Of a stretch of DNA of 64,000 nt, positions 1 through 64,000 are shown one piece after another. Origin of the DNA: Podarcis pityusensis (lineage: Eukaryota); NCBI GenBank assembly GCA_964106645.2, contig OZ067038.1; one strand, given 5' to 3'. Each line of letters opens with the position of its first letter. Position 1 is the first letter of the stretch. Under the pieces are notes generated by a model. That model did not search any database, was not told where the DNA came from, and saw nothing but the letters and a program-made list of their open reading frames with translations. The position numbers were made by a program, and so were the translations under genes.

Positions 1-2
1 AG

Positions 3-86
3 TGCCAGAAGTTCCAAAGACAGTTGTCTCAGAAGAAAAAATATCTATTGCTGTCCCCAAAAGGAAAGCAGCCCCTCCAGAAAAAG
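3..86 (+). CDS. TTN: PEVK exon, 84 nt (VPEVPKTVVSEEKISIAVPKRKAAPPEK)
   Basis: AG at 1-2, AAAG|gtatac donor, phase 1/1. Confidence 0.9.
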
Positions 87-411
87 GTATACAAGCTTTG
101 AAGTAAACTAAATCAAAGTCCAAGTGGTTAATGTGCTAACAACCTACCTATTAATTCCTATATCCAAACCTAAGTTATTAAGCAAATTCTTTTTTTCTGC
201 TCCAAATACATTTGAGGGGATATTGCTTTGGGCACTCCCCTCCCCCAAATTATTTATTTTATTTTATTTTATTTAAACCTAGAAGGCTTGCCATAAAAGT
301 TACATTTGTTTTGTAACTGCTTAATCATTCTTATCGAAATTCCCGTTGTCTGACTCAAATAGTGTTTCCCATAAGAAATGCTAAAGTTCAATACTCTGTC
401 TTTAATAATAG

Positions 412-486
412 TTGTGGAAGAGCACTGGGGGTATTCGGAAGAAATGTCTGTTTCTCTTCATACAGAGGAGGAAGTTTCATATACAG
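412..486 (+). CDS. TTN: Acidic PEVK-region exon, 75 nt (VVEEHWGYSEEMSVSLHTEEEVSYT)
   Basis: tttaataatag| acceptor, ACAG|gtatga donor, phase 1/1, open; resembles the human WSYSEEEEGVSISVY segment (recalled). Confidence 0.8.
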
Positions 487-556
487 GTATGAGCTCAACC
501 AGGGTAGGGGAACAGGAATCCTAACCAATTCACTGTATAGATTATTGGGCAGGGTG

Positions 557-650
557 AGAACATAAAATGAACCTACTAGATCAGGCCAATGACCCATCTA
601 GTCCAACATCCTGTTTTCACAGTGTTTCATGAGATGCCTTTGGGAAGCAT
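557..650 (-). mobile_element. Degraded 3' fragment of a CR1-type LINE
   Basis: agaacataa...gatcaggccaatgacccatctagtccaacatcctgtt resembles the reverse complement of a lizard CR1 tail. Confidence 0.5.
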
Positions 651-654
651 GTGG

Positions 655-744
655 CATAGTTGTCAACTTTTCCCTATTCTTGCGAGGAATTCTATTCGGA
701 ATAAGGGAATTCCCCTTTAAAAAAGGGAAACGTTGACAGCTATG
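655..744. mobile_element. 90-bp hAT-type MITE
   Basis: ~22-bp TIRs (catagttgtcaacttttccc / gggaaacgttgacagctatg); perfect 8-bp TSD GCATGTGG at 647-654 and 745-752. Confidence 0.85.
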
Positions 745-1890
745 GCATGTGGGTATCACCTCAGTTTTCACTTTTATATTAAAATGAGGTGTATCTAAAG
801 GTGTTCTACTGATCCATTAGAGGCTTCCATCAGCCAAATGGTGAGGAAAGTGATTTTTGCCAAATCCCTCTTGTTCTTGCAGCCGCCATGCCTCTGCGCC
901 ACAAATGTGCTCTGCGGGAGGTGGCATGGAAGATGCAGAGGGGAAGGCAATTTGGTGTAAACTGATGTTTCCTTCCCTGTTCTGATGACAGAAGCCTCCA
1001 CTTTCTCAACAAAAAAAAAAAAAACAAAAAAAAACCTCCCGTCGGTAGAGGTGCATCTTTGGAAACAACCCAGTCTGTCTTTTTCTTACATTAGCAGAAT
1101 TATTAGTTCTAGAACTAAACCAGTGTGAATGCTAATTCACTAAAGAGGTTCACTGATATAAAACAGTGGTGCAGGATAGTATTCATGTAAGAATTGCTGA
1201 GGGTGTTCAACTTCATTCATAGTGAGGCAAAAAAGAAGCAGTTTGTTGGCCTAAACCACAGATAACAGTGGACATTTGGTTGTTTGGCTCCCCACACCCT
1301 CCAACAGAGTAAATTTCACAGCTTGCATAAATTATTGGTTTGTTTGTTCATTTTTGGCTTGGATGACTGCTACAGTTGTCCCATCCCATAAAGCTGAAGG
1401 CTTAAATCTTCCCACATAATCTCTTCTAGAATGTAGAAATTTCTTCAAAATGTCATTAACCTAAACAGAGACTTGGCATAATACCCACTTAATGTAACCA
1501 GACTTTCAATGACTTCCACCCCTTTGATTTACCATACATAGCAGCTTGCAATGAAAGTCCCTATGTATTATCTTGAAAAATTACTGTAGATTACTGTCTA
1601 GACTATTTCTAAGTAATAGCACCTGAAGAAATGGGAAGCTTTCCAATATGATAGACATATAGACTCCACTGATCCTAACAACAAAATGGTGTATATGCAC
1701 TACACCAGTAAGAAGACGGATGTATAAAGACTATACCTGCAACTATGCGTTAGCCACATCTTGTCCAAATGTTTGTTCATTTGTCTGGCAACTTAAATGT
1801 TTGTTTCTGTCAAATTTCCTACTGCTCTTTATGGCCTTCTGTACCTTTACCATCAAAGTTCTGAAACATAAATATACTGTGTCTTTAAAG

Positions 1891-1974
1891 TTCCCGAAGA
1901 ACCTGAGAGAATTCCCACAAAACAGAAAATGCCCATATCAATTGCCGCTAAAGTGAAGAAACCTCCAGCTAAAG
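1891..1974 (+). CDS. TTN: PEVK exon, 84 nt (VPEEPERIPTKQKMPISIAAKVKKPPAK)
   Basis: ctttaaag| acceptor, AAAG|gtacat donor. Confidence 0.9.
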
Positions 1975-2160
1975 GTACATTTAATATTGTGCCAATGTAT
2001 GCTCTTTGTGTGCCATAAGTGTATACTTATGTATACGTCTGCTGATGTATATCTGAGTGTTCTTGTCCTAGCTTGATTCTTTCATTGCACTGAAATTTGG
2101 TTCTTAGTATGCGTTTAATAATATGTTAGCTAAGACTCTTGAAAATTCGTATTTTTTAAG

Positions 2161-2484
2161 TGCCTGAAGTCCGTAAGACCATTACTCGAAAAGAAGTGGT
2201 TCATGTGGAAGTTCCCCAATATGAAGAGGAGGAAGAGGCTCCCCAATATGAAGAGGAGGAAGTCACACAATATGAAGAGGAAGTCACACAATATGAGGAG
2301 GAAGTCACACAATATGAGAAAGAAGTCTCTCATTATGAGGAGGAAGTAACCCGATATGAGGAAGAAGTCACACAATATGAGGAGGAAGTACCTCAATATG
2401 AAGAGGAGGAAGTTCCTTATTATGAAGAAGTTCCTGAGTATGAGGAAGAGGAAGAGGTGCCTCCTCCACCTCCTCCAGCTAAAG
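2161..2484 (+). CDS. TTN: Glu/Tyr-rich PEVK exon, 324 nt, with (VTQYEEE)n repeats
   Basis: ttttaag| acceptor, PPAK AAAG|gtaaca donor, open frame. Confidence 0.92.
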
Positions 2485-3149
2485 GTAACATCCCAGTTTA
2501 CAAGCGCATTACAAAGAAAGGATCTTTTTTTTAATGCTCTTGGTTAGGCTTTGGCTTTTGTTCGCTTGGTTATTTATTTGGTTTTTGCTTTCGGTTCATT
2601 TTGCTCTCCTTTGTTATGAGATGTGTGCGGTGCAGCTCATGTTGCAAGTAGAAATAGCTGTAGTTGAATTAGAGAATATGCCAGAAACACAGGGCTTGTC
2701 CACGTTAGGCAGTGTCTTTAGTTCTAGCAAAACTCTCAGGAATATATTTCATTTCCACCCAGGCTTCTCCAAGCTGAATAAAATGTCAATTCAGCAAGCT
2801 AGTTGTGTGCCAAAACCCTGTGACACCACAGTTCCCAGAGAGTAAATAACCAGAGAAGACAACAGCATATAGTTTGGGGGTAAAATAGATTACAAAAATA
2901 TGTACAGAATATCTGATAGCATTGTCCTATGCTCTACTGAATAGTGAGATCAGGAAGAAAATGTCTAGCATCTGATAGTGTCCCCATGTTCTTCCATTGC
3001 CAACCACCCCTCTCCATGTGCCGAGCAATATATCTTAACCATAGAGGAGATGGGAAATTTCTCCTCCATGACCTTCCCTTAAATAACTTATCTTTGAATC
3101 TTTGCTTTTGAATTACTCTCCCCTCCCAGCATCAGTGTCCCCATCTGCG

Positions 3150-3522
3150 GAAGGACTGTGGCTTTGTGGTAAAACATCTGCTTTGAATGTAGAAGGTTCT
3201 AGTTTCAATCCCTGGCATTCCCAGGCAGGACTAAGAATGTCCCGTTTGTCATTATACAGCCACACCTTGGAAGTCGAATGGAATCCGTTCCGGAAGTCCG
3301 TTTGACTTCCAAAACGTTTGGAAACCAAAGCTGCGGAAGCCCCATCAGACATTTGGCTTCCAAAAATAGTTCGCAAACCGGAACAGTCACTTCCGGGTTT
3401 GCGGTGTTTGGGAGCCAAAACGTCCGAGTGCTATGGCGTTCGGGACCCAAGGTTTGACTAATTGACAGCGAGGAGCTAGATGGACCCAGTGGTCTGGCTT
3501 GATTACAAAAAAACAGCTATGT
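3150..3522 (+). mobile_element. Old tRNA-derived squamate SINE interrupted by a MITE
   Basis: tRNA-like head (gtggtaaaacatctgctt...gtttcaatccctggcat) and tail gagctagatggacccagtggtctg; related copy at 44042. Confidence 0.55.
3257..3460. mobile_element. Tc1/pogo (Tigger-like) MITE
   Basis: ta|cagccacaccttgg...ccaaggtttgacta termini; shares its body with copies at 20579, 31804, 35762, 51898 and 63128. Confidence 0.75.
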
Positions 3523-3734
3523 ATGCCCCATTTCACTGTATTCAGGAAGGAGCCCCAACACTCTGGAGAGGACTTTCAGGGGATGCAAGTGGCTGCAAGG
3601 GGGAAGAGGGAGCAAGCAACTTTCCTTAAGTTATCTTAGCTTGCGGGGGTCATGTCAGAGCATTGCAATACAGCTGTGTTCTTATGGTGCATCTTGGTGC
3701 GTCCATTCTTTTAAATACAATCCTATCCTTCAAG

Positions 3735-3821
3735 TGCCTGAGGTACCAAAGAAGCCCGTCCCTGAGAAAAAGGCTCCTCCTGCGCCTGTCCCCAAGAAGA
3801 AGGAAGCTCCTCCAGCAAAAG
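3735..3821 (+). CDS. TTN: PEVK exon, 87 nt (VPEVPKKPVPEKKAPPAPVPKKKEAPPAK)
   Basis: ttcaag| acceptor, |gtacat donor, phase 1/1. Confidence 0.92.
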
Positions 3822-4000
3822 GTACATCATCTCTTCATTCGGTGTCCTCAAACTCTTGCTTTCAGTTCATTAAGTTTGTTGGCTCAGTGGCGTTAGTGGG
3901 CTGGGGATCAACTGTAGACATGGCCTTTGTTGACTCTCTGTTTTGATGTGCTGTGTGAACGGTGTGGTGTCCTCAACAATCTCTTGCCCTATCTTTAAAG

Positions 4001-4078
4001 TGCCTGAGGTGCCAAAGAAACCCGTCCCAGAAGAAAAGGTTCCGGTTCCTAAACGAAAAGAAGCCCCACCAGCTAAAG
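4001..4078 (+). CDS. TTN: PEVK exon, 78 nt (VPEVPKKPVPEEKVPVPKRKEAPPAK)
   Basis: atctttaaag| acceptor, |gtaaat donor. Confidence 0.92.
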
Positions 4079-4398
4079 GTAAATCAGTGTGAGGCTTGCC
4101 CTGTGCAAATAAACTTATCTATTAGGCTACGACTAGGCTATTAATTGCAATGACGTACTTAGATTTTCCTGTTGTGTTGATGTTGTGTCATGACCCACTC
4201 TGGGCACATTTATGTGGTAAAATTGCTGTGCAAACTAAAAAAAAAAACCTGTGTTAATAGTCCTTTGATCCTGTTAAATGTAACTTCTTGTTTATTTTCT
4301 TCGACAACAAAAAATCTTCTTGTGTTTTGTGTCACTGTTCGCTATCTTCATTTGGAAACCAAATTCTATGCTCAAAGTACTGTCTCTTTCAATTGAAG

Positions 4399-4476
4399 TG
4401 CCTGAAGTGCCCAAGAAAGTGGTCCCTGAAGAGAAAATACCTGTTCCTAAAAAGGTGGAAGCTCCTCCCGCTAAAG
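4399..4476 (+). CDS. TTN: PEVK exon, 78 nt (VPEVPKKVVPEEKIPVPKKVEAPPAK)
   Basis: ttgaag| acceptor, |gtattg donor. Confidence 0.9.
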
Positions 4477-4510
4477 GTATTGTCCCCTTGTTCACCTGGT
4501 CATCCTTTTA

Positions 4511-4648
4511 AGCCTGGAAACTTGGGTTTCCAGGTGGGTTTTTTGGGGGGACTACAATGCCCATCATCCCTGGCCACTGGTTCTGCTAGCTAGGGATGAT
4601 GGGCATTGTAATCCAAAAACAGCTGGTGACTCAAGTTTGGAGAGCCTT
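4511..4648. mobile_element. Palindromic hAT-type MITE (degraded)
   Basis: Core actacaatgcccatcatccct...agggatgatgggcattgta; same family as 18992-19127. Confidence 0.6.
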
Positions 4649-4924
4649 GTTATAAGCAATTGACCTGCTACGTTACATAGCAGGGCTGCAGTTTGTTGAA
4701 CCTCTCCCTGGGTGGTCAATACCATGAAGGGTGGGCCTGTAAATATAAATATTAAAGAAACATTATATCAGTGAGAAAAACCTGGCGGTTTCATTAAGAG
4801 CAGATCTGCAAATTCCCTTGCCCTTGTGGTTCAGATGCAGCACATTCTTCTTTTAGTTCTTTTGCTTTGTGGTGTCTAAATACTAGAAGGAGTCAAATCA
4901 ATCTGCAAATTAATCTTTTTAAAG

Positions 4925-5008
4925 TGCCGGCCGTGCCGAAAAAAGCCGTGCCAGAAGAGAAAGTGCCTGTTGCGGTCCCCAAAAAACCAGAGCCCGCTCC
5001 ACCTAAAG
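4925..5008 (+). CDS. TTN: PEVK exon, 84 nt (VPAVPKKAVPEEKVPVAVPKKPEPAPPK)
   Basis: tttaaag| acceptor, |gtatct donor. Confidence 0.92.
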
Positions 5009-5269
5009 GTATCTGAAATAATATTTGAAAGTTATAAATTATACATACATGTGTAAGTGCTTTACCCATGGTTTAACACAGAGATATGTGCAGAATATTT
5101 CAACAAGCAATATTAACCATGCAGAATCAACAAGGATGTGTAGATTTGCAACCACAGACACACCCACCCGAGATATCAATGGTTTTTGTGTTTTATCTTC
5201 TGCTACATCTGTTCTTTGTTTTTTGTGATACAATGTGCATACAAAGTCTGTTTCTTGGTGTCTTTAAAG

Positions 5270-5353
5270 TGCCTGAGATACCCAAGAAAGCTGTGTCTGA
5301 AGCAAAGGTGCCTCTTACTGTGCCCAAAAAACCAGAACCTCCACCAGCTAAAG
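5270..5353 (+). CDS. TTN: PEVK exon, 84 nt (VPEIPKKAVSEAKVPLTVPKKPEPPPAK)
   Basis: tctttaaag| acceptor, |gtatat donor. Confidence 0.92.
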
Positions 5354-5532
5354 GTATATCAACCCAGTCAAAATCAGTCTTCTTGATCTCATGTGTTTCT
5401 TTAATCTTAGATGTGATGCTTGTGTATGTCAAATATAGATGTTGTCCCTTGCCTGTCAGCTCTTTCTATTTCTGTCTCTTTCTTTGTCACAACAAACCCA
5501 TAAATCATATTCTTCAAATTAAATCCTTGAAG

Positions 5533-5613
5533 TGCCTCACATACCAAAGGAGCCTGTCCCAGAAGAAGCACCTGTTTATATACCTGAAGAAGAGGAAGCT
5601 ATACCTGAAAAAG
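5533..5613 (+). CDS. TTN: PEVK exon, 81 nt (VPHIPKEPVPEEAPVYIPEEEEAIPEK)
   Basis: ccttgaag| acceptor, |gtacat donor. Confidence 0.88.
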
Positions 5614-6424
5614 GTACATTCAGCTCATCATTATCCTTATCAAAGACCTCTTTTAAAAATAAGAACAATAATATGATCTGTGTCGTTTGCTTTATGTTCT
5701 CTAAAAGCCATGCAATCTGATCTTATGCATGTTTACTCAGGAATAAATTCTGCTAGTCGTACCAAATTCTGGGCAAGCAGAGTTTTGCTCATTCAGTGGG
5801 ACTTCCCTTTCCCCCCTTTTCCCCATGCACCCCCCCCCCCCAAATCTGCTCAAATAGTCCCCTGACTTCTGTATGTTAATTTTGAGGGTGCACTGAGGGG
5901 CACTGCAGGCGGGAGGAAACAACAGGGAAGTTCCATTGGGTAATCAGTAAAACAGCACTGGAGACAATGAACGATTACTCCCAAGTGAATGGGCATAGGA
6001 CTGCAGACATACTTTTAATTGCAGTCTAAATAATTCTCTTTCTTGATCTGGTTTCGTGCTGCAATTTTCTTTATAACGCCTCTGAAAATAATTTTACAAA
6101 CCTGTTTCTAAAGACATAAATAACAGCACTTAAGTATTTAAAGATAACTGTTTCTATGTAAAGATATTTGCATAGCCATACTCTAGAAGTGTGCCATCCA
6201 ATGTTGGAGGCAAACCATGTGAACTGGTTTTGAAGAAGACATTGGGTAGGTATCCGAGATCAACCAGCCTGCCTGCTGGTTGTTGATAGTTGGGTCAAGA
6301 GGTCATGCCCTGACATGCATCAAGTGTGATGCTCCCTGCAAGGCCGCCTCTCAGTGGGTTATGGCCCACTGGCCTCCATGTGACCTCTGGACAGCAATAT
6401 CCCTTCCCAGACCCCTTTAACAGG

Positions 6425-6782
6425 GTAAGGTAAAGGTAAAGGGACCCCTGACCATTAGGTCCAGTCATGACCGACTCTGGGGTTGCAGTGCTCATCTTGC
6501 TTTACTGGCCGAGGGAGCCGGCGTACAGCTTCCGGGTCATGTGGCCAGTATGACTAAGCCACTTCTGGCGAATGAGAGCAGTGCACGGAAATGCCGTTTA
6601 CCTTCCCGCCGGAGCGGTACCTATTTATCTACTTGCACTTTGACGTGGTTTCAAACTGCTAGGTTGGCAGGAGCAGGGACCGAGCAACGGGAGCTCACCC
6701 CGTCGCGGGGATTCAAACCGCCGACCTTCTGATCGCCAAGTCCTAGGCTCTGTGGTTTAACCCGCAGCGCCACCCGTGTCCC
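6425..6782 (-). mobile_element. Sauria SINE, full length
   Basis: (ACCTTT)n tail seen as gtaaaggtaaaggg; tRNA-related head at the right end; flanked by tttaacagg repeats. Confidence 0.9.
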
Positions 6783-6794
6783 ATTTTAACAGGA

Positions 6795-7153
6795 TAAAGG
6801 TAAAGGGACCCCTGACCATTAGGTCCAGTCGTGACTGACTCTGGGGTTGCGGCGCTCATCTCGCTTTATTGGCCGAGGGAGCAGGCGTTTGTCCGCAGAC
6901 AGCTTCCGGGTCATGTGGCCAGCATGACTAAGCTGCTTCTGGCGAACCAGAGCAGCACACGGAAATGCCGTTTACCTTCCCGCTGGAGCAGTACCTATTT
7001 ATCTACTTGCACTTTGTGCTTTCGAACTGCTAGGTTGGCAGGAGCTGGGACTGAGCAACGGGAGCTCACCCCGTCACAGGGATTCGAACTGCCAACCTTC
7101 TGATTGGCAAGTCCTAGGCTCTGTGGTTTAACCCACAGCGCCACCTGTGTCCC
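6795..7153 (-). mobile_element. Sauria SINE, full length, second subfamily
   Basis: Same structure as the adjacent copy with an extra ttgtccgcaga segment; flanked by taacagga repeats. Confidence 0.9.
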
Positions 7154-7534
7154 TAACAGGATACCCAGTTGTAAAAAGCTCCAGACCCGATTCCTTAACC
7201 TTAACTCATGATCTGATTTGGTATAATGACACTTCTTTGAACACTGTGGGATTTACTCCTAAGTAAACATGAATAGGATTGATGTGTATTGTTTAGTTAT
7301 CACAAGCAAAGGCCCACATACTGCCTCACGAATTGTGATATGGCATGGCTGCTGTTCTGAGAGGAATAGTCACAAATTCTGTTACGCAAGCCCTAAAGCA
7401 GATTCATGGATTGTGGCCTATGCTGTGACCTGTGTTTGTGCTCCCCGCCCTGCCCCAATCCCAACGTGAGCTATGTTTCTCTTTCCGAAGTGGATTAAAA
7501 ACAAAATTCTTAATCCGAAAATATGTGTTTAAAG

Positions 7535-7618
7535 TCCCAGAAGTGCCAAAGAAAGTCGTCCCAGAAAAGAGAGTCCCTGCAGCTGTTCCCAAAAAAGTGG
7601 AGCCTCCTCCAGCAAAAG
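7535..7618 (+). CDS. TTN: PEVK exon, 84 nt (VPEVPKKVVPEKRVPAAVPKKVEPPPAK)
   Basis: tttaaag| acceptor, |gtacac donor. Confidence 0.92.
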
Positions 7619-7998
7619 GTACACTGAGTAACAAAGAATTAGTGTGTGTTTTCTTCAGTTGTACTAACAAGCTGACCTTCCAGAAGAGAAAAGAAACTTC
7701 TTGTTTGCCAGTGAATTCAGGGGGATTTAAACTGTGTGCAGGAAATATTTCAAAATGTATATAGTACAACATGTTTGTCCTGTGTCACTTTTGTCTGTTT
7801 GCAATGTATGGAAAATGGCTTCCTGGCAGAATATTGTCTGTTGGGTTCTTGAATTGCTGAATTGTTTGTTCTGCGAATTTCTTGCTTTTTGTACACATCT
7901 TCCTGTTCTTGGTGCTTCGTGGTGTTGTGTTAGCACTGAGGATTTTTTTAAAAAGCAAAACATATTCTCAAAACACTATCGTGCTTTTTTTTTTAAAG

Positions 7999-8073
7999 TG
8001 GCTGAGGTTCCTAAACCCGTCCCTGAAGAGAAAGTGCCCGTTCCCAAAAAGGTGCCGTCTCCTCCAGCAAAAG
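7999..8073 (+). CDS. TTN: PEVK exon, 75 nt (VAEVPKPVPEEKVPVPKKVPSPPAK)
   Basis: tttaaag| acceptor, |gtatag donor. Confidence 0.92.
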
Positions 8074-8234
8074 GTATAGCCATATATCAAAACCAGAACG
8101 CTTTTGACACTTACTTTAAGTCTAGAAATTATCATTATGTCTCAGAGCATTGAAACACATAGCTAACAATGCTGTGAAGTCTTACATGTTTGTGTGTGCG
8201 GTGGCTTTAAATTAAGTCTATGTTGTCTTTAAAG

Positions 8235-8309
8235 TGCCTGAGGTTCCTAAGCCTGTTCCAGAGGAGAAAGTTCCTGTTGCCAAAAAGGTCCCAGCTCCTC
8301 CCAAAAAAG
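8235..8309 (+). CDS. TTN: PEVK exon, 75 nt (VPEVPKPVPEEKVPVAKKVPAPPKK)
   Basis: ctttaaag| acceptor, |gtatat donor. Confidence 0.92.
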
Positions 8310-8549
8310 GTATATCCAATCTTTAAAACGGTGTGCAATTTTTATTTTTATTTTTGTCCATAACTGATAACCATTTGTATTAATTCATTAGCTATTAAAA
8401 TAGGGTTGCCGTACGTCATACCTGGTGTTCACTTTTGGGAATATGGCAAAGTTGTCTGAATAGATAGCTCTTAAACGTTGCAATGTCATATGTGTTTGTC
8501 CGCGCTGGCTCGAGACCAAATTCTTAAAACAACTCAATATTCTTTAAAG

Positions 8550-8624
8550 TGCCTGAAGTTCCCAAACCTGTCCCAGAAGAGAAAGTCCCTGTTCCTAAAA
8601 AGGTGGCAGCTCCTCCAGAGAAAG
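8550..8624 (+). CDS. TTN: PEVK exon, 75 nt (VPEVPKPVPEEKVPVPKKVAAPPEK)
   Basis: tctttaaag| acceptor, |gtatat donor. Confidence 0.92.
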
Positions 8625-8743
8625 GTATATCCATTAATCTATACCTATAGATACATAAGATGATAACATTTATCATGGCATTAACCAGTCATTTTTGTTG
8701 TTGTTGTCCCATTACTGTACGTTTGAACTTGAACCAACTAAAC

Positions 8744-8836
8744 AATGCCATCCTATACACTTCGACTCAGAAGTAAGTCCCATTGGGATCAATAGGACTT
8801 ACACCCAGGAAAATGATGGGTATAGGATTGCATCCT
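8744..8836. mobile_element. Old short palindromic interspersed repeat (MITE-like); related copies near 30122-30202, 34461-34548 and 47623-47712
   Basis: catcctatacac...agaagtaagtcccattg/caataggacttac...tataggattgca hairpin recurring in several introns. Confidence 0.55.
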
Positions 8837-8956
8837 AAATCAGCATAGTGATTTGTGTCATCTTGTATGTCTGTGTGTTGCTTGTGATCTTGTAGTTTGA
8901 CTGACATTGTGCAATATATATAAAAAAGCTAAAGTAGTGGTGTCATGTCTTTAAAG

Positions 8957-9040
8957 TGCCTGAGGTAGCCAAGAAAGTTGTCCCTGAAAAGAAGGTACCA
9001 ACTGCTCCTCCTAAAAAAGTAGAGGCTCCACCTGCCAAAG
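8957..9040 (+). CDS. TTN: PEVK exon, 84 nt (VPEVAKKVVPEKKVPTAPPKKVEAPPAK)
   Basis: ctttaaag| acceptor, |gtacaa donor. Confidence 0.92.
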
Positions 9041-9233
9041 GTACAACTCTTCTTATCTGTGTTATAATGTTCTTCTTTCATATTACTAATTATATGTGTG
9101 TTTCATCACAGTCAAATATACGTTAGTAACTTCTTGCATTCGTTTTTATTCATGCTTTATGAATTGTGTGGTTTTCTTATACTTGGTAAACAATTTAAAA
9201 ATGCCTACCTAAAACAGCACTGTATTTTTTAAC

Positions 9234-9287
9234 ATCTCTGAGGAAAAAATATCTGCTGTTAAATCAAAGAAAATTCTTCCACCTAAG
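9234..9287 (+). pseudogene. Decayed PEVK exon relic (ISEEKISAVKSKKILPPK)
   Basis: PEVK-like reading, but the acceptor reads tttttaac (no AG) and the AAAG|GT donor is eroded. Confidence 0.5.
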
Positions 9288-9523
9288 TTTGTTTTTGTGC
9301 ATCTCTAAATATCTTATAAAGTGAATTTATTATTGATCTTTTCTAACATCTTCTAGTCTATTACTATAGGCTACTAGCATTACAGGTATCCCTTTTTTAT
9401 TTTTAAAAACCCTTCTTGTAATTATAATGATAACTTTTGGGTGGTTTTCTTTCTATGTTTGCTTTGTATGCTTATGCACCAGCAAGTCTTTGAAATAATG
9501 AAAAATTAATGCTATCTTTAAAG

Positions 9524-9862
9524 TGCCTGTGGTACGTAAGAAACCCATCCCTGAAGAACAGGTCACTGTTGAAAAATACTTCTATGAAGAATATGAGAAA
9601 TATGAGACCTATGAGAAGACTGAGGAGTTTCTTCAGGTAGAAGAGGGTGAAGAACCTGAAGAATATGAGGAAGCCCCAGAACCTGAAAGATATGAAGAAG
9701 CTCCAGAAGAACCTGAAGTCGAGCAATACGAGGAAGCTCCAGAAGAATTTGAACAGTATGAAGAAGCTCCAGAACCGGAGGAACTTGAGTACTATGAAGA
9801 GGTTCGGGAGACCAAGGAGATTGAAGAATATGAGGAAGTGTATGAGGTTCCACCAGCAATAG
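9524..9862 (+). CDS. TTN: Glu/Tyr-rich PEVK exon, 339 nt, with (EQYEEAPEEP)-like repeats
   Basis: atctttaaag| acceptor, ATAG|gtatat donor, open frame. Confidence 0.9.
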
Positions 9863-10181
9863 GTATATTAATCATTTACCTGTTGTTTGTTGCTGCCCTG
9901 AGATTGAACCTTCTTTTGAATGCCCAAATTTCCCCTCCCCCCAAAAACCCACCCCAGAGTTCCCTGCTTTTGTGCTTACAAGACTCCATTGAGGGACAGG
10001 TTTCCCAGAGTGGGTCAAACCAACTATGCTGTTGTTACTGAAGAGTTCAAAAGCTAATGATGGGTGTATCCTCCTTTAATGATTAGAGACTTCTTCTGTA
10101 ATTGTGATTACAGTCTTCTGAATTTGGCAATTTGGTTTCTTTGTAAATAACTAAAAGCTCCTTCGTAAAATGTTTTTCAAG

Positions 10182-10265
10182 TGCCTGAGGTGCCTAAAAG
10201 AGCCATTGCTGAAGAAAAAGTAAAAGTTGCTGTACCTAAAAAAGAGGAAGCTCCACCACCTAAAG
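10182..10265 (+). CDS. TTN: PEVK exon, 84 nt (VPEVPKRAIAEEKVKVAVPKKEEAPPPK)
   Basis: ttttcaag| acceptor, |gtagat donor. Confidence 0.92.
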
Positions 10266-10989
10266 GTAGATAAAGCTGCTGAATCTGTTCCTTTGTGTAC
10301 CCTGAAAAATCACGTGCCCTTATGGGTGATTGTTGTCCTTACATTTCAGTTTTCACTAGCAGATAGGACATTAATTTTAATATGTCACTATGGGTTGTAT
10401 CCATTGTTACTCATAGTCATAACAGACCCAATGAAATTAAAGGTCATGACCAACATAGGCCCATTAATTTCACTGTGTCTGCTCTAAGTTGGATACAAAC
10501 CTGTTAGTTGAACTGTCTAAGGGCATGAGCTTGAGCCTCTGATTGGTCAATGTGAACCTGGCTTCACTGGGCAGAAAGTTGTACCCATGGCCATGACAAC
10601 TGGGGGGCAACCATGTGTGTTCAGCTGCCAGGTGAGGAGACCTTCCAGAGTGGCTTTTCAGAGGAAGAATGGGGCTTGAGAGAGGGTATAGTTGGATTGT
10701 GGTTCCAAACCACCTAAGTTTCATTACGTTTAGTGGAACAGTTTCCCATATATGTAAGCAACTAGATAAGAGAAGGAAGATCAGTATAGCTAACAAACTG
10801 GGATAGATAAATTTTTTCCTTCTCTGTTGAACTTGACATTTAATCAATATTGCCCCTATGCTTCTGTGTCGTTTTTTAAACCCCTTTCTGTCATTTCGTG
10901 TGGCATTTTAAGTCTGTTTTGTTTATTCTTGCACTTGATTCGTAATTCAAAGAATGGCAAACTCTTAAAAGAAATACATGTTTTTAAAG

Positions 10990-11067
10990 TGCCCGCAGCA
11001 AAAAAGAAACCAGAAGAAAAAGTACCTCTAGCTGTTCCTAAGAAAGAAGTGACTCCACCACCTAAAG
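10990..11067 (+). CDS. TTN: PEVK exon, 78 nt (VPAAKKKPEEKVPLAVPKKEVTPPPK)
   Basis: tttaaag| acceptor, |gtacat donor. Confidence 0.9.
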
Positions 11068-11284
11068 GTACATTCACTCTTCGCTATCTTGTGTATCTTT
11101 CATCTTCTCTCTGTGTATTTTGTATAAATGTGTTGCGCACCTTCAATGGTATGTTGTGTTTGTTCTGTATGTGTACGTATTCATGGTGTGTCCTTGTGTT
11201 TTGCGTTCCCTTCTTTTGTAATTATGTATATAGCATTCATGTAAGATTCATAAATAACTAAACAAAAGTGTTGTATCTTTAAAG

Positions 11285-11368
11285 TGCCTGAGATACCTAA
11301 GAAAGCTGTTCCTGAAGAAAAAGTGCCTAAGACTGTTCCCAAAAGGAAAGAGCCTTCACCAACTAAAG
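11285..11368 (+). CDS. TTN: PEVK exon, 84 nt (VPEIPKKAVPEEKVPKTVPKRKEPSPTK)
   Basis: atctttaaag| acceptor, |gtagat donor. Confidence 0.92.
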
Positions 11369-11527
11369 GTAGATTCAGTAGTAAGACAGAAAGAATGTTG
11401 ACATTCCTGTGTTCTCGTCTATGGTGTTATCACTAACGCCTCAGAAGAGAACTTTCAGCAATGTGCACATTATTTTAGAAGTGTGTATTTCTCCAAATAA
11501 GCTTGAGTTCATGCTCTATCTTTAAAG

Positions 11528-11611
11528 TGCCTGACATTCCCAAGAGAGCCGTCCCTGAAGAAAAAGTATCCATCACTACCTATGAAGCAGAAGAACCTCT
11601 CACAGTAAAAG
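11528..11611 (+). CDS. TTN: PEVK exon, 84 nt (VPDIPKRAVPEEKVSITTYEAEEPLTVK)
   Basis: atctttaaag| acceptor, |gtagat donor. Confidence 0.9.
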
Positions 11612-12104
11612 GTAGATGAAATTTTGAATAGACAAGAACAAAAAAAAGTATATCTCCGTCAGTGTAGTTGCGTGATCAGTGTGCTTAGATCACAGCAGTA
11701 AGGCCCTTAGATGTTCCTGGCACAAGTGTATCATAAATCCTATGAAATCTGGAGAAACCATTTTCATTTACAAAAATCTGTTGACGATGTTGACAACAGC
11801 TGTGATTGGAAGATGTCCTAAATAAAGTGATGGCATTTACTGTATAAAGGAAAAGAGGTATAGCTGACATTAGAAAATGTATTTTATCAGCCAAGCCACT
11901 TTATTAAATTTAAATTGCTCATTATCCCCTTCTTTCCTGGTAGGAAACCATTAAAATGATATTCTGCCCCTGAAGTATTTAAAATGGAAAAAGAATTTGT
12001 TTAGTTATTCTTTTCACTGTGTTATTGTTGTCTTGCGTTTAAAGATGTTATAACTATTTTTTTTTAAAAAAAACCCAACTAAGAGAAAACTAATATCTTT
12101 AAAG

Positions 12105-12188
12105 CTCCCGCAGTTCATGAGAAAACATTACGGGAAGAAAAAGTTACTTATATTATCTCCAGAGAAAAGGAAGGTGCTACAGTTGAAG
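12105..12188 (+). CDS. TTN: Divergent PEVK exon, 84 nt (APAVHEKTLREEKVTYIISREKEGATVE)
   Basis: actaatatctttaaag| acceptor, GAAG|gtacat donor. Confidence 0.85.
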
Positions 12189-12855
12189 GTACATCAGAGT
12201 TTTATTCAATTTGCAAAATAACTAAGCTTGAAAAGCCGGTCAGTCAGTTTTGCAATTTAATTGGCACTGAGAATAGTAAGAGGTGTCTGATTTTGTAGAC
12301 TTTATAATATCAAACACCTTATCATGCTGTGTTTTGCTTAATCAAAATGTCATGATTTAAAATATTATTGTCCACATGTTTTGGCGTGAGGACATACTGC
12401 AGTGAGGTAGCAGGTCTTATGGTCCAATGGTAGGATTCTGGCTCCACTGCTGAATTTCCTTTGCAAAGCTTCCTATCAATCATTTGACCTCCACAGTTTA
12501 AAACAAATGCACTTGGCCAAACATAGACATAAGGGAAGGAATCTGAGTTGTTAGTACGCAGAGCAGAGCCTGTTATCACTGTGTCAAAAAGAGCATAGTA
12601 ATTCAGCTGCTGTGGCAAAAATCACTGTTTCTGCTGTTAGCCATTTCACTTTTAAAAGCCAAAGGAAACAACATAGATGTCAGAGAGCAAATTGTAAATG
12701 AGTTGTGCTTCTTTAGTTCTAGGATTATTCTTTTTTTAACTTCATTTGTTTTCTTGATCTGCTGGTCTTCACTGTGTGCTATTTATTTCCCCCCCCCCCA
12801 ACCTGTCCTTTGAGTGTCCTTTTGAAATGTCTCAAATATACTAATATCTTTAAAG

Positions 12856-12939
12856 TGCTTGAACTGGAAGAGGAAGCTGTCCCAGAAGAAACGGCTCCCA
12901 TTGGTGTTCCTATAAAACAGAAAGCTCCGCCCATTAAAG
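12856..12939 (+). CDS. TTN: PEVK exon, 84 nt (VLELEEEAVPEETAPIGVPIKQKAPPIK)
   Basis: actaatatctttaaag| acceptor, |gtacat donor. Confidence 0.88.
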
Positions 12940-13081
12940 GTACATACACCACCTCTTCCGCTAACTTCACAAAGCAAGCAGCTACCATTGTATTATCCAG
13001 GCCCTTTGTTGGTCTGCTCCTTTTTGTCTTATGTGTGACATAATTGTATACATACTCAAAAATAAACTAATATCTTTAAAG

Positions 13082-13162
13082 TGCCTCCGGTGGCAAAGAA
13101 AGCTGTGCCAGAGAAGAAGAAACCTACTCCTGTACCTAAAGAAGAAGCCCCGCCCATTAAAG
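13082..13162 (+). CDS. TTN: PEVK exon, 81 nt (VPPVAKKAVPEKKKPTPVPKEEAPPIK)
   Basis: actaatatctttaaag| acceptor, |gtaaca donor. Confidence 0.9.
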
Positions 13163-13590
13163 GTAACACACCTCTAGCTACAACTGCAGTGAAATGAGAC
13201 ATTTCGCCATTTTATTTCCCCACCTGCTGTTCTCTTATATAATTCAGTGTTTTGTGCAATGTAGGAGAATTTCTTGCCAAATTAATGACAAATTATCCCA
13301 TGCAATTTTAGGGGGAATAATTAAATGGGATAAAATTCAGATCACCTGTACTAGAAATCTGAATAGGAATAGGAATATTGCTTTCATCTAGAATCGCCAC
13401 TCTTGCAAAGCAGAGACGAATGCAGAAGGCAATGTTTTGTCACTGTAATTCTACCATGGAAGATACGTGTCAAATTTCTTCCAAGATCTTTGAAATATGT
13501 ATGTGTGTGTCCTGTTGTTTTGTCTGTGGTCTGCAATAACCTCTTATTTTAAAATGCCCACATTTCTAAAAAAAACTAATATCTTTAAAG

Positions 13591-13677
13591 CACCTGAGAT
13601 TCAAGAAAAGGCTGTTTCACAAGAGATAATTCCTACTCCATCGGTCTCAAAAGAATTGGAACCTCCGGCAGCTAAAG
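13591..13677 (+). CDS. TTN: PEVK exon, 87 nt (APEIQEKAVSQEIIPTPSVSKELEPPAAK)
   Basis: actaatatctttaaag| acceptor, |gtacat donor. Confidence 0.88.
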
Positions 13678-13867
13678 GTACATCAGCAATTCAGTGAAAG
13701 TGATAATGAATTAGCAAATGTCAAGGCATTTAAATGTGCCATAAAAGCTCATTGTCATAAATTTCTGGGTGTTGTGTGCCAACGTCAATAACTGTTTATT
13801 TAGTTTGTCTGTTTCTATGTGTTTCACAATTTTTTTAATTTCCTGCCACAAACTAATATCTTTAAAG

Positions 13868-13948
13868 TGCCTGTGATACGAAAGAAAGCCATTTCGGAGG
13901 AACAAGTAACAGTTCAAGTATCTAGGAAAGAAGCTACGCGCTATGAAG
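13868..13948 (+). CDS. TTN: Divergent PEVK exon, 81 nt (VPVIRKKAISEEQVTVQVSRKEATRYE)
   Basis: actaatatctttaaag| acceptor, GAAG|gtacat donor. Confidence 0.85.
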
Positions 13949-14955
13949 GTACATAATCCTTTAATTAGAATGTTTTATCTAAAAGTCTTCTAACTTGTCA
14001 ATGCTTTATGTTACAGAGCCCAAGCCCAGGTTGTCATGTATACTAAAGGTGTTTATGGCCATTTGATTGGCCATTCACACTCCATTCACATTACTAATTG
14101 GAGAGACTTTAAGTAAATTCATTTTCAAATGCAGCAATAGACACACATGGGGGATTGTTTCAAGGTTTAGATATTATTTAGGCTGCCTTTCATGTGTCTC
14201 AGATGTAGCCCAATAAAAACCATTCTCATAAAGCATTAAGGGAGAAAAATGAAAACTTGGGTGAAAAAGAAAATAGCATAAGATCCAGTTAATGATAGTT
14301 CAGTAGCAATGTAAAAAACTTTTTTCAGAACTTAACTGAAAAACTTTTTTCAGAACTTAACTGAAGATTGGAATAACGAGAAACCAGAAAGGTGGAACAC
14401 TTAGATTTTAATTAGATTAGACCAACTGGTTTCAGTGGGACCAAACTTTATAACTAGTGAGGCTAACCATAAAAGCATGACTAGTGCTCAGTTGAGGGGT
14501 GAGCCTTAACTTGCCTTGGTAGACATGACCCATGAGAGCAGAGAAATAATCAGAGCCCAGGTGGGGTAAAAAGGAGTTCCAGCAAAAAATGTTTAGGGAC
14601 TTATGGAGCGCAGAAGGGGCATATTTCAGAACCTTTCACTCCTCCACCCCCTTTGCTCTTAACAACAGGCACTCTACTTTATATGTGATTGTAGCAAACC
14701 TAGATTTAAGCAAATAATTGTGCTGCACTCCTATCTGGTTTCAGCCTGAGCTCTAATTAGCAGAGCAAAAGGTTTGAATTAGTTAACCTTGAAGAGGGCC
14801 TGCTTCTGCGACTAAATGAAAAGTATAAGTTTATTCCACAATAAATATGGCTGGGCTCTCTGTTTGTTGGTCATAGTCTTTGGTTATGTCTTTTTTGTCC
14901 TATGCTCTTTACAAGTATGATTTTGCATGTCTCAAAGAAAACTAATATCTTTAAG

Positions 14956-15048
14956 ATACAGAAACATTTGAGGAAATGCTTCTAGAAGAAATGGAAGAAC
15001 GGTATCCTGCCGCCATTCCTAGGAAACGTGAGGTTGCACCTCCTAAAG
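14956..15048 (+). CDS. TTN: PEVK exon, 93 nt (DTETFEEMLLEEMEERYPAAIPRKREVAPPK)
   Basis: actaatatctttaag| acceptor, |gtatat donor. Confidence 0.85.
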
Positions 15049-15193
15049 GTATATTCTCTCTTCGAGGAAAACGTAAAGCTACCAAAGTCACAAAAGTGAC
15101 ATATTTTCATTATTTCGCTCTTGTTCAGTTTGATGCTACTGTTTGCATTTTGTGGTTTAAAAATTCTTACAAGGGAATTGATTTTATTTAAAG

Positions 15194-16972
15194 TGTCTGA
15201 GGTGCCCAGAAAAGGAGTGGCGGAAGAGAAGATATCAATTGCAAAGCATGAAAAAACAGAATTAGTTTCTGTACATAAAAAAGCAGAACTTACTGAAGTA
15301 TCTCAGATAACGCAGCCTCAAGCACCAGAAAGGAAGACAGCTGCTCATAGACCCACAAAACCAGAATCTATTGCTGTATCAAAGCCAGCAGAGCCTGAGC
15401 TGCCAAAACAGAAGCCACTTGTTGCCAAACCCAGAAAACCACAACCCGTTGTAGAGCCTGAAGTGCAAGAAGAGGAGATAGATATTGCTGAACCTGAGGA
15501 ACCCATACCTGTTGCAGTTTATGAGGTAGTTGAACCTCATGTGCCAGAAAAGAAGAAAGCCGTTGCTAAACCTAAAAAACCAGAGCCTGTTGTGATGCTG
15601 AAAACAGTAGAGTCAAAACAGGAGATAGCTGTTGCCAAACCCAGAAAACCAGAACCTCTTGTGGAGCTTGAAACAGAAGAGCCTGGGGTGCCAGAAAAGA
15701 AACTATTCATTGCTAAACCTAAAAAAGCAAAACCTGGGGTGGTTCCTAAAACAACAGAGCCTCCAGTGCGAGAAGACCAGATGGCTGTCTCCAAACCTAG
15801 GAAATCAGAACCTGTTGGGTTTCCTCAAACAGTAGAGCCTGAAATGGAAGAAGAGGAGACAGATATTGCTGAACGTGAGGAACCAAAACCTGTTGTAGTT
15901 CTTGAGACGGTAGAACCTCATGTATCAAAAAAGAAGGCAGCTGTTGCTAAACCTAAAAAACCAGAACCTATTATGGTGTCTAAAATAGTGGAGCCTCCAG
16001 TGCCAAAACAGAAGATAGCTGTCACTGAACCCAGAAAACCAGGACCTGTTGTGGAGCCTGAAACAGCAGAGCCTGAAGTGCTAGAGGAGCAGATAGTTGT
16101 CTCCAAACCCAGAAAACCAGAATCCATTGTCATGGCTCAGGTGGTACAGTCTGAAGTGGAAGAAGAGGAGATAGATATTGTTGAACTCAAGAAACCAAAA
16201 CCCACTTCAGTTCTTGAGGCAGTTGAACTTCATGTGCCAGAAAAGAAAGCAGCTGTTGCTAAACCTAAAAAAACAGAGTCGCTGGTGTCTGAGCCTCCTG
16301 CACCAAAACAGAAGATAGCTGTCACCAAACCCAGAAAACCACAACCTGCTTTGGTGCCTGACATAGAAGGGCCTGAAGAGGAAGAAAAGAAGGCAACCAT
16401 TGCTAAACCTAAAAAAACAGAGCCTTACATGCCAGAAGACAAGATGGCTGTTGCCAAACCCAGAAAACAGGAATTCATTGTCATGCCTCAGATGGCAGAG
16501 CCTGAGCTGGAAGAAGAGATAGATATTGTGGAACCTGAGAAACCGAAACCTATTGCTGTTCTTGAGTCAGCAGAACCTCGTGTCCCAGAAATGGAGGTAG
16601 CCGCTGCTAAATCTAAAAAACCAGAACTTATTGCAGTGCCTAAAACAGTAAAGCTTCCAGCGGCAAAACAGAAGATGGCTGTCACCAAACCCAGAGAACC
16701 AGAAGTTGCCATGGTGCTTGAAACAGTAAAGCCTGAGGTGGAAGGAGAAAAGAGAGCAAAATCCAGGGAGCCAGAACCTACAGTGGTGCCTGAAACAGTT
16801 TGGTGGCAAGAGCCAGAGGAAAAGGCAGCTGTTTCCAAACCCAGAAAACCAGAGCCTGCTGTTGTGCTTGAAGCAGCAGAGGCTCAAATACCAGAAGAGA
16901 CTGTGATGGTTGCTAAGCCTAAAAAACAAGACCCTTATGCTGTGCCTGCAACAGAGCCTCCACCATTAAAAG
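15194..16972 (+). CDS. TTN: Giant PEVK-like exon, 1779 nt (593 codons), built from ~26-aa AVAKP(R/K)KPEP units
   Basis: tttaaag| acceptor, PPPLK AAAG|gtagac donor, fully open, phase 1/1 (within ORF 15121-17070). Confidence 0.88.
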
Positions 16973-17226
16973 GTAGACGTCATTCCCAAAGGGAAAAGAC
17001 ACTCTTGGCTATAGAAATGTTTGTCTTGTTTGTGGAAAAAAAATCTTCTTTGTTTCATGTTAGTTTATAAATTTTGTGCAGGAAACTTTTCTTGTCATAC
17101 GTAAATGTGAATGTGCCAAATTAATGTCAATGTTTGGTGTCAAGTCTTTATGGTCTTGCTGTTATTTATCTTTATTGTGGCTTCTTCAGCTCGTACAATT
17201 AACACAATCTAATATCTTTACTGAAG

Positions 17227-17297
17227 TATCTGGTTTGTCCAAGAAACCTGTTCTAGAAAAGTGCTGACAAAAAGCAAAAAAACAGAAGCTCTGCTGG
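17227..17297 (+). pseudogene. Frameshifted PEVK exon with in-frame TGA (VSGLSKKPVLEKC*)
   Basis: ctaatatctttactgaag| acceptor, TGG|gtaaga donor, 71 nt, TGA at 17265-17267. Confidence 0.65.
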
Positions 17298-18045
17298 GTA
17301 AGAAAGAAAGTAAAAAAAGAACTTATCTCTTCTAGTTTCCTGATAATCTTGTGTCCCAAAAAGTTCCCATGCTGATTTTTGCAGAAATAGGAATATCATT
17401 TGCAGCTGTATTCTTACCTTGATGCATAAGCATCCTTCCCTTTATATACAAATATGACGCAGTACATCATAAAACATAAGGTCAGATGCCAGGATGAAAG
17501 GGGAAATGCTAATTATGATAACAATTAATAATAATAAACATACCCAAACCACTGTCAGGAAGGTAACAGCAGTGGAAGTAATCTTACAAAACAGATATAT
17601 CAGCAGGTGTTTTGAAATCTTTCAAATGTTCAGTTGAGTTCAACCGTTTCCATCAGCCCATAAAAGATAACTACTTATATATATGAATGAAGGACCTGTA
17701 TAGAGGGGGATTTTTATCGCAGTGCCTTCTCTTCAGTCACTTGAATGATTTGTTCAGATTTGCCACCTGGACAGCTAATATTCAGCAACAATTGACGTTG
17801 TGGTGCTTGTTCATACGCCAACTATAGATGTTTTGAGAAAAGGTCTATGTCTATACAATGTAAAGGGGAGCCTCTTGCTTTCAATTGAATACCCACCTGT
17901 GTGATTTTAATGTCAATATTGTCCATGTCATTCCGTGTCTGTGTGTCATGTTCTGTCTGTTGGGAATAAATCTGTTTCACTTCTTCATGCCGTGTTATAA
18001 ACCATTTTCAGTTCTTCAAAGTAAAATGTACTAATATCTTTAAAG

Positions 18046-18129
18046 TTCCCGAGATGCCCAAGAAGGCTGTGCCAGAAGAGAAAATACCTGTTGCAGTGCC
18101 TAAAAAACCAGCGCCTCCACCTGCTAAAG
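18046..18129 (+). CDS. TTN: PEVK exon, 84 nt (VPEMPKKAVPEEKIPVAVPKKPAPPPAK)
   Basis: actaatatctttaaag| acceptor, |gtatat donor. Confidence 0.92.
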
Positions 18130-18477
18130 GTATATACCTCAGTCTTGGTGACATTCATTTTTACCAAAAGAAAAAGAAATGGGTTATGGGTTCACTTCCC
18201 CCAACCCCCATTTCTTTTCTTCTTCCTCATCTTCTAAAAACCGACTTCATTTCTTAATTGGACACGTTCAAATAGGTTTTGCTTACAATTCAGAGAGTTA
18301 TGGATACAAAACCCCATCGATTTCAATGGAACTTGCTTGTCCCCTGAACTGTGACTGCTTAATATTGACCACTAACCTTCCTGAAATTCCTCTAAAGGCG
18401 CCTCTTTATTCCTGACACTTTTGCCTACATTTTAACAAACTGAAACGTAACAGAAAATGATGCTATTTCTTTTCAAG

Positions 18478-18552
18478 TGCCTGAGGTACCCACAAAAGTT
18501 GTCCCGGAAAAGAAGGTGCCAGCTGCTGTTCCAGAAGCACCTCCAGCTAAAG
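18478..18552 (+). CDS. TTN: PEVK exon, 75 nt (VPEVPTKVVPEKKVPAAVPEAPPAK)
   Basis: ttttcaag| acceptor, |gtaaca donor. Confidence 0.92.
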
Positions 18553-18708
18553 GTAACATCCCATTTGACAGAAAGCAGCAGTGGGTTAGGGCTGATCCAG
18601 GAGGATAGGCATTGGCCTGGTTTGCATGACATGGTAAGAAGAAACCTCAGCTGCAGCTCATGGTTAGTGAGTAGACCACTTACCAGACTCTGGGCTCTGG
18701 TAATGCAC

Positions 18709-18979
18709 TGCGCTCCCGTTGCTCGGTCCCAGCGCCTGCCAACCTAGCAGTTCGAAAGCACCCCCGGGTGCAAGTAGATAAATAGGGACCGCTTACTAGC
18801 GGGAAGGTAAACGGCGTTTCCGTGTGCTGCGCTGGCTCGCCAGATGCAGCTTGTCAAGCTGGCCACGTGACCCGGAAGTGTCTGCGGACAGCGCTGGCCC
18901 CCGGCCTCTTAAGTGAGATGGGCGCACAGCCCTAGAGTCGGACACGACTGGCCCATACGGGCAGGGGTACCTTTACCTT
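18709..18979 (+). mobile_element. 5'-truncated Sauria SINE
   Basis: Body homologous to the 6425 and 6795 copies, ends acctttaccttt, TSD taatgcac (18701-18708, 18980-18987). Confidence 0.88.
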
Positions 18980-18991
18980 TAATGCACAAAC

Positions 18992-19127
18992 CAGGCTTCC
19001 TCAACCTCAGCCCTCCAGATGTTTTGAGACTACAATTCCCATCATCCCTGACCACTGGTCCTGCTAGCTAGGGATCATGGTAGTTGTAGGCCAAAAACAT
19101 CTGGAGGGCCGAGGTTGAGGAAGCCTG
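18992..19127. mobile_element. Palindromic hAT-type MITE
   Basis: TIRs caggcttcctcaacctc / gaggttgaggaagcctg; near 8-bp TSD (cac-aaac / cactaaac). Confidence 0.85.
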
Positions 19128-20333
19128 CACTAAACTAAACTTTGATTGAGCTCAGCGCAGTGTAATACTAAAAAAGACTATGGAGGACCAAAGGGGTTGC
19201 AAGCTGGTGATTGAAAGCCTGCACTTTTGCACAATTCTGGTAAGCCATAGCTTAACTTACTGTGTCACATGAACCAGGCCAGTGTATATCTTATTATATT
19301 AAATTCATATTACTTTTATATACTACACATTATCATCTTTAAATGCCATGTGTTCTTCACTTTAGTAGACCATATCAAGTGTGGTATTTGGATACCAAAG
19401 GTGGCAGAAATGTTCTCCTTTAAGCTAATACTATTTGTTTGTTTGTTTGTAGATTCACAGTCAGCCTTTAATATCAATATTTCTAGAGCAGGTCACCATA
19501 AAAATAAGCAAACAATATAAAAGATCAAACAGCAAATAAGACTAGCATCACTAAGACAGTCTCCTCAACAGGGAACAGGCAGGTGAAATAAATAGGGTGG
19601 CATCAAAAGATCTTATGAGAATATATAATTATGGTTTCCGTCAAATTTCAAATTATAAATTATACATTAAAGATAAAGGATATAAACTGAATATTATTAT
19701 TTAAATATCCCCATCCCCATCTACTATAATTTTGTTTCAAATTATTATATTTCCTTTTAAAATTATTATTGAAATTAATTTATTGTAGTGTTGGTTGTTA
19801 AATTGCTAACTGCTTAATTATTTACGGTTCTGTTACTGGTTTGTAAATGCTGTGCTTTCTTCCTTACTATTTCTTTCTATTTAAATTATGTATAAAAAAA
19901 ATATTTTTTAAAAAAAATGTTAATGATGGTGTTAATAACAATGATGGCAAAAAAGACTGTATGCTAGGTGAGCCTCCCTTGGGAAATAGTTCCACAAAAA
20001 GGCCACTACCCCAGTCACCACCCACCTTGTCTCAGAGAGATGGCACATTTCAGATGAGAGCCTTCAAAGACAAAGCCTTGTGTGTTAGATGATGGCCAGT
20101 GCAGTCAAATCTCAGAAGCGGCTGCTGCTGCATTTGATGGGATTCGAACGTAACTGGACCTAGGATTACAGCCTTAAGCTGAGCAATGTTGTCACTTGTT
20201 AATATTCAGTGGGACTTACTTCCTAGTGTGCATTGAGTTTAGACTGCAGCCTCAGTTTGCGTTTGTGTCTTAGAAGTTATGTGTACTGTCCTGCACCAAA
20301 GAGTAAGCAAAATCCATACCCTTCCTTTAACAG

Positions 20334-20408
20334 TGCCTGAAGTACCAAAGAAACCTGTTCCAGAAGAGAAAGTTGTGCCTAAAAAGCCAGAGGTGCCAGC
20401 AGCTAAAG
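20334..20408 (+). CDS. TTN: PEVK exon, 75 nt (VPEVPKKPVPEEKVVPKKPEVPAAK)
   Basis: taacag| acceptor, |gtgtgt donor. Confidence 0.92.
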
Positions 20409-20578
20409 GTGTGTGCATTTCATGAATTCAACAAATAAGATACTCCCATCCCGTCAGTTCCTTACTGTTCCTTTAGTGTCTACACTTCATTTCTTTCATA
20501 CTTCCTTGTCATTATTCTTCACATAGAATACATGGCAGCAACGATAACACTTATTAGTCATATTGTATATATGGTATA

Positions 20579-20774
20579 CAATAGTACCTTGGTTCTCAAA
20601 CTTAATCCGTTCCAGGAGTCCATTTGACTCCCAAAACCATTTGAAAACCAAGACACAGCTTCCAATTGGCTGCAGGAGCTTTCTGCATGCAAGCGGAAGC
20701 CGTGTTAGACGTTTGCAGTGTTCGGGAGCCGATTTGTTTGACAGCTAAGCTATTTGAGAACCAAGGTACCACTG
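20579..20774. mobile_element. Tc1/pogo (Tigger-like) MITE
   Basis: TA-flanked; TIRs caatagtaccttggttctcaaa / tttgagaaccaaggtaccactg. Confidence 0.8.
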
Positions 20775-20909
20775 TAGATGTTTAAGTTCACATTATTGAA
20801 GCTAGACATAATTGATACCAGGTCGTGTCCATCTGCTACCATTCTGTGACAGGATTAACATATGCTACCTTTGGAATATATGGCATTAACATAAACTAAT
20901 CTTATTCAG

Positions 20910-20993
20910 TGCCTGAGGTACCAAAGAAACCTGTCCCAGAAGAAAAAGCTCCAGTGGCTGTGCCGAAGAAGCCAGAACCTCCACCTGCCAAAG
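20910..20993 (+). CDS. TTN: PEVK exon, 84 nt (VPEVPKKPVPEEKAPVAVPKKPEPPPAK)
   Basis: ttcag| acceptor, |gtaggc donor. Confidence 0.92.
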
Positions 20994-21035
20994 GTAGGCC
21001 TCATTTTTAAAGAAAGAATGACAAGTTAGAACTAC

Positions 21036-21152
21036 CAGGGCTTTTTTCAGCCGGAACTCGCCGGAACTCAGTTCTGGCACCTCTCAGGTGGGCGCCATTG
21101 CCATTCTAAGGGAACAAGGTCCGGCACCTCTTTTTCTAGAAAAATAGCACTG
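21036..21152. mobile_element. Short hAT-type MITE
   Basis: Termini cagggctttttt / aaaatagcactg; imperfect 8-bp TSD agaactac/agtagtac. Confidence 0.65.
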
Positions 21153-21229
21153 AGTAGTACACATTTTTCAAACTGAAGTCTGTTGGTGTTAGTATACTGT
21201 ATATCTGCAGTACCTAAATGTGTTTGGGT

Positions 21230-21515
21230 GAGCATAAGAAGATACCAAAAACCCATCTAATCTAGCACATGGCTGTCACAGTGCCCGACTAAATAGATGC
21301 TAATGGGAAGTCTACAAGCAGAACATGGGCACTACAGCACTCTCCTCACTTGCGATTTCCCAGAAACTGGTTTTGAGGAGCATACTGCCCCTACTCTGGA
21401 AGTAATACACAACCATAATGACTGGTAGCCACTGGTAGCCTTATTCCCCCATGAAGCCCTTTGAAGGCCAACCAATTTGGTGGTCATCACTGCATGTGGG
21501 AATCATGAACTCAAA
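21230..21515 (-). mobile_element. Degraded CR1-type LINE 3' fragment
   Basis: cataagaaga...gatgctaatgggaagtctacaagcag...catactgcc similar to the 557-650 fragment. Confidence 0.5.
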
Positions 21516-21620
21516 TGATGGATCTGTGCTGCTATTTAATGTTGGGGTTGTGTGTGTATTTGCAACTGTGTATGTTTATTAAATGACTTGTTGTAAAAAA
21601 ATAATATTAATGTTTTCAAG

Positions 21621-21704
21621 TGCCTGAGGTGCCAAAGAAAGTTGTTCCGGAAAAGAAAGTACCAGCTGAAGTGCCTAAGAAACCGGAAGCTCCACCTGCT
21701 AAAG
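21621..21704 (+). CDS. TTN: PEVK exon, 84 nt (VPEVPKKVVPEKKVPAEVPKKPEAPPAK)
   Basis: ttttcaag| acceptor, |gtgtgt donor. Confidence 0.92.
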
Positions 21705-21998
21705 GTGTGTATTGCTCGTAACGCATGAAACAGCTTTGTTTGCTCTTGGGAGGAATATTTAACCTTTATCAAGGGGAGAGACAGGAAAATATCGATTTCC
21801 GTCTGTGTGTTTCTACTGTGTGATCTGTAAAGAAAGACAGGAGGCTTACTTCTGTACAGCTTAATTGTGTCATGCCAGTTCTCTTCAGTTTTGTCCTTAT
21901 TTTTGAAGTTCCATGTTTTACGACTTTCATGTGTCCTTAGTATCTTCTGCGCATTCTTTGATATTCGCATTCTTAAATGAAATTATTTTCCCTTCAAG

Positions 21999-22082
21999 TT
22001 CCGGAAGTACCCAAGAAAGTGGTCCCTGAGGAAAAAGCAAAGATTCCTGAGCCTAAAAAACCAGAGCCTCCCGCTGTTAAAG
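21999..22082 (+). CDS. TTN: PEVK exon, 84 nt (VPEVPKKVVPEEKAKIPEPKKPEPPAVK)
   Basis: ccttcaag| acceptor, |gtacat donor. Confidence 0.92.
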
Positions 22083-22362
22083 GTACATGTCATAACCACA
22101 AACGCCACAAAGAACTTCAGATTTGTTTTATAGATGTAACATTAGTTTCACATAACTGAATATTTGTGAAAGTATGTTTAATAGTCTTATTTTCCCTCTG
22201 AGATGACTTCTCATAATGCAGTCATATGTAATATGTGTCCCACATGTATTTTAGAAAAAAGATAGCCCTTTATGTTGGTTTCCCTTCCCCTTGTTTGCTC
22301 TTGTTAATTACTGGCATACATCACTGAAGCCCAAGACTTAAAACAATTTACTATCTTTGAAG

Positions 22363-22434
22363 TTCCTGAGGTGCCAAAGAAAATCCCAGAAGAAAAAGTA
22401 CCCGTGAAAAAGCCTGAACCTCCAGCACCCAAAG
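22363..22434 (+). CDS. TTN: PEVK exon, 72 nt (VPEVPKKIPEEKVPVKKPEPPAPK)
   Basis: ctttgaag| acceptor, |gtatat donor. Confidence 0.9.
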
Positions 22435-22873
22435 GTATATCTTAGCATCTTGGGAATATTTGTATTCTTATTGTTTTGCATGTTTAGTTCTTTCAAATTC
22501 GCTGCCTCCTGGGATTTCCTTCTACTGTTTTGGTGGCAAATTCAAATCTGTTCACTCGATTCTGTGAACAGATCTAAGGAGTGCAACTTGAATTTCTTGT
22601 AGAAACTGTTTTTCCCTTGTGTTTTGCTCATATCTTCTACATTTAGAAAGCTGGTGCATGTTTTAATCTGTTTATTGTTATTTTAGCCTTTTCAAAAAGT
22701 CTTAAATTACTGTTGTTAATTCTTCTTATCGATAATTGTATAATCTTTTTTGTAAACCCCTTTGAGGATTTGTTTTTTATTTTACTTTATTTTTACAATC
22801 AAGCAGTATATAAAATTTCTCGTGAAAGTAAATAAATAAATCGGACATTAAAACTGACCAATGTCTTTTAAAG

Positions 22874-22942
22874 TGCCAGAAGTTCCCAAGAAAGTCGTTC
22901 CAGAAAAGAAACCCCCTGAACCAGAAGCTCCACCAGCTAAAG
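22874..22942 (+). CDS. TTN: PEVK exon, 69 nt (VPEVPKKVVPEKKPPEPEAPPAK)
   Basis: ttttaaag| acceptor, |gtacat donor. Confidence 0.92.
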
Positions 22943-23581
22943 GTACATGTCAACATTATTGTGGTCACATGGAAGCATCTTCTTATTCTGATGTATTTTT
23001 TGTACTTTGTGTTCCTTGTTTTCTCTTATGATGTACAACATGTCTTCTTCATGTGAGATATCCAGAAGGCTTTCAGCCTATTTTATAAAATAATTTCTTT
23101 ATTAGCTTACTCTTAGCTCTTGGTGAGTGATCTGCCATCCAGGCTGTTGACCTATTTACTTTCAGCAACGCTGGCAGCAGAAATTTACTGGAAAATAAAC
23201 TGTGTAGTTCATATACTTAAGGAAAATTCAAATGAGAATGTACCAGGAAGCATCTCCATCCCTTACTAATGCTATGCTCATCTTCCATTGATTGTGATAA
23301 TTTAACAGAAGGACAAAGAAATAGGATGGCAATTAAACTGCCACACTTTATAGAGATCTGCATAACTTCTCAGGAAAGGGAAGGAGGACTCATTTAACAA
23401 AAGAAAAACAAACTAGGGATATAGCATAAAAATAAAGAAAATATACTGTCTGCATTTGTGGAGAGGGGGAGAAAATTGTGTTTGAATATCGTTTTTGTCA
23501 CTGTTTTCAAGTTTTGTGTTTATTGTTTTCAAATCTTTTATATCTTTGACAATCACACATTCAAAACTAATATATTTTAAG

Positions 23582-23653
23582 TGCCTGAAGTGCCCAAGAA
23601 AATTGTCCCAGAAGAAAAAGTACCAAAGAAACCAGAACCTCCCCCTGCTAAAG
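23582..23653 (+). CDS. TTN: PEVK exon, 72 nt (VPEVPKKIVPEEKVPKKPEPPPAK)
   Basis: ttttaag| acceptor, |gtattt donor. Confidence 0.92.
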
Positions 23654-24825
23654 GTATTTGTCAATTCTGAAATAATCATAGTCAAAATATTTGGGTACAA
23701 TGCTGCTTATATAGAATCAGTGGTAAAACTCCCAAGGGTTTTAAATGGAGCAGGATTCCAGCTTTTGCCTTGCTCCCATGCCTTCAGTTCCTTCATTTAT
23801 TACTTCCCATTGAAATGTGGCATTTATTGGACACAATCTGGGTGAAGCTAAGCACTTTTAAGGCTACAGTTCTGTGCACACATCTGAAAGAAAAGTTCAT
23901 TGTACACCATGGGACTTCCTTCTGACTAAACATGAGCAGGAAGTTTATGCATGTCCCATTAATTTCAGTGGAAGGATTAAGCACAAAGTGCTTAACTTTA
24001 ACTGGATTATGCCCAAAGTAACATGTAACATGTAATCCAAATGCATATCAGATACATTTTTATAGTCTTTTTGATCATATTGAGTAAGGAAAGCCAGAGG
24101 TTTATGAGCTGCCAGTGACATTTAGGTTGCATTGAGCTTGGTGGGTCACAAAGAAGTTGGTGGTACGCCTAGGCAATGCATGTCAATAATAAATCAAAAT
24201 ACAAAATATCAACAGGCCAAAGAAGACATGTAAACTTCCAGTTGTGTTGTGTCATCTTCCTATAAGGTGGCAAAATTCTTGTCAAAGGCATAAACTTATT
24301 TATTATCCATTAAAGTCATTGGATGTTAATGTGAACATCCTATTAATGTACATATTAATGTACATATGGATTTTACCATCAGTTTGAGTATATCATTGGG
24401 TTTTGAGAATTAAGGAGAACACCTTAGGAATATATGATGGCCCAGAGGAAAATATTTATCAAATATTTATCAGTTCATATATAGTCATCAGTAATAGAGT
24501 AAATATAACCAAGGCTAAAACCACTCCAATCTTTTTACAGATTTACTGTTTATGAGGAGTGGGGGTGTAATACTATTTTGTCACAGTGGGATTGTAAATG
24601 CATTTTCTTTGTTTGTATTTGATACCCTTGTTTTCTATCTGCATTGTCTGAATTAGTGATTGTTTTAATGAAAGAGAAAAGTGAGAGGCTGAGATAGATC
24701 TTCAATGTTATGTAGTAGATAATGTTGTATATTGTCATGTTTTGTGTCTCACGGTTTCTTGATCTCATAATCTTGCACATTGCATTTAGAATTAATAATA
24801 GTAAAACAAACAAATATCTTTAAAG

Positions 24826-24903
24826 TGCCAGAGGTGCCCAAGAAACCTGTGCCTGAAGAGAAGGTCCCTACGCTCAAAAAGAAAGAACCACCAACACCTA
24901 AAG
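24826..24903 (+). CDS. TTN: PEVK exon, 78 nt (VPEVPKKPVPEEKVPTLKKKEPPTPK)
   Basis: atctttaaag| acceptor, |gtatat donor. Confidence 0.92.
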
Positions 24904-25225
24904 GTATATGTTATATCTGATCAAATCTTGAAGTGAAAAACATCATTTTCTTATACTCTTGATCATTGATCATCTTTTGGATATCCTTATGAGTCTATGT
25001 CATGCATTCTTTTGAGTAGCTTTCTGTGGCTAGCATCTCCATCCTCATAGTTCTACTGGTGGTACAAGTGGATTGTACTTCATGGTAGTTTGTTGTTACA
25101 AGATTCTGGGGACAAAAGCATGCATGCCCCCTCACCTTACATCTCAAGCGTTGACATTTTCCCATCTTTTACATTTCATTGTGCTTTCAAAATTCAATAG
25201 TAAGCATTAACTAATATCTTTAAAG

Positions 25226-25324
25226 TGCCGGAAGTGCCCAAGAAGGCTGTCATCGAAGAGAAAGAACCAACTCCCGTGCTTAAAAAGCCTGTACTTAAGG
25301 AACCAGAACCTCCTCCTGTTAAAG
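25226..25324 (+). CDS. TTN: PEVK exon, 99 nt (VPEVPKKAVIEEKEPTPVLKKPVLKEPEPPPVK)
   Basis: actaatatctttaaag| acceptor, |gtacat donor. Confidence 0.92.
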
Positions 25325-25705
25325 GTACATTTCAGCATTAATGCAGTTATAAAGAATGTGGTTTTGATGCAGGTGTTTAAAGCAGATGTCTGGGAGATTC
25401 TTGTTCTGTCTGTGCTCCGTTGCTTAAAATTTCTTTTGTAAACAATACTGTTGGTTCAGTCCAGTCTGTGAGAGAAAAAGTGCTTAGCTGTGCTGAACTT
25501 CATCACGACTGCTTTCTCTGTGTCCTAGTATGCAAACACACAATTGTTGATTTTGTTATAATTGTGCATTATGTTTCAATCTTCTTCTTCATATTAGCTA
25601 CATATCTTTTGCCCCTTCTTAAAAGTAAAACTAATCTCTTTTAAGCACCCAAAGTACTTCGGAAAACTGTGCCAGTTTAAAAAGTAACTCTTGTTTTACC
25701 TAAAG

Positions 25706-27100
25706 AACCAGAACGCTTTGCTGTGTCTGAAGAACCAGAGACCATTAGTGTTTATGAAGAAGAAAAAGTCACTGTTGAGTTTGAAGAAGAAGTCGTCACT
25801 GTTGTTGCTGAAGAATGTGAACCTGCTATTGTGCCTAAGAAACCCAAGCCTACCATTGTCCCTAAGAAACCAGAAGCTGCAGCCGTGCCGAAACCACCAA
25901 AGGCTGTACTTAAAAAACCAGAACGCCCACCTGCTAAAGAGACCTTGGAATATGAAGAAGAACGAGAGGTGCAAACGATTATTGGGTACAGAGAGCGAAC
26001 ACATGTTTCTGTCCACCAGGACATAGAGGCTATAGCTACACTTGAAGAACCCGAGAGTGCTTTGGCTTTTGAGATCACAGAGCCTGAGCAATACTTTATT
26101 GAGGAATCAGAAGAGATTATTTCACTTGAAGGACCCGAAGCTGTCCCAGAAGAACCAGAAGCCGTTGCTGCTCCGGAAGAAACGAAACCTGCTATTGTGC
26201 CAAAAAAGCCGAAGCCTACTGCTGTAGCTAAAAAGCCAGAACCTGCGGCTGCACCCAAGAAACCAGAACCTATTGCTGTGCCTAAAAAGCCGAAACTTGC
26301 TCCTGTACCTAAAAAACCAGAGCCTCAGAAGCCAGAACCCTTGTTCAAAAAACCAGAACGCCCACCAGCTAAAGAGATCGAAGAGCACGAAGAGGAACGA
26401 GAGGTGCAGACTTTTATTGGAAAGAGAGAGCGACAACATGTTTCCGTCCACCTAGACATAGAGGCCATAACTCCTTTTGAGGAACCTGAGAGCGCTGCAG
26501 CTTATGAGATGGAAGAAGAAGAACAATACGTCATTGAGGGGTCCGAGGACATCGTTTCCCTTACAGGACCTGAGCCTGTTGCTGTCCCTGAGGAACCCCA
26601 AGTCATTGCTGCTCCTGAGGAACCTAAGCCTGCTCTTGTGCCCAAGAAACCCAAGCCTGTTGCTGCGCCTAAGAAACCTGAACCCGAAGCTGCTCCCAAA
26701 AAACTGGAACACGTCGTGGTGACGAAAAAGCCGAAACCTGCCGCTGTGCCTAAAAAACCAGAGCTTGCAGCACCACCCAAGAAGCCCGAACCCTTGTTCA
26801 AAAAACCAGAACGCCCACCAGCTAAAGAGATCGAAGAGCACGAAGAGGAACGAGAGGTGCAGACTTTTATTGGAAAGAGAGAGCGGCAACATGTTTCCGT
26901 CCACCAAGACATAGAGGCCATAACTGCTTTTGGGGAACCTGAGAGCGCTGGAGCTTATGAGTTGGAAGAGGCAGAACAATATGTCATTGAGGGGTCTGAG
27001 GACATTCTTGCACTTGAAGCACCTAGCGCTGCTCCTGAGGAACCAGAAGCCATTGCTGCTCCTGGAGAGCCTACAGAAGTACCTAAGAAACCAGCAAAAG
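25706..27100 (+). CDS. TTN: Giant PEVK exon, 1395 nt (465 codons), three ~145-150-aa internal repeats; 5' boundary inferred
   Basis: Open frame (ORF 25723-27159), KKPAK AAAG|gtatat donor; in-phase acceptor ttgttttacctaaag at 25705; the upstream acceptor at 25645 would include a TAA. Confidence 0.78.
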
Positions 27101-27495
27101 GTATATGGCATAATCTTTTCCGGTACAAAGAGTATGTCTTCCTTAAAGCAGAATGTTGACAAGCGTTGCTTTGCCAACTTTCTGCTGAGCAATTCGAAAA
27201 ACTGCTCTTGGAAACAAAGTTGTTGTGTGTATACATTGGTGTGTGGGTGTGTGAAAGAGAGAAAGGTTCTTTCTGATTCTGCAAAACAATTTGCTTAGGC
27301 CTGCAAGAATTTGAAATTTCCATTATTAATTGACGTGAAAGTAAATAAAAAACAACAACTTAAATGTATGAATGGAAACAGACTCAGGAAGAATTATTCA
27401 TTTGAAGCTGGATGAAGGTGATGTCTGATGTGCCTGTGGGTTGATGGATATATTTTTTCCCCTGTCTTTTAACAAACCAACTAATATCTTTAAAG

Positions 27496-27579
27496 TGCCT
27501 GAGGTACCCAAGAAAGCTGTCCCAGAAAAGAAAGTACCAGTTCCTGTGGCTAAAAAAGTCAAACCGCCACCAGCTAAAG
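27496..27579 (+). CDS. TTN: PEVK exon, 84 nt (VPEVPKKAVPEKKVPVPVAKKVKPPPAK)
   Basis: actaatatctttaaag| acceptor, |gtatat donor. Confidence 0.92.
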
Positions 27580-27880
27580 GTATATGTCCACACCTAAAGA
27601 AGAAAATTTCTTTGTTCTTCTTAAAATACTCTCTTCTTCTGTACTGTCTCTCCTATAGTTTTTGCTTGACTGAAATAACCTAGTGTTCATTTTATAATAT
27701 GAACTCTGTATGTATAATACGAAGTCTGTATGGCTCTAGATACGATGTACGTCTATGTATCTGTCTGTAGCATTAATCTTGCTTTTGATACGTCCTTAAT
27801 TCTTCGTTCCTCTTCTTAACATCTTGGTACCTCTTACTTCAATAATTCTCAAAGTAAAAATAGAAATATTATCTTTAAAG

Positions 27881-27964
27881 TGCCTGAAGAGCCCAAGAAA
27901 GTTGTTCCCGAAAAGAAAAAACCAGCTGCTGCACTTAAAAAACCAGAAGCTCCTCCCGCAAAAG
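27881..27964 (+). CDS. TTN: PEVK exon, 84 nt (VPEEPKKVVPEKKKPAAALKKPEAPPAK)
   Basis: atctttaaag| acceptor, |gtactt donor. Confidence 0.92.
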
Positions 27965-28212
27965 GTACTTTTATCATTCACAGAGAAAATCATTATCTTG
28001 CTTGCTGCGTTTGGTTCAGCTGTTGGATTTGTAAATCGTACTAATGTGTATAAATGACAGGCTGAGCCTAACTTGGGAGGGGATGGGGGTGAGGGAGTGT
28101 TTGTGTCCAAACACAATAGGTAACTTCAATACCTTCAGCAGCTCCGCTTTTGCTTTTAATGCCTTGTTTGTTTTACCTACATGAAAGTAAAACTAATTAA
28201 AATTTCTTGAAG

Positions 28213-28296
28213 TCCCTGAAGTCCCTAAGAAACCTGTTCCAGAAGAAGAGGCCCCTGTTGCTGTTCCTAAAAAGCCGGAACCTCTGCCTGCAGAAG
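28213..28296 (+). CDS. TTN: PEVK exon, 84 nt (VPEVPKKPVPEEEAPVAVPKKPEPLPAE)
   Basis: tcttgaag| acceptor, |gtagct donor. Confidence 0.9.
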
Positions 28297-29385
28297 GTAG
28301 CTCTCCCTATTAATCACGACGTCATTCTTATCCAGACTGCTATGTCCGCTTTGTTTGGTCTTACGTTTTATGTGGTCCTGTATGTATATGTAAGGCGGGG
28401 TGGTGGTGGTAGAGGACTGTCTGTTCTTTATGATGTCCTTCTGTTTAAAGTCTGCCTTTCTACCTTATTACAGATTTCAGGCCACAGTCTTCAATGGATG
28501 CGAGCAATTCTAACCGTGGAAAACCCACGCTTAGAATCTTGATTTGCCATTAAAGACTGAAGCTAATACTTCAATTATCTCATTTTGCACAAATTGGCTT
28601 TGGCCTTTTTGTCATCTTTCTGCTGTGTGGTGTTGCACTCCTTTTGGTTGCAATTATAGTACTGGCCTCATTTATAGGGGCCTTAGGGAGAAATCAGAAG
28701 CAGGGCTTTTTCTTTCCTTTTTTGTCCAGCAGCAGCAAGTCTACCTGGGGCTTTGGCCCAAATTTGTATTGATCCCATGGTCCCAGAGGCGCATTTGACC
28801 AATGATGTGCTGCAGTACTTCAATTCAACATTCTGGATCGAGCCCTCAAGAGTTGGCAGGGGATTCTTAGATTTCACACCAGAACTGTAGCTATTGCCTT
28901 TATGTTGAGGGATCTGAATTGTGAACATTTGAATGAAACACAGCTGCATCAAATAGTTGGTTCGTACAAAGTTGGACCTTATCAGGCAATCAAAGCTGCC
29001 CCAACTTCTTTGAAGGGGAAAAACACATGTATATATATAAAAAATCTGTGAATCTGATGGCAACAATCCTTCTTTAAAATATGTGTGAATATAATCTGGA
29101 CATACACTTTTCAAAAGCCCCATCAGATGCAGACTATATAGGCCTCTGTGCAGAGGGCTGCAGAGGGTTCCTAGAGGCCTGATGCAATTTCTGTTTACGA
29201 AAGCATCCATTTAAGGGCCTTCCATCCATTTATGTAAAAAAATACACTGTGACACTGGTGTGTTTGTCTGTGAATGTGTATGTTGTAATAATGTCCCCGC
29301 TATTTTGTGCAATATGTCTCCAATTCTTCTTGCCATTTGATCTTTTAAATGGCAATCTTATCTTCGTTGTCGATATTCTTTAAAG

Positions 29386-29469
29386 AGCCAGAAGTTACAG
29401 AGGAAATTGAACCGGAAGAACCAGTACCTGTTCCTACTCCAGAAACAGAGGAGATAATTCCAGATGAAG
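29386..29469 (+). CDS. TTN: Acidic PEVK exon, 84 nt (EPEVTEEIEPEEPVPVPTPETEEIIPDE)
   Basis: ttctttaaag| acceptor, |gtatat donor. Confidence 0.9.
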
Positions 29470-29921
29470 GTATATACTAAAGTGTGAATGAAATATACCA
29501 CTTTCTTTTGTACCATCTCCATCTTGCTGAGTAAGAATTAGGTGTGTTTGTTCCGTGATGTGTACACTCCAGTATGTTTTGTTTTGTTATTTTTGTGTGT
29601 GTGTTTGTATGCGTGTATTTCCTATGTTGTATTGCTTTCTGTAACTGTGTTGGTGATTCCCATTATCTTTGACCATGTAAACACCTTTCCCTCTTAATTG
29701 ACTTGGAAGTTTACTAATGACTTTTTCAAAAACTTTCTTGAACCCATGGGCCATCAGATATTTTCAGCTGAGTTGTTTATTTTTGCACTTGCGTTACTGG
29801 GAGTTTTACGAATAGAGTCTATAAAAGCAGTTTATTTCCTTTGCTACATTAGATGGTTTTCATCTGAGGTTTATATAGTATAATTACATTTGCACTGAAT
29901 CTACCGCAATATCATTTAAAG

Positions 29922-30017
29922 AACCAGAACCGGAGAAGAAGATACCTGAAAAACCCAAACCCCGTGTACCTTTCCCACCAAAAGAGGAAGTTAAGGAGGA
30001 AAAGGTTCAGCTTAAAG
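29922..30017 (+). CDS. TTN: PEVK exon, 96 nt (EPEPEKKIPEKPKPRVPFPPKEEVKEEKVQLK)
   Basis: atttaaag| acceptor, |gtatca donor; resembles human ...PPKEDVKEKIFQLK (recalled). Confidence 0.9.
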
Positions 30018-31803
30018 GTATCAGCAGCAACCCCAACAGTATTTAACAACTTTTACTAAGCCCCAGTTTTATAACTAATGCCTATTGACACATAATAATG
30101 TTCTTTGAAAGTGTGGACTTTAGGCTGCCATCCTATTCCCACTCACCTGGGAGTAAGCCTGATTAAACTTACTTTTGAGTAGGTGTGTATAGGATTGCGC
30201 TGTTAATATATTAATGTAAGTCTAACTTAATGTTGTCTGAATGGTTTTCAGTCTAATGTCCCTATTCACTGATGGTTTTCATTTTTTTATTGTTTCTAAA
30301 TTTGTAATTAGGGTTTGCAATCCAGATAGTTAATTTTACCTGTGCTCTAAGGCCTTATGCATGGTGTAGAAAACCTCCCGTTACATTCAATCAGTCACTG
30401 TGCTTTGCAGATAGAGAGCCTCCTTCAGATACCATCTTACCAAGAGCTTTGTTCCACATAATGTAGGAATCAGGCCTTAAGTGTCTTGGCACCTACCCAT
30501 TGGAATTCTGTCCTATTAAACATTAGACAAGTGATGCCTCTGTTTTCTTTTTGGTGCCTACTGAAGATCTTCCTCTTTCAACAAGCCTTTTAAATAGAGA
30601 TCTTTCCCAGTCTGCATCTGTATTGGAATTGTATTGGGTGTTTTTAGATGAATTAATTGTTTTGTCTTTTGTGTGTTTGCTGCCCTGGGCTCCTTCAGGA
30701 GGAAGGAAAGGTTATAAATTTAACAAATGATGACGACGATGTCACCTCACAAACTGCTTTTGAAACTCTCCTGAGTTTCAAACACCAGTCAACGTGTGGC
30801 ATGTTTGTTTGCTGTCTGAGATTCACAAGTCCAGAGTCCCACTGAGTGTGTGAAACTTGTTTTATAGTTCTTTGGATTGTATTTAGTTATTTGAAAGTGC
30901 ATGTGTCAAGCATGGATGTAATATAGCTAGCATTCAGAATTAAGGATAGAGAAAATGGAACTCAAAGCATTATAGACCGGGAGGAAGATTTATTACTTCC
31001 TAACGAAAATCAGTAGTGGATTATCAAAATAAACAACTATATGTAGCTTTTTTTAAGGTTCCATAAAAAATATTACTCCACATCCCACATTTTGCAATAT
31101 TCTGATCTTATACAGCATCATGAAAAGAATCAAACATAATTTAATATTTCAAAGTGTATCACCTAAGTAATATTTGGTCCTACAAGAATTGCATTTACTT
31201 TTGAAAAATCTGTTCTTTTCCCACCATCTCAAGACAGAGGGAAATAGATTCTCTTCCCAAAACAAGATTCCACCCCACCACCGCACACACTTTTGCAATA
31301 ATAGTTTCACGCAAAATTCACAGTGAAAAACTTGGTTATAAGGTCTTTATAGCTCATGTCAAGTAGGAACATTGTGGCTACACAATCTATTAAAGTTTCA
31401 ACAGAAGTGGATGTCCTCTCTGCTAAGTATATATAGATCCAGTGAAAGCAAATTATTGTATGATCAGATATGCTAGAACCAAAGTAAGCAAAGTAAAGTC
31501 TTCAGGCTGCATGTATCCTAAGAAGGCCCTTCCCCAGCCCAAGCAGCCACTATGTGGTAAGTTGCCCACAGACCCTTGTGTCTTGTTCTCGTCTTAAAGA
31601 GCACTAGACTGTAGTTTTTAGTATATTTCACAAAGTAGTATATTTTTCATTCCGTTTCCATGTGTGACTTCCAGTGGTTGTTTTGTGTTCAACTCGATTC
31701 ACTTTTTCCCTATTTTCTTTTTACTGAAGCATACTTTCATCTCGGATGGAGTATTCTGTGGCTTCTTCATCATGGCCTTGTTATCATGACTAACAATATT
31801 ATA

Positions 31804-32036
31804 CAGTGGCACCTCAGTTTTCGATCTTCTCAGAAGCCAAACGTTTCGGTTTTCGACCACCGAAAACCCTTCCGTTTTTGAATGAGCCTCAGAAGTCAAA
31901 TGGATTCCACTGAGTCCCCCCCCCCCAAGTTCCTCCATTGATTTTTCAGGCTGCCCTTTGCGCCTCGGTTTCCGAATGTTTCGGAAGTCGAACAGTCTTC
32001 TGGAACGGATTATGATCGAAAACTAAGGTACCACTG
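31804..32036. mobile_element. Tc1/pogo (Tigger-like) MITE
   Basis: TA|cagtggcacctcagttttcgatc ... gatcgaaaactaaggtaccactg|TA. Confidence 0.85.
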
Positions 32037-32337
32037 TATATACTAAAGTTAAAGTCAAAATTAAAGTTTAGCAACAAAAATGGTGGTGGTGGTTTTAGTT
32101 TTTTTAAGAACTCCTTCCGAAATAAAGTATCTTTGGAAGAGAGGACCAAACTTAACAAAGAGAAAAGTAAAGTAAAGTAAAGTAGCTAATTTCTTCATGT
32201 TTTGTGATTATTCAAATGGAACTGAAAGGTATAGCTCTCTTATAATAGGTTTTTCAGTTCTAAATGCTTATTGTACATCAAGCACCCAATGGCGATGATT
32301 ACATGTGCGCTTATTCTGAAATTAATATCATTTTAAG

Positions 32338-32415
32338 CACCTGGACTGAAGCCACGGAGACCCACACCTGAGCCTCCCGCTCCACCACCTAAAGAAGAAG
32401 TTGTTTTGAAAAAAG
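32338..32415 (+). CDS. TTN: C-terminal PEVK exon, 78 nt (APGLKPRRPTPEPPAPPPKEEVVLKK); equivalent of mammalian exon 219
   Basis: ttttaag| acceptor, |gtaatt donor; PKEEVVLK motif. Confidence 0.9.
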
Positions 32416-33001
32416 GTAATTTAGCCGTGTTGCTTTTTTCAAAAACTGGAGGACCCCACTGCTGTGATATTCCAGTCCTAACGCCACATTGTGAGGTCTG
32501 ACTGCAATAGCTAAGACACTTCAGCTTCTTCTTGCATCCAACTATAGGATCTCGAGAAGCCCATAAACAATTTCCTCAAGCAGGTTAACTCCTTTGCTGG
32601 TTCAAAGAAAATGCTAGTTCTAGACATGCCGATTCTAGGCAGAAAGCTCTACTAGCAACCATAGCTGATGCTGGAAGCTCCCAGACAGTTGGAAGTTCTA
32701 AGGTGTCTCCATTATTTGCAACATAAAGAAAGCTGTTGTTGCTTTTGCTTTTGAATATACAGTAATTAGTGCTTTGATTTCACCTGCAATTCTAAAAAGG
32801 ACTTCTTAATGGAGACTTGATTGTAGATTATCACACCGTGCAGATTTTAAGTGGTGATCAGTTTATCAGCCTTGAGAAATAAGAGGTCACTATTCTCCAG
32901 ATGTAAAACCAAGCCTATTTGTTGGCCTATGTCATTTATTAATAAAGTTCCTCATCACTTCATCACACTGTTCTTGAAAGAAAATTGTTTTTCTTTTAAA
33001 G

Positions 33002-33097
33002 TCACAAGAGCAGTTAAGAAACCAGAGGAAGAACCTAAGCCAGAGAAGGAACCAAAAGCTCCACCCAAGCCTCTTGAAAAGATTAAGAAGCCTGAAG
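33002..33097 (+). CDS. TTN: C-terminal PEVK exon, 96 nt (VTRAVKKPEEEPKPEKEPKAPPKPLEKIKKPE)
   Basis: ttttaaag| acceptor, |gtacaa donor. Confidence 0.92.
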
Positions 33098-33593
33098 GTA
33101 CAACAAAAATCAGATTGCCATGAGGTTATGCAGTAGGAGACCCTTCTTATATCCCCATATTCACAAATACTTTCTGAATCTGAAACAGTAAACCATCTGA
33201 ATTTTGAATAGTTCTTCAGCATGGAAAGAAAAATCCCAACCATTTGGAATATTCAGAAATTTGGGGACACAATCTGTAATGTAACAAATTTCACTCTCCC
33301 ATCCCCTTGACACACTCTGTCTTTTCAGTCTTCACTTTGTAAGAACTCTTGTAGAAAGCTACATCTGACATATTCTATAACTGATAGTTTTGATCTGTCT
33401 TCCTCATTATCGCTATTGTGTCCCAGCTGTTCATCTTCGCCACATACAGTGTTTTGACAGGCTTTGAACTTATTTCTTATTTGTTTTAAATAAATCACAC
33501 CAGCTACATGGCTCAGGATAAACTCGATTAATGCATCAGGGAAGTCAAAATATATGAATTCAGCTTCCGCATAAAACAAATATTTTTTTAAAG

Positions 33594-33680
33594 TGCCGGA
33601 GGTTGAAAAGAAGAAAACTGAGATCCCAGCTTTCAAGAAAAGGGAAGAAAAAGAAAAACCTGTGCCTGAACCAGCAAAAG
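33594..33680 (+). CDS. TTN: C-terminal PEVK exon, 87 nt (VPEVEKKKTEIPAFKKREEKEKPVPEPAK)
   Basis: tttaaag| acceptor, |gtacaa donor. Confidence 0.92.
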
Positions 33681-34054
33681 GTACAAACATGCAGTGCTCT
33701 TATAATCGCTTATACAACTAAAACCGCTTTTGATCTTGAATATTGGTCTGTGAGCTGCACTAATCTTTAAAACAAGCCAGCTACAAATGCTCCCATCTTT
33801 GTGCTCTTCCAGCTGCTCCCTAATTCTTCATGCAGTACCTCGTCATTTCTTCTTCTTCTTCATTAAATGTCCTCTTATTTGTCTTTATATGGTTCAAGCC
33901 GGTTCTGTTCCCCTGAAGTAGAAAAGAATGTCTTTAAGGCTTCTGTTAACTGTGCTGTTTGTCTCTCTAACTATTTTTATGCATTTCGTTGGTTTTGCAA
34001 TGTTCTGTTTAAAATATATTGATTGACCTACTTGTTATTTTTTTTTGTTCAAAG

Positions 34055-34102
34055 TTCCAGAGCCTAAACCAGCCACAATTCCTGAACCAAAGCCTGCTAC
34101 AG
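34055..34102 (+). CDS. TTN: C-terminal PEVK exon, 48 nt (VPEPKPATIPEPKPAT)
   Basis: ttcaaag| acceptor, CAG|gtagga donor. Confidence 0.88.
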
Positions 34103-34687
34103 GTAGGACATTTTGAAACCACTGATTATAGACCATTTTCCTCCAATCTAGTTAACTCTGGTGTTAGCATAAAATCAATGGAGCACCAATATAACATGAG
34201 CTTTTTTTGAATCCCACCATATGCCCTTATGTGCTGATGCAACTCCTTGTTTTATCAGACTGTGGGCTTACATTTTAGCATTTGTAAATTATGCAATCAC
34301 ATTTGAGAATTCTGTAGTGTTCTGCTTATGTTTTGCTTGTTAAAGATTCATTCCAACAAGTTTGCTTGTTAAAGATTCATCCCAGCTAATACCACTGTCT
34401 ATTTCTGTGACAAACTAAGGCCAGTGAAAATCTATTTCATGGTTCTAAGAAGTACTAGCAGTGCAAGCCTATGTATGTCTATTCAGAAGTAAGCCCCATT
34501 GCCTTCAATGGGACTTACTCCCAGGTAAATATGTGTAGGATTGCAGACTAAAAGGATTTTTAAAAATGTGTATTGTCTAATGTTAATCATTGTTGTGCAG
34601 AAGTAGGTCCACTTAACTCAGTGTGGCTTCCCTAGTATGTGTGTTGAGGATTGCAACCTCAGTAAATATATATAACTTTTTCTACAG

Positions 34688-34768
34688 CCCTAAAATCTCC
34701 TAAGCCTCCCGCAGAACCCAAACCTGAAGCAGCTCCTTTAACAACACCAGTGGTTGGAAAGAAAGCAG
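34688..34768 (+). CDS. TTN: C-terminal PEVK exon, 81 nt (ALKSPKPPAEPKPEAAPLTTPVVGKKA)
   Basis: ctacag| acceptor, |gtatga donor; PVVGKKA motif. Confidence 0.92.
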
Positions 34769-35244
34769 GTATGACTATTACTTCAGTAATATATTCAAGG
34801 GCGGGACTGTATTATTATTCTGTAATATATTCAAGAGCAAGGTTGTATCACAATTCTATTAACTTTTGTATGAGTAATCATGAGCACAACAATCATGAGA
34901 GAGTTTAAATGTTCTTACTAACAAAAATATTTACAATACACAACTCACTAAAGAACTTTTAGGGATCACATCTTGTTGTGCTATCAGTATTATTCCACGT
35001 AGAGTCTTCAGATGTGGTTGGACTACAACTCCCAGCCTCCTTAATCAATGGTGAAGGGAGTTGTAGCGCAACAACATTTTGGGCCCAAACCTTGAATGGA
35101 CACTGTCCTAAATAACGTGCACACCTTTCACCCAGGACTCAATGATAGCAGATGGGGAAATGAGTACACTTAGCTGGAGGGCTTGAGGATCCAAGAGGAT
35201 GATAAGACCATTACTACGAGAGGGGGAAATGAGGCTGAATTAAA

Positions 35245-35386
35245 CCATTCATTCATTCATTCATTCATTTGAATATGCACAACTTCTCAGAAGTAAAATG
35301 AATGCAAGAAGAAGCAACACTTTGAGGAAATAATAGCTGGTAGATAGATAGATAGATAGATAGATAGACAGATGGATAGATAGATA
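35245..35386. repeat. (CATT)n and (GATA)n microsatellites
   Basis: cattcattcatt at ~35245-35270; tagatagataga at ~35341-35386. Confidence 0.9.
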
Positions 35387-35439
35387 ATAGTTTAAACTGG
35401 ACTTCATTATCTAATACTGCTGTTGCTGTTTTATGTCAG

Positions 35440-35493
35440 AGCCTAAAACTACACCAAAGGAGGAAGCTGGCAAGGCTAAACTTCCTATTAAAG
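35440..35493 (+). CDS. TTN: C-terminal PEVK exon, 54 nt (EPKTTPKEEAGKAKLPIK)
   Basis: tgtcag| acceptor, |gtaaga donor. Confidence 0.92.
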
Positions 35494-35761
35494 GTAAGAG
35501 AGATTATAAAATGGAAAACTGCCCCCCAGCCTCTTTAAATATATAGTAACTGTGATCAACAGTCCCAGTATTTATGCTATGAACTACCAAATAACTGACT
35601 ATCTAGAATAAACCTGTGAGTCATTTGATAAATGAATGTCAAAGACACTCACACACCCTTTGTAGTCAACATTTTTACAATGAGTAGTGTCTCTTCTTTC
35701 AGAGAACCTAGGCGGTAGTAAGCTAAATTTTACTCAAAGTAGAGACCTATTGAAATTAATA

Positions 35762-36002
35762 CAGTCAAACCTCGGTTGTTGAACGTAATCCGTTCCAGAA
35801 GACCATTCGACTTGCGAAACGTTCGGCAACTGAAAACTGAAATCGGAAGCCTAAATACAATACGAAAACTCAAAACGGAAGCCGCATACCATGTTCGGAT
35901 TCCGAAAATCGTTCGAAAACCAGAACAGTTACTTCCGGGTTTTCGGCGTTCAGGAGCCGAGACATTCCAAAATGGAGGCATTCAGGAACCGAGGTTTGAC
36001 TG
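35762..36002. mobile_element. Tc1/pogo (Tigger-like) MITE
   Basis: TA|cagtcaaacctcggtt ... aaccgaggtttgactg|TA. Confidence 0.85.
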
Positions 36003-36417
36003 TAGACCTAACTTAGTCATGTGCATTAATTTTACTGGATCTATGCAGAGAAAAAGGTAGCTAAACGCCACCCCGTGTTTTCATGTAACCATTTCCCCAA
36101 AGTGCAAATGGTACTTAAAACAAGAGATTGGCTTTAGCATGCCTAAATTAACAGGATCACATAAAAATCTAGAATAATTGTATCTGTTTTTTATGTAATA
36201 TTCCTGGACTTCAATAAGTAGACAATAAGAGTGGGGGTGGGGTGGACGAATATTGCAATCAAATTAAAGAAAGGAAGTATGAAGTGTTTTGCTCTTTGGG
36301 CAGAACAATACTTTGTCTGTAGGAACCACAAAGGACCAAGATAGGCTTCTACATGCCACAGCCATGCCTTGCATTTTGTGTCTTGGTCATGCTAGAATGG
36401 AATTGGAATGTCAAAAG

Positions 36418-36486
36418 CCTAGGGAAGCCCAGCCAGATGGGTGGGGTATAAATAATAAATTATTATTATTATTATTATTATTATTA
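36418..36486 (+). mobile_element. Extreme 3' end of an L2-type LINE with (ATT)n tail
   Basis: agggaagcccagccagatgggtggggtataaataataaattatt, near-identical to 62360-62410. Confidence 0.75.
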
Positions 36487-36675
36487 AAGAACAGAACTGA
36501 CTGGCTTGTATATAGAATAGATTTAAATGTTCTAGGGATAAACAAATTGCCACTTGAACAGAAATAACTGCATGCTTTTCCTGCTGTGTTTAAGATTTGT
36601 CATCTTTCATCACACCTCTGCTGACTTTAACTGTGAGATTCATACAAATATCCCTTTTAAATATATTACTTGTAG

Positions 36676-37071
36676 CCAAAAAGACACCTTCGCCAGCAGA
36701 TGCCGAGAGGAGAAAATTAAGACCAGGAAGTGGTGGCGAGAAACCTCCAGATGAGCCTCCTTTCACATACCAGCTGAAAGCTGTGCCCCTCAAGTTTGTT
36801 ACAGAAATTAAAGACATAGTGCTGACAGAAGCAGAATCGGTAGGCTCTTCTGCCATCTTTGAGTGCCTCATCTCTCCCTCCACTGCCATTACCTCTTGGA
36901 TGAAAGATGGCAGCAACATCCGCGAGAGTCCTAAGCACAGGTTCCTCTCTGATGGGAAAGACAGAAAGCTCCACATTATTGATGTCCAGCTTTCAGACGC
37001 TGGGGAATACACTTGTGTACTGAAACTGGGAAATAAAGAAAAGACCTCTACAGCGAAACTTATTGTTGAAG
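36676..37071 (+). CDS. TTN: End of PEVK plus first distal Ig domain (I84/I20)
   Basis: AKKTPSPADAERRKLRPGSGGEKPP...TSTAKLIVE; tgtag| acceptor, |gtattt donor. Confidence 0.97.
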
Positions 37072-37574
37072 GTATTTTATGGCATCTCCAATTGGGCTTG
37101 AGTTGCTTATGTACATGTTATTTATGCCGCAAAGTTACATTTTATTTGCATTAGATGTAATGAGATGTAATTAATGCCATCCATAGCACAATATTTTACA
37201 AAACACAATGGAACAGGTCCCTGGCCCCAAGTGTGTTGCAATCAATATTTTAACACAGGGGAGACAACAGAAGTAGCTAAGGAGTGTGTGTTCATTACAC
37301 AAGCTTAGTTTTAGTGATAGCAAGGCGTGGGGTCTTCCTTCATAAATTAAATTATACATACATGCCCCTAATTCGACAATTTATTCTGGGCATAGGTACT
37401 CTGATGCGTGCACAGAATTTCCTGGCCAAGAAGAATATTGCTTTATGTATGCATGTCACACCGCTATAATGAATAGGATTCACCTCAAATCCAAGAGACA
37501 AGCATGTCTATATGAGCACATGTTGATCTCTGAAGTTAGGTGATCATTCTAATGCAACAGCTTAAATTTCTGTA

Positions 37575-38180
37575 CAGTGGTGCCCCGCAAGACGAATGCC
37601 TCGCAAGACGGAAAACCCGCTAGACGAAAGGGTTTTCCGTTTTGGAGGTGCTTCGCAAAACGAATTTCCTATGTGCTTGCTTCGCAAGACGAAAATGTCT
37701 TGCGAGTTCCTGCGGGGTTTTTTTCCTTTTCCCCCCCTTTTCCCCAAGCCGCTAAACCGCTTATCAGCTGATGGCTAAGCCGCTTATCAGCTGATCTTTA
37801 AGCCGCTTAACAGCTGATGCTAAGCCGCTTATCAGCTGATCTTTAAGCCGCTTAACAGCTGATGCTAAGCCGCTTATCAGCTGATCTTTAAGCCGCTTAA
37901 CAGCTGATGGCTAAGCCGCTTATCAGCTGATCTTTAAGCCGCTTAACAGCTGATGCTAAGCCTCTTATCAGCTGATCTTTAAGCCGCTTAACAGCTGATG
38001 CTAAGCCGCTTATCAGCTGATCGTTAAGCCGCTTATCAGCTGATCTTTAAGCCGGCTAAGCCGCTAATACTGTAGCGCTAAGCTGCTAAACCTCTAATGG
38101 GCTTGCTTCGCAAGACGAAAAAACCCGCAAGACGAAGAGACTCGCAGAACGGATTCTTTTCGTCTTGCGAGGCACCACTG
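37575..38180. mobile_element. Tc1/pogo-type MITE with internal minisatellite
   Basis: TA|cagtggtgccccgcaagacgaa ... ttcgtcttgcgaggcaccactg|TA. Confidence 0.9.
37752..38053. repeat. 22-23-bp minisatellite (13 units, alternating ~45-bp dimer), each unit containing CAGCTG
   Basis: taagccgcttatcagctgatctt / taagccgcttaacagctgatgc repeated head-to-tail. Confidence 0.95.
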
Positions 38181-38344
38181 TACTGTAGTTTATGGCAATG
38201 GTTCCCATTTAGCTAAGTCCTGTGGACTTCCTGTTTTTCAAAAACCAAGCCACGAATCCCCTGCTTTTTTGGGGGGGAGGGAATCTCTCTATGGTAGTTT
38301 TGAATGGTGCCACGGACCCCCTGTGCAGGTTAGGCCAAGTGTAG

Positions 38345-38468
38345 ATTGCTCAGAGCATGAGAGCATGAGACTCTTAATCTCAGGGTTGTGGGTTTGAGTC
38401 CCTGCATAGCAGGGAGTTGGAGTAGAAGACCTTTGTGGTCCCTTCCAGTGCTATAATTCTATGATTCT
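38345..38468 (+). mobile_element. tRNA(Lys)-like SINE with CR1-type tail
   Basis: gagcatgagactcttaatctcagggttgtgggtttgag head; ggtcccttccag...attctatgattct tail. Confidence 0.7.
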
Positions 38469-38561
38469 GTGACCCCCTTGGAGTCTGCGGACAACCAATT
38501 GGGAACCACTGGCTTGTGGGAGCAGGGAAAAGATGCAAATAACATTTCTCCTGTTCCCTAG

Positions 38562-38837
38562 AATTACCAGTGCGCTTCGTGAAGACTCTGGAGGAGGAGC
38601 TTACTGTCATCAAAGGGCAACCCTTTTATCTAAGTTGTGAGCTGAACAAAGAGAGAGATGTGGTCTGGAGAAAAGATGGGAAAATCATCAAAGACAAATC
38701 TGGAAAATTTGCTCTGGGTATTATTGGTTTGCAGCGCGCCGTTACAATCATGGATGCCGATGACACTGATGGAGGTGTATACACTGTGACTGTGGATAAT
38801 ACTGACCTCATCTGTCAGTCAACTGTGAAAGTGGTTG
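38562..38837 (+). CDS. TTN: Ig domain exon (~I85), ELPVRFVKTLEE...STVKVV
   Basis: cctag| acceptor, |gtaagt donor. Confidence 0.96.
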
Positions 38838-39641
38838 GTAAGTTAAATTTCAAAACTGTGTAGTGTGTGCTTGGGATAAAATTGGGATATGAAGGAATTC
38901 TATTGAGTAATATTAAGCCTTGTGCATTATTTTTGCTCTTATATGCTAGTCCTTTTACCTTACTCTATCTTCACTGACCTATTTAAGAAGATTGGTTTTC
39001 ACTTAAGTTGATTGTGTAATTAGTACTGAAATCATCTGAAGGTCTTTAGTGAAGAGCTGGTTTGACTAGAACTGGAACTCAGTATTTAATTGCCAGTTAG
39101 AAAATGATTCGGTCACAATATCACACATTGCTGTACTCCCAAAAGCTTCAGGTGGAAATATATCAACCTGTGCAAAGTTTATAAAATTGCCTCTGTAGAA
39201 GTGCTAACAACTATACCAATTCAGTTCACAAGACTGAAGATCTGTGGTCATCCATGACTCACTTTGGGTAATCTTATTTGAGGGCGGGGGGAGGAATATT
39301 TAGCAATAACATCAGATTCCAGCAGTTCTGAGCAAAATGAGGCCATAAAAAAAAAAAGAAGGAAGTAAAATGAGGCCATCAAAAATATGTTTGGGTTTCT
39401 GCATATATATATGGGGGTGTTTCCAAGTAAGCAAAATAATAATTAAAATAAAAATAAATTCTACTTTTCAATTTTAAAAATATATTCAAAGCAGATACAC
39501 TGCAACACTTTTGTTGTATATTTTTAATTAATAACATATGTGGCAATGCCCAGGCATTTTATTCTGTGTTATCCAGGTTTTCATGGCACTTTGGCTATGT
39601 GGTAGCCTTCTAATACAATTAGAAAGAAGAGATGGGCAACT

Positions 39642-39645
39642 TCTC

Positions 39646-39700
<55 letters not shown>
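39642..39700. repeat. (CT)n microsatellite
   Basis: Direct reading of the sequence. Confidence 0.95.
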
Positions 39701-39705
<5 letters not shown>

Positions 39706-39785
39706 CACAAAGGACCCTTGTCATTCATCTCTACATGTATTATGCTAATTCTAATGGTTATTATTTTTGGTCATTTGTTATACAG

Positions 39786-40061
39786 AAGTGATAAAAGACT
39801 GGCTAGTGAAGCCTATTAGAGACCAGCATGTGAAACCAAAGGGTACTGCTACCTTTGCTTGTGATGTTGTGAAGGATACACCAAATATTAAATGGTACAA
39901 AGGTGATGAGGAGATTCCTCTTGAACCCAATGACAAAACAGAAATTGTGAAAGATGGACCTCATCTCTTCCTCAAAATTAAGAACTGCACACCAGAAGAT
40001 CTCGGAGAATATGCCGTGGAAGTTGAAGGGAAGAGATACCCAGCTAAACTGACCCTGGGTG
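39786..40061 (+). CDS. TTN: Ig domain exon (~I86), EVIKDWLVKPIRDQ...AKLTLG
   Basis: tacag| acceptor, |gtaagt donor. Confidence 0.96.
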
Positions 40062-40227
40062 GTAAGTATCTTTTGAGTTTGATGCAATACATTTGCCAGG
40101 GGGGTTACTTAATACAGTAAGACTAAAGATGGGATGGAAGTAAGAAAAAAGATGAAAGCCTGCAAGACTGTTGAAGTACTTCATTGATTGCATATATGTT
40201 ATTAATTTGTTCATTTCTAAATGCCAG

Positions 40228-40367
40228 AACGTGAAGTTGATCTGCTTAAGCCCATTGAAGATGTTACTATTTATGAAAAAGAAACAGCAAACTTTGACTG
40301 TGAGATTTCTGAAGACGATATCCCCGGTGAATGGAAACTGAAGGGAGAAACACTCAGACCCTCACCT
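40228..40367 (+). CDS. TTN: Ig ~I87, first half (EREVDLLKPIED...LRPSP)
   Basis: gccag| acceptor, |gtaaga donor, phase 1/0. Confidence 0.95.
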
Positions 40368-40867
40368 GTAAGAATCTGTATTTAAGACCTCGTGAATTTG
40401 AATATAGTATAATTATGTTGGTCAATTGTGGCCCTGCAGAATACCTTAAAGAAGGATTTAGAACCATTTGGGCTTATAGTTAATGTTGATGTGGTTTTCA
40501 AAGAGGCACCTTTTAATTATGAAGCTTAAAATCTCAAGAGCAGGGTATCTCCATGCAACATAAACAACTGATCCTAGCTCACTGTATAGCTCACTGTCAG
40601 AATTTTACTTGCGACCCTAAGAAGGCTTTTGTAACCACAAATGCAAGGAATTTTAGGGTGATTATTATTGAGTGCTATGGACAGCTCCAAGTTTTGTTTA
40701 GCTCAGAGGAGAATGGAAGACCATGGGAATATCTTGGCCCTGGATCACTTCAATTACATAGAGGACTTCACCATCACATTTACGAGCTGTTGCTTTTAAA
40801 TCAACACAACATGCTTTGATTAGAATTTTCTTTTATTACCGTGAACTTTTTCATCTTTTCCCTCCAG

Positions 40868-40994
40868 ACCTGTGAGATCAGAGCCGAAGGAGGAAAACGC
40901 TTCTTAACCTTACACAAAGTCAAAATAGACCAGGCTGGAGAGGTTCTCTACCAGGCATTGAATGCAGTGACTTCGGCTATTTTGACAGTGAAAG
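40868..40994 (+). CDS. TTN: Ig ~I87, second half (TCEIRAEGGKR...ILTVK)
   Basis: tccag| acceptor, |gtaagg donor, phase 0/1. Confidence 0.95.
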
Positions 40995-41090
40995 GTAAGG
41001 TATTTCACTAAAAATGTGTCTCCAATTAGCCTGTCGTTTCTGCCATCGTAGTATGTGGGGGGAAATATTCAATATTCTCTTTATTTGCAG

Positions 41091-41354
41091 AAATCGAGCT
41101 GGACTTTGCTGTGCCTTTGAAAGATGTGACTGTACCAGAGAAACGGCAGGCAAGGTTTGAATGTGTGCTCACCAGGGAAGCCAATGTGATATGGACTAAA
41201 GGCACTGACATAATCAAAGTTGGAGATAAATTTGACATAATTGCAGATGGAACAAAACACATTCTGGTCATCAATGATTCTCAGTTTGATGATGAAGGAG
41301 AGTACACTGCTGTAGTCGAAGGGAAGGAAAGCACTGCAAAATTGTTTGTGGAAG
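41091..41354 (+). CDS. TTN: Ig ~I88 (EIELDFAVPLKD...AKLFVE); GC donor
   Basis: tgcag| acceptor, GAAG|gcaagt donor. Confidence 0.93.
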
Positions 41355-41454
41355 GCAAGTTCATTGCTGTCAAGAATTACACTGTAAAAGTCACAACAAG
41401 AATCAGTCACTGGTTATGACCGGATGGCATTAATTGTCTTTCCCTCTATTTCAG

Positions 41455-41721
41455 GTGTCCGGCTGAAATTTATCTCCCCACTCAAAGATCAGACAGTGAA
41501 GGAAGGAGAAACAGCCCACTTTGATTTTGAGCTTTCTCATGAAGATATGCCAGTAACCTGGTACAAAAATGATAAGAAAATCCACAATAGCAGAACAGTT
41601 CTCATTTCTGTAGAAGGGAAGAAACACAAATTAGAAATTAGAGAAGTGACACTTGATGACATCTCTGAAATCAAGGCTGAAGTGAAGGCATTGCACACTA
41701 AGGCAAACCTGAAGGTTTTAG
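41455..41721 (+). CDS. TTN: Ig ~I89 (GVRLKFISPLKD...NLKVL)
   Basis: ttcag| acceptor, |gtaatt donor. Confidence 0.96.
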
Positions 41722-41897
41722 GTAATTTATGTTGTCACATTTTGTTACTGGTTGGATCTGTATCTATTATATGTATGTATAAAATACATATCTTTATGTA
41801 TTTTAGTATTTATGTTTTTCATGTACTAATTCACTCTGATTACTAACCTCTTCAAAAAAAATACAACAACACTTCATACCTGACCCGTATCTTGTAG

Positions 41898-42161
41898 AGG
41901 CCGACCCATATTTCGTTGTGAAATTGCAAGATTATACCGCTGTTGAGAAAGATGATATCATTCTGGAATGTGAACTTAGCAAAGATGTGCCAGTGAAATG
42001 GTATAAAGATGGTGAGGAACTTGTAGCTTCCAAGAGAATCTCCACCAAGACTGATGGCAAGCGCCGCATATTAAAAATTAAAAAAGCAACCGATGCTGAT
42101 AAGGGAAATTATGAATGTAACTGTGGAACTGACAAGACAAATTCTGAAGTTAAGATTGAGG
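41898..42161 (+). CDS. TTN: Ig ~I90 (EADPYFVVKLQDY...EVKIE)
   Basis: tgtag| acceptor, |gtaagt donor. Confidence 0.96.
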
Positions 42162-42258
42162 GTAAGTGATTGTCCTCCTTCAGTAGAAACTCTTCGAAAC
42201 ATTGTACACCTTACTGGTCAAGGCAGGAAATCTGAGATATATACATATTTGCTTTCAG

Positions 42259-42398
42259 CTCGTATGATAAAAATAGAGCGTCCTCTTTATGGAGTGGAAG
42301 TATTTGTTGGCGAAACAGCACGATTTGAGGTCGAAATCTCTGAGCCTGATGTTCATGCCATTTGGAAGTTAAAGGGAGAAACTTTAACAGCTTCACCT
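42259..42398 (+). CDS. TTN: Ig I91 (I27), first half (ARMIKIERPLYGVEVFVGETARF...TASP)
   Basis: Matches the I27 PLYGVEVFVGETA signature; ttcag| acceptor, |gtaagt donor. Confidence 0.97.
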
Positions 42399-42557
42399 GT
42401 AAGTCTGTTTCAAAAAAAACCAAGCAAACCACAGCACAAGTGTTGTCTTTTTAAGAGACACACACAAAAACAATTCTTAGAAAGTTTTAGAGAACACATG
42501 AGTGATTAGGACAAATCTGTTATTTTTTCCCCACCCTCATTAAAAAAAAAAAATCAG

Positions 42558-42684
42558 GATTGTGAAATGATTGAAGATGGCAAGAAACATGTCTTGATTC
42601 TTTACAACTGCAAACTGGATATGACAGGAGAAGTGTCCTTCCAAGCTGCAAATGCGAAAAGCGCTGCAAATCTGAAAGTGAAAG
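42558..42684 (+). CDS. TTN: Ig I91 (I27), second half (DCEMIEDGKKH...SAANLKVK)
   Basis: MTGEVSFQAANAKSAANLKVK signature; aatcag| acceptor, |gtaggc donor. Confidence 0.96.
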
Positions 42685-42831
42685 GTAGGCTTCAGAAGGC
42701 ATCAACTCCCAACCCATCTTGCAGGGTTTTCTTAATGCCCAGCAACATCAATAAAATCCATTGCTGGAGCAGTTTATAAAAAAACAAACAAACACGTGTC
42801 TAACACTCTTAATAACCCGGTTTGATTTCAG

Positions 42832-43098
42832 AGCTGCCTCTCATCTTCATAACTCCTCTCAGTGACATTAAAGTCTTTGAGAAGGATCCTGCGAAGTTTG
42901 AATGTGAGGTATCAAGGGAACCAAAGACTTTCCGTTGGTTGAAAGGAACCCAAGAGCTTGAAGGGGATGAGAAATTTGAAATTATAACAGAAGGCACAAA
43001 GCACGCACTTGCCATTAAGAGTGTGGCTTTTGAGGATGAGGCTAAATATATGTTTGAGGCCGAAGACAAACGGACAAGTGCAAAGCTGATCATTGAAG
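42832..43098 (+). CDS. TTN: Ig I92 (I28) (ELPLIFITPLSD...AKLIIE)
   Basis: ttcag| acceptor, |gtttgt donor. Confidence 0.96.
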
Positions 43099-43201
43099 GT
43101 TTGTTTGTAGCTCTGGTTCTCCCGACGGTGTGTTTGGCTTTCATATTTATGTCATTTGATTCGTCACAGTTTAACTTTAACGAGATGCTTTTGTGGTTTA
43201 G

Positions 43202-43468
43202 GCATTCGCCTTCAATTCATTACCCCTCTCAAGGATGTAACTGCAAAGGAGCGCGAGACTGCAGAATTTACTGTTGAGCTTTCCCATGACAATATCCCTG
43301 TTATCTGGTATAAGAATGACCAACGGCTCCATACCACCAAGGTTGTTTCAATGAAGGACGATGGCAAATTCCATACGCTCACATTCAAAGATCTCAATAT
43401 TGATGACACCTCTCAGATAAAAGTGGAAGCTATGGGCAAATCGTGTGAAGCTAAACTTACTGTCCTTG
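43202..43468 (+). CDS. TTN: Ig ~I93 (GIRLQFITPLKD...AKLTVL)
   Basis: tttag| acceptor, |gtatgt donor. Confidence 0.96.
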
Positions 43469-43894
43469 GTATGTGTGGTCTGAGTTTGATTTACATTATG
43501 GCTCTTCTTTGATAGAACATCAACTAGAAGCATAACCGTGTGCTTAGAAGCTTTATTCACATGGGCTTCCCCTTCCTCAGAGCAGTTCTTTAAATCTTAT
43601 GGGGAGTTCCCATTCCAGATTCTTATGGTACAGCTAGATTTGCCTACATATTAGGGCTTTCTTGGCAGCAGACCTCATACTTTTGAACATGCTTTCAAGA
43701 AGAGGTTCATATGAGCTCCTCTTTTGGGGGCCATCTGTCCTCTTTCAGAAAGCTTCTGACAATTGACTGCCACTAGTTGATGTGTTCTGTTATGCTGCCA
43801 TGCTACCCTATTAGCAATCCTTTTGTTATTTATTTGTCCTTCGGTTCATTGTTTCATTGTAGTTGTTGCTTTGAATTTGCACCCTTTTTTAAAA

Positions 43895-44523
43895 CATTGC
43901 ATCCATTGGCTGCCTCTTTCTTTCCGGTAACACAATACAAAGTACTAGTCCTGACCTATAAAGGCCTAAGTGGTCTGGGACCAGCATATCTAAAAGAAGA
44001 TCCTTTTCACATACAAGTCTAATCATCAGTTAAGAATATTTCGGTGGCAAAGCACATGCCTTGCACACAAAAACTCCCAGGTTAAATCCCTTGCTTCTCC
44101 AGGTAGTATTGGGAAAGACTCCTGTCTGAAACCCTGCATAGCTACAACCAACCATTTTAGACAGTAGTACTAAGTTAGATTGAGCCTATGGTCTGACTGA
44201 GTGAAAGGCAGTTTCCTATGTTTTTATCTGTTGGGACCTTTTTCCAAACTCCCATGCTTGTTATTGTCATTCAGGCTTTACTTTGAAATGGTCCTATTTT
44301 CCTGTTTTTTTATTATCAGTAATAGCTTTCAGTGTCTTTATATGGCTCTGCTGTAAGTTTTTGTGCTGCCATTTTATTTTTGTTTTAGTCTTGTTTTTTG
44401 GGAAACATCATCCCTCCTACAAATTTTTGGATGTCGTATTGTCTAAGTTTGTTTTGAATTTGTTGTAAGCCGCCTTGTGGATCCAAATCTCTGGAAGGCG
44501 GGGTATAAATCTCTTTTAAATAA
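43895..44523 (+). mobile_element. Degraded L2-type LINE 3' region interrupted by a SINE
   Basis: Encodes QYKVLVLTYKGLSGLGPAYLKE; tail gtaagccgccttgtgg...ggcggggtataaat. Confidence 0.6.
44042..44226 (+). mobile_element. tRNA-derived squamate SINE
   Basis: cccaggttaaatcccttgcttctccaggtag...ggtctgactgagtgaaaggcagtttcctatg; same family as 3150. Confidence 0.65.
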
Positions 44524-44811
44524 CCAAAATAATGAAGAAATAAGAAACCACTTTGTGGTGTACCACAGAAACACGTTTCTTTCGGGTCCATGTAAAGGAA
44601 ACAAAATGAAAAGCAGAATCAGCTACTTTTACCTAATAACAATAATTTGCTCTATTAAAGTTGCTTAAAAACTTGCTTTTAGAAAACTTTATCCTACTTA
44701 GAAAATCTAAAAAAGCACTCTTACCTGAAAGGAGAACTGTCTTGCATAAGTTGGTACACTTTTGAATGTATGAATAATCTTAGAATGTCACATATTCACC
44801 TTGACTTGCAG

Positions 44812-45078
44812 AGGGGGACCCTTATTTTACTGGGAAGCTTCAAGATTACACTGCTGTGGAGAAAGATGAAGTGATTTTGCAATGTGAAATTAGCAAAGCA
44901 AATGCTCCCGTAAAATGGTTTAAAGACGGACAAGAACTAACTCCGTCTAAGAATGTTATTATCAAGGCCGATGGCAAAAAGAGAATACTCATCCTCAAGA
45001 AAGCCTTGAAGAAAGACATTGGTCAATATACCTGTGATTGCGGCACTGATCAGACTTCTGCTAAGCTGAACATTGAAG
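44812..45078 (+). CDS. TTN: Ig ~I94 (EGDPYFTGKLQDY...AKLNIE); GC donor
   Basis: tgcag| acceptor, GAAG|gcaagt donor. Confidence 0.93.
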
Positions 45079-45273
45079 GCAAGTTCACACTTACTGGTGT
45101 ATTATTATATTCTATTTTAAACTGCCCTGAGGATCATTCATTCGAAAGACAAGATATAAATCTTCTTAATAAACACATAAATAAAATCTTCCTGATCCTT
45201 CTGTTGTAGAACCCTACTCATCAACATGGTCATGAAAGCTAATAATATTGGTGTGGTTTTTTTTCCTTCACAG

Positions 45274-45413
45274 ATCGTGATATTAAGATTGTACGTCCCT
45301 TATATAGCGTGGAAATATTTGAGACAGAGACTGCACGTTTTGATACAGAAATCTCTGAGGAAGATATTCATGCTAACTGGAAACTGAAAGGGGAGCCCTT
45401 GACACAGACGCCT
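45274..45413 (+). CDS. TTN: Ig ~I95, first half (DRDIKIVRPLYSVE...LTQTP)
   Basis: cacag| acceptor, |gtaagc donor. Confidence 0.95.
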
Positions 45414-46416
45414 GTAAGCAATGCTTTTAAATATTTCCCCACTTCTAAATGAGACTTATATTGCCTAAAATATGCAGATGGAAGAACATAAACCTTTGGA
45501 AAATCTTTGGAAGATCTGAGAAAGTGCTGTAGGGGTACTGAGAAAATAATTTCTATATCAACACAATTTAAATGGCTTGAATTGTAAATCGTGCAGTTAA
45601 GCAAAATATATAGAATGTAGTCATCCATGTTTCATATTTACACAACAGAAAATATATAATTCAAGGGGAGCAGTTTTAACGTTAGAAATCTGAAGATTGC
45701 TTTTGTAATGAAAAGCAATTGTAAGTAATATGTAAATAATATTTGATAAAAATATGTTGGTTGCAATTGTTAAAGCAATGTACCAGGTGCCTCTGGAAGT
45801 TAATAACTGCAATCAATTGGTTCATCGTAGCCATATATAGGGGTTTTTTTTTGTTAATGTTCCCATGTAAACAATTCAGAAAATCAATGTGCGTGTCTCA
45901 TTGATCTGGACAATGTGTGGTTCAAGGCCTGAGGTAGAAGTTTTGCAAAAGTTCAGTAGGTCGTAGTCATTGGTTGTGTGAGCAGATGGAAGGGTTGTGC
46001 ACAGTGCTCTGATCAACTTTAACTCTTTAGCAGCTGGTTGCAACACAGCCAACGCTGTTCAGGAGGGCCTCTGACCCTCCAAAGAGCTTTTTCATGGGGC
46101 TCAGTGGGCTGCAGTGGGGAGGGGAAAGATTGGTTGCACAAGCTCCCTTCCACTCACACAGTCATTAGATACAGAACAATGGGGTCCAAGTATTGTCAAC
46201 GTACATGCCAGAGAATGTGTTGTTCCGATATTTGTACTCCGAGGCAGGATGTTGAGAATCAGCTGCAGCCAGTACAATGTTTTGTCCCCAAAGGGGAATG
46301 AAAGGTTGCTACCATTGTGAATATCCAAATACCAGAAATACGGACCTGATAAAAGGAAGTGAAAGCTATTAAAAACAAGCGTTGTACAAACCTTTGCATT
46401 TGTTTGCTCTTGGAAG

Positions 46417-46543
46417 GACTGTGAAATTAAGGAGGAAGGCAAAAGGCACTGTCTTACACTCTACAACGTGCGCTTGGACCAGGCCGGTAGCGTAGATTTC
46501 CAAGCAGCCAATGCCAAATCATCTGCCAATCTTCGAGTAAAAC
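46417..46543 (+). CDS. TTN: Ig ~I95, second half (DCEIKEEGKRH...NLRVK)
   Basis: tggaag| acceptor, AAC|gtaagt donor. Confidence 0.94.
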
Positions 46544-47039
46544 GTAAGTGTCTTGCAAGTGTATCTGTAAGATCACTTGTCTTTTACATCAGTAACTGAG
46601 CTAAACTGAAACAAGTTGGGAGTCAGAGTGGGGCATGTGATCTGTTGTTAATGGGACAGTAAATGAGAAGGAGAGACAGTCGGGTGAGCTTAAGTTGAGG
46701 AGTAGTTATTTGATATAGTTGTGTCACTTATTCTTTCTTTATAAAAGCTTTTTATAAGTTAATTCTGATACTTTTAATTTAGTTAGTTAGTTAGTTTGTT
46801 TTTAGATCGTGGGATAGGTATTATATAAAGATTTTCAATTAGTTAATAAGAACAGGTTGTTAGACCACTGGAATCGCCCCTCCTTATTCCAGGATGATTG
46901 GCAAGGTAGCATAATGAGTTGTTACGAAATCTAAAATATTACAAATGGACTCTCTGCTGTGCTTGGCATTTGGGGTATAAGATCTGAGAGATAACACCAT
47001 GCTGACATTTGTGGAAAGTGCCAGTAGCTTGATGGACAG

Positions 47040-47384
47040 GAACACCCTACACAGTTGGTGGCCACTTGTCTCTCTATCCAATTGTAGACCTTGCTATTTT
47101 GGAAGGCGCATGCCTTATCTAGCAAGAGGCATGCAGGGCTTGGCAAAGGAGACAGATGCAACGTAGCTTTCTTGCTGATCTTTTCATTTAAAAGGAACAG
47201 GCTCCGCAAATAGGGAATCTCCAGTGACCAGCCCTCCCCCTGAAAACCCCAAGGGCCCAGATCTAGCCAGGGAATTTAAATAGCCTCTGTACATCATACT
47301 CCCTCTCTCTTGGGGAAAGGCACTATGGCCGTTAGTAAAAGGTGCAGGTGGCTAATCTGAAGATGTTTTCTTCGTTCCGTCAAG
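47040..47384 (+). promoter_or_regulatory. Putative internal (Cronos-type) titin promoter, 5' UTR and in-frame start codon at 47363
   Basis: E-boxes (47052, 47063, 47153), MEF2-like ctattttgga (47094), GATA ttatct (47115), TATA-like tttaaatag (47275), in-frame ATG; position equals the intron before the exon-240 equivalent. Confidence 0.72.
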
Positions 47385-47527
47385 CACGTGTAATTGGCCT
47401 GCTGAGGCCTCTGAAGGATGTAACTGTAACAGCTGGTGAAACGGCAAACTTTGAATGCGAACTCTCCTATGAGGGAATTGTAGTGGACTGGTTCTTGAAA
47501 GGACAGAAATTGGAGCCCAGTGACAAG
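47385..47527 (+). CDS. TTN: Ig ~I96 (I32), first half (PRVIGLLRPLKD...EPSDK); exon-240 equivalent
   Basis: tcaag| acceptor, AAG|gtatag donor. Confidence 0.95.
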
Positions 47528-47979
47528 GTATAGAAGACATTCTTTCTCTTCTCCCCTTTTTCCGTGTCAAACCCTATTTCTTTCCCTCTTTCTCTCCTAC
47601 CCCTCCCTTCTGTGAGACTGACAGTGCAATCCTATACATACTTATCTGGAAGTAAGCCCCACTGAGCTCAATGGGGCTTGCTTCCGAGTAGAGATCCATA
47701 GGATTGCACTGTAAGGCGCTATTCTAAAATATCATTCAGAAAAATCAGTTCCTTCCACATGGTGGGAGATAAAAATTTCAAAGTGAGAGGTGAAAGGGGT
47801 TGGGGAGGTTTTGTATCAGTGCTAACATAAAGGGATATGTAATATTTTTATATTAGTGGGGAAGTTTATGATTGTTTGCATCTCCTGATTCTTTCCCTTC
47901 TCTGAATGTAGAGCTGGCATCCAGTTCTGCATATAAGGGGATTAAGGAGATTGAAATTCCATTTCAGGCATTTGAGCAG

Positions 47980-48095
47980 GCTTCCAGATAACTTTCTCGG
48001 TAGATCTGCTCGCAGAGCATTTCTCACCAGCTATTTTTAACCCTTCATCAAGTGTGCCGTTAGCGCTGAGATGTGAACAGCCTGGAATGCAGTTC
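47980..48095. promoter_or_regulatory. Candidate striated-muscle enhancer (GATA, MEF2, NKX2-5, TEAD motifs)
   Basis: AGATAA 47986, CTATTTTTAA 48031, TCAAGTG 48048, TGGAATG 48083. Confidence 0.55.
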
Positions 48096-49018
48096 ATTCA
48101 ATATTTAAAATGTTTTAGCAGCAAGCCATATAGTAGTATAAGTAATCACATGCAGTAGTTGCATTCAGTGAAATATTATTTGGTGCATGCTTTTTTAGAT
48201 CCTCTGTTTAAGTCGTTAGAGTGTCTGTTAATGATAGGCTTACGCAGAGAATATTTGCAAAGGAAAACAGACCTATACCTGCTAATATAAGGCCTAGTTA
48301 GTGCAAGTTTGAAATTACCATAGCCAATTCAGCCTAATTAAAACATTAAATTTAAACTAGCATAGCGAGATTTAACTAAATGGATAGATTAATCCTTACT
48401 GTTCCCATGAAAAATATTTTAATGGTGAAGCATTATTAGATGCATCATAAATATTTCAACTTTTATTTCAACTTTCATATTAATAGTTAGCAAGATTTTA
48501 TGTTTTGCTTCTGATTAACCCATCTACATCAGTTTAAATGGGCCTATGATAACACAAACAATGGTGTTTAGGGCACTCCTACCCCAGTCCAGTAAGGGAC
48601 TATAATCCATGCAGAACCAGGTCTCTCCTGACTTCTTCCCAGCTGGACAGGGGAGCTATGATGAAAAGCTTCTTATACACATACTGTAGTTCTCCTTTTT
48701 GATTGATTTGGATTATATCAACCCTTTGAAGAAGTTTACAGTTCCAGCAATCAGCTGGTGGATTCAGTCTGCCGACTCCCACAAAACTCTAGAGGCCTTT
48801 GGGGCTTGGCGACTGATGCAGTACGAAGAGCTGAAACTGCGACAAGAAATCAGAGAGGCCCCAATACATGCCCAGAAGTGCATGGGTGTATAACTGGGAG
48901 TCTTTGTTTACCAGCCTGTTTAGACAGACATGTGCTAACACAAATGTTTGATATAAGGTCGCAACGTGTTTTCATACCAAATCTATTCTCCTGAACGTTC
49001 CTTTCTTCTTTTTTTAAG

Positions 49019-49142
49019 ATCGTGCCCCGTGCTGAAGGCAGAGTTCACACCCTTGTTCTAAGAGATGTGAAACTAACAGATGCTGGAGAAGTCAAACTGA
49101 CTGCAAAGGATTTCAGAACTCAAGCAAATCTTTTTGTAAAAG
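49019..49142 (+). CDS. TTN: Ig ~I96, second half (IVPRAEGRVH...NLFVK)
   Basis: ttttaag| acceptor, |gtaggc donor. Confidence 0.95.
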
Positions 49143-49398
49143 GTAGGCTTCCTAAAGTAACAATTTATTCCCTTAGTAATATGCTAGAGACTACTGATCT
49201 GTGTTAGGCAAACTGCATGATTGGGCCGATCCTTTTCTGCAGTACTTTTTACACATAAAATGCTGAAAAGATTTCTGGCCATAACTCAGTCTTTCAAAAA
49301 GATCAGAATGATAGCTAGCTTTTAAATCTCTTGGGAAGAAAAAATGATGCATGTAGCACCAACATGATTTGTGGGGGTTTTTCCCTCCCTGTCCTCAG

Positions 49399-49665
49399 AA
49401 CCACCTGTTGAGTTTACTAAGCCTCTTGAGGACCAGACTGTAGAGGAGGAAGCTACTGCAGTTCTGGAGTGCGAAGTATCCAGAGAAAACGCACCAGTGA
49501 AATGGTTCAAGAATGGCCAAGAAATCCACAAGACAAAGAAATATGATATAATTGCTGATGGCAGAGTCAGGAAACTTATCATTCACGGCTGCACACTGGA
49601 CGATGCTAAAACGTACACATGTGATTCTAAAGATTTCAAGACATCTTGTTTCTTGAACGTTGAAC
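49399..49665 (+). CDS. TTN: Ig ~I97 (EPPVEFTKPLED...FLNVE)
   Basis: ctcag| acceptor, |gtaagt donor. Confidence 0.96.
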
Positions 49666-49959
49666 GTAAGTTTTTCTCATAATTTCCTTATAAAGACATA
49701 AAGATACTTGTTTGCATGATTCCAAAGGTAGGCATGTTGCAGATATATGGGTGGGTCAAACTGATGGTGCTGTAAAACAAGCAGACCTTTGACTTAAGTG
49801 GGTTGGGCTTTTTCTTTCATCCACAAAAGTGGGAACCTCTACTTTATCATAACTCTATTAGAATAAATTATTATAACTAAGGCCATTGCTACGAATTGAG
49901 ATTCACGGATAAGAAAAAAAGAGATCGTTTTCAAACTGGAAATTTTTTCTTCCTTATAG

Positions 49960-50057
49960 CACCTCATGTTGAGTTCACAAAGCCCCTTACGGATATTGAA
50001 GTTAAAGAAAAAGAAGTTGCTCGGTTTGAATGTGAAATTTCCCGACCAAATGTTCAG
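49960..50057 (+). CDS. TTN: Ig ~I98, first part (PPHVEFTKPLTD...PNVQ)
   Basis: tatag| acceptor, CAG|gtctgt donor. Confidence 0.93.
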
Positions 50058-51188
50058 GTCTGTAATGTTTGTGTCTCTTCATATTTGCCCTTGTCAATAG
50101 CTTTTGCACAGAATCTCACAGCATTTATTGCAGCCACCAGGAAACATTTTCTATTTTTCTAGTCACTAGGGCAGCCCAAAGCATTTAGAAGGTGGAAATT
50201 GTGTCTACTAATAGCTCAAACCAAAATATGATCTAGGTTGTCTGCATCATTCAGTCCCACCTTCACTAGCTCCTTACTATAGATCTCCAGTTGCCAACGT
50301 GGTGCCTGAGCAGCTTCATCTTTTTCACCTCTAAAGATTTCCTTAGGTGCCCTCAAAGCCTCTGAGCACCCTTCCCACCCATCTGCTTTTCAAGGATCAG
50401 ATTGGCACCTGAGCAGCTTTCTTAGGGCTGCCACGACATGGAAATATGGATCTGAGGCATGGGTCCTTAAGGATTCTCATAGCCTGATTGTTCCCTAACG
50501 CCCACCCCCAGGGAACCTAACCCTTCATACCAGCCTGCCATTGGCCAATTCCGCAGGCTGACGCTGAACATGATTTCAAGTTGTGAGTGTGAGCCGAAGC
50601 TCTCGCTCCGGCTGGGATCAGCCCACCACACCCTGTCCTGCATCGTTGGCAGGTAGTGGGGGGGGGGAGTGCTGGTCGTCCCACAAAGCTGCTGCCCTCC
50701 TAAAAGGGGTAAGCAGACTTCCAGGACCTTAATAACAAAAACCAGTACTGACAATGAAAATAAAATACACCTATCTGAATGTACATTCTGTCTACATATA
50801 TTACTTTGGTTATAGAGCCAAATAATATGCCCTTTCCAATAGGTGATTGGCACCATCGTCAATTTTTCTAATTCAACTCCACATGTGCAGCTTCCAAATT
50901 GGAACAAACAATGGACCCAATACTCTCATGCTTACAGCTGATTTCTGAGTTTAGATGAAAAATAATTGCATTAAATGTGCACCATTTGACATGTTCATAG
51001 GGAATGCATCTATATTCACTGTGGAATATTGGTTTATGGTTTAGTTTAAAATGTCATCCAGGCATGCTTTAATCTAATACAGTCAGTAATTATATATTTC
51101 AATTTCTCAGTTACTGCTTCAGTTGATATTGCAGTATCTCTTCTTTGCATTCTGTTCAACTTGATTTTTATCACTATTTTAAATATAG

Positions 51189-51357
51189 GCACGGTGGTTT
51201 AGGGATGGTGTTGAAATCAGAAAAGGCAAGAAGTTTGACATCATTGCTAAAGGTGCCCAGAGAATACTTGTTATCAACAAATGTCTGCTTGATGATGAGG
51301 CAGAATACGCATGTGAAGCAAAAGGAGCCAGAACCTCTGGCATGCTGACAGTGATAG
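51189..51357 (+). CDS. TTN: Ig ~I98, second part (ARWFRDGVEIRKGKK...MLTVI)
   Basis: tatag| acceptor, |gtaaag donor. Confidence 0.93.
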
Positions 51358-51454
51358 GTAAAGCTAAAATCAAGTTTGTTGCATTTACATGAAAGAGCAA
51401 TGGCTTGATCGCTGTTGTGATCAAATACAACCATTGTTCTTTTTCTTTTTACAG

Positions 51455-51721
51455 AAGAGGAAGCTGTCTTTACCAAAAAACTTCCCAATGTGGAAGCAAG
51501 TGAAACAGACACTGTCAAATTGATTTGTGAAGTTTCCAAGCCTGATGCAGAAGTAACTTGGTTCAAAGGCGATGAGGAGTTGCCTGAAGGTGGTAGATAT
51601 GAACAGATTGCTGATGGCCGGAAGAGAATTTTGGTCATCCACAATGCTAGTCTTGACGATGCAGCAGCGTACACCTGCAAACTTCCTAGCAGTCAGACAA
51701 CTGGCAAGCTGAAAGTTCATG
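51455..51721 (+). CDS. TTN: Ig ~I99 (EEEAVFTKKLPNVEASE...KLKVH)
   Basis: tacag| acceptor, |gtaaga donor. Confidence 0.96.
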
Positions 51722-51769
51722 GTAAGAAAACTACTTTGGAATTTTTCACAAGTGTTGCCAGGTGACATG

Positions 51770-52452
51770 TAGGGCTGGGCGCTATATTGATATATCACCC
51801 CAAACCGGTTTCTAGACATTGTGATAACCATTTCAAAATAAATGACCCAGCAATGTATCACAACTTGTGTGTGTGTGCTATGCAAAAATTCACAATACAG
51901 TCATACCTTGGAAGTTGAACGGAATCCGTTCTGGAAGTCCCTTTGACTTCCAAAACGTTTGGAAACCAAAGTGTGGCTTCTGATTGGCTGCGGAAGCCCC
52001 GGTGGACGTTCAACTTCCAAAAATTGTTTGCAAACTGGAACACTCACTTTTGGGTTTGCGGCGTTCGGAAGCCAAAACGTTTTAGAACTAAGCTGTTCAA
52101 AAACCAAGGTATGACTATATTTGAAAAACCAGAAAGTCAGCCGGTGCTTCTGTGTCTCCTTGAGGTGAATGAACAGGCGCTCCTTCCTTCCTTCCTTCCT
52201 TCTGTGTGTTTGTGTGCGCATGTGCGCCTCAGCTGAGCAGTTTAAGGAAGCTCACTCCACATCCACCCCTCCAGCTTCAGCTGGAGCAGAATGGGAGCTT
52301 GCTCAGTTGTAGGGCTGGACGATGCATCTCAGCTGCTTCTTCCTCTTATTTACTCCTCCCTCCTTATTTCAGACGTTGCGATATATCAGCATATTGTGGT
52401 ATTTAGCTGGTGATACATCACGATGTTGAAAACCACATATCACCCAGCCCTA
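51770..52452. mobile_element. hAT-type non-autonomous element with nested MITE
   Basis: TIRs tagggctgggcg / cacccagcccta; perfect 8-bp TSD GTGACATG. Confidence 0.85.
51898..52117. mobile_element. Tc1/pogo (Tigger-like) MITE nested in the hAT element
   Basis: TA|cagtcataccttgg ... ccaaggtatgacta|TA. Confidence 0.82.
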
Positions 52453-52668
52453 GTGACATGTGTGCAGCTGAGTAGGGTTTTTGACCCACTTCTTATTGAC
52501 CGAATATGCACGGTTGTGTCATCTGTGCTAGGACACGGCCATGTCAAGTCAGTCTGAGACATCTTTTGCTGACTGAAAATATTTTTGGTTATCAATTAGA
52601 TGGGACGGGGTGATCTACTTATCCCCATATCAAAAACTAAAAAGCAATATGCCCAACATCTTTTTCAG

Positions 52669-52935
52669 AACTTGCAGCAGAATTTATAACCAGGCCACAG
52701 AACGTTGAAGTAATTGAAGGAGAAAAAGCAGAATTTGTCTGCTCAGTATCCAAAGAAGCCTTTGACGTACAGTGGATAAGGGATGATACTGTTCTTGAAG
52801 CCAATGATAAGTATGACATAATTTCTGACGGCAAAAAGAGAGTCCTGGTCATTAAAGAGTCTGTTCTGGATGACGATGGAACTTATTCTGTCATGGTCGG
52901 TGCAGCCAAAGCAACAGCCCGCTTGACAGTGATTG
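52669..52935 (+). CDS. TTN: Ig ~I100 (ELAAEFITRPQNVEV...RLTVI)
   Basis: ttcag| acceptor, |gtaagc donor. Confidence 0.96.
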
Positions 52936-53038
52936 GTAAGCTTTATGGGGCTTTCTCATACATTTGTGGGCATGCTTTTATTTCCTTTGTGAGGATGTAA
53001 TTCGCATCATAATAATAATATGCAAATTCAAATTGCAG

Positions 53039-53317
53039 AAAAACTCAGGATTGTCATCCCACTGAAGGACCAACAAGTAAGAGAGGGAGAAGAACTTGTA
53101 TTTAACTGTGAGGTTAATACAGAAGGTGCCAAGGCGAAGTGGTACAAAGATGAAGAAGCAATATTCGACAGCGCAAAATACATCATGGTCCATAAGGATT
53201 TAGTTTACACTCTAAGAATTAGAGACGCCCATTTGAATGACCAAGCAACCTACAACATAGTCCTGGCAAACAAGAGAGGAGAACAAGTAAAGAGCTCTGC
53301 TACTTTGACTGTGCTTG
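53039..53317 (+). CDS. TTN: Ig ~I101 (EKLRIVIPLKDQ...TLTVL)
   Basis: tgcag| acceptor, |gtaagt donor. Confidence 0.96.
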
Positions 53318-53847
53318 GTAAGTGTTTTCCCAGGGCTATTATTCTAGAAAAAGAGTTTCCATGAATGCCTCCCTTGTTCTCTTATAATGGCAATGGTGCC
53401 CACTTGAGAGGTGTGCCATTCCAGAGAGGAATGGCAGACTAAGATGTTGGCCAATGCCGAAATGGCAAAACTGACCGGAAAGCTCAGGAACCAAGAAGAC
53501 CAAAAATTTCAATAAACAATGGGGGAAATTTATAATTTATTTGGGAGACCCAAATAAAACATTAGCAGGACTGCAATAACACTTGTAAGATACCAAATAT
53601 TATGGATAAAATGGAGAGACATAAAATATGGACTATGAGATAATATGCAGTTGAAAAGGATAACAATAGGACCCATGGAAGAGATGGTGGGAGAGGGAGA
53701 GAGAGGTGCTGGAACTGATTTATGGCTGGAAAAAAAGTCCTGGTGTTTTCTTATTCTAAGTGGCACAGGCTTTCACTCTTGCCAAATTACTGTTTGGATG
53801 AGGATGTAAATTAACAACACTTTTCAAACCACTTCTCTCTTAAACAG

Positions 53848-54256
53848 AGGAAGACCTCAGAATTATTGAGCCTCTTCAAGACATTGAAACCATGGAGAAG
53901 AAGTCTGTCACATTCTGGTGTAAGGTTAACCGCCTCAACGTAACCCTCCAGTGGACAAAGAATGGTGAAGAAGTCACCTTCGACCGCCGCATTTTGTACA
54001 AAGTGGATAAATACAAGCATTCGCTTATCATTAAAAACTGTGGATTTATAGATGAAGGAGAGTACGTTGTTACTGCTGGCCAAGACAAGTCGGCTGCAGA
54101 GCTTATAATCACGGAGGCACCTGCAGATTTCATTGAGCACTTGCAGGACCAGACAGTCACTGAATTTGATGATGCAGTCTTCAGTTGCCAGCTTTCCAAA
54201 GAGAAAGCAATGGTGAAGTGGTACAGAAACGGACGAGAAATTAAAGAGGGCAAAAA
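53848..54256 (+). CDS. TTN: Ig ~I102 plus first half of ~I103 (EEDLRIIEPLQD...IKEGK)
   Basis: aacag| acceptor, AA|gtaggt donor (phase 2). Confidence 0.95.
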
Positions 54257-54361
54257 GTAGGTGCAGGTGCTTTTAACTGGTTGGTGGTATACTATGGTTG
54301 CTGTCTGGATTCTTGCCTCTGAATTTAACACATAATCCTTTTTTTTCTGTCTGCAATAAAG

Positions 54362-54486
54362 GTATCAGTTTGAAAAGGATGGAAATTTACACAGGTTAAT
54401 CATAAAAGACTGCAGGCCAGAGGATGAATGCGAGTATTCCTGTGGTGTGGATGACAGGAGATCCAGAGCAAGACTTTTTGTGGAGG
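54362..54486 (+). CDS. TTN: Ig ~I103, second half (YQFEKDGNLHRL...RLFVE)
   Basis: taaag| acceptor, |gtatgt donor. Confidence 0.94.
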
Positions 54487-54593
54487 GTATGTTTACAATT
54501 TCTATTTATCTTTCACCTTTCAATATTTTTTTTGTAAAAAAAAAAGAAAAAAGTATGTCAACGCAATCTAAATTTTATTCTTATTTTGACCAG

Positions 54594-54860
54594 AAATTCC
54601 TGTGGAGATTATCCGACCACCGCAAGATATTTACGAAGCCCCTGGCTCTGATGTCCTTTTCTTTGCTGAACTGAATAAAGATAAGGTGGAAGTCAAATGG
54701 TTGAGAAATAACATGATAATAGTCCAGGGAGATAAACACCAAATGATGAGTGAAGGAAAAGTCCATAGGCTGCAAGTCTGTGAGATTAGGCCTCGCGATC
54801 AAGGAGAATATAGATTTATTGCCAAAGATAAAGAAGCTCGAGCTAAGCTAGAACTGGCAG
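54594..54860 (+). CDS. TTN: Ig ~I104 (EIPVEIIRPPQD...KLELA)
   Basis: accag| acceptor, |gtaagc donor. Confidence 0.96.
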
Positions 54861-55307
54861 GTAAGCCTCTGAAATTTTTTAACAATAAAATAATATTTAT
54901 ATGAGTAATGCAACATTTTAAATACTTTTTCTGGGTGTTAATTTCAGTGATTAACACACTACTAGTGGTAATAAAAAAGCTCTGTAACTGAGAACCTACA
55001 ATCACGTTGGATGATTCTCACGTGTTTCTGTAGCCTTTATTATGCAGCTTTCTAATGTAGCTTCTGTGCATTTAGAAGTCAAAATGACCCAGCACAGATT
55101 AATTATCTTTGTATGTTGGAGGCAACAATAGTGCCCCCACTGACCAGAATGGGACAAGATGGTGTCTATACAACATTACTAATGGTTATGATTTTGGTTC
55201 TCCCTTCGCACCAAAGTTGCTTAAAAATCACGAAACAGCTCACTGCGCTGTTGTTTTCTGTTTCAGATTTTCTGTAACGTATTTCATTGATTATTATTTT
55301 TTACTAG

Positions 55308-55577
55308 CTGCTCCAAGAATAAAGATAGCTGATCAGAACCTTGTGGTAGATGTTGGGCAGCCATTGACTATGGTGGTTCCATATGATGCCTACCCACGTG
55401 CAGAAGCTGAGTGGCTGAAGGGAGAAGAAGCCTTGCCCACTCTTACTGTTGATACAACACCTGAGAGTACCACCTTCAGAATTCACGAAGCAAAGACGAC
55501 TGACAGAGGGAGTTACAAAATCATCCTTAAAAATAAGCATGGCCAAGCTGAAGCACACATCAATGTTCAAGTTATTG
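55308..55577 (+). CDS. TTN: Ig ~I105 (AAPRIKIADQNL...NVQVI)
   Basis: actag| acceptor, |gtaagc donor. Confidence 0.96.
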
Positions 55578-55765
55578 GTAAGCTCATCATTTCCTATGGC
55601 CAAGGGTTCTTGTTCTTTCTGATGTAGAAAATGAAAGCATTGGTATATAATGATGAGAGAAATAAGAAACTGCATCCACGAACCTCACTAAGTTGTTATT
55701 GTTTTATGAAACCCAAAGCAAATCCCAAATTCTTTTAAGTAAACATACTTTTGCTTTATTCCCAG

Positions 55766-56068
55766 ATGTCCCTGGCCCAGTTAGAAACCTGGAAGTAACT
55801 GAGACATTTGATGGTGAAGTTAGCCTTGCCTGGGAGGAACCAGAAAGCGATGGTGGTAGTAAAATCACTGGGTATGTTGTTGAAAGGCGTGATGTCAAAC
55901 GAAAGACCTGGATTTTGGCAACGGATCGTGCCGACAGTTGTGAATACACAGTGACTGGCCTTCAAAGGGGAGGCGTGGAGTATCTCTTCCGCGTGAGTGC
56001 GAAAAACAGAGTGGGCACCGGTGAGCCAGTCGAAACAGACAAACCTGTGGAAGCCAAGAGTAGATTTG
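55766..56068 (+). CDS. TTN: First Fn3 of the I/A junction (~I106) (DVPGPVRNLEV...AKSRF)
   Basis: W..P.SDGGSKITGYVVE Fn3 motif; cccag| acceptor, |gtaaga donor. Confidence 0.96.
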
Positions 56069-56163
56069 GTAAGAAAATTGTTATTTGGAGACTAGAATTT
56101 GTTGAAGTTCTGTTGAATAGGAAAATAACGTTTTTTTAAAAAAAATCTCTTATGACCTTGCAG

Positions 56164-56466
56164 ATGTCCCAGGACCTCCTCTCAATGTACAAGTTGTTGA
56201 TGTGAACAGATTTGGTGCGTCTCTTACTTGGGAACCCCCAGATTATGATGGAGGGTCTCCGATTACGGGCTATATCATTGAATTACGTGACAGAGCTTCG
56301 ATCAAGTGGGAACCAGCCATGACCACAGGAGCACATGACTTAGCTGGAACCTTAACTGATGTGGTGGAAAACAAAGAATACTTTTTCAGAGTCAGAGCTC
56401 AAAACCAGGTTGGAATTGGCAAACCTAGTGCTTCTACACATGCGGTGAAGATAATGGATCCAATTG
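56164..56466 (+). CDS. TTN: Fn3 (~I107) (DVPGPPLNVQV...IMDPI)
   Basis: tgcag| acceptor, |gttagt donor. Confidence 0.96.
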
Positions 56467-56818
56467 GTTAGTATGCAGGCGATAAGAAAATATTTCTAGA
56501 TAGTTATAATATCATTTGCTTATAAAATATGAAAACAGGAAAGACTTGAGTGAATCAGTTGATATATCTCAAACAAAAGTCCAGTGTTTATTATTCAGTT
56601 TCATAGAAACCATTATATATGTTGTTTTGAGAAATTAGCAGTGTCAGAAAATGAAAATAATAGAAGCTCCACATAAGCTCTAAAGCAAGGACCACTGTTG
56701 ATGTTCAATGAGGAAGGATTTATGGAAATAATACTGTAATCTATTTAGTAGAAGACTGTGACAAGAATCTAGCAAGCTACTTTTGGCATACTCTAAGGCT
56801 TGTACATATGCACTAATG

Positions 56819-57068
56819 CATGGGTAGGCAAACTAAGGCCCAGGGGCCGGATCTGGCCCAATCGTCTTCTCAATCTGGCCCGCGGATGGTCCGGGAATCA
56901 GCGTGTTTTTACATGAGTAGAATGTGCCCTTTTATTTAAAATGCATCTCTGGGTTATTTGGGGGCATAGGAATTCGTTCATTATTTTTTTTCAAACTATA
57001 GTCCGTCCCCCCACAAGGTCTGAGGGACAGTGGACCGGCCCCCAGCTGAAAAAGTTTGCTGACCCCTG
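56819..57068. mobile_element. hAT/Charlie-type MITE (OposCharlie1/OC1-like 3' end)
   Basis: Termini catgggtaggcaaact / agtttgctgacccctg; 8-bp TSD cactaatg/cgctaatg. Confidence 0.8.
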
Positions 57069-57285
57069 CGCTAATGCCTATTGTTTCTATACACAACATG
57101 CCCCTATGTCACATCACATGTACTTTGGACATTCCTGCTAGTTTCAAAACAACAGTTTGGCATGGGCTTTAAGATACTGTTGTATGAGGAACTCAAGAGT
57201 AGCCCTTCTAGACTTGTGGGACTAGTTGCATAGTTCTTCTGATTCTGGCCTTCTGTTATATTGTGCAAATCATTGTGTTTTGCAG

Positions 57286-57473
57286 AAAAACCAAGTCCTC
57301 CCATTAACCTCGACCATTCTGACCAAACTATGTCATCTGTGAAACTTACATGGGAACCTCCTTTGAAAGATGGAGGCAGCCCAGTACTGGGCTACATTAT
57401 TGAAAGGCGCGAAGAGGACACAGACAACTGGATCCGTTGCAACGCAAAACTTGTGCCTAGTCTTAATTATAAG
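57286..57473 (+). CDS. TTN: Fn3 (~I108), first part (EKPSPPINLDHS...SLNYK)
   Basis: tgcag| acceptor, |gtagca donor. Confidence 0.95.
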
Positions 57474-57572
57474 GTAGCATATTCTTTTCCGAAGTAAAAT
57501 GCCTATTAAGGTTTTTTTTAAAAAATAAAAAATAGTGATTATTAATTATGACATTTTCCTCTGTCTTCATAG

Positions 57573-57687
57573 GTAACTGGGTTGAAACCTCTAGCCAGGT
57601 ATTATTATAGAGTATCTGCAGAAAATGCTGCTGGTGTGTCAGATCCTGCTGAAGCTATTGGACCACTGACTGCTGATGATCCTCATA
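57573..57687 (+). CDS. TTN: Fn3 (~I108), second part (VTGLKPLARYYYRV...ADDPH)
   Basis: catag| acceptor, |gtaagt donor. Confidence 0.95.
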
Positions 57688-57847
57688 GTAAGTTGAATTC
57701 TAGTTTCTTGCCATAGTCAACAGCTTGAAAGGAAAGGTTGTGTTCATCTGAGACTATTCATGCTTGTTCATAAAAACAATACTTTAATATTGCTCTCATA
57801 CGTTGGATACCAAAACCAGCCCCCCTCTCAGCAGTAAAAGTCTAAAA

Positions 57848-57976
57848 CAGGAGTGGGGAGACCATGTGGCCCTCTTGATGTTGTTGGACCCCAGTTCCAG
57901 CCAGTATGGCCAAAGGTCAGGGATTATTAGAGTTGAAGTCAAACAACTTCTAGAGGGCCACAGGGTCTCTAGGCCT
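57848..57976. mobile_element. Degraded palindromic hAT-type MITE
   Basis: gtggccctcttgatgttgttgga ... tcaaacaacttctagagggccac inverted arms. Confidence 0.55.
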
Positions 57977-58352
57977 CATCTAAGCTATACTAAAATGGAG
58001 GGAAACCCTTAACATTCACTAGGTAGCACTGTTTTACATTTACAATTTGTCCTCTAAGGATGCATTGCTAAACAAGTCATAATTTTTTAATTTTTAAAAA
58101 TTGTATTAAATTGAACATTTAGGTGTCTTTAAATTGGAGCAAGCTTATATATCACCTTTCTATATTGCTAATTTCATCAGATTATGAAACAGTTTTATGA
58201 TGTGTTCTCAATAGATAGAACACCACGTGAAGGCATCTATAATAATGCTTTCCATTCAAACAGATTCCAAAGGCAATTGCCCTTTAATGGTGTTGTGGAG
58301 TAAAAAAGAAAGTTTATAACTTTAATCGGCATAATTTGTGTTTGTATTTCAG

Positions 58353-58637
58353 CTGGACCTACAATGGACTTAAGCGGATTTAAAGATGGACTGGAGGTTA
58401 TTGTTCCAGATCCCGTCAAAATACGTGTTCCTATTACTGGCTATCCAGTCCCAACTGCCACATGGTCTGTCGGCGACAAAGTTTTAGAACAGGGTGACCG
58501 GGTGAAAATTGACACGTCTGCAGCCTTTGCAGAGCTTGTTATTACCCCAAGTGAACGGCCCGACAAAGGCATCTATACCTTGAAATTAGAAAACCCTGTG
58601 TCATCTGTATCAGGAGAAATCAATGTTAATGTCATTG
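58353..58637 (+). CDS. TTN: Ig (~I109) (TGPTMDLSGFKDGL...NVNVI)
   Basis: ttcag| acceptor, |gtgagc donor. Confidence 0.96.
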
Positions 58638-58746
58638 GTGAGCAATCCAGTATATATTCTGAAGAATTGTATATAACCTGTTTTGTAAATAACCATGTGT
58701 GTAAAATCCAAAAGTTTCAACAAGCCAAATTTGTTATTAATAGCAC

Positions 58747-58904
58747 CATAGGAGCCAACTCCTAGGGCCCAAGGTCTCTTCACCCCCTCAAAAAAAAAAA
58801 TCTGAGGGGGATGGTCCTTTCCAAAGTTGATGGACGTGTGTTCGATTGTGTGGGGCAGGGCTTATCTGGGCCTCCCCAATATTTTATTCAAGTTGACACC
58901 CCTG
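58747..58904. mobile_element. hAT-type MITE
   Basis: Termini cataggagccaact / agttgacacccctg; perfect 8-bp TSD AATAGCAC. Confidence 0.75.
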
Positions 58905-59235
58905 AATAGCACTAAACAACAGCAGCATGTTTATTTATTAAATTTATGTGCTGCTTTTCCTCCCAAGAGAGCCTAGGTTGGCAACTTCTATTGTACCATT
59001 TTGTTATGAAACCCTATAATACAACGGAGATCATAAACTTAGCTATTAACAGTTAACAGTCTGTCCTAAGAATGCTTACTCAGAAGTAAGAATCCTTCTT
59101 TCTTTTTTAAAAAAATGAAGCATGAATTAAAATCTAGTAGGTGTAACCAAACAGCCAAAGTCTTCCATCAAAGAAAGAATAAGTAATATATATATATAAT
59201 AATTGGTTTATAATATGATGGGTATTTATTTTTAG

Positions 59236-59387
59236 CTCGCCCAAGCGCACCAAGAGAACTACAAATTGGAGAGATAACTAGGAACTCAGTCCAATTAAAT
59301 TGGGAAGCTCCTGAAGATGATGGAGGAAGCCCATTGACTGGCTATCTTATTGAAAAGCGTGAAGTGAGCCGCAAAACATGGGTCAAG
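59236..59387 (+). CDS. TTN: Fn3, first part (ARPSAPRELQIG...KTWVK)
   Basis: tttag| acceptor, |gtacgc donor. Confidence 0.95.
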
Positions 59388-59518
59388 GTACGCAGTTTCT
59401 TTAAAAAACCAAAACACCTATATTTCTATTATGTATTGCTGAAGATGGTATGAAATATTCTGGTGCTTGCTATGGGAAAAAAAGTTCTGTAATTACTTGG
59501 AACCTCTCTTGTTTTTAG

Positions 59519-59666
59519 GTGATCGACAACGTCCTTGACCAAGAGTTCACTGTACCAGATCTGGTTCAAGGAAAAGAATATTTGTTCAGGGTCTCAGCAT
59601 GTAACAAATGTGGACCAGGAGAGCCTGCTTACATTGATGAGCCTGTCAACATGTCAGCACCTGCTA
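59519..59666 (+). CDS. TTN: Fn3, second part (VIDNVLDQEFTV...MSAPA)
   Basis: tttag| acceptor, |gtgagt donor. Confidence 0.95.
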
Positions 59667-59933
59667 GTGAGTTTTCTTAATTAACTATTCCTATTGATTT
59701 TGTATATCTGCATTTTACATAGTAACTTGTGCTATGCAACATAAGTATTGAAAGAAAGCAAGGAGCAGAGTTTGAATCAATAAGGGTTTGGTATGACTTA
59801 CCTGTTGTATTAGAAAAACTGAGGCTTGGATCCAAAGATGCATAATTGGATCTATGTGCAAAAAAAAATCCACACACACCCTCTTCTGCACTGCAGCCCT
59901 CAGTACCCACTGAAGAGCTGCTACTTAGTATTA

Positions 59934-60289
59934 AAATAAAAGGTAAAGGGACCCCTGACCATTAGGTCCAGTCGTGACTGACTCTGGGGTTGTGGTGCTC
60001 ATCTTGCTTTATTGGCCAAGGGAGCCGTCATACAGCTTCTGGGTCATGTGGCCAGCATGACTAAGCCGCTTCTGGCGAACCAGAGCAGCGCACAGAAATG
60101 CCGTTTACCTTCCTGCTGGAGCGGTACCTATTTATCTACTTGCACTTTGACATGCTTTCAAACTGCTAGGTTGGCAGGAGCAGGGACTGAACAACGGGAG
60201 CTCACCCCGTCGCGGGGATTCGAACCACCAACCTTCTGAACGGCAAGTCCTAGGCTCTGTGGTTTAACCCACAGCGCCACCTGCATCCC
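59934..60289 (-). mobile_element. Sauria SINE, full length
   Basis: Homologous to the 6425 copy; TSD cttagtatta (59924-59933, 60293-60302). Confidence 0.9.
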
Positions 60290-60503
60290 TTGCTTAGTAT
60301 TAGTGGACCCTCAATTGACAGAAAGCAGGGAGCTACCTTGCACAAATGGGTCTTTCCTGTTGTGCAGGGTACTTGTTGGATACCAACCAATGTGAGAAGA
60401 GCACCCCAGAGACAGTAAAGAATTAAAAAAACTAAGACACACTATAAGGAACACACTATATGCAAGACAATTATACATGTTCTTTCCTCCCCACTCCTTG
60501 CAG

Positions 60504-60681
60504 CGGTGCCTGATCCACCAGAGAATGTGAAATGGAGGGATCCAACATCTAAGTCCATTTTCCTCACATGGGATCCACCTAAGTATGATGGCGGTTCTCG
60601 TATCAAAGGCTACCTGGTTGAAAAATGCCAGCGTGGCACTGACAAATGGGAGCCCTGTGGTGAGCCAGTCATTGAGACAAA
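60504..60681 (+). CDS. TTN: Fn3, first part (TVPDPPENVKWRD...VIETK)
   Basis: tgcag| acceptor, |gtaaga donor. Confidence 0.95.
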
Positions 60682-60773
60682 GTAAGAGCTTGCAGTATGA
60701 AGAAAAATGTTTTACAAAATTGGATGGTTACATTTAAACACGCAGTACGCTGAACTTGTTTTCTGATTAACAG

Positions 60774-60895
60774 AATGGAAGTAACAAAACTTAAGGAAGG
60801 AGAATGGTATGCTTATCGCGTGAAGGCTCTGAACAGGCAAGGGGCAAGTAAACCAAGCAAGCCAACAGATGAAATCCAGGCTGTGGATGCAATGG
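60774..60895 (+). CDS. TTN: Fn3, second part (MEVTKLKEGEWYAYRV...AVDAM)
   Basis: aacag| acceptor, |gtaatt donor. Confidence 0.95.
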
Positions 60896-61028
60896 GTAAT
60901 TTTTGATTTCCCACTCATACTTAATCTATACTCTTGAAAACACTGGTGAATGTGTTTCTGCTGTTAACGCTTCTGTGCACAGCTGCGTGTTCTTTTTTAA
61001 CAATATGTCGATTCTTCTCTCAAATCAG

Positions 61029-61316
61029 AGGCCCCTGAGATTTTCCTAGATGTGAAACTGCTTGCTGGAATCACTGTCAAAGCTGGAACTAAGATAGAGC
61101 TGCCGGCAAGGGTAAATGGAAAGCCCGAGCCACGGATTAGCTGGACAAAAGCTGAACAGACCCTGAGACCCGATAAAAGAATAACCATTGAATCCAAACC
61201 TAACCATTCCACAGTCATAATAACAGAGAGCAAGAGAAGTGATAGCGGCACCTATATTATTGAAGCCGTAAATGCCAGCGGTCGGGCAACAGCTACAGTT
61301 GAAGTTAATGTCCTAG
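61029..61316 (+). CDS. TTN: Ig (EAPEIFLDVKLLAG...EVNVL)
   Basis: atcag| acceptor, |gtatgt donor. Confidence 0.96.
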
Positions 61317-61407
61317 GTATGTTTTGTTTCCATAGAAATAACTTACAATGTTTTCCTAACAAAATATTTGAATAGAAGAGGTTCAAACTACTGTTATGCT
61401 TCCACAG

Positions 61408-61704
61408 ATAAGCCTGGCCCACCAGCTGCATTTGATATCTCCGACATTACAAACGTATCTTGTGCTTTGACTTGGAATCCTCCTAGAGACGATGGCGGCT
61501 CCAGAATCACGAACTACGTTCTGGAACAAAGAGCTGCAGACAGTGAAGTGTGGCACAAACTATCATCCACTATCAAAGAAACAAAATTCAAAGTAACAAA
61601 CCTAACACCACTTAAGGAGTACATCTTCAGAGTCAGCGCAGAAAACATGTACGGAGTTGGAGAACCAGCTCAGTCCGTTCCTATCGTTGCTAAATATCCA
61701 TTTG
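61408..61704 (+). CDS. TTN: Fn3 (DKPGPPAAFDIS...AKYPF)
   Basis: cacag| acceptor, |gtaagt donor. Confidence 0.96.
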
Positions 61705-62000
61705 GTAAGTCTATTCGCTTGACAGAAAGGGCTGCTTGTCACAAGATGGCTGCCAAGGGAGCCTGCTAGAAACTATAATGTGGTAGCCACTCCACATGGC
61801 ATGGCATTGATAGGTACCACTTCTCCATGTGGGTCAGTCCCCACCATAATGTTTGTCTCCACACTATCATTGATGACATGGAGATAAGCCTGTGGGTAAG
61901 GGTCAGTATTTATGGCAAGCTGGTACACATAAACTGCTTGTCATGTGGAACCGGCAGCAGCCACAAAGAGACAGTTTCAAGCAGCCTCTACATGGCAACT

Positions 62001-62410
62001 GTACGTTTCCGAGCACAATTCAAAGTGTTGGTGCTGACCTTTAAAGCCTTAAACGGCCTCGGTCCAGTATATCTGAAGGAGCATCTCCACCCCCATCATT
62101 CTACCCGGACACTGAGGTCCAGCACCAAGGGCCTTCTGGCGGTTCCCTCACTGCGAGAAGCCAAGTTACAGGGAACCAGGCAAAGGGCCTTCTCGGTAGT
62201 GGCACCCGCCCTGTGGAACGCCCTCCCACCAGATGTCAAAGAGAACAACAACTACCAGACTTTTAGAAGACATCTGAAGGCAGCCCTGTTTAGGGAAGCT
62301 TTTAGTGTTTGTTGTATTGCAGTATTTTAATATTTTTTTGGAAGCCGCCCAGAGTGGCTAGGGAAGCCCAGCCAGATGGGCGGGGTATAAATAATAAATT
62401 ATTATTATTA
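62001..62410 (+). mobile_element. 5'-truncated L2-clade LINE (ORF2 C-terminus, 3' UTR, (ATT)n tail)
   Basis: Encodes RAQFKVLVLTFKALNGLGP...RAFSVVAPALWNALP...FRRHLKAALF, typical of the L2 ORF2 end. Confidence 0.85.
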
Positions 62411-62511
62411 ATTTGATGAAATGGCATTTATTGCTACAGGTGCTTCCTATTACATTTGCACACAAGGAATTGCAAGTATGTCAATGTTCCCCTTTCTATT
62501 TCTTTGTACAG

Positions 62512-62698
62512 ATCCGCCAGGTCCTCCGACACGAGTTCAGCCTGTTGAGATCACTAAAGATTCTGTAACCTTGACTTGGGTAGAACCAGATGAAGATGGT
62601 GGCAGCCCTATCACTGGTTATTGGGTTGAACGGTTGGACCCTGATCAAGATAAATGGGTCCGTTGCAATAAAATCCCAGTTAAAGATACAACATTCAA
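62512..62698 (+). CDS. TTN: Fn3, first part (DPPGPPTRVQPV...DTTFK)
   Basis: tacag| acceptor, |gtaaga donor. Confidence 0.95.
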
Positions 62699-63127
62699 GT
62701 AAGATCATTATATGTTTCGTTTAAAAAAATATATAGCTAGGTAATTGAGAAGATTGCTATTTGTTTTTAGGTAAACAGCTGACTTTTAAATACTCTTGAA
62801 CTTGACTCCTTGTCATGCATTAGAATAAAATATTAACTGGTGCTCTGTAATAGCATCAAATAATTGTATTGCTATCTATACTTTGGGTCTACAATAACCA
62901 TTGAAAATATCCTTACCTAAATCATGTTCATAACCATCCACCAGTGCCACTGAATAGGACAACTGTACTATGGGTGTTATCAGTAGCACCAATTTCTGCT
63001 ATGGAAACAGTAGTGGGATTGTGACTTCTGATGTGATTCTACATCACTGCAGCTGCTCATAAGATTAGTGCTGATATCAGAACTTCTTAGAGATGAATAT
63101 AGTTTTCTGCTTTTTGAACTCCCAGTA

Positions 63128-63377
63128 CAGTCGTACCTTGGAAGTCAAACGGAATCCATTCCGGAAGTCTGTTCAACTTCCAAAACTTTCGGAAGCCAAC
63201 GTGCAGCTTCTGATTGGCTTCAGGAAGCTCCTGCAGCCAATTGGAAGCCACGGAAGCCCTGTCAGACGTTCGGGTTCCAAAAAATGTCCGCAAACCGGAA
63301 CACTCACTTCCGGGTTTGCGGCGTTTGGGACCCAAAACATCCGAGTACCAAGGCATTCAAGATCCAAGGTACAACTG
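63128..63377. mobile_element. Tc1/pogo (Tigger-like) MITE
   Basis: TA|cagtcgtaccttgga ... tccaaggtacaactg|TA. Confidence 0.85.
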
Positions 63378-63741
63378 TAATATGAATTTCTAATACAAGC
63401 TAGGGATATTTATTACACCCAAGCATTATTCATCCTTAGAGTTTTAAGTAGTACCAATATATATCATCTACTAATGAATAGTACAGAAATGCAGATTATA
63501 TTACATCTGACCAGTGTCTGAGACTTTCTAGTGATACAGTAATAGGAAGGTCCTTCCTCCATGTACACAGGGAGTCTCTGGTTTGGGGTGATAGTATATA
63601 TTTGCTCTGAACAGTTCAAAGGTATTGATTTTTTTAATGCACGAGGTACACTTGTGATGATGCAGAGTATTTAATTATAGTGTTAACTAGTAATAAGTAT
63701 TACAAATTTTACATTTGGAGCATTATCATCATTACTATTAG

Positions 63742-63857
63742 GGTTAAAGGTCTCACGTTCCATAAGAAGTACAAGTTCCGTGTCGTGGCAGAGAATCTTG
63801 CTGGGCCAGGAAAGCCAAGCAGAGCAACAGAGCCAGTCTTAGTGAAGGATCCTATTG
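63742..63857 (+). CDS. TTN: Fn3, second part (VKGLTFHKKYKFRV...VKDPI)
   Basis: attag| acceptor, |gtatga donor. Confidence 0.95.
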
Positions 63858-63947
63858 GTATGAAAGCATTTTTCTTAGATGAATTTTATAACTTACTCCA
63901 AGTCATAATGCTGGGTTTTCTAAACCAAGTTATCAATTCATGTCTAG

Positions 63948-64000
63948 ATCCCCCATGGCCACCCGGCAAGCCAATTGTCAAAGACGTTGCCAAGACCTCG
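63948..64000 (+). CDS. TTN: Start of next Fn3 exon (DPPWPPGKPIVKDVAKTS), runs off the window
   Basis: tctag| acceptor, Fn3 N-terminal motif. Confidence 0.93.
   Translation, partial: MPHGHPASQLSKTLPRP

Follow-up and report, generated by a model that had tools for sequence, protein, structure and literature searches.

A probable squamate orthologue of the titin Cronos unit in the lizard Podarcis pityusensis

Introduction

Does the titin gene of a lizard carry a second, internal start of transcription and translation, of the kind known as Cronos in other vertebrates? The question was raised by a sequence-only reading of a 64,000-nucleotide stretch of DNA from Podarcis pityusensis (GenBank assembly GCA_964106645.2, contig OZ067038.1), which is called the window below and whose first letter is position 1. 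That reading pointed to an in-frame ATG at the end of a titin intron, with promoter-like motifs upstream, and proposed that a Cronos-type unit is conserved in a squamate; its author knew of no reptile description. The literature searched agrees on this last point, since it describes Cronos only in zebrafish, mouse and human, and pairs it with no reptile, bird or shark.

In zebrafish, Cronos arises from ttna (ttn.2), where the promoter lies in the intron before exon 116, the initiator Met is 7 codons before the exon and the transcription start site (TSS) is 110 bp upstream (Zou et al. 2015, PMC4720518). In mouse Ttn (before exon 223) and human TTN (before exon 240), the Cronos Met lies 12 codons and the TSS 256-257 bp upstream, and the promoter has been validated in all three species (PMC4720518). 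A 2026 paper likewise presents Cronos as a zebrafish discovery with conservation in mouse and human, and another paper finds that its regulation in human cardiomyocytes is separate from the intron-1 enhancer. Cronos titin explains why TTN truncations differ in severity before and after its start point, and it is needed for normal sarcomeres.

The titin gene and its exon borders

The titin gene lies on the + strand of the window. Short exons of the PEVK type extend to ~36 kb and are followed by I-set Ig exons from 36.6 to ~55 kb and then by fn3/Ig exons; the Pfam matches of the window exons are to I-set and fn3, and titin chains from the PDB are among the top matches. The exons that surround the proposed start are as follows.

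46417-46543, + strand: titin exon "239", second half of an Ig domain; RNA-contig joint 46543>47385 (GT..AG)
47385-47527, + strand: titin exon "240", first half of an I-set Ig domain (Pfam I-set, E 5.8e-6); RNA-contig joints
49019-49142, + strand: titin exon "241", second half of the Ig domain of exon 240; joint 47527>49019 in 4/4 RNA runs

The borders of these three exons are fixed by spliced RNA contigs of four related species (one assembled run each, aligned to 46340-49189), in which both joints were found in all four runs. Exon 240 ends at a GT donor at 47528, its homologues also carry PF07679, and it is the first exon common to full-length and Cronos titin. A rough tally of the open reading frame (ORF) list indicates that it follows the last PEVK/first distal Ig exon by 15 exons and precedes the first fn3 exon by 12. 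The sequence-only reading had numbered the exon at 47385 as exon 240; the tally agrees with this assignment, and the absolute number depends on the anchor exon at 32338 that the reading itself had chosen. Sequence comparison identifies the intron that ends at 47384 as the one directly before the orthologue of human exon 240, mouse exon 223 and zebrafish ttna exon 116. The orthology is based on the 7-codon spacing of the homologous ORFs, a mammal-like subgroup with 12-codon spacing, the mapping of a zebrafish morpholino target (see below) and the exon tally.

Several other features of the gene were observed in passing. In RNA run X1, two variant contigs of exon 240 cover window positions 47407-47527 with 2 and 5 differences from the window; allelic variation, a mixture of individuals or a duplication in that species could account for them. 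Weak matches to one short segment of the upstream profile (see below) recur every ~45 nt across 37766-38045, a periodicity indicative of a tandem repeat in the intron that follows the first distal Ig exon. A (CT)n microsatellite at 39640-39700, translating as LSLSLS..., lies within the intron that precedes the Ig exon at 39.8 kb.

A proposed start codon within the acceptor region

The proposed start codon has the context aagATG, with the A of the ATG at 47363, an A at -3 (47360) and a T at +4. It lies 22 nt (7 codons) upstream of exon 240 and is in frame through the acceptor, so that the intronic extension contains an in-frame initiator codon with no stop before the exon. From 47363 the frame reads MFSSFRQ, then an Ala codon formed across the junction by g (47384) and CA, followed by RVIGLLRPLK, and stays open as far as the donor at 47528; it is continuous through exons 240 and 241. 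Direct reading of the letters bore out the sequence-only reading on the codon, its context and its frame, and also on the claim that these bases double as pyrimidine tract and coding sequence. The latter holds for 47366-47384, since the sequence downstream of the ATG, ttttcttcgttccgtcaag, consists of pyrimidine tract and acceptor AG and also supplies codons 2-7.

47363-47384, + strand: Cronos-type start codon, codons 2-7 (MFSSFRQ) and first base of the junction codon; the ATG is conserved, and the segment overlaps the acceptor of intron 239

The Ala at the junction is specific to the Cronos reading; since exon 239 ends in C (46543), full-length titin has C|CA (Pro) at this place. The nearest upstream in-frame stop ends at 47338, and the ATG at 47363 is therefore the first in-frame ATG of the ORF that spans 47339-47530.

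An in-frame intronic ATG in a single genome is unremarkable: simple codon arithmetic suggests that about one in four intron ends should carry one before the first upstream stop. The signal is in the conservation.

Conservation of the start codon across vertebrates

When the 56-residue ORF was used as the query of a word search, 66 short ORFs were retrieved and aligned; most are gene calls on genomic contigs, an origin that favours sequences with an in-frame start. Exactly half of these homologues (33/66) start at -7 codons from exon 240, and M occupies the -7 position in 38/66 and one of the positions -5 to -8, reached by whole-codon shifts, in 46/66. Nine of the 66 have a distinct mammal-like exon signature and start at -12 (eight) or -11 (one). 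A further 12, which form one divergent fish-like group, start at neither position.

The same search was applied to control exon 238, likewise a half-Ig exon and located two exons upstream of exon 240. It showed no preferred start: at most 5 of 61 ORF starts fell at any one upstream offset, and 13/61 homologues started inside the exon.

Since GTG and TTG starts also appear as M in the output of gene callers, the DNA letters were read as well. A true ATG is present at -22 in 10 of the 11 loci read in this way (window included); the eleventh, L008, has ATT at -22 and an in-frame ATG at -19. The codon at -12 is GTG both in the window (47348-47350) and in its closest relative L001 (L001:3001-3003), where it is printed as M. 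The shark Callorhinchus milii is represented by a UniRef model, P0048, that begins MFSPTSK and is spliced to the next exon. Thus, the position of the in-frame ATG is fixed, with whole-codon shifts only, across shark, teleost-like, frog-like and amniote-like sequences, where such labels for the comparison loci are given by sequence resemblance only. The sequence-only reading had named loss of the ATG in other sauropsids as evidence that would count against it; the ORF homologues and the DNA loci both show the codon to be conserved.

Two groups of ORFs deserve separate mention. The 12 ORFs without M near -7 (P0047, P0053, P0057, P0060, P0064, P0056, P0059, P0062, P0065, P0066, P0050 and P0054) all have the ARS[IV] exon type; they possibly represent a second fish titin paralogue, and the Cronos start may not have been retained in that gene copy. 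In the mammal-like ORF P0005, M occupies both -12 and -7; at the level of these translations, this suggests that the start codon was shifted stepwise in the mammalian line.

Relation to the zebrafish start codon tested by morpholino

The sequence of the internal-ATG morpholino used against zebrafish Cronos is printed in the methods of PMC4720518. Its reverse complement matches the teleost-like locus L006 at 2460-2484 with 3 mismatches (200 shuffles gave 0 matches), and between the end of the match and the exon lie 38 nt, in agreement with that paper. Since the morpholino target maps to the aligned teleost-like leader, the window ATG aligns with the experimentally tested Cronos ATG. A fish ORF found on ~200 contigs (P0069) was considered as the zebrafish sequence and rejected, as the morpholino target has no match in it.

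The intron before the Cronos exon is ~700 nt long in the teleost-like loci L005 (1823-2501) and L006 (1748-2501), as against ~50-250 nt for neighbouring introns, and this length fits the housing of a promoter.

Conserved sequence upstream of the start codon

Apart from the exons, the window aligns with its closest relative L001 only at 46886-47597 (82%) and 47820-48201 (78%); the first of these values is as high as in exons. Intron 238 and the 5' part of intron 239 gave no alignment between the two. The region of ~340 nt upstream of the start is conserved out to teleost-like loci, amid neighbouring intron DNA that is unalignable even between close relatives.

The depth of this conservation was measured with a profile built from four squamate-like loci over -360 to -23, and thus without the ATG or the exon, and searched with nhmmer. 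The matches, which range from E 5e-65 (L004) to 5e-7 (L006) and so extend across vertebrates, fall at the corresponding place in each locus.

L004, amniote-like: E 5e-65
L007, frog-like (its exon resembles a Staurois protein): E 1e-14
L009, fish-like: E 7e-8
L005, teleost-like: E 6e-8
L006, teleost-like: E 5e-7

Only positions 47025-47150 of the upstream element are conserved out to the teleost-like loci, and the content shared there consists of CCAAT, TATTTT, CCxTATxTAG and TTGG(C). The third of these is a reverse GATA site in tetrapods and CArG-like in fish. The features upstream of the start codon are listed here.

47025-47165, + strand: distal conserved module, defined by profile matches and invariant columns
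47078: CCAAT, distal module
47093: A/T-rich CArG/MEF2-like GCTATTTTGG, distal module
47112-47121: GATA/CArG-like CCTTATCTAG, distal module
47115, reverse strand: GATA site TTATCT, found by regex scan
47140: TTGGC, distal module
47153: E-box CAGATG, distal module
47166-47324, + strand: proximal part of the upstream conserved element, within the 82% block shared with L001
47275-47283, + strand: TATA-like TTTAAATAG, found by regex scan in the proximal part
47300-47311, + strand: pyrimidine run tccctctctctt, found by regex scan in the proximal part
47325-47360, + strand: upstream ATG (uATG) with an 11-codon upstream ORF (uORF), A at -3 and G at +4; invariant ATG column in a 7-locus alignment
47352-47356, + strand: CTAAT, candidate branch point of intron 239, with the branch A ~29 nt before the acceptor

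Most of the promoter motifs named in the sequence-only reading were recovered by the regex scan, namely the TATA-like box at 47275, the pyrimidine run at 47300-47311 and the GATA site, the last on the reverse strand. The TATA-like box is kept only in the close relatives L001 and L003, and the pyrimidine run is also not conserved beyond two close relatives. The reading's count of three E-boxes has to be corrected: there are five CANNTG motifs in 47040-47362 (at 47052, 47063, 47079, 47153 and 47345), a mild excess, as five or more are found in 4.6% of equal-sized tiles of the window. Its MEF2-like site at 47093, GCTATTTTGG, has two mismatches to the MEF2 consensus and one to the CArG box, and is more aptly called an A/T-rich element.

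The uATG at 47325 is also present in L011, and its uORF has 5 codons in L004, L005 and L011. In the window this uORF uses a different frame from that of the main ATG, and only 2 nt separate the end of its stop codon from 47363. The context of the uATG is stronger than that of the main ATG. The CTAAT at 47352 is likely to be the branch point of intron 239 by its agreement with the yUnAy consensus, and CTAAT or CTAAC occupies the branch-point position in tetrapod-like and teleost-like loci.

A second conserved element in intron 240

The other non-exonic block of conservation lies downstream of exon 240 and has its own set of muscle-type motifs.

47880-48045 (approx.), + strand: second conserved non-coding element, defined by profile matches and alignment
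47929: CArG-like GCATATAAGG
47953: GAAATTCC
47986: GATA motif AGATAA
48031: perfect MEF2 consensus CTATTTTTAA

A profile of this element matches L008 (E 1.5e-44), L004 (8e-42), L007 (1e-12), L005 (2e-6) and L006 (3e-5), in every case at the corresponding position of the intron. It is a candidate downstream muscle enhancer. Conserved elements on both flanks of exon 240 fit published data from human fetal muscle and heart, in which this exon is overlain by promoter chromatin marks (PMC4720518).

Intron 240 also contains a dispersed repeat at 47575-47764, which matches dozens of unrelated RNA contigs from all four runs at 85-90% before each continues into unlike sequence. An Rfam miRNA-like match at 47642-47694 (E 0.058, sub-threshold) falls inside this repeat and was dismissed as being at chance level.

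Transcripts and the predicted position of the transcription start

The RNA contigs of the four related species represent only the full-length 239>240>241 form, with none over 47005-47384; such contigs drop short dead-end tips and rare forms, so that an alternative 5' end of 60-250 nt could escape them. Among sequencing runs recorded as RNA, none contains this stretch. A search with the shark protein P0048 for spliced ORFs of the Cronos type returned mainly genomic ORFs, together with fragments from shark and frog (Staurois) that have the full-length splice pattern, and no new Cronos-type transcript.

The known systems predict two different start sites. By homology with zebrafish, the lizard TSS would be at ~47290-47320, a range that falls 15-35 nt after the TATA-like box and agrees with the proposal of the sequence-only reading. 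The zebrafish TSS itself (PMC4720518) is ~30 nt upstream of the conserved uATG. By homology with mammals, the TSS would be at ~47130, just 3' of the deeply conserved module. The choice matters for translation: from a TSS well upstream, the strong uATG and its uORF would limit initiation at 47363, and general scanning rules suggest that a TSS within ~15 nt of the uATG would let scanning ribosomes mostly bypass it.

The mammalian variant is the alternative that survives best, as a possible but clearly less favoured version of a real promoter. It would place the TSS at ~47130-47160 (~256 nt before the exon), just 3' of the CCAAT/A-T-rich module, leave the TATA-like sequence at 47275 outside the core promoter, and produce a leader of ~230 nt with several uATGs. 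The mouse and human TSSs at 256-257 bp upstream (PMC4720518) agree with this distance, the teleost-deep conservation is confined to 47025-47150 and ends there, and the TATA-like box is restricted to one lineage. However, the zebrafish TSS is 110 bp upstream (PMC4720518) and it is the zebrafish-type start codon at -7 that the lizard shares; in addition, a leader that begins at 47130 would include the ATGs at 47131, 47156 and 47325.

Explanations without a squamate Cronos protein

The conserved DNA might instead serve full-length titin, with the two elements acting as enhancers or splicing regulators, or as an antisense promoter, with the ATG retained for a reason other than translation and with no squamate Cronos protein. 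We regard this as improbable. It accommodates the lack of any Cronos-type transcript among the assembled RNA contigs of the related species and the P0048 search matches, and the CArG-like, GATA and MEF2 content suits a general muscle enhancer as well as a promoter. It leaves unexplained, however, why the ATG is fixed and frame-preserving from shark to amniote-like sequences at a place outside both the branch-point and the acceptor consensus. The neighbouring constitutive exon 238 has no preferred start and aligns for no more than ~40 nt upstream, and the promoter in this region has been validated in three vertebrates (PMC4720518).

That this is an ordinary intron end, in which nothing is functional and the ATG and promoter-like motifs occur by chance, is very unlikely indeed: E-boxes, GATA sites and other short motifs occur frequently, as do in-frame ATGs at intron ends, but the ATG position and the ~340 nt of flanking non-coding DNA are conserved amid unalignable intron, control exon 238 has no such pattern, and the teleost-like, frog-like and shark sequences argue against a comparison of near-identical loci.

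A model for the lizard Cronos unit

The preferred reading is that the locus is the squamate orthologue of the titin Cronos unit, with an internal promoter in the intron before the equivalent of human exon 240; judged from sequence, this is probable with good confidence. The proposal of a squamate-conserved unit made in the sequence-only reading is thereby supported, by comparison of the ATG position, the flanking elements and the morpholino target.

In this model, a transcript initiated within intron 239 would continue into exon 240 without splicing, and translation would start at the ATG at 47363, adding MFSSFRQ plus the Ala junction codon to the titin sequence. The 22 nt from the ATG to the exon would act as pyrimidine tract and acceptor during splicing of the full-length pre-mRNA and as coding sequence in the Cronos mRNA. 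This dual use would follow from the placement of the start codon between branch point and acceptor, which would make these 22 nt a splice signal for one transcript and codons for the other. The promoter would be driven by the CCAAT / A-T-rich / GATA-CArG-like / TTGGC module at 47025-47165, with a probable contribution from the CArG-like / GATA / MEF2 element of intron 240. The short conserved uORF at 47325 would probably be part of the 5' leader, where it may damp translation.

A broader version of the model is that Cronos is an ancient module of jawed vertebrates with a fixed architecture. From shark to lizard the ATG would have kept its place 22 nt ahead of the exon, and only in mammals would it have shifted to -12; the leader would have kept its uORF; and the two flanking elements common to teleost-like and squamate-like loci would together form a minimal promoter and enhancer. 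On balance we lean towards this version, though with less assurance than towards orthology itself. A fixed architecture of this kind (ATG position, uORF and two elements) is not described in the literature searched.

The lizard Cronos unit is the expected orthologue of a known internal promoter, and the added value of the analysis is a map of the constrained bases, which marks the ATG position, the uORF and two small motif-rich elements. With a reptile orthologue and with shark, frog-like and other fish sequences, the Cronos unit becomes a general vertebrate feature. The constrained sites provide a short list of targets for mutation in studies of how Cronos is activated independently of the main TTN promoter. 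For genome annotation, there is a case for a second titin transcript and a protein start at 47363.

Comparison with known systems

The lizard unit most resembles that of zebrafish ttna. Both use an orthologous half-Ig exon with the initiator Met at -7 codons (22 nt), inside the acceptor region, and the teleost-like loci share the upstream module and the intron-240 element with the lizard. The differences are that the lizard has the TATA-like TTTAAATAG, which is absent from the teleost-like loci, and that its uORF has 11 codons as compared to 5 in the teleost-like loci. Cronos has been studied by experiment in zebrafish, whereas the lizard unit is known here from its sequence.

The mouse and human genes share with the lizard the same exon and an in-frame intronic Met, associated in mammals with a known intronic TSS. 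In this comparison, which uses ORF translations and the figures of PMC4720518, the mammalian Met is at -12 with the TSS at 256-257 bp, whereas the lizard has GTG at -12 (47348) and ATG at -7.

A more distant parallel is provided by dystrophin. The short isoforms Dp260, Dp140, Dp116 and Dp71 arise from intronic promoters that produce C-terminal isoforms with a short unique N-terminus, and each promoter has a separate first exon of its own, joined to the rest by splicing. The likeness to Cronos is in the overall plan, a promoter within an intron of a very large gene that yields a C-terminal isoform with a short unique N-terminus. The difference is in the first exon, which in Cronos is a 5' extension of a constitutive exon, and it is for this reason that its coding bases double as a splice acceptor.
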